From Haloquadratum walsbyi C23 (GTDB lineage: Archaea; Halobacteriota; Halobacteria; Halobacteriales; Haloferacaceae), in assembly GCF_000237865.1 (NCBI RefSeq), contig NC_017459.1:1860001-1892000 (forward strand): DNA of 32,000 bases, written 5' to 3'. Of the stretch, positions 1-32,000 are shown one piece after another. Each line of letters starts with the position of its first letter. Within the stretch, counting starts at the first letter, position 1. The position numbers and the translations under genes were made by a program. The notes under the pieces are model-generated. The model had not been told where the DNA came from, made no database searches, and saw nothing but the letters and a program-made list of their open reading frames with translations.

Positions 1-1555
1 GTCCATCAAGAGTCGGATCCGATCGGAGATACTGAAATGGATGTGCCTGCCAATCGCCGTATGTATCTGGAGTAAAGACTACAGCGTTATTGAATGAATG
101 TTCCTTAATTGGTTCATATGTTGCTGCAAGGGACTCACTCCGTTCACCATTTGCTTCGATTGGATCCATCAAAACAGACTCTCCGGTGACTCCAATAATA
201 GGCGCAGTCATAATGAGTATAATACCGATCACAATGCGTGCCCGCTGCCTGGTCGTAAATATCGTGAGCACTGTGATGAGACGACGAAATAGCGTGACAA
301 ATCCAGCAGCAGCAAAGATTGCGATTGGAATGAGAATATCAAAATGATAAAAGGGTCCTAAAAGATCGATGAGACCGTTCTGTAATCCATTATATGTCCC
401 CCAAAAGTACGCTTCACCGATAACGACAGTCGGAATGATTGATATCAAGAGCAGCGAGATAGTCGAGCTGGGAAGTGATGACTTGTCGGGATCTGATGAC
501 CCAATGATAATATCATATATGACAACGCTACCACCGAGGATACTAAATCCGGTCCCAATGATTCCTGCAGCGATCCACTCGGTAGCAAGTGATTGAAGAA
601 TGATTATTGTTGTTCTCAACGCTATTTCGGGCGTATATGTTGCCTCATATGAGAGCAACTCATGAGGACCAAACCCGAGCCCATCGGCTGGAGCAAAGGC
701 AGCATATGGAAAAGTGAGCGGGTCGCCTGTCACAATTGCATTGTACCATAACGCGACCGCAACGATGACACATCCAGCGATTGCTGTGAGAAATGCACGG
801 GTCACTGCAACGCGTGTTTGTTGATGTGACCATCCAAAATCTCGTAGGTGACGACCAACAGTAACCAGTGTATGGATGATAAATGGAAGAGCAAATAACA
901 GTGCTGTGTATGGTCGGGCGAAAAACGCTATACCGGTTGCAAAGCCAGTAGCAATAGCCCATCCCCAGGTGAGTAAGCGCTGGTCATGCGCACGAAACGA
1001 ATGAAGATACGCAAGCGCAAAAATGACATTGAGAAAAGTTGTCGGAGCATATGACAGGAATGTTGCTGAGGTGAGTAAAAACATCGGAGATCCTGCAAGG
1101 ACGACAATTGCACATACGCCAATAGTTCGATCAAACGCCCGTGCGGCAAGTAGATAGACACCACCTGCGGTCCCTGTTGCAATGAGTGCGAGTCCAACCG
1201 TCCAAGTCCCAAAACCAAGACGATACCCAACTGCAAAGAGAGCGGGAACGACAGGAGTGTACTTACTGTACAGTTGTGTTCCTACAGCGCTATCATCAAG
1301 AATAAAAAACCATGGGCGGACTGCCTCGGGTGGATATGGTGCCGGATCAATGAAGAACGCCCCATCAAGCAGTAATGCTGCCTGCGTGAGGTAAACTGCC
1401 TCGTCATCATTAATCGAATGATATGGGAATACGTCGATAGCAACGAGTGCAACAAGCAACCCAGTTCCAACAGCAAGTATCCCTGCAAGAAGCGTCCGAA
1501 TAGATATTGGAAGACGAGCACGGACCCGTGTCAATAAAGTATTATCAGAGCGCAT
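1..1555 (-). CDS. Polytopic membrane protein, probably a GT-C fold glycosyltransferase (PMT_2/ArnT-like). The C-terminal end runs off the left window edge.
   Basis: It is absent from the ORF track because it has no in-window stop. Reading the minus strand from the ATG (complement of 1553-1555) gave me an open frame all the way to position 1 (518+ codons: MRSDNTLLTRVRARLPISIRTLLAGILAVGTGLLVALVAIDVFPYHSINDDEAVYLTQAALLLDGAF ... YGDWQAHPFQYLRSDPTLDG). It has many hydrophobic helices, and an acidic DDE motif follows the first helix as in GT-C enzymes. The family call is tentative. Confidence 0.6.
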   Translation of the reverse strand, partial: MRSDNTLLTRVRARLPISIRTLLAGILAVGTGLLVALVAIDVFPYHSINDDEAVYLTQAALLLDGAFFIDPAPYPPEAVRPWFFILDDSAVGTQLYSKYTPVVPALFAVGYRLGFGTWTVGLALIATGTAGGVYLLAARAFDRTIGVCAIVVLAGSPMFLLTSATFLSYAPTTFLNVIFALAYLHSFRAHDQRLLTWGWAIATGFATGIAFFARPYTALLFALPFIIHTLVTVGRHLRDFGWSHQQTRVAVTRAFLTAIAGCVIVAVALWYNAIVTGDPLTFPYAAFAPADGLGFGPHELLSYEATYTPEIALRTTIIILQSLATEWIAAGIIGTGFSILGGSVVIYDIIIGSSDPDKSSLPSSTISLLLISIIPTVVIGEAYFWGTYNGLQNGLIDLLGPFYHFDILIPIAIFAAAGFVTLFRRLITVLTIFTTRQRARIVIGIILIMTAPIIGVTGESVLMDPIEANGERSESLAATYEPIKEHSFNNAVVFTPDTYGDWQAHPFQYLRSDPTLDG

Positions 1556-1611
1556 AAATTTATAAATAAAATGCATGCTGGACAGCGAACAGGGGTAAAA
1601 ATGAAAAATGC

Positions 1612-2973
1612 TCAGATACCGCGAGGGTATCGCTCATCCGTCTCATCCGGTCGCTGTTCGCGAGGGAACCATGCAAGTTCATGATCGGCATTAATTTCGA
1701 TATCAACGACGCCGCTTTCTGGAATATCCTCATCATGATTATGCATACACTGAACAGACTCACCAGTCTCAAGTTCAACTTCGTATAGGAACGTCGGACC
1801 GAGATACCGACGAGCAACAACCTCTCCACACCCATACTCGTTAATTTGTTTGTCAGCATGTTCATCAACTGTTGTCCCGGAAATCGGACTCGATGTGGTT
1901 TTGGTCGTATTCGTGAACTGAGTATGAGTACCGGCACCGTCAGCGGTCATATTTCCGTGGTCCGTAGTTTGTCTGTCATTCCTATCCGGATTGCTCCGAC
2001 AGACGCTCACATCATCTGGACGGACAAGAAGATCAATACGCGTTTGATTGTATTCTGATGCAAGTCCGTGAATCTGCTCGCGCGGCACCGTTCCAACCTC
2101 TGTCTGTACCACATCACCGGAGACATATCCCGGAATAAAGCTTGCATATCCAAGGAAGCTCGCGACGAATCGTGATTCTGGATGCTGGAACACTGCCTCT
2201 GGTCTACCAACCTGCTCAATATGGCCATCACTCATCACCGCGACACGATCAGAGATAGAAAGCGCCTCTTCTTGATCATGTGTCACCGAAATAGCTGTGA
2301 CTCCTGCTTCTTTCAGGATTCGACGTACTTCTTCTCGCATGGCAACTCGTAAGTCTACGTCAAGGTTTGAGAATGGCTCATCAAGTAATAAAATATCGGG
2401 TTCAGGAGCGAGCGAACGAGCGAGTGCAACGCGCTGCTGTTGACCACCTGAGAGTTCATCAGGATAACTTTCACTTTGGTCTGGAAGATCAACTAATTCA
2501 AGTAATTCATCAACACGATGATCAGTTTCAGCTGAAGAGTGGTCTGTCAATCCGAAAGCAACGTTTTCGCGTGCGGTGAGGTGTGGAAAGAGTGCGAACT
2601 CCTGAAACACAACCCCGACACCGCGTTGCTCTGGCGGAACAAATGAAGATCCAGTTACATTTTTGCCGTTGAGACGCACTGTACCACCATCTACAGCTTC
2701 AAGTCCGGCAATCAGTCTCAGCGTGGTTGTTTTTCCACACCCAGAGGGTCCTAAGAGAGTCAGAATCTCACCAGAATTCACCGATAATGAGAGGTGATCA
2801 ACTACAGTCTCCGTCCCGTAATGTTTCTGTAAATCACACAATTCGAGAACCTCATCTGTGTGATTATTCTCATCACTTACAGGTGATCGGCGCGTCTTCT
2901 GAGTTGTTTTTGAACTATTCATCTGTTCGTCTGAATGCGAGTTTGTGTGTGATTGTGCACTATTTGACATCAT
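1612..2973 (-). CDS. ABC transporter ATP-binding protein (FbpC/PotA-like, iron(III)/polyamine class) with a C-terminal TOBE-like domain
   Basis: It has Walker A GPSGCGKTT, signature LSGGQQQRVALARSL, Walker B LLLDEPFSNLD and H-loop VTHDQ. The track ORF starts at a TTG (2997). I prefer the ATGATG at 2973/2970, which overlaps the permease stop codon (TAG, complement of 2960-2962) by 11-14 nt and suggests translational coupling. Confidence 0.9.
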   Translation of the reverse strand: MMSNSAQSHTNSHSDEQMNSSKTTQKTRRSPVSDENNHTDEVLELCDLQKHYGTETVVDHLSLSVNSGEILTLLGPSGCGKTTTLRLIAGLEAVDGGTVRLNGKNVTGSSFVPPEQRGVGVVFQEFALFPHLTARENVAFGLTDHSSAETDHRVDELLELVDLPDQSESYPDELSGGQQQRVALARSLAPEPDILLLDEPFSNLDVDLRVAMREEVRRILKEAGVTAISVTHDQEEALSISDRVAVMSDGHIEQVGRPEAVFQHPESRFVASFLGYASFIPGYVSGDVVQTEVGTVPREQIHGLASEYNQTRIDLLVRPDDVSVCRSNPDRNDRQTTDHGNMTADGAGTHTQFTNTTKTTSSPISGTTVDEHADKQINEYGCGEVVARRYLGPTFLYEVELETGESVQCMHNHDEDIPESGVVDIEINADHELAWFPREQRPDETDERYPRGI

Positions 2974-4579
2974 ATCCCTCCTGTGTAAGGATGACAAGCA
3001 TTGAGATTCCTGATACCGCTAAGAGTACAAGCGCCGGAACAGCCGCCTGTCCAAAGTACCCAGATTTGTATGCTGCCCAAATGTGGGTCACAAGCGTCGT
3101 AAATCCCGCTGGTCGTAATAATAGTGTTGCTGGAAGTTCTTTCATTGTTGTCAGAAAGACCAGTGCTGCGCCACCGAGAAGTCCCGGCGCAACGAGTGGG
3201 AGCGTGACATATCGGAAGGCTCCGACAGATGACTGTCCAAGTGTTCGCGCAGCCTCAGGAAGCGACGGATCAACAGCGAGGAACGACGCTCGCAGTGACC
3301 CGACTGATTGTGGGAGAAATCGGACGACATATGCGAAAATAAGCAGATAAAGTGTTTGATAAATCGGGGCAGCATACGAAGTTCCAAAGTAAACAAGTGC
3401 CAATCCAATGACGACGCCTGGGACAGCATATCCAACGTATGTAAAACGCTCAAACGCTGATGGAAGAAATCCGTCATGACGGGCTGAAAGATATGCAACT
3501 GGGATACCACCGATAACAGCAACACCAGCAGTTGCGGTAGCGACCGTGATTGAATTACCGATGTATCTCCATTGAAATGCAAGCGATTCGCTTACTGTCG
3601 CTGAGGCTGTCCCAAGCCATGAAATAAGGATAATGACGGGAACGACAAGCGCGAGTGCAGAAACACCAGCTGGCAGTATCATTGCCGGAAGTCGCCAGCG
3701 CCCAAGAGAGACAATATCACGAGATCGACCGCCTACAGAGGTTCGTTCTTCACCGCGGATTCGTGATTCAAGCCAGAGTATAAAAAGTGTCACTGCAACT
3801 AATTGCAATGACAGCAGTGTCGCTGTGTCACGACCGAATGCCCCGAATTCAACATATATAACACGAGTAAATACATCATAACGCATAATCGAGGGCGTTC
3901 CAAAGTCTGAAAGCACATATAACGACGAAAGAAGCGCTCCAGCAGCGACTGCCGGTCGGATTTGTGGAATAGTAACACGGCGGAATGTTGCCCAACGTCC
4001 GTGATCCAGTGTTCGAGCGGCATCAACCAGTGTTGTATCCATTGATTTGAGCGATGCCCGTGTCGTAATATATACATATGGATACGTATATAAACTAAGA
4101 ACGAGCACCGTCCCGGCAAGTCCATATATTTCTGGTATTTGCTCAATCCCAATCGGAGAGAGGAGTCGTTGAAATCCACCACGAGGACCAAATGCTGACA
4201 CAAAAGCGAATGCACCAACATAACTTGGGATAACAAGTGGCAATGACACCGCAACAGTCCAAACACGACTAAAGAGAAGGTCTGTCCGAACAGTTAGATA
4301 TGCTAGTGGAACCCCCAAAAGAACACAGATCGACGTTGTTAAGATAACCAAAACGGCGCTATTAATGAGTATTTGGATCGTTGTTGGTCGTGTGATAAGC
4401 CCAATCGCATTCTTAATGCCAACATCACTGCCAGTTCGAAGAAGCCAAATAAACGGAATCACGGCTGCAGCAGCAACCGCACCCGCGGCAACAGTAAGTC
4501 CAAGAGGAAGTGATGACTCATCATCAGCAGCGTCAGGACCAGTGTTAGCGTCGGTATCAGTTTGATATTCGGTTGCCAT
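2960..4579 (-). CDS. ABC transporter permease with duplicated transmembrane domain (FbpB-like iron(III) permease type)
   Basis: The 539-aa ORF is highly hydrophobic and has two repeated binding-protein-dependent permease halves (about 12 TM helices). It has an ATG start and lies between the SBP and ATPase genes on the same strand. Confidence 0.88.
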   Translation of the reverse strand: MATEYQTDTDANTGPDAADDESSLPLGLTVAAGAVAAAAVIPFIWLLRTGSDVGIKNAIGLITRPTTIQILINSAVLVILTTSICVLLGVPLAYLTVRTDLLFSRVWTVAVSLPLVIPSYVGAFAFVSAFGPRGGFQRLLSPIGIEQIPEIYGLAGTVLVLSLYTYPYVYITTRASLKSMDTTLVDAARTLDHGRWATFRRVTIPQIRPAVAAGALLSSLYVLSDFGTPSIMRYDVFTRVIYVEFGAFGRDTATLLSLQLVAVTLFILWLESRIRGEERTSVGGRSRDIVSLGRWRLPAMILPAGVSALALVVPVIILISWLGTASATVSESLAFQWRYIGNSITVATATAGVAVIGGIPVAYLSARHDGFLPSAFERFTYVGYAVPGVVIGLALVYFGTSYAAPIYQTLYLLIFAYVVRFLPQSVGSLRASFLAVDPSLPEAARTLGQSSVGAFRYVTLPLVAPGLLGGAALVFLTTMKELPATLLLRPAGFTTLVTHIWAAYKSGYFGQAAVPALVLLAVSGISMLVILTQEGYDVK

Positions 4580-4676
4580 TTTATTCCTCAGACATGTCGG
4601 ACATTATATAATATATCTAGTCGTTCTTAGTGTCAGTGATTGAGCCCTGCTATTATATTGATGCAGCGATTCTTCA

Positions 4677-5882
4677 TCAGAGGACACCCGTTTCTCGAAG
4701 CAGCGTAATGGTTCTCTCAAGATTTGACAGTTCTGTTAGATTGATACTTTCCGGTGGATTCAACGAGTCAATTGACGGGAGTCGTCCAATCGGTTCAATC
4801 TCGGGAACAAGAGGATACTCAAATGTTTTCCGGGCGAAGTAATCTTGTGCTTCTGCAGAAAGGAGATGTCGGACGAAATTTGATGACAGAGTAGTATCAC
4901 TTGCGGTATCAAGCATACAAGCACCAGCGACATTGAATATTGCACCAGCATCATTCTGAGTAAATGTCGTTCGAAGCGGTGCATCAGTCGTTCGACGAGC
5001 AAGGACGCGTTGAATATAATAATGATTTGTGAAACCAACGGCTATTTCACCGTCAGCGACCGCCCGGGCAATCTGGAATTCATCAGCATACGATTGAGCG
5101 TTAAGCTCCTGCATACCACGAAGCCACTGTCGTGTATCAGATTCTCCTTCAAGAAGCCGCATCGCCGTAATAAATGCTTGAAATGATGAGTATGTTGGTG
5201 CCCAACCAAGTTGTCCATCAAACTCGGTTGTATCTGGGAATGACATGATATTCGTTGGAATTGACGATTCAGTGAGTATGTTTGTGTTGTATGGGATAGC
5301 CCGCGCACGCCCAGATGTGCCAACCCATGATCCATCTGGTGACTGAAATGCCTCAGGAACAAGTGATAATGTCTCATCTGCAAGTGACTGTGTCCGCTCA
5401 CGGGTTGCGAGTGCACCTAGTGATCCGGCATTCACCGAATAGAATACATCTCCTGGACTATTTTGTCCCTCGGTGATAATTTGATTAACAAGCTCACTCG
5501 CTGAATTATATAGTGGGCGAATAGTCAATTCAGGATATCGATCTTCAATGAAACTGAGTAGTTCCCCGACAAGTGCCTCACCACGACCTGAATACACTGT
5601 CAATTCGCCAGCGAGATCAGGCATCTCCGACATTGAAACACCATCAGAGATATCTCGCTCACCGAAAGGAGAACGCCCAGACCCAATTTGCTCACTATCT
5701 GATGTCCCCATAGGTGATGATACCTCAGCTTCTGTCGTCGTTCCTGTTTCATTATCGCCGGCACTACCACAACCGGCAGCAGACCCAATTCCGGCAACGG
5801 CTGCGGCCTGAAGAAAGCGTCTTCGTGTGCGAGAGTGTGTCCCAACGGTTGCTCGCTCGTCGGTCCGGCTGATATCTCCCAT
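4677..5882 (-). CDS. ABC transporter substrate-binding lipoprotein with Tat signal (FbpA/AfuA-like, probably Fe(III)-binding)
   Basis: The N-terminus (SRTRRRFLQAAAVAGIGSAAGC) carries a twin-arginine motif plus a lipobox Cys, followed by a Thr/Ser/Glu linker. The mature part resembles family-1 solute-binding proteins of iron(III) ABC importers (YSGRGEALV..., NSPGDVFYSVN). It is the first gene of the SBP-permease-ATPase operon. Confidence 0.85.
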   Translation of the reverse strand: MGDISRTDERATVGTHSRTRRRFLQAAAVAGIGSAAGCGSAGDNETGTTTEAEVSSPMGTSDSEQIGSGRSPFGERDISDGVSMSEMPDLAGELTVYSGRGEALVGELLSFIEDRYPELTIRPLYNSASELVNQIITEGQNSPGDVFYSVNAGSLGALATRERTQSLADETLSLVPEAFQSPDGSWVGTSGRARAIPYNTNILTESSIPTNIMSFPDTTEFDGQLGWAPTYSSFQAFITAMRLLEGESDTRQWLRGMQELNAQSYADEFQIARAVADGEIAVGFTNHYYIQRVLARRTTDAPLRTTFTQNDAGAIFNVAGACMLDTASDTTLSSNFVRHLLSAEAQDYFARKTFEYPLVPEIEPIGRLPSIDSLNPPESINLTELSNLERTITLLRETGVL

Positions 5883-5905
5883 GTCTGTTTTAGGTCCGCC
5901 TAAAT

Positions 5906-5915
5906 CTTATATACC
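5906..5915 (-). promoter_or_regulatory. TATA-box-like element upstream of the ABC operon, implying a leaderless or near-leaderless mRNA
   Basis: The minus strand reads GGTATATAAG, followed by about 23 nt and then the ATG of the SBP gene. That spacing is typical of haloarchaeal leaderless transcripts. This rests on a motif only. Confidence 0.3.
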
Positions 5916-6019
5916 TTGCGATTTCGTGGGCGGGAAGAGAGTCTCTTATTCAAAACGGCGACTATTGATATCAACTTGGGTAGGAATAAATCATTACAGT
6001 CATACCGTATGATGTGAAT

Positions 6020-7204
6020 TCACTCGCCCACTCGCGCAGTATCAGTATGTGGTGTGTGTTCAATTGGTGCTGTCGTCTCAGAGAGCTTCTCAAGACAACA
6101 AAGCCAGTCAAGCCAGTATTCACCGCAATGGTTCAGAAACGCACCATTTGTTAGTTGTTCGAAATCGCCCTCAGATAATGCAGTTGCCATCGCTGTTGCC
6201 GCTTCAGTCCATGTTGTTGCATCTGCACTAACGTCATCAATAATACTCCAGACGTGTTCATTGAGCTCAAGTCCAGGTGCCTCATTCATCAAATCATCGA
6301 ACGTTGAGCGGGCAGCTTTTTCATGGATGCAAAGTGGATATCCGCTGATCAACTCCTTCCCGAGGATATCCGCAGCACGCTTAAGAAAAATACCTGACCA
6401 AATATCATCGAACCGTCCGACGTCCCATTCATTATCGTCCATTGGGAGTTGATAGAATGCTGGAATCACCTCCCGTTCAAATGCCAGGTTCATCGAACAG
6501 ACCGTGAGGTACTGTCCTGGGGCTGCAATAAAGTCGCCATCAAAATGTGATTGTTTCGTTCGTGTCTGTGCCTGTCCATGAAGATCGCCATCCATGAGAA
6601 TTCGAACGGCATCAAGATCGGGGACATCTGTCCAGAGTCCCTGTGAGGCGACAACATCAGTTAGTTGATGTTGACCTGTCTCGATAGTTTCATTCATTGC
6701 TGAATATGGATACCCCCGTGGGTATAACCCATGATTATCAATGTCTTGATATAACACGTTTACCCACCGTTCGTCTGAGTGGACAGATTCAATGGCATCA
6801 GTTCGATCAAGATTGTGCAGATGTCGGGCAAAAAAGTCCCACTCTGAGTGCGGTCGGGTGTCATCGTCGATGAAGAACCCCTGTTTAAACTGTTCATTTG
6901 CCCATAGATAGAGAAGACCAAAGCTTGTTTGAGCATGTGATTTCGCTGGAATAAGATGTATATATTGACTTAGTCCATGGGCATCAAACCATGCCTCACG
7001 ACGAGTCTCATCATACACTGCCCCATCAACACCTGCTGTGTCAAGCATTTGTTTCATTCCACTCACATCACAGTCATCTTCAGTAACGAGAAGGACAAAT
7101 AGTCGGTCAAGATCAAATCCGTGACTTCGAGCATTCTCGAAATATGATTTCATTCGGTCGTACGTGCGGATAGTGGGAATAATGACGCAAATATCTGAGC
7201 GCAT
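6020..7204 (-). CDS. GT75-family protein (reversibly glycosylated polypeptide / UDP-arabinopyranose mutase-like glycosyltransferase)
   Basis: Several blocks match plant RGP/UAM proteins as I recall them. These are IIPTIR (plant IVIPTIRN), DxD FFIDDDTRP (plant TIDDDCF), SQGLWTDVPDLDA (plant SHGLWLNIPDYDA) and CSMNLAFEREVIPAFY...GRFDDIWSG (plant CGMNLAFDRELIGPAMY...GRYDDMWAG). The track start at 7213 is a TTG, and I chose the ATG at 7204. Confidence 0.8.
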   Translation of the reverse strand: MRSDICVIIPTIRTYDRMKSYFENARSHGFDLDRLFVLLVTEDDCDVSGMKQMLDTAGVDGAVYDETRREAWFDAHGLSQYIHLIPAKSHAQTSFGLLYLWANEQFKQGFFIDDDTRPHSEWDFFARHLHNLDRTDAIESVHSDERWVNVLYQDIDNHGLYPRGYPYSAMNETIETGQHQLTDVVASQGLWTDVPDLDAVRILMDGDLHGQAQTRTKQSHFDGDFIAAPGQYLTVCSMNLAFEREVIPAFYQLPMDDNEWDVGRFDDIWSGIFLKRAADILGKELISGYPLCIHEKAARSTFDDLMNEAPGLELNEHVWSIIDDVSADATTWTEAATAMATALSEGDFEQLTNGAFLNHCGEYWLDWLCCLEKLSETTAPIEHTPHTDTARVGE

Positions 7205-7352
7205 TATACTCAATTTTTAGGCAAGCCTAAAGTTACTGTCGAAACAGCACGTCAGGATAATCATCATGACAGACGCTGGCAAAATTTAGGGGTTTGAACG
7301 CAGGATAGTATACATCCAGCATTGTTTTGAGTCTCACTGTATTAGGATAGAT

Positions 7353-7775
7353 ATGCCTGAATATGACTCGGTATTGATATACGACGGTGAGTGTCCATAT
7401 TGTTCAATCGCCGCACGAGCACTCGAGCGGCTTGATGCAGTCGGTGCCATTTCATGGTATGATGAAACAGCACAGCAATTTCTCGAAGCACAGTTCGATG
7501 AAACACCATTTGCGATGTTTTTTGTTGACAATCGTTGTGATCAAGTGTATGCAGGACGAGCTGCTGCTGAGGAACTAGCTCAACGAGCAAGTATGCCAGA
7601 CATTGTAAGTCAGTTAGTGCGCAAGAATTATGATCAGATTGCAAGCCTTGTCGGAACTGCAACTGGACGGGGGCGTGATCCTGACGATTATCATGAAATA
7701 TACCCGCTGAAAAAGACGGCAGCTTCGGTGTTTAGTTCACTTGCTGCGTCCTCAACAACACAGGCATCCGCTTGA
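7353..7775 (+). CDS. DCC-family thiol-disulfide oxidoreductase (DUF393)
   Basis: The N-terminal motif LIYDGECPYCS carries a CxxC, and the size (140 aa) is typical of the DCC/DUF393 family. The start is an ATG. Confidence 0.8.
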   Translation: MPEYDSVLIYDGECPYCSIAARALERLDAVGAISWYDETAQQFLEAQFDETPFAMFFVDNRCDQVYAGRAAAEELAQRASMPDIVSQLVRKNYDQIASLVGTATGRGRDPDDYHEIYPLKKTAASVFSSLAASSTTQASA

Positions 7776-7913
7776 TATTCTTCACGCGCTGAAGATTCAG
7801 GCTTTTTTGTTGACTCTTCATGACTCCGACACCGGGTACTCTTCCAGATTAATCGAATTTTTATTATATCAAGATAATCGAAGAGGCGATAGATTGTCTC
7901 TTATTATATCAAT

Positions 7914-8420
7914 ATGAATCCAATTGTAATCAGTCCAGCAGCCATTGCAGCGGAGACTGACCCAATTGGAATTGGGGCAGGAACTGCTCCGCCAGGAAGT
8001 TACGTGCTATGTGTAAATTTGGACGCTCCGACATCAATGACCATTGGCGCTCATGGAACGGCAGTATTCCCTGCGGGTGGGTACGCGTACGTTGGAAGTG
8101 CTTTTGGATCAAATGGACTCGGGCGTGTTGACCGATATCGGCGTGTGGCTATGGGGATACATGATGTTACACACTGGCATATTGATTATCTCATCAGTCA
8201 TCAGAATGCATCACTTACAGCCATTGTCGTCGCCCCAGGGGCTGACATTGAATGTGCGATTGCCTCATCATTACTCAGTCGAATGAAGGAGCCGCCACTC
8301 GAAGGATTTGGCTCATCTGATTGTACCTGTACAACACATCTCTTTATTTCAGGCTCTGCCACGCACATATGCAATCAGTGCAGTACTGTCATTCAGGAGC
8401 TGAGCGCCTCCAGCAACTAA
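7914..8420 (+). CDS. DUF123 domain protein (GIY-YIG / Uri-superfamily nuclease-like)
   Basis: The motif block [23 protein letters not shown]...HWHIDYL is the hallmark of DUF123 GIY-YIG-like proteins. A C-terminal Cys cluster ([11 protein letters not shown]) follows. Confidence 0.75.
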
Positions 8421-8427
8421 ACTACCT

Positions 8428-8566
8428 CACCCTTACTCGCTCACTCCGTTCATTCCTTGAGGTCGGGGGCTCCAGCTTGAAATGCTGAAGCCGGAAATTA
8501 CGGAGAATCGAGGAGAAAGCCTCGCGCTTCAGCGCGGGGAGGATGTCAATGCGCACAGCGGTGCGG
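8428..8566. repeat. GC-rich hairpin repeat cluster that looks like IS1341/TnpB 3'-end remnants in both orientations
   Basis: The minus strand at 8450-8473 reads GGAGCCCCCGACCTCAAGGAATGA (..GAPDLKE*), a typical haloarchaeal TnpB C-terminal ending. The plus strand has a hairpin CCTCGCGC-TTCA-GCGCGGGG (8520-8539) followed by AGGATGTCAA (8540-8549). The same hairpin-plus-AGGATGTCAA architecture recurs on the minus strand at 15281-15310. Confidence 0.4.
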
Positions 8567-8952
8567 AGAACTCACTATCCCCATGATGTTGTAATTATTT
8601 ATAAATATTCACGGCTAGCATGGATGTTAATAGAGGACACATATCATTGATCTAGGAGTATGCATTATCGAAATCATATGAGGATAAACTGATATTGGCG
8701 TGGACATCGTCGCGTCGGTTCGGGCAAATCCGTCGTCAACGATGATATGCCATGTGAGAAGACCTCATATGAACGCCGGTCGTCAGAGGCACCCCGGCGA
8801 TCATAAGTATGATTCGACTTCACTTATACTCATCCAATGATGCATTGGCTCACGATGTGAGCGATCTTTCAAGTGATGAGCAACATAATCATACAATGAA
8901 TCTATACACGTATTTGAGTATCAGCGCTTGATATCTCTTTAGCTGAATACAG

Positions 8953-11900
8953 TCATTCAGTAACCGCGTCTGCAAGTAATTCAACAGGATGTGGTGGGTC
9001 ATCTCCGTCTGGTCGATCGCCAATCTGTGATCGACATGATGCCCCGGGCGCGATGACAACATCCCCGTCACTATCGTCAATCTGATCGAATAGGATCTCT
9101 CCAATGGCTTGTGACATTGAGTAATGCTCTGCCTCGTACCCGAAACTCCCTGACATTCCACAGCATGTTGAGTCGAGTGGGTCTACCTCATAACCTGCAC
9201 GGCGCAAAACACCAACAGTATGGTGGTCTTTCTTTGTTGATTTTTGATGGCAATGCCCGTGATATGTTAATGACGGTGCTGTTCCATTGACCATGTTAGT
9301 ATGCCCTGCATCAGCAAGTAACCGGAATGTATCAATATATTCCATCACCCCATATGTGTTTTCTGCGACACGTTCAACATCTGATCCTGAGAGGAGATCA
9401 AGATAGTCACGCTGGAACATGACCGCATCAGATGGCTCAACAACGACAACATCCCATCCATCAGCGATACGTGGTGAAAGGGCATTGATATTTGTTTGTG
9501 CGCTTTCTCTTGCTTTTTCAAGAAATCCTTTCGAGTGTGGTGGTCTTCCAGATCCAGTCACATCATCCGGAATCTGGATATGAACTCCGAGTGACTCAAG
9601 AGCATTAACCGCTGCTTGACCTGCCTCAGGATGATTATAATTTGTATATGTATCTGGGAATAATAAGACTCGATGAGTTGCTTCATTTGCGGGAATAGCT
9701 GCGCCACCGCGTTGTTCAAACCAATCAACGAAACTTCGACGATGGAATGGCGGCAGTGTCCGCTCACGCGCGATTCCCAGTAGTTTTTCTTGAAGAATTC
9801 CACTTCCAGGCACCTGCTGGGCAAGATTTGAAAGTGGAGCGAATTTTGATCCAAGCTTTAGTACTGTGGTCACATTCGCGAATAGCTTATCACGGAAGCT
9901 CGAGCCATTTCGCTGGTGATATTCGTGTGTAATCTCTGCTTTCATTTTCGCCATATCGACGCCACTCGGGCAGTCTTTTGCACACCCTTTACACCCAATA
10001 CAAAGATCTAGTACTTCCTCGACAAATTCATCCTCGAACAATTCGTTTTCATCAAGACTCCCGCTCATTGCCTGACGAAGCATGTTTGCCCGACCACGGG
10101 TACTTTGAATCTCCTCCTCGGCTGCCCGATACGTTGGACACATTACACCACCTGTCGTCTCTTGTGGACCACGACATCCGCCACACCCATGACAGAGTTC
10201 AGCCATCCCTTCGAATCCATTTTCGACCTCCCAGTTCATTGTCGGTTCAAATCCAGCGTCAAATTCGTATTCAGGGTCAAACCGGAGATTTGCAGTCGGT
10301 GCATGTTCACCACAAATATTTCCTGGATTCAATAACCACTGAGGGTCAAATGCAGACTTCAGTTCACGAAACACATCCCAGAGTTCATCGCCGTAGAGTT
10401 TTCGATTCCACTGCGTCCGTGCACGACCATCACCATGCTCGCCTGAGATAGATCCACCGTATTTCACCACAAGATCAGTCACTGCATCAGCGATTGATTC
10501 GAATGTCTCGACACCCTCAGCAGTTTTTGTATTAACTAATGGTCGAATATGAAGCACTCCCGGACCAGCATGTGCGTAGTAGGACGCAAATGTATCATGC
10601 TCATCAAGAATATCCTGAAAGTCAGAAACATACGCTGGGAGGTTTTCTGCTGGAATCGCTGTATCCTCAATATACGCAATATGCTTTTCATCACTGGTTC
10701 GTGAGAGAAGTATCGGAAGTCCAGACTTCCGCATCTTCCAGAATTTTTCACGGGTCTCAGCATCGTGAGCTTCCATCGATTGAATAGCTGTTTGATCTGT
10801 TGTCGTGATTGATGCAGCTCCAGGGTTTGGCTCAGCCTCCGTTTCGTCACCTGAGACACGGTCAGCAACAAGATCAGCAACCTGCTGACGACCGTGTTCA
10901 TTAGTTTCAGCATAAAACTCAACGAGTAGAACGGCATCAGTTCCGTCTGGAAGGAGTCCGACAACATCCTCGAATTCAGCAGTTTCTCGAGCAAGGTCTA
11001 ATAGAACATCATCCATCACCTCAACAGCGGCAGGATCATGTTCAAGTATTGGTGCAACATCTTCCATTGCACCTATTACATCATCGTACGTGAGTAATGC
11101 AACTGACTTTGTTTCCGGGATGGAGGCTAATGAGACAGTCGCCTGTGTGACTGTGGCAAGTGTTCCCTCTGATCCAGCAAGAAGGCGGGCAAGATTGACC
11201 GAACCAGGCTCACTCTGGGGATCAATAGCAGAATTATCAGGGAGACGGCGTTCTCCACGAAGTTCATCCACAAGCATGTCAAGATTATACCCTGAGACAT
11301 TTCGTTTGAGATCCGGATATTTGCTTGCGATTTCATCAGCGTGATTAGTCAGGATCTGCGCGACCATTGCATATATTTGTGCTTCAATATCACCGTCAGG
11401 ATCACCGCGCTGATGAAGAGTGTCCATGGTGACCTCACCAAATGTTGTGACAGTTCCATCCGCAAGGACGACCTCAACCGTCTCAAGATAATAGTCGGTT
11501 TTTCCGTACTGTAATGAATGTGCGCCGGTTGAATTATTCCCGATTGCTCCACCTAAGACTGATTTGTCTCCCCATGCAGGATCAGGTGCAAATTTGAGTC
11601 CATATGGTTCGGCTGCTGCATTCAAATCACCAAGCCGGACACCGGCTTGTGCAGTTGCTGTTTCGTTATCTGAATCAATTGTCTTGACATCATCCATATA
11701 TCGTGAGAGGTCAATGACAACAGCCTCATTTACTGTCTGTCCAGCAAGACTTGTGCCACCACCACGGGGGAGAACAGGGATTTCTTGTGTTGCACAGTAG
11801 TCCATCACCGCAGAAACATCACTGGTATGTGCTGGCATTACAACTCCAATCGGTGTCTGTTCATACGCTGATGCATCAGTGGCATATAACTGGCGTGAAT

Positions 11901-12063
11901 AAGTATCAAAACGAACATCCCCATCAACGCGAGCGTCGAGATCCTCCATCAATCCTGGTCGTTCAATATCATCACTGACGTAATCATATGTACCCTCACC
12001 AGCGGGATCAGACTCGCTACCTAGTGAGCGCTCGTCTACCGTGGATGGCGTATTTGTTGCCAT
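8953..12063 (-). CDS. FAD-linked oxidase fused to Fe-S and CCG domains (GlcD-GlcF-like; probably a D-lactate/glycolate dehydrogenase)
   Basis: This is a 1036-aa ORF. The N-terminal FAD-binding PCMH domain shows PRGGGTSLAGQ, and the central region has 4Fe-4S motifs (CHGCGGCRG, CIGCKGCAKDCP). The C-terminal part is Cys-rich (CCG-type: HGHCHQ..., CCGMSGSFG). It is divergently paired with lctP. Confidence 0.9.
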   Translation of the reverse strand: MATNTPSTVDERSLGSESDPAGEGTYDYVSDDIERPGLMEDLDARVDGDVRFDTYSRQLYATDASAYEQTPIGVVMPAHTSDVSAVMDYCATQEIPVLPRGGGTSLAGQTVNEAVVIDLSRYMDDVKTIDSDNETATAQAGVRLGDLNAAAEPYGLKFAPDPAWGDKSVLGGAIGNNSTGAHSLQYGKTDYYLETVEVVLADGTVTTFGEVTMDTLHQRGDPDGDIEAQIYAMVAQILTNHADEIASKYPDLKRNVSGYNLDMLVDELRGERRLPDNSAIDPQSEPGSVNLARLLAGSEGTLATVTQATVSLASIPETKSVALLTYDDVIGAMEDVAPILEHDPAAVEVMDDVLLDLARETAEFEDVVGLLPDGTDAVLLVEFYAETNEHGRQQVADLVADRVSGDETEAEPNPGAASITTTDQTAIQSMEAHDAETREKFWKMRKSGLPILLSRTSDEKHIAYIEDTAIPAENLPAYVSDFQDILDEHDTFASYYAHAGPGVLHIRPLVNTKTAEGVETFESIADAVTDLVVKYGGSISGEHGDGRARTQWNRKLYGDELWDVFRELKSAFDPQWLLNPGNICGEHAPTANLRFDPEYEFDAGFEPTMNWEVENGFEGMAELCHGCGGCRGPQETTGGVMCPTYRAAEEEIQSTRGRANMLRQAMSGSLDENELFEDEFVEEVLDLCIGCKGCAKDCPSGVDMAKMKAEITHEYHQRNGSSFRDKLFANVTTVLKLGSKFAPLSNLAQQVPGSGILQEKLLGIARERTLPPFHRRSFVDWFEQRGGAAIPANEATHRVLLFPDTYTNYNHPEAGQAAVNALESLGVHIQIPDDVTGSGRPPHSKGFLEKARESAQTNINALSPRIADGWDVVVVEPSDAVMFQRDYLDLLSGSDVERVAENTYGVMEYIDTFRLLADAGHTNMVNGTAPSLTYHGHCHQKSTKKDHHTVGVLRRAGYEVDPLDSTCCGMSGSFGYEAEHYSMSQAIGEILFDQIDDSDGDVVIAPGASCRSQIGDRPDGDDPPHPVELLADAVTE

Positions 12064-12955
12064 TGTTGATGTGATTTATTCTGTCTCCTCTCATAAAAAC
12101 CTCTATCATACACTCCCGTGTATGTAACATCTATTAATGTGTGTCGACTGATATTATTGAAATCGAGCATTATCCCGATATATCGTTGGTAGTTTTATGT
12201 GATATTTGGTAACAAACTACTAAATGGATAAAATCAGTTAATTATAAACAATCGTGGAGAAACGCAAAAATGTAGGCTGAGGGTTCAACGTTACATCGAT
12301 ATACATCGTTGTGTGCTGACCATCAGCCGATGCGGTAAATTGGGTATAAGTATACATCAAATAAATAACAATGAAATCAGATTTGTTCAATAACTTAATT
12401 TCGGTGCACATATGGTAGATATAACGCTCGCCGCTTTGGCAGTATTACCGCTCATAACGATTGCTGTGTTGATGGTAGGACTATACCAACCAGCAACGAG
12501 AACGATGCCCGTGGCATGGCTAATTGCTGCAGGTGTTGCATATATTGGTTGGGAGATGACTCCAACATTAATCGCTGCTGCGTCAATTCGTGGAGCGATG
12601 ACAGCGACTCGTATTCTTATCATCGTATTTGGCGCCATTTTGCTATTATATACGCTGAGGCAATCTGGTGCATTTGATGTAATCAACGCTGGATTCTCAT
12701 CAGTTAGTGATGATCGGCGTGTGCAGGTTGTATTATTGGTTTTCCTCATGGGTTCATTCATTGAGGGTGCTGCTGGGTTCGGAACACCAGCAGCAATTGT
12801 CGGTCCGTTGCTTGTTGGACTTGGGTTCCCGCCATTAGCTGCTGTTGTGGTTGCCCTAACTGGCAATATTCTTGCAATTACATTCGGAGCCGTTGGGACT
12901 CCTTTGATTATCGGTCTTCGTGATGTTGTATTTGCAGAAGGCACGAATGCAGCAC

Positions 12956-13900
12956 CGCTCTTCTCGATAAGCCGTAACATCAATCTTGCCGGCGGATCAT
13001 TGATCAGTCAACGATGGATCAAGAGTCTGCTCAAGTCTTCCTTCCATCACGAGAACGCTGCTTTGAGCGTCTCCGTCTCGCCCGCTTCGGCGAGACGGTG
13101 ACGTGTGTCCACTGCGAGAGTGATGCGGTAGTCAAGCGAGGAACCACGGGGAAAGATGCCCAGCAGTACTGGTGTAAAAACTGTGAGACATACTTCAACG
13201 ACCTCACAGACACGATTTTCGGCCAACATCGCTTTGAGCTTGAGGAGCTGTTCTATATGGTCAAGGAGATGCGATCTGAGACGACTGCTCAGATCGCCCG
13301 TGATCTTGACCGTGACTACGAGGCTGTCCTTGATTTCGTTCACGAAGTCCAGGAGACAAGCGGTAACATCGGAGAATTCGAGCTTTCGGAGGTGTGCGAG
13401 GCCGATGAGATCTACGTGACTGCCGGTGAGAAAGGACGCGAGGACGAGGATTCGAGTCCGCGCGAGCGCGGACTAAAAAAAAGGGACGCGGTGACTTCGA
13501 GGGAGACAAACCACCAGTCCTGACACTCGTCCGTCGGTCTGACGGACGAGTTCGATTCATCGTCTGCAAGGATCTACAGGAAGCCGACGAAGAAATCGCA
13601 GCCTACGGCGATGGCAGTGTTATTCTCTGTACGGATGGCTACTCGATCTACGAAGATATCGAGGAAAAGGAGGGGGTGGACGGCCATCTGACCGTCACCC
13701 ACTCCGATACCTACGTCATCGGTGACGCTCACACGAATACTTGTGAGAACCGGCATAGTTTCCTTCGCCAGTGGCTGGCGAACTTCAGAGGCGTCTCGAA
13801 GCATCATCTACAGAAATATCTCAACTTCCTTGCACTGAAGCTCAATTCACCCGAAGATTGGTTCGAGAAACTCCTATGTTACAATGTATCGGGATGAGCG
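12956..13900 (+). mobile_element. IS1595-family insertion sequence (ISH4-group-like), 945 bp, inserted in lctP
   Basis: The imperfect terminal inverted repeats are CGCTCTTCTCGATAAGCCGTAACAT (left) and CGCTCATCCCGATACATTGTAACAT (reverse complement of the right end), about 19/25 identical. They are flanked by a perfect 8-bp direct repeat TGCAGCAC at 12948-12955 and 13901-13908. Confidence 0.85.
13014..13897 (+). pseudogene. IS1595-family (ISXO2-like DDE) transposase, frameshifted in an A8 run
   Basis: The N-terminal zinc-ribbon region (CVHCES...CKNCETYFNDLTDTIF) parallels the intact copy at 22260-23144. After the A8 run at 13475-13482 the homology (KKGRGDFEGDKPPVLTLV...GDAHTNTCENRHSFLRQWL) continues in another frame, through to the stop at 13895-13897. 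One extra A would restore a single ORF. Confidence 0.8.
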
Positions 13901-15280
13901 TGCAGCACAACAAATCATCACCTCAGGCGCGTATGAGAGCACTGGAGCGTATGTCGCTCAAATTGGTATTTGGGCGGCTCTCATTCATTCAATCGTCGGA
14001 ATTGCGATTCCATTCATTGGTGTTGCAATGATGACACGATTTTTCGGCGAAGAGCGATCGATTAAACCCGCGATTGAGGTGCTGCCGTTGACGTTATTTG
14101 CATGGCTGTCGTTTATTATTCCATACAATCTGACAGCAATTTATCTTGGTCCAACATTCCCCGCGCTGCTTGGGGCGATGGTTGGATTAATAATTGTCAC
14201 AACAACACTTCGGGCTGGATATTTCATTCCTGATAATACGTGGGACTTTGGACCGCAATCAGGGTGGCCTGATCATTGGGTTGGGTCAATTGAACCTGGG
14301 CGAGGGTTTGCATCCCAGTCCCGAGGCGATGAAGCGGTCGCGACTGATGGTGGGACTGCATCAGCATCACCCGCTGATTTACATAATAAAGATATGTCAC
14401 TTTTGACAGCATGGACACCATATATTCTCGTCGCAGCATTGCTAATTGCAACGCGTGTTATTGGACCGGTGCAGTCATTCTTAGCTTCGACGGGTGTGCT
14501 TACATGGAATAATATTCTTGCAACGCCGTTTTCAGAGGGAATCGAACTGCTGTATCTTCCAGGGTCGTTGTTTATTCTTGTTGCAGTATTAACATATGCA
14601 ATCCATGGCATGAGTACTGATGAAATCAAATCATCGTGGAGTGAGGCATTCCGAAATATTGCTCCGGCAGTTGTTGCACTTTGGTTTGCTGTTGCGACAG
14701 TCATGATTATGCAACGGTCAGGGAGTAGCGTTGTTCTTGAGAACGCTGCAGTTTCTGCTGGAATGCTCGGGTTACTATCAGAGTTGACAGCTGATGTGAC
14801 AGGGATTGCATTCCCATTCTTCTCAGGATTTATTGGTGCATTCGGTGCATTCATCGCTGGATCGAATACCGTGAGCGACATTCTATTTGGATTATTCCAA
14901 TTCCAAGCCGCACAGGATGTTGGAGCACCAACAGTAATCGTGGTCGCTGCACAAGCTGTCGGAGGTGCAATTGGAAATCTTATTGCAATTCATAATGTCG
15001 TTGCCGCCCTCACCGTTGTTGGACTTATTGGTGAAGAAGGTCGTGTGATCAGACTTGAATTAATCCCAGTGTTGTACTATGGCGTTGCAACAGGACTGCT
15101 GACACTGCTGTTTGCATACGTCATTGTTCCAGGGACGTTCTAAGATTCACCAGCGTCCGCAATTTATCGCGTATTTTACCTGAGATTAATTCTGATATCC
15201 GGACAAAACGCTGTTTTTTGATATATCGGCACAAAATAATCACGCTTCACTTAGAAGAATAAGTCATGAGTAGTAAATAT

Positions 15281-15920
15281 TTGACATCCTCTCGCGCCTG
15301 AAGACGCCGGAATCTCACGACATTACCTATTGTTGAAACTTGAACAAGTCAGTTTCCTTGTCAAACAGGTACGTCGATAGCTGTGCCGACTAGCCGTTAC
15401 TCCTGTCATCGCCATCCATGGCGAGACTCGGGGATACTTGTTATCAAATGTTCTCAGCACCGTTCACATAATCATTCGTAACCAATTTACACGCATATAG
15501 TGAATAATAATTGTGGGTTGTTGTGAACCTGCCTCGGGGTCACATCAATATCAAAGCCCCGAGACTTCCTGCTTTTTCGACAGAACTGACAGACCCACTC
15601 TCACTGAGAGAGTCGTTTCAGAGCGGTTCCGGTCTCTACAGATCGTTTAAAAATCGAAGATTTTCGTGATCACGAGATGCTTCGTCTCTCGGATGATGTT
15701 GATTTGGAACGCCCCCATCCCTCTCTGAGTTGGACAGTGCGTGGTGTCCGACCGCCCGTGTGATGAGACTTTCAGTCAGACACGCTGACAATCACCAACC
15801 ATTCTAAATATTACGGGTCAATTAGCGGTGTCGGCTTCATCTGGGGTCAAGCCCTAAGACAGTCGCCTTGACAATCTGTATCATTAAATGGATTTTGAGA
15901 CACTTGATTTGTAACATATA
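15281..15920 (-). pseudogene. Degenerate IS1341-type TnpB (IS200/IS605 orfB) pseudogene, 3' part plus right-end hairpin
   Basis: My minus-strand translation gives GFDIDVTPRQ (compare the VDPxYTSQ block), then LFTICV*IGYE (a zinc-finger remnant, F.C..CGYE), then NDYVNGAENI (15447-15476; RuvC-III motif ADxNGAxNI). These are broken by stops and frameshifts. The element ends with a hairpin plus AGGATGTCAAA (complement of 15281-15310). The region has no ORF of 60 aa or more. Confidence 0.5.
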
Positions 15921-15982
15921 GCTGAGATGCTGTCGCGTTCTGAGTATATAAAAACGGCGTGAGCCGTTAGTGACGGCCCGTA

Positions 15983-17224
15983 ATGTCTGTGCAATTTGAT
16001 TCAGCAAACAGGCCGTCAGAAGACGTAACGGACGCCTCTAATATCAATTCTACTGATCTCGTCGCTGACGAACTGTACTCGCTGCTCGACGAAGTCGACA
16101 GCGAGTCGATTGCCGATGAGTTCAAGATTGGGCTCCATTCCGACAAACATGACTTCACGAACCACGTCAAGACGGTTGTTCGTGAGGGTCTTGACCCCTC
16201 CAGCTCACTCGCTGAACTTGAGGATAAAACCATTGTCGACGACTCACTCGAACACATGCCTAAATCACGGTTTTCAGAACTCACGAACGACCGCGACTAC
16301 CGTGCGGTCGTTCGTCTCCTATTCGAGTTACTGCACACGCCACAGTTGTATCATCAACGTGGAGTTCAACGAAAACGACTGGGGTGGATGACACGAGGTG
16401 TTGTCGCTGTTGATGCCACAAACCTCGAACTTACGCGCTCTGTTGTCGTCTCAGACGAGTTCGTCGGAGACGATGAAGACATCTACGAGATAGACACGGA
16501 TGGCGGAGGAGTTGAGCTTCACTGTGCCGCACGTGTAGACGGCAAACACAAGCATCCGCTTGGTGCAACTGTCACAGAAGGCGATACCCACGAAAGCCCG
16601 CAGTTCGATCTCCTTGAAGACGATGTCGAGGTCTTCGCAGACCTCGACTCGGTCATCTGGACGTTTGACCGTGCATACACGCGATATCTACGGTTCTGTG
16701 AGATCAAGCACAGTGACAATGATTTTGTCACACTGATGTACTCAGACGCTCGATTTGAACTCATTGAGACACTCGAAGAGTTTGAAGTCAGCATTACTCC
16801 CGAGAGAGGCGCTCAGCCAAGGGATTCTGCTGACGAATCGACACGGCAGGTTCGTGATGAGCGAATTGAGTTAGCCGAGACTGGTGAGGAGTTTCGTCGG
16901 ATTGTTCTGAACGCGCCAGATGGAGAAGAGATCGAGTACCTGACGACGCTGGCGTCGTCAGCGTACGACCCTATCGATGTGATCAGTATCTACACGCTTC
17001 GAACTTGCATCGAGATTCTGTTTCGGGAGCTGAAGCAGTATCTCAACATCGAGAACTTTCACTCGAAATCGCTGAACGGCGTCTTGTTCGAGCTGTTCTG
17101 TGCGCTGATTGGCTACGTGCTTGTCGAGTGGTTCCGCCAGTGCCACCCAGTCAAGGGTGGCATGGCGCGTGCAATTCAACAAGTCCGGACCTTCTGGAAT
17201 AAGACGCTGGATACGTTCGGCTGA
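15983..17224 (+). CDS. IS4-family DDE transposase
   Basis: The 413-aa ORF has DDE-type blocks (VAVDATN, WTFDRAY) and the IS4 Y-(2)-R-(3)-E-(6)-K signature YTLRTCIEILFRELK. Its codon usage is more GC-rich than the flanking host DNA. Confidence 0.85.
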   Translation: MSVQFDSANRPSEDVTDASNINSTDLVADELYSLLDEVDSESIADEFKIGLHSDKHDFTNHVKTVVREGLDPSSSLAELEDKTIVDDSLEHMPKSRFSELTNDRDYRAVVRLLFELLHTPQLYHQRGVQRKRLGWMTRGVVAVDATNLELTRSVVVSDEFVGDDEDIYEIDTDGGGVELHCAARVDGKHKHPLGATVTEGDTHESPQFDLLEDDVEVFADLDSVIWTFDRAYTRYLRFCEIKHSDNDFVTLMYSDARFELIETLEEFEVSITPERGAQPRDSADESTRQVRDERIELAETGEEFRRIVLNAPDGEEIEYLTTLASSAYDPIDVISIYTLRTCIEILFRELKQYLNIENFHSKSLNGVLFELFCALIGYVLVEWFRQCHPVKGGMARAIQQVRTFWNKTLDTFG

Positions 17225-17428
17225 TTACCACTCAATCACCGGTGACAGCCGTCGCCCGCCAGCGACGGCTGTCGCCCGACCCGTGATTTTCCTCTTCTAT
17301 GACCCTGAGACGCCGTTTCTCTCGGTCCAACATCTGGTTCATTGGCAGCTTTTCGGAGCTGAACACTCTCGACAATCCTGATCCAGCTACTCTCCGAGAG
17401 ATTGATTTCTCCGGGGCTTTATTAACTC

Positions 17429-18715
17429 ACTCGGCTCTGCACGTTTAAATAGGGGCGTGATGTAGGCAGCATTGAAACTTGATGCTGCCGATTACGGATT
17501 TCCTCTCGTGCACCGACGTGCTGGATGAATTCGACTCGCTATCATATCATCAAACGACTCACGCCAAAACGTACGTGACAGGTCTTGCTGCGGGCCGCAG
17601 CAAGACTGTAACCGGAATTGCACGAGAGGTCCTTCCTGCCGGAAGTGACCGAGCACTCAACAAGTTCATCACCGAATACGATTGGGATGAGGATCAGCTC
17701 AATCACGAGCGGTTAGAGGAACTGCAAAAACACGGAGAGACACGCTGGTCACAAAACGGCTATATCGTTATTGACGATTCAGTCATCCAGCGAACCGGGA
17801 AGTCCCTTCCCGGTGCTGGAGAGTTCTACGATCACTCTGAGGGTGAGCCTGTTTGGGGACAGAACCTCGTCTACGCGTTCTATACCGATGATAAAACGTC
17901 CTATCCACTTGCTTTTCGCCAGTACGAGAAGGTCGACGACGAGGACGAGGAAGACGAACAGGAGACAAAATACGACCTCGCACGAGAGATAATCACGGAA
18001 TTAGAAGAAGAGGTAGGTGTGCCTGCGGGCACCTACCTCTTCGATGCATGGTTTGCTCATGACTCCGGTCTGATCGAACACGTCGAATCACACGGCAAGG
18101 ACTGGATTGGACCACTACGGGGCAACCGACAGGTGACCTACGCGAACAAAGAGAGACGCGTCGATGCGCTCGAAGAGTGCATCGACAAGGAAGAGCGAGA
18201 AGTTGACGGTGAAACGTACAAAATTTGGACTAAGACAGTCCCTGTCTCGAAATTAGGTGAAGTTCGGCTGGTAATCACAGAGAAGGTTACCGATGAGGAC
18301 AAAGAGAATCCAGTAAAGTATCTTGCGACGAGCAAGATTGACGCGCCTTCGGCACACATTATTCGGAGCTATTCGTACAGATGGCGAGTAGAGACATTCT
18401 TCGAGGACTCGAAAGAGGATCTTGGCTTAGGAGACTGCGAGGTTCGTGATTCTGACGGTGCCAGTCGTCACTGGCACCTTCAGATGCTGGCCTACAGCCT
18501 TCTTCGGCTTGGTCCGGAATCGAGCGCCTCGGAGCGACTTGTCTCGAAAGCCTCGTCGCTCCGATCACAACTCGAACACGGTCTCAAGGAGACGATCTAC
18601 AACATGTTTTCCTGGGTGCGCGATCAACCAGACCGCGATCTCGATGGACTGATGGAAGACATTGACCACCTCTTTCTCCATTCTGAGGGTAGTTTATAAA
18701 CGTGCAGAGTCGAGT
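17429..18715 (+). mobile_element. IS4/IS701-like insertion sequence (1287 bp) nested inside the IS at 15931-18731
   Basis: The terminal inverted repeats are ACTCGGCTCTGCACGTTTA (17429-) and ACTCGACTCTGCACGTTTA (reverse complement of the right end, -18715). A 5-bp direct repeat AACTC flanks the element at 17424-17428 and 18716-18720. Confidence 0.8.
17482..18699 (+). CDS. IS4-superfamily (IS701/ISH-type) DDE transposase
   Basis: The 405-aa ORF runs from the ATG at 17482 (the track start at 17479 is a TTG). It has the blocks YIVIDDS and YLFDAWFA plus the YREK signature YSYRWRVETFFEDSK. Confidence 0.85.
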   Translation: MLPITDFLSCTDVLDEFDSLSYHQTTHAKTYVTGLAAGRSKTVTGIAREVLPAGSDRALNKFITEYDWDEDQLNHERLEELQKHGETRWSQNGYIVIDDSVIQRTGKSLPGAGEFYDHSEGEPVWGQNLVYAFYTDDKTSYPLAFRQYEKVDDEDEEDEQETKYDLAREIITELEEEVGVPAGTYLFDAWFAHDSGLIEHVESHGKDWIGPLRGNRQVTYANKERRVDALEECIDKEEREVDGETYKIWTKTVPVSKLGEVRLVITEKVTDEDKENPVKYLATSKIDAPSAHIIRSYSYRWRVETFFEDSKEDLGLGDCEVRDSDGASRHWHLQMLAYSLLRLGPESSASERLVSKASSLRSQLEHGLKETIYNMFSWVRDQPDRDLDGLMEDIDHLFLHSEGSL

Positions 18716-18814
18716 AACTCAGAACGCGACAGCTGAGATGCGTCAATCTCAGGTGTATTATAATTTGATGATTGTGACTTTCCCACAATCCACTTACTGT
18801 TTGGGAGCATACAA

Positions 18815-19510
18815 ATGATAATGAATGAGAGGCTTTTGACCGTCGGTATCGACCGGTGTCATCGCGCCGGTTTGGTGACCTCACGGTCAAGTGATGCAGC
18901 GAAACCTCCGGTAATTGCTCACACAGCGGGTGATGAGACAGCGGCATTATCTGATGAATCCTCGAACCACGATGAACGCCCAGTAATCGATGCTCGCGCA
19001 TCAGAACCGCCAACACCAGAGACGCTGTTATCTTCAGGATGGTCTATTGCAATCGAGACAATCAGCGAAGTTGACCCGACGGTAGTACTCTCGCGCGTTT
19101 GGAACAACCAATCACATAATCGAGCAACGCTGTTCGTAACACCAACTCAGCAGGCAACAGCAAAAATTACGAATATACTAACCGCACCAGTTGGGGTTGT
19201 AGATAGTACCAATGATGGGCGACAGTTCTACCCTGGACCGGACCGGATTCCACTCGCTGAGGGCGGATATGCTGCTGTTCCAACGTCAGCACCTCTTTCA
19301 TGGAATGAATCTCGAACAGCGTCGGGACAACCCGGACTGGTCGCTACAATCTCCGATGATGCTCCAGCAATCACATCGGAAGAGGACGGAAAAAAACAAC
19401 GGAACAGGATGATGTTGAGATTGATCAAAGAAAAACAGCAGAATCTGGATCGACAGACGAGAAGACGTCAAGAAAGCCAACAACTGAACAGGAAGGTAAA
19501 GAAAATATAA
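18815..19510 (+). CDS. Hypothetical protein, possibly the N-terminal part of a frameshifted roughly 355-aa gene
   Basis: I recognise no family. After the A7 run at 19390-19396 this frame yields a basic low-complexity tail (KQRNRMMLRLIKEKQQNLDRQTRRRQ), which is atypical for a haloarchaeal protein. The neighbouring frame is open from 19360 and runs into the next ORF. Confidence 0.4.
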   Translation: MIMNERLLTVGIDRCHRAGLVTSRSSDAAKPPVIAHTAGDETAALSDESSNHDERPVIDARASEPPTPETLLSSGWSIAIETISEVDPTVVLSRVWNNQSHNRATLFVTPTQQATAKITNILTAPVGVVDSTNDGRQFYPGPDRIPLAEGGYAAVPTSAPLSWNESRTASGQPGLVATISDDAPAITSEEDGKKQRNRMMLRLIKEKQQNLDRQTRRRQESQQLNRKVKKI

Positions 19511-19530
19511 CAACAGATGTAAATCCGTCA

Positions 19531-19881
19531 ATGGAACCGAGTAGGAGCAATGATACAACGCCAGATATGAACAGTGGTGTCAATATAAGTACAAATAGAC
19601 CCTGGCTTGAACTTCGCGCCGGTGACGAGGTGCTGGTGCGACTCAACAACGTCGACGCACTTGCATGCCCGCCTCGAGAACGATTTCCATATGCATACCA
19701 TCGCGATGATGACAAGCAGATTCGTGTACTTGATTTCGCTGGGCGACCGGTTGAGCGATACGGTGGAATCACCGATATGCGGCATAATGGGTTTCAACCA
19801 GTTCCAGCACCATTGGTGCCAGAGCATATGTTCAATAAATCAATAACCGGATGGTGGGGCGTCCTGACCGCACAACAGTGA
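19531..19881 (+). CDS. Hypothetical protein, possibly the C-terminal part of the 18815 gene
   Basis: The 116-aa ORF is moderately acidic. Its frame is open upstream to 19360 (..KKTTEQDDVEIDQRKTAESGSTDEKTS..MEPSRSNDTT), so a 1-nt indel in the A7 run would fuse it to ORF 18815. It overlaps the next ORF by 31 nt. Confidence 0.4.
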   Translation: MEPSRSNDTTPDMNSGVNISTNRPWLELRAGDEVLVRLNNVDALACPPRERFPYAYHRDDDKQIRVLDFAGRPVERYGGITDMRHNGFQPVPAPLVPEHMFNKSITGWWGVLTAQQ

Positions 19882-20492
19882 CAAAGAATGATTCACGTTC
19901 AGATACAGATCATACAAGATCTGAAGAACATGATCTAGATTTGACAGAGAATATACATGATGGTTCAGGTTTAAAACCGACGTCTGAGTCCCAAATGAAG
20001 AACCAAGTAGATTCAAACGAGAATTCACGTACTTGGTGGCAGACAATTGCTCGGGTCATTGTTGCACCGATTGTGCTTCCGCATGAACTTGCTCATGCGG
20101 CTATCGCAGTATTATTTGGACTCGATCCTGTAATCCGCATTCTTCCACAATGGTCAGGGACGACAATCCCACTGGGACAATTTAATGCTGAAATCGACAC
20201 ATCAACATCAACATGGGTAATACAAGCGGTTGCAGTGGCGCCATTAGTAGTGTATCTTACTGTTGCTTCATTGGTCGGGATATTCATCTCGATAAACGCA
20301 ACAATAATTCTTCCAGTTATTCTACTTTTGAGTTTTTCTGCAAGTTTATCAGCTGGTGATATCGCGATTATCAGCAATCCAGTCGAAGCTCGCCAGGCTG
20401 GAGCATTTGTTGTACAGGGTTCGACATGGGAAAACATCACAATTATTACGACCCCAATTACGACTGGAGTGGTGGCGATACTGTTGATATAA
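19851..20492 (+). CDS. Membrane protein with an HExxH motif inside a TM helix (DUF3267-like putative zincin / minimal intramembrane metalloprotease-like)
   Basis: The motif LPHELAHAAIAVLFG lies at the start of a hydrophobic core of about 4 helices, and a later LSAGD motif sits in another helix. The hydrophilic acidic N-terminal 60 aa means the true start may be the internal ATG near 19995. Confidence 0.6.
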   Translation: MVGRPDRTTVTKNDSRSDTDHTRSEEHDLDLTENIHDGSGLKPTSESQMKNQVDSNENSRTWWQTIARVIVAPIVLPHELAHAAIAVLFGLDPVIRILPQWSGTTIPLGQFNAEIDTSTSTWVIQAVAVAPLVVYLTVASLVGIFISINATIILPVILLLSFSASLSAGDIAIISNPVEARQAGAFVVQGSTWENITIITTPITTGVVAILLI

Positions 20493-20629
20493 TCAAGTAT
20501 CCTAAAGCGGTAGGCTTGTCAGTTGACTCCCGGTCTGACCACAAGACATGGCAGGTGTGAACTGATTCACTCATTCGATGCGAGAGAACTATTCTGACTG
20601 ATGCATGTCTACTCAAGCACCCACTTCTT

Positions 20630-20887
20630 CTATGAACTACTGACCACACGCCGAGTGACTACACCGCTGACTTGTGTATCGTAGTCGTTCTTGCTGTCGA
20701 TTATAGTACCCGGGTTATCGCTCCAGCCGTATTTTGCGACGTGTTGTGCTGCTTGGCGGAACTGATCGAACGTTTCATTAGGGAGACCTTCATCCTCGAG
20801 GCGAGACTTGTAGGTTTTATTTGACAGTTCCGGTTCAGCACGTATTTCTACTGTAATGCCTGTATTATCTAAACCTACCTTACTCAT
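20630..20887 (-). CDS. Small hypothetical protein (85 aa)
   Basis: It has an ATG start, an acidic composition consistent with haloarchaeal coding sequence, and no competing ORF. I recognise no family. Confidence 0.45.
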   Translation of the reverse strand: MSKVGLDNTGITVEIRAEPELSNKTYKSRLEDEGLPNETFDQFRQAAQHVAKYGWSDNPGTIIDSKNDYDTQVSGVVTRRVVSSS

Positions 20888-20962
20888 ATTGGAGAGTCAG
20901 AGAGTCTATTCATTGTGGTTTGTTGCCGTATTGTCGGCTTCCTCCCACACACGGCTAAAGCC

Positions 20963-21221
20963 CTGTCTCTTACCCACAACTCGAGTCAGGATTTTAGCGG
21001 AACGGGATCGGGATCGGCGAGCACGACTGAAATCCTCGGTATCTACAGTTTCAGCACCTCTTTGGAACAATTGTAGTGAGCTTGATTACCGGCGTTCTGT
21101 CACCCCCACAGCCGATATCACTATTTGAATCGCTTCTCGCCTCGATTTTTTGATTCAAAATACCTCTGAGAGCGTCTGAAACGTCCGGTTACGACTCCAC
21201 GAACTTATGGGTAAGAGACAG
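20963..21221 (+). mobile_element. MITE copy 1 (259 bp) with IS4/Tn5-like termini
   Basis: The terminal inverted repeats are CTGTCTCTTACCCACAA (20963-20979) and the complement of TTATGGGTAAGAGACAG (21205-21221), 16/17 identical. A perfect 10-bp direct repeat GGCTAAAGCC flanks it at 20953-20962 and 21222-21231. There is no credible coding capacity. A second copy lies at 23741-23981. Confidence 0.7.
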
Positions 21222-21371
21222 GGCTAAAGCCGAAGCCGTGGGTTTTCCGCCTTGCAATTCTATGAAATCAATATCTTTTTTGATCAAATCAAATCACTCA
21301 GTATTAATTATCCAGCTATCTGTAACTGTGACCGACAACCCAATACAGATGTAGAACAGAATGTGCATGCT

Positions 21372-21554
21372 ATGGCAGATGAAGCCTATCAGATTACGCT
21401 AGCCGAACCGCATGAAATTACAGATGGCGATCAGAGGACAATCACCGTCTCAGGGTATGAAGATGTTGGGAGCATGTTCATGCTTGAGTTAACTGACGGC
21501 GGAATTCGCTCTATTGGCAAGCAATTGATTGAAGATGTGACACCAATTGAATAA
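21372..21554 (+). CDS. Small acidic hypothetical protein (60 aa)
   Basis: The track ORF (21252) starts at a TTG inside the repeat flank, so I prefer the ATG at 21372. The product is MADEAYQITLAEPHEITDGDQRTITVSGYEDVGSMFMLELTDGGIRSIGKQLIEDVTPIE. Its composition is haloarchaeal-like, and I recognise no family. Confidence 0.4.
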   Translation: MADEAYQITLAEPHEITDGDQRTITVSGYEDVGSMFMLELTDGGIRSIGKQLIEDVTPIE

Positions 21555-21680
21555 GACATCTGCTGTCTCGATTGTTTGTATTCATCGACTGCGTTGATTC
21601 GACTCTACATTGAAATCCCTATCAGATATCTGTTCACTATATGGCAAACATTCGTTTGTCTGCGGTGAATATCTCACGTG

Positions 21681-22142
21681 ATGACAGCTGATCAATACGA
21701 CACCGAGACAATGACAGAGCAAAGCGTTGATCCGACCACCATCTCCGCAATTAGTGGGTTTGTCGGGACAATCACAGGGTTAAAACGAGGCGGTCCCGGC
21801 GGAGCGATTATTGGTGGGCTTGTTGGTGGGACGATTGGATATGTTGTTGGTGCGGGCACAACAGCGCAATCTGAAACGGATACAGATACAGATACAGATA
21901 CAAATACCAGTACCGATGCGGATGCACATTCGGATATGAATGCTGACGCTGGATCTGACTCTGAGACACCATCCGACACAAGCACCGGTCCGGTTGATAT
22001 CACGATTGATGATAATAACACTGATGAGACATCATCGGAGAGGACAACAGACCACAATGATCAATCTAAAGCCAATGAGAGCGAATCTAAAGAAAGCGAT
22101 CCAACAGAAGAATCACAGGGGACAACAGAAGATGCTGAGTGA
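21681..22142 (+). CDS. Glycine-zipper membrane-anchored protein with a long acidic Thr/Asp/Ser-rich tail
   Basis: The segment ISGFVGTITGLKRGGPGGAIIGGLVGGTIGYVVGAG is a GxxxG-rich glycine-zipper helix pair. An acidic low-complexity tail (TDTDTDTDTNTSTDADAHSD...) follows. The ATG is at 21681 and the track start is a GTG at 21678. Confidence 0.55.
   Translation: MTADQYDTETMTEQSVDPTTISAISGFVGTITGLKRGGPGGAIIGGLVGGTIGYVVGAGTTAQSETDTDTDTDTNTSTDADAHSDMNADAGSDSETPSDTSTGPVDITIDDNNTDETSSERTTDHNDQSKANESESKESDPTEESQGTTEDAE
21879..21902 (+). repeat. Hexanucleotide microsatellite (GATACA)x4 inside the glycine-zipper gene, encoding (DT)n
   Basis: Direct reading gives GATACAGATACAGATACAGATACA. Confidence 0.9.
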
Positions 22143-22170
22143 GTTTTGATGCAATAACAGATAATATCAA

Positions 22171-23172
22171 CGCTCTTCTGAAGCAGATTGTTGGTCGGGT
22201 AAAGCTATCGCCGTGAAAGCGTAGCGGGCAAGAGTGACGCGACGCGTCACCTGAACGCAATGTTCCCATTTGAATTGCTGAGCTCAGAGGCGAGCGCCGC
22301 GAACCTGCTGGAGCAGGTTCGCTGGCGAGAGGGCCTCTGTTGCCCGCGCTGCCAGTCTGAGTCGGTAATCAAACACGGCAGCTATCGAGAGTATCAACGG
22401 TACCTGTGTAAGGATTGCGACCGCACGTTCAACGACAAAACCGGCACGATTTTTGCGCACGCGAAGATCGGCCTCGATAAGCTGTTGTTCGCGTTCTACT
22501 CGTTCCTCCGGTTCAACACGAGTATCCGCCAGTTAGACGCTGAAATTGACGTTTCGTATCGCTCGCTTCACCGGCGCGTCGAGCAGTTCGCCAGAACGCT
22601 CGACGCGCCAACAATCGATCTCGTTGGACCGGTCGAGATCGACGAGTTCTATGTCTCTGCTGGGAAGAAAGGTCGCGAGCGCGATCGAGAGTCGCGCTCG
22701 CGTGCCCTCTCGAAACGCGGACGAGGAACGTATGAGGGTGATAAACCGCCAGTGTTCACGCTCGTTGATCGGGGCAGCGGTCAGCGATACGTCGTCCCAG
22801 CGAAATCCGCCGATGAAACGACCGTGCGACTCCTTCTCGACAACCACGAGAAGGAGTCGCTGAGCATCTATACTGACGGATTTCGTGCCTACGATCCACT
22901 CGACAATGATGAGAGCTTCCACCGAGAATCAGTAATTCACGGTGACGGCGAGTACGTTGATGGAGACGCACATGTGAACACGTGCGAGAGCCACGCGTCG
23001 CTGGCGCGACGGTGGCTCTCGCCGCATCGAGGCGTCTCAAAGGACAAACTGACAGCATATCTCAGGCCGTTCCAACTTCGGCGACGAATCCTCCGCAAAC
23101 CGGGACAAGAAGCACTGAAACAGATTATCCGAGAAGTTCTCTGACTCACCAACAATGTACTTCACAAGAGCG
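22171..23172 (+). mobile_element. IS1595-family insertion sequence (ISH4-group-like), 1002 bp, apparently intact
   Basis: The terminal inverted repeats are CGCTCTTCTGAAGCAGATTGTTGGT (22171-) and CGCTCTTGTGAAGTACATTGTTGGT (reverse complement of the right end), 22/25 identical. They are flanked by the direct repeat TAATATCA(A) at 22162-22170 and 23173-23181. Confidence 0.85.
22260..23144 (+). CDS. IS1595-family (ISXO2-like DDE) transposase
   Basis: The 294-aa uninterrupted ORF has an N-terminal zinc ribbon (CCPRCQS...CKDCDRTFNDKTGTIF), then EIDEFYVSAGKKGR, GDKPPVFTLVDR, IYTDGFRAY and GDAHVNTCES blocks. These are collinear with the frameshifted copy at 13014-13897. Confidence 0.9.
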   Translation: MFPFELLSSEASAANLLEQVRWREGLCCPRCQSESVIKHGSYREYQRYLCKDCDRTFNDKTGTIFAHAKIGLDKLLFAFYSFLRFNTSIRQLDAEIDVSYRSLHRRVEQFARTLDAPTIDLVGPVEIDEFYVSAGKKGRERDRESRSRALSKRGRGTYEGDKPPVFTLVDRGSGQRYVVPAKSADETTVRLLLDNHEKESLSIYTDGFRAYDPLDNDESFHRESVIHGDGEYVDGDAHVNTCESHASLARRWLSPHRGVSKDKLTAYLRPFQLRRRILRKPGQEALKQIIREVL

Positions 23173-23223
23173 TAATATCAAAACAGATAAATATCATAAT
23201 CAAATCAAGAGATTTACATTGAA

Positions 23224-23740
<517 letters not shown>

Positions 23741-23981
23741 CTGTCTCTTACCTACAAATCGAGTCGCTGCTGAGGTCAGTAAACCGGTTGAAATCTCGAT
23801 ATCTACAGATTTAATATCTCTTTGGAACAATTATAGTGGAGTTGATTACCGGCGTTCTGTAACCCCTACAGCCGATATCACTGTCTGAATCGCTTCTCGC
23901 CTCGATTTTTTAGTTCAAAATACCTCTGAGAGCGTCTGAAACGTCCGGTTACGACTCCACGAACTTGTGGGTAAGAGACAG
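23741..23981 (+). mobile_element. MITE copy 2 (241 bp), same family and orientation as 20963-21221
   Basis: The termini are CTGTCTCTTACCTACAA (23741-23757) and TTGTGGGTAAGAGACAG (23965-23981). The right two-thirds is near-identical to copy 1, while the left-central part diverges but keeps hairpin potential. The flanks differ (CCCTCAAGGA on the left, GGCTAAAGCC on the right), so this copy has no clean TSD. Confidence 0.7.
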
Positions 23982-24108
23982 GGCTAAAGCCGTGGGTTTC
24001 CGCCTCGCAATTCTATGAATACACGGCTACGACGTCCGGATCTTCTCAGTCACATTCAACTGAGGATCACTGAGAGTACTGTGATGAGAAAATTCATGAT
24101 GCCAACCC

Positions 24109-25239
24109 TCACTCGTGACTCTGGTCTGGGTCATCAAACAATCCGGTTGACATATACCTCTCCCCGCTGTCCCAAAAAACCGTAATAACTAGTGGGCAGT
24201 CAGGCTGTGTATTCCGGTCCTCAGAAGAGGGAGCAATCCCGGTTTCATACTCTGCTTTTGTGTTTATGTTTGTGCTTGTGTTTGAGGTGCTTGTGGGTGT
24301 AGCAGTGTCAGCGGTATCATCATGAGTCGATGTAGACGAAGATTTCACAACGGATTCTGATTTGGGTGCATCCTCAATGACGTATCCCGCTTCTCGCTCA
24401 TTACAAGGTTGAGCAGGGTCAGCAAGTTGTTTCGCGATACGCTTTGCAGCAACGTTTGATGCTGCGGAGGATTGTCCGACAAGAATTCCCTCCTCTCGTG
24501 CAAGACGTCTGCATTCCGTTTCAGCCGCATCGATTGTGACAGTCTCGACATCATCAATCAACTCTGTATCAAGATTTGGGCTAATAAATCCTGGACCCAT
24601 ACCCTGAAAATCGTCATTTCCAGGCTCCGAACCAGAGATAACTGCATTTTCGGCTGGTTCAACAGCAATGACAGACATGTCTGGAAACTCCTCGCGAAGA
24701 CGTCTTCCAATACCGGAGATCGTCCCACCAGTGCCGACACCAGCCACGAGTGCATCAACAGTCCGTCCTTCAACTTGTTCAAGAATTTCCTCAGCGGTTG
24801 TCTGATAATGAGCGTCAGGGTTAGCCGCGTTCTCAAACTGTCGCAACTGCTTCATTCCGGTATCTTCTAATTTATCAGCGCGGTCTTTCGCATCACTGAT
24901 CGTGCCATCGATCAGTTCGATTTTAGTACCATACGCTCGCATTAACTCGCGCCGTTCCGGTGACTGTGAGGCGGGCATCACCACTGTGAGATCATACCCT
25001 TTCGCAGCAGCAACAACTGATAATCCAATGCCGGTGTTCCCACTTGTCGGCTCAACAAGGGCGTCGCCTGGTTCAATATCGCCGGCACGCTCAGCACGCT
25101 CCACCATTGCAAGTGCTGGTCGGTCCTTTGCAGAGCCACCGGGATTCTTTGATTCTATCTTTGCAGCGATTGTCACACCCGGCGGAGAATTAACGCGGAC
25201 GAGCGGTGATCCAATCGTTTCCAAAACGTTCGCATCCAT
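24109..25239 (-). CDS. cysK: Cysteine synthase (O-acetylserine sulfhydrylase, PLP-dependent) with a low-complexity insertion near the C-terminus
   Basis: The blocks KIESKNPGGSAKDRPA (PLP lysine), EPTSGNTGIGLS, GVGTGGTISG and the C-terminal DSGERYMSTGLF are canonical CysK/CysM. The ATG is at 25239 and the track start at 25242 is a TTG. Confidence 0.9.
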   Translation of the reverse strand: MDANVLETIGSPLVRVNSPPGVTIAAKIESKNPGGSAKDRPALAMVERAERAGDIEPGDALVEPTSGNTGIGLSVVAAAKGYDLTVVMPASQSPERRELMRAYGTKIELIDGTISDAKDRADKLEDTGMKQLRQFENAANPDAHYQTTAEEILEQVEGRTVDALVAGVGTGGTISGIGRRLREEFPDMSVIAVEPAENAVISGSEPGNDDFQGMGPGFISPNLDTELIDDVETVTIDAAETECRRLAREEGILVGQSSAASNVAAKRIAKQLADPAQPCNEREAGYVIEDAPKSESVVKSSSTSTHDDTADTATPTSTSNTSTNINTKAEYETGIAPSSEDRNTQPDCPLVITVFWDSGERYMSTGLFDDPDQSHE

Positions 25240-25420
25240 CAAAACAGGTATTTGTCGGTGATGGATAAGACGGTGACGACCAAAACGGATGTGAATTTCT
25301 GAATGAAATACTCATCCAATAAGATATCAAGACGAGTGTGTCGATAATAAACGTGATCTGAAGCTGCTTCACAATTTAATCCGACTCGAACTATAACATA
25401 TTATTATATCTTTTAGCTGA

Positions 25421-25508
25421 ATACAGGCGCTAAGCCCCCTCCCTCAAGGAGCACCGCAGTCCGCGCGAGCGGACAAGGAGCGCAGTAGGGAGAAGGGGAT
25501 ACAGCGCC
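25421..25508. repeat. GC-rich palindromic element, resembling a TnpB 3' end or a REP-like repeat
   Basis: It carries the arm AAGCCCCCTCCCTCAAGGAGC (..APSLKE in one frame), a perfect hairpin GTCCGC-GCGA-GCGGAC (25459-25474) and the opposing arm GGAGCGCAGTAGGGAGAAGGGG. It is bracketed by ATACAGGCGC and ATACAGCGCC. Confidence 0.4.
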
Positions 25509-25749
25509 ATCATCATCTGGTTGTACACTGTGCGTCGGCAGACTCACAGACCTATGTAAGCAGTTATATTGTCGGACGCCAGACTAAAGAGTAAGATGGG
25601 CATTTTGACCTGTCGGCTTTGATTCGCTCGTCGTTCCATATAGCACTCCGTGAAACATTTTGAACCATCGGTTCTACGCAACAGTATCAGCAGCTACTCT
25701 ATGACAAGATTTTGGATTGAATTCCTCAATAAGTATTCAGGAGCACTAT

Positions 25750-26100
25750 TCGGAACGAGTTGCTCTGTGCGAGGCTGACGGACAGGGATAGCGTTCAAAC
25801 GCGACAAGAAGCGTGCGTTGTCCCACGGAATCACCCCGTCGAGCAATTAGGAGTGCGACACTCCGAAGAAACGTCCCCAGACATCTCCGAGTTCTGGTGT
25901 GCGAACGAATCGCGGGGCGATTCGTCAACGCCTGTGGAGACTGCACTCCCTGTGGATACACCTGTATCTGCAAAGTGCGTTCACCAGACTCCGTCTGGTG
26001 GGCTGTCAGACGCAGTCTGACAACGTCGTAGAAGCAGGAAGCCCCGCCCTCAGCGAGGCCGTCAGACCGAGCAGGGCGGGGTAGTTCACATGAGTTCGAT
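25750..26100 (+). pseudogene. IS1341-type TnpB C-terminal remnant with a right-end hairpin region (omegaRNA-like)
   Basis: Two plus-strand frames read ...DSSTPVETALPVDTPVSAKCV... and ...VVEAGSPALSEAVRPSRAG*, which is the characteristic haloarchaeal TnpB C-terminus (PVETA...VSAKRVVEAGSP.L.E) split by a frameshift. Perfect 7-bp hairpins lie at 25983-26001 and 26005-26021, and a 9-bp stem CCCCGCCCT/AGGGCGGGG lies at 26042-26081. Confidence 0.5.
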
Positions 26101-26147
26101 GCGCAGCGTATCCACACATTTAGTATAGTTCATGATAACTGCCAGAC

Positions 26148-26537
26148 ATGGTTGATGCAAATGTTGGGAGAACACTTGAGACAATGAAACCAAATCCGGT
26201 ATGGGACGCTAATTCATGGTCAGATACCGTAGCCGCATTTAGTGATGATACTTTAATAATCCGAGTGTGGGGTGGTGATTGGTGTGATGACTGCCGGAGA
26301 CAATTACCAGATTTTGCAGCCGCGATTAACGCTGCTGATATCCCGAATAAACGAGTTCATGAATATTCCGTTGAAAAAAATGCTGATGGAGAAAAATATG
26401 GACCGAGTGTCAAAGAATACGGAATTAATCGGATTCCAACAGTTGTCATCGAACGAGAAGATGAGGAAGTGGCACGATTTGTTGAAACTGAATCAGTCCC
26501 TATCGCGGTGTTTCTCGCTGAGCAACTCACCGAGTGA
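26148..26537 (+). CDS. Thioredoxin-fold protein (WCxxC active site)
   Basis: The active site reads VWGGDWCDDCRRQLP, and a cis-Pro region (NRIPTVVI) is typical of thioredoxin-like proteins. The protein is 129 aa. Confidence 0.8.
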   Translation: MVDANVGRTLETMKPNPVWDANSWSDTVAAFSDDTLIIRVWGGDWCDDCRRQLPDFAAAINAADIPNKRVHEYSVEKNADGEKYGPSVKEYGINRIPTVVIEREDEEVARFVETESVPIAVFLAEQLTE

Positions 26538-26647
26538 CCGAATGAGTTAATCCAAAATATCATTATATACATATTACCAGTATATACTTTGGATGCCTAT
26601 ATTATAACAAGGGACTTATGTGCGGTTTTCATATGAAACTATAGAAG

Positions 26648-26824
26648 ATGCTCAGATCAATCCGCGTCAGTAAGCGACTCTCACCACACCGCTGGGGCGG
26701 GCAGATATTTGAGGTCGAATGTGAGTGTGAATTATGTCTCGAGACAACCATATGTACAGAGTCGCATGACCTGATTGCTTGCTCAGAGTGCCAGGCTGAG
26801 CTACTTCCACAAAAAGCAGTCTAA
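26648..26824 (+). CDS. Small Cys-rich zinc-finger protein (58 aa), below the ORF-track size cutoff
   Basis: My own translation is MLRSIRVSKRLSPHRWGGQIFEVECECELCLETTICTESHDLIACSECQAELLPQKAV. The CxCxxC ... CxxC arrangement resembles haloarchaeal small zinc-finger proteins. Support comes from the motif and the open frame only. Confidence 0.35.
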   Translation: MLRSIRVSKRLSPHRWGGQIFEVECECELCLETTICTESHDLIACSECQAELLPQKAV

Positions 26825-27049
26825 CTATTTATGTAACTTATTACCTAGGTGGTATAAGTCAAATTGATAATAATAAAAGACTACTCCGTGGTATCTGAGT
26901 TCAAGAGATATCATCAGCATCCGTAGCTCATGTACATACAGATGAAGATCAAGCAGTCAATAGAGTCACACTGCTAGATTAGATCATGAATCGATCATTC
27001 ACCCGCTACTACCAATTATTTCTAACATCGCTGCTGTTGCCTAGTGGTA

Positions 27050-29356
27050 TTAATTATCGAAACTGTCCGTACCTTCACTCAGGTCAATCCCCTCAATCGT
27101 ATCACCATCGACTTCATTAGTGTCAATATCATCACCACTGGTGGAGTCCGAGTGAGCGGTACTGATGTCCGTATCAAACCATTCGAGAGCATCTGTGAGT
27201 GAGTGAGTCGGTGGCGAGCAGGCTCGCCCGGAACATGCATAGATAGTCGCCTTACTGTCACGTTGGTGACGTCCTGCCCAGATTGCTGGTGGGGAGTCGA
27301 GTCCCAACTCATCAGTCCAAGACTCAAGTCCTGATACAGTTGCAGGGCGTTGAGAAAGAGGAACTCCCGGAAGATATGTTGATGCAATGTCTGAACGTAT
27401 TGGTTGTGAAAGTTCAGTATCGGTATCATGCGCAATAACAACTTCATCATGCCCACGGGCGCGAGAATCAGCAGCCATTGCTAATGAGATGTGCTCAAGT
27501 GGTCGACCGCGAATCTCATCAGCGTGTGTATCAATGACAGCGCCAGCAATGCCCGAAAAGTCAGTTGATGTGAATGGGTCAACTGCATTGAGTGTCTGCA
27601 CTGCAATTCCAGCACTTGATGAGGTTGATTGATCACGAAGGTCCTGTGGTCGAGCAACAAGTGACTCAGCATCCTCTGGCGTCAGATATAGCGTTTCACC
27701 CGCAGTGTCGTAGAACAGTTCTACGATTGATTCAGCAAGCGTGACTGCAAAAGAAAGATGTTCAACAGCACCGGTGGTTTGATATAAATCAAAAGCACCA
27801 CGCGCGAGGAATGCATAATCGTCAAGATATCCTGTTTCATCTACGTCACCGTCTTTATATCGTCGAGAGAGCCTACCTGAATCGCTGTCCCAGAGATGCG
27901 TGCGAATAAATGAGAGAGCATCATTTGCTAACTCTGTATACTGTTCGGTCTCTAATATTAATCCACCGCGAGCAAGACTAGAGATGGCAAGCCCATTCCA
28001 TGCGGTCAGGATCTTTTCATCTCGGTTGGGACGCTCACGATCCATGCGAGCATCAAAAAGTGAATCACGTGCATCTGCGAGTTGCGACATGATTTCATCG
28101 GTTGTTAATGAGTATTTTGTGGCAAGTTGTGAGACTGATGCAGTAGCGGTGAGAACGGTCGATCCTTCGAAGTTCCCGCCCTCTGTCACGCCAAACCGAT
28201 CAATCGCTATATCTGCTATCTGTTGATCAGTGATTGCATTACGGATCGTCTCTGGCGTCCAAACATAGAATCGTCCTTCTTCACCCTCACTTTGCGCATC
28301 GAGAGTACTGTAGAATCCACCTTCAGGATGTTGAAGTTCGCGTGAGAGAAATGCAAACGTCTCATGAGCGACTCGTGCATATCGATCGCGCCCGGTATGT
28401 TGATACGCAGATAAGTAAACTCGAGAGAGCTCAGCATTATCATATAGCATCTTTTCAAAGTGTGGGACTGTCCACTTACGATCCGTTGCATAACGGTGGA
28501 ATCCACCCCCAACATGATCGTAGATACCACCCGCAGCCATCGCATCAAGTGTCGCTGTCGCAGCATCAAGTGCTGTCTCTCTGTTAGTCTCTGCATGTGC
28601 ACGGATCAGTGCCTCGATTCTCCCCGGTTGTGGGAACTTTGGACCGCGTGAGCCAAATCCACCATATTCATTATCTGTTGCGCGGATTGCAGCCGTAGAT
28701 ACTGATGTGAGAAGATCCATAGTGGAATCATCATCAGCGTCAGAATCTGTCTGAGGTGATGCAATGTCAGGAGCGGGAACATCATCATCATCATCAACAT
28801 CAATACTGGTATCAGCGTTCGTGTCGACCTCAAGTCGATCCTGAAGCGTATCTGCCCATTGATTCGCACGAGATTCAAGCTCTGAACGGTCGTTTTCCCA
28901 CGCGGTCGCGAACGATTGGCAGATCTCTAGGAACCCAGGAGTGTCGCCACGGTCAGATCGCTCTGTCTTTGGGAAATATGTGCCAACATAGAATGGTTTT
29001 CCATCTGGTGTTAGCCAAACAGACAATGGCCACCCACCGCCACCAGTAACAAGCTGACAGATTGTCTGATAGATACGATCAAGATCTGGCCGTTCCTCAC
29101 GGTCGACCTTAATTGGGACAAATGAATCATTGAGGATAGTAGCAACAGTATCGTCCTCAAAACTTTCCTCAGCCATAACATGGCACCAATGACACGCAGC
29201 ATATCCAACAGAGAGAAAAATTGGTTTGTCTGCTGATTCCGCATACTCAAGTGCACGGTCATCCCACGGCTGCCAATTAACGGGATTTTCGGCGTGCTGT
29301 GTAAGATAGGGGCTTGCCTCATTATCAAGTCGATTCCGCACTGGTGTATCCGACAT
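27050..29356 (-). CDS. Thioredoxin-domain plus six-hairpin domain protein (YyaL / DUF255 / SPATA20-like)
   Basis: The N-terminus NRLDNEASPYLTQHAENPVNWQPWDDRAL...PIFLSVGYAACHWCHVMAEESFED is the conserved DUF255 thioredoxin-like domain. An N-acylglucosamine-2-epimerase-like alpha/alpha region follows, and there are acidic inserts and an acidic tail. Confidence 0.9.
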   Translation of the reverse strand: MSDTPVRNRLDNEASPYLTQHAENPVNWQPWDDRALEYAESADKPIFLSVGYAACHWCHVMAEESFEDDTVATILNDSFVPIKVDREERPDLDRIYQTICQLVTGGGGWPLSVWLTPDGKPFYVGTYFPKTERSDRGDTPGFLEICQSFATAWENDRSELESRANQWADTLQDRLEVDTNADTSIDVDDDDDVPAPDIASPQTDSDADDDSTMDLLTSVSTAAIRATDNEYGGFGSRGPKFPQPGRIEALIRAHAETNRETALDAATATLDAMAAGGIYDHVGGGFHRYATDRKWTVPHFEKMLYDNAELSRVYLSAYQHTGRDRYARVAHETFAFLSRELQHPEGGFYSTLDAQSEGEEGRFYVWTPETIRNAITDQQIADIAIDRFGVTEGGNFEGSTVLTATASVSQLATKYSLTTDEIMSQLADARDSLFDARMDRERPNRDEKILTAWNGLAISSLARGGLILETEQYTELANDALSFIRTHLWDSDSGRLSRRYKDGDVDETGYLDDYAFLARGAFDLYQTTGAVEHLSFAVTLAESIVELFYDTAGETLYLTPEDAESLVARPQDLRDQSTSSSAGIAVQTLNAVDPFTSTDFSGIAGAVIDTHADEIRGRPLEHISLAMAADSRARGHDEVVIAHDTDTELSQPIRSDIASTYLPGVPLSQRPATVSGLESWTDELGLDSPPAIWAGRHQRDSKATIYACSGRACSPPTHSLTDALEWFDTDISTAHSDSTSGDDIDTNEVDGDTIEGIDLSEGTDSFDN

Positions 29357-29588
29357 ATGTATTATTAGCCACGCCAGGGCAAAAGCCGTGTGAAGAAACT
29401 TGAAAAGTCTTGAATGGTTCTGATATCATCATCCGATTGATAAACGGACAACATGACTCTATCCACATACATAATCGGATATATTCTTGGGCGACGATAT
29501 ATAGCCACGACATAATCTCATATTCACGTACTATCGGATACAACGACAAAAAGTAAGCTTTACACACTCGTGTGGACCCACTCGGCGT

Positions 29589-30893
29589 ATGAGCAACACT
29601 GAATCAGTGCTTCTTATCGGTGGTGGTGGTCGTGAGCATGCTATCGCTCAAGCATTAACCGTCGATTCAAGATGCACGCTATACGCCTGTGCAGGGAATC
29701 GAAACCCAGGAATCACTGCTCTCACCGCTGATTTTGAATCAATACCAGCAACGAGCGTTGATGCAATTGTTGAGTACGCAACAACGGATCCAGTTAATGC
29801 AGACCTCGCCATTATTGGACCTGAATCGGCGCTTGAGGCAGGAGTTACAGATGCGCTTGACGCAGCCGGTGTGTATACGTTTGGACCAACAGCAGAGGCT
29901 GCACGAATTGAAACCGATAAAGCGTTTCAGCGACAGTTTATGCAATCAAAATCGATTCCAGGATGTCCAGAGTTTGCTGTCTTTGAGGAGACTGCGGCTG
30001 CATGTGAGTATATTGATGCCGCTGAGAATGACCTTGCAGTCAAGCCTGCGGGGCTGACAGGTGGGAAAGGAGTTCGAGTGATTGGGGATCAAGTGACTCA
30101 AAGTGAGGCAAAATCGTACCTTCGAGAAAACGAGTACGAGCAGATTGTGCTTGAAGAGCGACTTGTTGGTGAGGAGTTTACTGTGCAAGCGTTCGTCGCG
30201 AATGGTGAAGTTCGAACGACTCCAGCGATTCAAGATCATAAGCGCGCATACGAGGGCGACACCGGACCAAACACTGGCGGCATGGGAAGTTACAGCGATA
30301 CAACACAGGCACTCCCATTCATGAATGATAAAGAGTACGCAGACGCAGTCGAAATTTTAGAAGCGACTGTTAGTGCATTGCCCAATTATAAGGGAGTCCT
30401 GTATGGTCAGTTTATGCTCACGAGCGATGGACCGCGGGTAATTGAATTCAATGCTCGATTTGGTGACCCAGAAGCAATGAACACACTCCCGATATTGGAG
30501 ACATCGCTTCTTGATATCATGCGCGCGGCACAACATAATGAGTCACTCCCACCACTCAGTTTCAGCAATCAGGCGACTGTGTGTAAGTACGCTGTTCCCG
30601 AAGGATATCCAACAGACCCACAGTGCGGAACACGAATTACTGTCGACGAGGAGTCCGTAGAAAGTGCACAGATATATTATGCAAGTGTTGATGCTCGTGA
30701 AGATGGATTATATACAACAACATCACGTGCCTTCGCTGTTGTTGGGATTGCAGACTCAATTGCAACAGCTGAATCGCAGGCTGAGACAGCGCTCTCTGCA
30801 GCAGATGACGGACTTCGTATACGACACGATATCGGAACACAATCGCTTCTCCAGCGTAGGATCGATCATATGAGTGTAATTCGTGAGGAGTAG
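29589..30893 (+). CDS. purD: Phosphoribosylamine--glycine ligase
   Basis: It shows the N-terminal LLIGGGGREHAIAQAL, ATP-grasp blocks (AVKPAGLTGGKGV, EERLVGEEF, GPNTGGMGSY, IEFNARFGDPE) and a typical length of 434 aa. Confidence 0.95.
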   Translation: MSNTESVLLIGGGGREHAIAQALTVDSRCTLYACAGNRNPGITALTADFESIPATSVDAIVEYATTDPVNADLAIIGPESALEAGVTDALDAAGVYTFGPTAEAARIETDKAFQRQFMQSKSIPGCPEFAVFEETAAACEYIDAAENDLAVKPAGLTGGKGVRVIGDQVTQSEAKSYLRENEYEQIVLEERLVGEEFTVQAFVANGEVRTTPAIQDHKRAYEGDTGPNTGGMGSYSDTTQALPFMNDKEYADAVEILEATVSALPNYKGVLYGQFMLTSDGPRVIEFNARFGDPEAMNTLPILETSLLDIMRAAQHNESLPPLSFSNQATVCKYAVPEGYPTDPQCGTRITVDEESVESAQIYYASVDAREDGLYTTTSRAFAVVGIADSIATAESQAETALSAADDGLRIRHDIGTQSLLQRRIDHMSVIREE

Positions 30894-31106
30894 TAACATG
30901 TCTGAGATGCGCATATCTTCGCGTGGTCAGATGCAGATTAACGGAATTATCATAAGATCAATATTGAATTTAAACACAAACTCATTTTATTCAGTATAGT
31001 CAGTTAACCATCATTTATGAACAGAGATTCCGCCAGTAATGTTCAATTCAACAATCAACACGACAGGCAATGAGTAGGCAGTGCAAAAAGAATAATATAA
31101 TATAAT

Positions 31107-31625
31107 ATGACTGATAGACATCGTCGACTGGATAGAAGCTCAACACCAGGTTCGACAAACTCGTTGTGGAAGTGGACAGACGCGAAACCCGTTTGGATTG
31201 TTATCCGTAATTACATATTTATTATGTTTGCTCGATTGGTTCCATCGCTTCGGGCACGAAACTGGGCGCTCCGTCAACTTGGAGCACATATCGGATCGGG
31301 CGTTTCATGGGGACTTGAGGCAACGCCAGATGTATTCTGGCCAGAATTGATTACAATTGAGGATAATGCTATCATCGGATATGATGCTGTATTGCTTTGT
31401 CATGAATTTCTTCAAGATGAATATCGAACGGGTGAGATCGTTATTGATAAGCGGGCAATGGTTGGGGCAAAGGTGACAATACTGCCGGGAGTTCATATCG
31501 GCGAGGAAGCACAGGTTGCCGCAAATTCTCTTGTAACTCAAGATGTTCCACCACATACAACAGTTGCTGGTGTTCCCGCACAGCAGATGACGAAACAGGA
31601 CGAGCAAGATGCAACTCGCCCATAG
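31107..31625 (+). CDS. Hexapeptide-repeat (left-handed beta-helix) acyl/acetyltransferase, WcaF/LacA-like
   Basis: It has a hydrophobic N-terminal segment and then hexapeptide repeats (IEDNAIIGYDAVLL..., IDKRAMVGAKVTILPGVHIGEEAQVAANSLV), ending VAGVPA. Confidence 0.75.
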   Translation: MTDRHRRLDRSSTPGSTNSLWKWTDAKPVWIVIRNYIFIMFARLVPSLRARNWALRQLGAHIGSGVSWGLEATPDVFWPELITIEDNAIIGYDAVLLCHEFLQDEYRTGEIVIDKRAMVGAKVTILPGVHIGEEAQVAANSLVTQDVPPHTTVAGVPAQQMTKQDEQDATRP

Positions 31626-31799
31626 ACAACTACCTCAGTATCAGCTAATGATGAGTTATAAAAATACAAAGAGAATACCTGCGACTTAGCCGCAGGATGA
31701 ATCCGGCAATTCTAAATCAATCTACGCATGGATAGCCACTCGGAGACTTGACAATCCATGGTTTAAATTGACAGGCAGTCCCATATTTAGATAGGAAGT

Positions 31800-32000
31800 G
31801 AAGTACCACGGGCGCGGTGGCCCGTGGCTTCGCCGTGGTCTCTGGCGGGAAGCCAGCGAAACGACCGGTGGCGAATTTTAATTCCGCCCGCGCTCGTCTC
31901 TGGCGAGACTCGCGTGGAACCAGTAACACCCGAACACATCAAAAGTGCCACCGCAACAGAGGTCGTCTGTTGCTGCCGTGGCGGGCGTGTCCGTGGGCGT
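31800..32000 (+). ncRNA. rnpB: Structured GC-rich RNA, probably the 5' half of archaeal RNase P RNA, continuing beyond the window
   Basis: GC content jumps sharply here. Stable helices include CCACGGGC/GCCCGUGG, UUCGCC..GGUC / GACC..GGCGAA and CUGGC-GGGAA-GCCAG. Motifs occur in RNase P order: AAUUCCGCCCGC (31880-31891; compare CR-I GGAAAGUCCGGGC), CCAGUAACACC (31920-31930; compare CCAGGUAACGCC) and AGUGCCACCGCAACAGAGG (31944-31962; compare AGUGCAACAGAGAG). A TTTAAAT box lies at 31762-31768. No covariance-model check was possible. Confidence 0.5.

Follow-up and report, generated by a model that had tools for sequence, protein, structure and literature searches.

What are the two repeats of ~250 bp that lie in direct orientation in this part of the Haloquadratum walsbyi C23 chromosome, what moves them, and are the hairpins inside them kept for a function of their own? 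The window, by which we mean the whole 32,000-nt stretch that was analyzed, is offset by 1,860,000 from the genome coordinates. A first-pass annotation had called the repeats a MITE and placed them at 20963–21221 (copy 1, 259 bp) and 23741–23981 (copy 2, 241 bp), coordinates that proved exact. Both are almost certainly copies of HqIRS35 ("Duanwu"), a non-coding and non-autonomous MITE of H. walsbyi with an ISHwa2-type partner. HqIRS35 appears in Table S8 of Dyall-Smith et al., 2011 (PMC3119063) as a MITE of 241–266 bp, with an ITR of 16/19, a target duplication of 10 and ISHwa2 as its parent transposon. The same table counts 34 copies for C23 and 36 for strain HBSQ001; five insertions in either strain are specific to it. 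The name "Duanwu" comes, according to that paper (PMC3119063), from Chen et al., 2009 (Gene 436:1), and a size of 257 bp is given in PMC3184786. The window copies share the lengths (259 and 241 bp, within 241–266), ITR, 10-bp duplication and ISHwa2 partner of the published element and are identical to it in kind. Region 434 of Table S5 (PMC3119063), an INSERT_MITE at C23 1880963–1881221 with a length of 259 bp, an overlap of 10 and the assignment HqIRS35, corresponds base for base to window 20963–21221. HqIRS35, including copy 1 individually, is already published; it is an ordinary mobile element and tells nothing new about H. walsbyi C23. What we add is incremental: a consensus for the target, insertion centered on a dyad, an account of the length classes by hexamer number, and relatives from further genera.

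Copy 1 (plus strand) is a C23-specific insertion. Its left 19-bp end, CTGTCTCTTACCCACAACT (20963–20981, plus strand), is the putative transposase-binding end, and the right 19-bp end (21203–21221, minus strand), read as the reverse complement CTGTCTCTTACCCATAAGT, is identical to it at 17 of 19 positions. The 12-mer CTGTCTCTTACC has four exact occurrences in the 32-kb window, solely at the four element ends. On direct reading, copy 1 is bracketed by GGCTAAAGCC at 20953–20962 on the left and again at 21222–21231 on the right. The genome of HBSQ001 (AM180088.1), with 98–99% DNA identity to the window in shared blocks, has an uninterrupted orthologous site (...CCCACACACGGCTAAAGCCGAAGCCGTGGG...) with one GGCTAAAGCC, to which C23 adds 259 bp and a second GGCTAAAGCC; the perfect 10-bp repeat seen in the first pass is a true target duplication. 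Among the other copies that we collected (see below), a duplication that agrees at ≥9/10 positions is present at 16 more unique sites, with unrelated sequences, for example CCCTTCAGAG, GTGTACATAT, GTCTATACAT and GGCTGAAGCC. Because of the empty site and these unrelated duplications, the element can be delimited as CTGTCTC...GAGACAG plus a 10-bp duplication. The first-pass annotation had drawn a wider span, 20935–21266, which includes the MITE; the remainder is a host palindromic element on either side of it. The left half of this IS605-type/PATE-like element lies at 20931–20962 (approximate boundary) and is contiguous in HBSQ001 with the right half at 21232–21266. In HBSQ001 the host element (~20931–20962 plus 21222–21266) folds into a hairpin whose tip is at or close to GGCTAAAGCC, and copy 1 split this small PATE-like palindrome in C23, most likely after divergence from HBSQ001.

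Further copies, whose existence the first-pass reading had left to be checked, were gathered by scanning metagenomes with an internal 19-mer. This returned 60 contigs, which together with the window gave 42 distinct full-length copies of 240–266 bp, every one with conserved ends. As the internal 19-mer region is invariant by ascertainment, it was left out of the variability tests. Length classes of 254, 260 and 266 bp correspond to one, two and three GGGATC hexamers, of which copy 1 has two (21004–21015, plus strand, by alignment of the 42 copies), and the 241-bp class consists of copy 2 and its orthologues. Copy 1 is 90–96% identical to 40 other copies, and the nearest relative in the sample is 95.8% identical, so no donor copy was identified. 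Its identity is 93% to a 261-bp copy in HBSQ001 (L189:8596–8856) and 91% to a copy from H. walsbyi J07HQW1, the one H. walsbyi locus among the matches listed in a genome scan with the end pattern. The first pass saw no coding capacity, and this holds throughout the sample. No reading frame is open through the element in any of the 42 copies, every frame being interrupted; the longest stretch free of stop codons has a median of 52 codons, indels of one or two bases are frequent, and the ORF overlapping the element has no Pfam match. The repeats are thus short, non-coding, multicopy sequences with inverted ends and an autonomous IS with matching ends, and copy 1, though not copy 2, has a 10-bp duplication and an empty site in a second strain; the MITE call stands.

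That IS is ISHwa2 of HBSQ001 (L189:5948–7615). It is 1668 bp long, has the ends CTGTCTCTTACCCACAAGTC / CTGTCTCTTACCCATAACTC and a perfect 10-bp duplication, GTTTTGATGC, and lies ~1 kb from a MITE copy. The left end of copy 1 matches CTGTCTCTTACCCACAAGTC at 19 of 20 positions, and its right end matches ISHwa2-type right ends (CTGTCTCTTACCCATAAGT in loci L185 and L090, CTGTCTCTTACCCATAACT in HBSQ001). The published duplication length of ISHwa2 is 10–11 (PMC3119063). The partner had been thought absent from the window, and tblastn found no relative of the partner transposase either there or in the first H. walsbyi-derived metagenome loci searched; the same search matched ISHwa2-type genes in loci of other haloarchaeal genera. 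The first-pass annotation had also likened the termini to the Tn5 outside end, CTGACTCTTATACACAAGT (PMC2566895), and this recognition was accurate: the ISHwa2 left end, CTGTCTCTTACCCACAAGT, matches it at 16/19 positions and the ends of copy 1 at 15/19 (left) and 16/19 (right). The ISHwa2 transposase (476 aa; P0138, HBSQ001) aligns over its full length, residues 24–471, with Tn5 transposase (PDB 1MUS/1MUH; E = 8e-35). Its 76% identical relative in Halococcus thailandensis has the Pfam domains Tnp_DNA_bind and DDE_Tnp_1 and matches NCBIfam transpos_IS4_3, and a 322-aa deposited version of that relative is annotated 'Tn5-type transposase ISHwa2'. The Pfam domains of the partner transposase are PF14706 and PF01609 (N-terminal DNA-binding plus DDE). 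A metatranscriptome of a natural population lists the gene for the ISHwa2 transposase as highly expressed (PMC9684190).

Because of the end identity and the shared duplication length, we infer that HqIRS35 is moved in trans by the ISHwa2 transposase with Tn5-like cut-and-paste chemistry, in line with the IS4-family enzyme predicted in the first pass. The 19-bp MITE ends would mimic those of ISHwa2; a transposase dimer, supplied from an ISHwa2 elsewhere in the chromosome, would bind and pair both MITE ends, excise the element and reinsert it with 10-bp staggered cuts. Tn5 itself makes a 9-bp target duplication, and the 10 bp found in both the MITE and the IS depart from this. The longer duplication is a variant within the IS50/Tn5 group and does not exclude these elements from the IS4 family, and it may mean that the transposition chemistry differs in detail from that of Tn5. 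IS50/Tn5 of Escherichia coli thus has a homologous transposase and ends that agree at 16/19 positions, but differs in its duplication length and its bacterial host; we know of no MITE partner of IS50. The Nextera adapter end, CTGTCTCTTATACACATCT, is a possible laboratory source of Tn5-like ends. An adapter artefact was rejected, as the ends of the repeats differ from the adapter, lie in a finished genome and are accompanied by duplications.

Among the archaea sequenced by 2011, ISHwa2 was reported to be all but limited to Haloquadratum (PMC3119063). Judged by sequence matches, ISHwa2-type elements are now clearly widespread among haloarchaea. Many haloarchaea encode close relatives of the transposase, as does Salinibacter ruber (62–63% identity), and the matches listed for the end pattern include full-length ISs of 1489–1663 bp in Halococcus, Halorubrum and metagenomes. 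At least eight further named genera have MITE-sized relatives of 244–273 bp, most of them flanked by 10-bp duplications. Among the matches listed are relatives in Halorubrum yunnanense, Halobellus salinus, Halovenus halobia and Natribaculum breve, as well as in Halorientalis, Haloglomus, Halospeciosus, Salinirubellus and several MAGs. Some MITEs of other genera are homologous to HqIRS35 from end to end, at 68–74% identity, and over their right-hand 75 nt 15 elements can be aligned gap-free.

How do the two copies in the window differ? Copy 2 (plus strand) is an older variant common to C23 and HBSQ001, and in the 42-copy sample it occurs at a single locus only; its orthologues (L130, L160 and L169) have identical flanks. 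The right ~190 bp of the two copies are 91% identical, and the left ~70 bp differ by a 16–22-nt indel and many substitutions. Copy 2 is without the 16-nt insert and the hexamers, like the MITEs of Halorubrum, Halobellus and Halovenus, which score higher against copy 2 than against copy 1. Copy 2 has no target duplication, its left flank CCCTCAAGGA agreeing with GGCTAAAGCC at 5/10 positions. The longer left flank, GGAAGCCCCACCCTCAAGGA (23721–23740), is half of a different palindrome, so the missing duplication probably reflects rearrangement or decay. On the right, copy 2 is followed by GGCTAAAGCC and ~35 more bases, as is copy 1, a shared stretch of ~38–45 bases. This PATE-like right flank, GGCTAAAGCCGTGGGTTTCCGCCTCGCAATTCTATGAA (23982–24019), belongs to the same family as 21222–21266 and is homologous to the right half of the host element of copy 1, and its motif adjoins other copies in both orientations (L139, L150). 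The sequence common to the right of both copies is an IS605-type/PATE palindrome and lies outside the MITE. The most fitting reading of copy 2 is that of an old copy of the ancestral type, with flanks that have probably decayed or been rearranged since insertion. Copy 1 is a member of a younger, expanded subfamily, and the differences between the copies reflect two subfamilies of unequal age.

The shared flank raises the question of whether the two copies belong to a duplicated segment of greater size, or to a longer palindromic repeat unit that includes GGCTAAAGCC. Both the common right-hand bases and the inverted repeat around the copies, which can be extended to 28–33 nt, would fit such a unit. 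However, HBSQ001 is without exactly 259 bp and one GGCTAAAGCC at the copy 1 site, other copies have the same ends between unrelated 10-bp duplications (such as GTGTACATAT, GTCTATACAT and CCCTTCAGAG) and unrelated flanks, and the shared flank turns up next to further copies in both orientations, as a preferred target element would. We consider a larger repeat unit to be extremely improbable. It is also very unlikely that the MITE arose from ISHwa2 by simple internal deletion, although the two have 19–20-bp ends of identical type, a duplication of equal length and a common preference for palindromic sites. The interior of the IS is unrelated: in a BLAST comparison, only bases 1–20 and 241–259 of copy 1, about 17–20 terminal bases on either side, match ISHwa2. 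MITEs of Haloquadratum in general match their partner ISs at the ends only (PMC3119063), and the homologous ~250-bp MITEs of other genera are unlike the interiors of their local ISs.

A further reading, hinted at in the first pass, is that internal RNA or DNA hairpins of the MITE are kept by selection, which would make it a functional structured element and more than a passive transposon. It arose from changes between the two copies that seemed to preserve or create pairs. The stems CTGAAA/TTTCAG and CTGT/ACAG are indeed present in copy 1, but they are not kept across the copies. In the first stem, pair 71–98 is C-G in 19 of the 42 copies, U-A in four, all from one orthologous locus, and unpaired in 19, and pair 76–93 is broken in 8/42. 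In the second, pair 143–153 is G-C in 29, A-U in three and broken in 10, and pair 142–154 is broken in 4/42. The A-U pair that copy 2 seemed to have gained is present in 6/42 copies and absent from 36/42, and the alternative AAATCT/AGATTT stem forms in 7/42 copies only. The columns of these stems fall in the most variable stretches of the alignment (columns 81–100 and 141–160), with 3.95 substitutions per column vs. 2.06 in other internal columns, a difference that falls short of significance (p = 0.19). For the 42 copies of the species, covariation contributes −0.84 kcal/mol to the RNAalifold score, with any double change at 2/54 pairs; across genera it contributes −0.03 kcal/mol.

Some observations do point towards structure. 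Copy 1 folds somewhat better than shuffled sequences (z = −2.4 on the plus strand and −2.8 on the minus strand), but these scores include the 14-bp pairing of the terminal repeats, expected of any MITE. Double changes are found at two stem pairs (C-G to U-A in four copies, G-C to A-U in three), and a single U-A to A-U swap occurs in two Halorubrum relatives; however, the double changes reflect one or two events, with a single orthologous locus behind four of the seven cells, and breaks exceed compensations at both pairs (19 vs. 4 and 10 vs. 3), as they do for the gained pair. Columns paired by RNAalifold are less variable than unpaired ones (1.5 vs. 2.7 substitutions, p = 0.014), a comparison that is circular, as the method favors conserved columns. 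With stems broken in many copies, negligible covariation and no Rfam match over 20800–24100 even at E ≤ 1, nothing points to a structure under selection inside HqIRS35; its assignment to the structured non-coding RNAs is not supported, and we regard selection on the hairpins as highly improbable. Pair-preserving changes seen between two copies were thus lost in an alignment of 42, a useful calibration for such patterns. Two further candidates were rejected. A subterminal hairpin ~25–50 nt from the right end, with apparent compensatory changes in Halorientalis, Halospeciosus and Salinirubellus, fails over 17 elements of other genera, for which RNAalifold gave no consensus and pair counts equaled those of shuffles (142–217 of 500). 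RNAalifold also paired two conserved GATATC motifs across genera, but GATATC is self-reverse-complementary, and hence the pairing is not evidence of structure. The Correia, ERIC and RUP MITEs, which have RNA-level roles (PMC3184786, PMC10969869), are likewise short and intergenic, have terminal inverted repeats and can fold once transcribed; they differ from HqIRS35, for which there is no evidence of a conserved fold or transcript.

Where does this MITE lineage insert? Nested MITEs of Haloquadratum lie within IS605-type elements or PATEs in 30 of 31 cases (PMC3119063), and the sites collected here add geometry to that pattern. The left half of the host element of copy 1 contains TTGTCGGCTTCCTCC..., which recurs beside other insertion sites (L150, L136); the motifs TTGTCGGNTTCNTCC... 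and ...GTGGGTTTCCGCCTCGCA adjoin other copies in either orientation, and TTGACATCCTCC is found at other sites. These host motifs are similar to palindromes that lie near the termini of IS605-type elements and PATEs (PMC3119063, Table S9). An IS605-type terminal motif lies within 45 nt at 13/52 unique sites, where ~0.02 per 90 nt is expected from the same loci. The 16 H. walsbyi sites give the target consensus GnCTnnAGnC. We examined symmetry at 25 unique sites with duplications of ≥9/10, some of MITEs and some of full-length ISs, in H. walsbyi as well as in other genera. Bases equidistant from the center of the duplication are complementary in 52–84% of these sites at distances 2–10 and in 12–36% beyond distance 10. 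Because complementarity is high at 2–10 and low farther out, the insertions are centered on palindromes with arms of ~9 bp.

Target capture would thus favor roughly palindromic GnCTnnAGnC sites, which in these genomes lie most often at the tips of hairpins in IS605-type elements and in the PATEs derived from them. We tentatively suggest, as a possibility short of an even chance, that ISHwa2-family transposases and the ~250-bp MITE lineage capture targets at the dyad of hairpin palindromes, chiefly those of IS200/IS605-type (TnpB-carrying) elements and PATEs. The preference may also follow simply from a palindromic sequence consensus that hairpins happen to satisfy. If structure or symmetry itself were recognized, targeting of one element against another would be built into a Tn5-type enzyme, and each insertion would split an end hairpin of an IS605-type element. 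The symmetric target preference of HqIRS35 and ISHwa2 is reminiscent of the Tn5 consensus, and IS1397 reportedly inserts into repeated palindromes. IS621 (PMC3184786) does so too, with a transposase of a different family from the Tn5-type DDE enzyme here. The SMR-A repeats of Haloquadratum also insert into PATE palindromes but, unlike HqIRS35, have no duplication and no known transposase (PMC3119063). The presence of MITEs in PATEs and IS605-type elements is known (PMC3119063); the dyad geometry, the consensus and their generality across genera were not found in the literature examined and extend it. The result bears on the biology of haloarchaeal mobile elements and of TnpB/IS605, where it extends a pattern known in outline and raises no new question.

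Other parts of the window also carry strain-specific or mobile sequence. The IS at 15930–18732 is ISHwa9 (Table S5 region 432, PMC3119063); the first-pass annotation had given the IS4-type element at 15931 a 10-bp duplication like that of the MITE, but the duplication measures 8 bp, CTGAGATG. Region 438 of the same table corresponds to window 22161–23175 and region 442 to 25640–25748 (HqIRS43). The window also contains an Rfam match to the Haloferax sRNA family sot0042, has a G+C content of 46–52% and encodes very acidic ORFs, and a 129-aa protein at 26148–26537 is encoded identically in HBSQ001.

MITEs and full-length ISHwa2-type elements (ISHwa2 is the Tn5-like IS proposed as the partner of HqIRS35) are both inserted at the centres of palindromes with arms of ~9 bp, with a target consensus of GnCTnnAGnC. 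Such palindrome-centred insertions were found at comparison loci L010, L019, L049, L065, L186 and L189, among others, and in the window at 20953-20962, the target of HqIRS35 copy 1. In many cases the target palindrome is a hairpin close to the end of an IS605-type element. On a Natribaculum breve plasmid, the insertion lies at GGCTAAAGCC, identical to the window target.

An IS605-type terminal motif, TTGACATCCTCTCGCGCCTGAAG, is present at 15281-15303, where it directly adjoins a match to sot0042 (15290-15439, minus strand, 104.7 bits), the sole match in the whole window at the Rfam gathering score. There is no intact tnpB ORF near this match, and the region looks like the RNA-bearing end of an IS605-type element that has decayed, or of a PATE, an IS605-type derivative.

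At least eight further named haloarchaeal genera have homologous MITEs of ~245-273 bp whose ends are identical (L002, L052, L113, L120, L003, L019, L092, L010 and others). The right-hand 75 nt of these homologs align without gaps, and TAGATC, CGAGAGC and GAAACG are common to them, each at a fixed distance from the end. A hairpin common to these MITEs is not supported. A GGGATC hexamer (21004-21015; columns 43-59 of the 42-copy HqIRS35 alignment) is present one to three times in different MITE copies, and its number accounts for the 254, 260 and 266 bp length classes. At L165, two HqIRS35 copies lie head-to-tail (7-147 and 158-411) with a spacer of only 10 bp, GTCTTTAGCC, the arrangement expected if a second element had inserted into, or beside, the target duplication made by the first.

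Copy 1 is flanked by two small ORFs in divergent orientation (20887-21252), one of which encodes 85 aa (20630-20887, minus strand) and has the MITE 75 bp upstream; copy 1 could therefore alter the promoters of both in C23 relative to HBSQ001. Copy 2 (23741-23981), together with a PALP-family gene, is bracketed by a 40-nt inverted repeat (23391-23430 and 25413-25452; 75% complementary, arms 2 kb apart), both arms of which contain CCTCAAGGA-type palindrome halves resembling the left flank of copy 2.

The IS at 15930-18732, with ends CTGTCGCGTTCTGAG..., was entered as 'ISHwa9(targeted)' by Dyall-Smith et al., 2011 (PMC3119063). Its target duplication, given as 10 bp in the first-pass annotation, is 8 bp, CTGAGATG. 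It contains a pair of DDE transposase ORFs, at 15983-17224 and at 17479-18699, so one IS lies inside or beside a second one. The two strains also differ at 22161-23175, where 1015 bp in the window, including an IS1595-family transposase gene (ORF 22260-23144; Pfam DDE_Tnp_IS1595 plus a zinc ribbon), stand against an unrelated 544-bp segment in HBSQ001. HBSQ001 is without the 109-bp segment at 25640-25748, listed as the small mobile repeat HqIRS43, and has for its part gained or kept ~650 bp more, the insertion HqIRS56, at a site that corresponds to 25347 (25346/25347 in the window).
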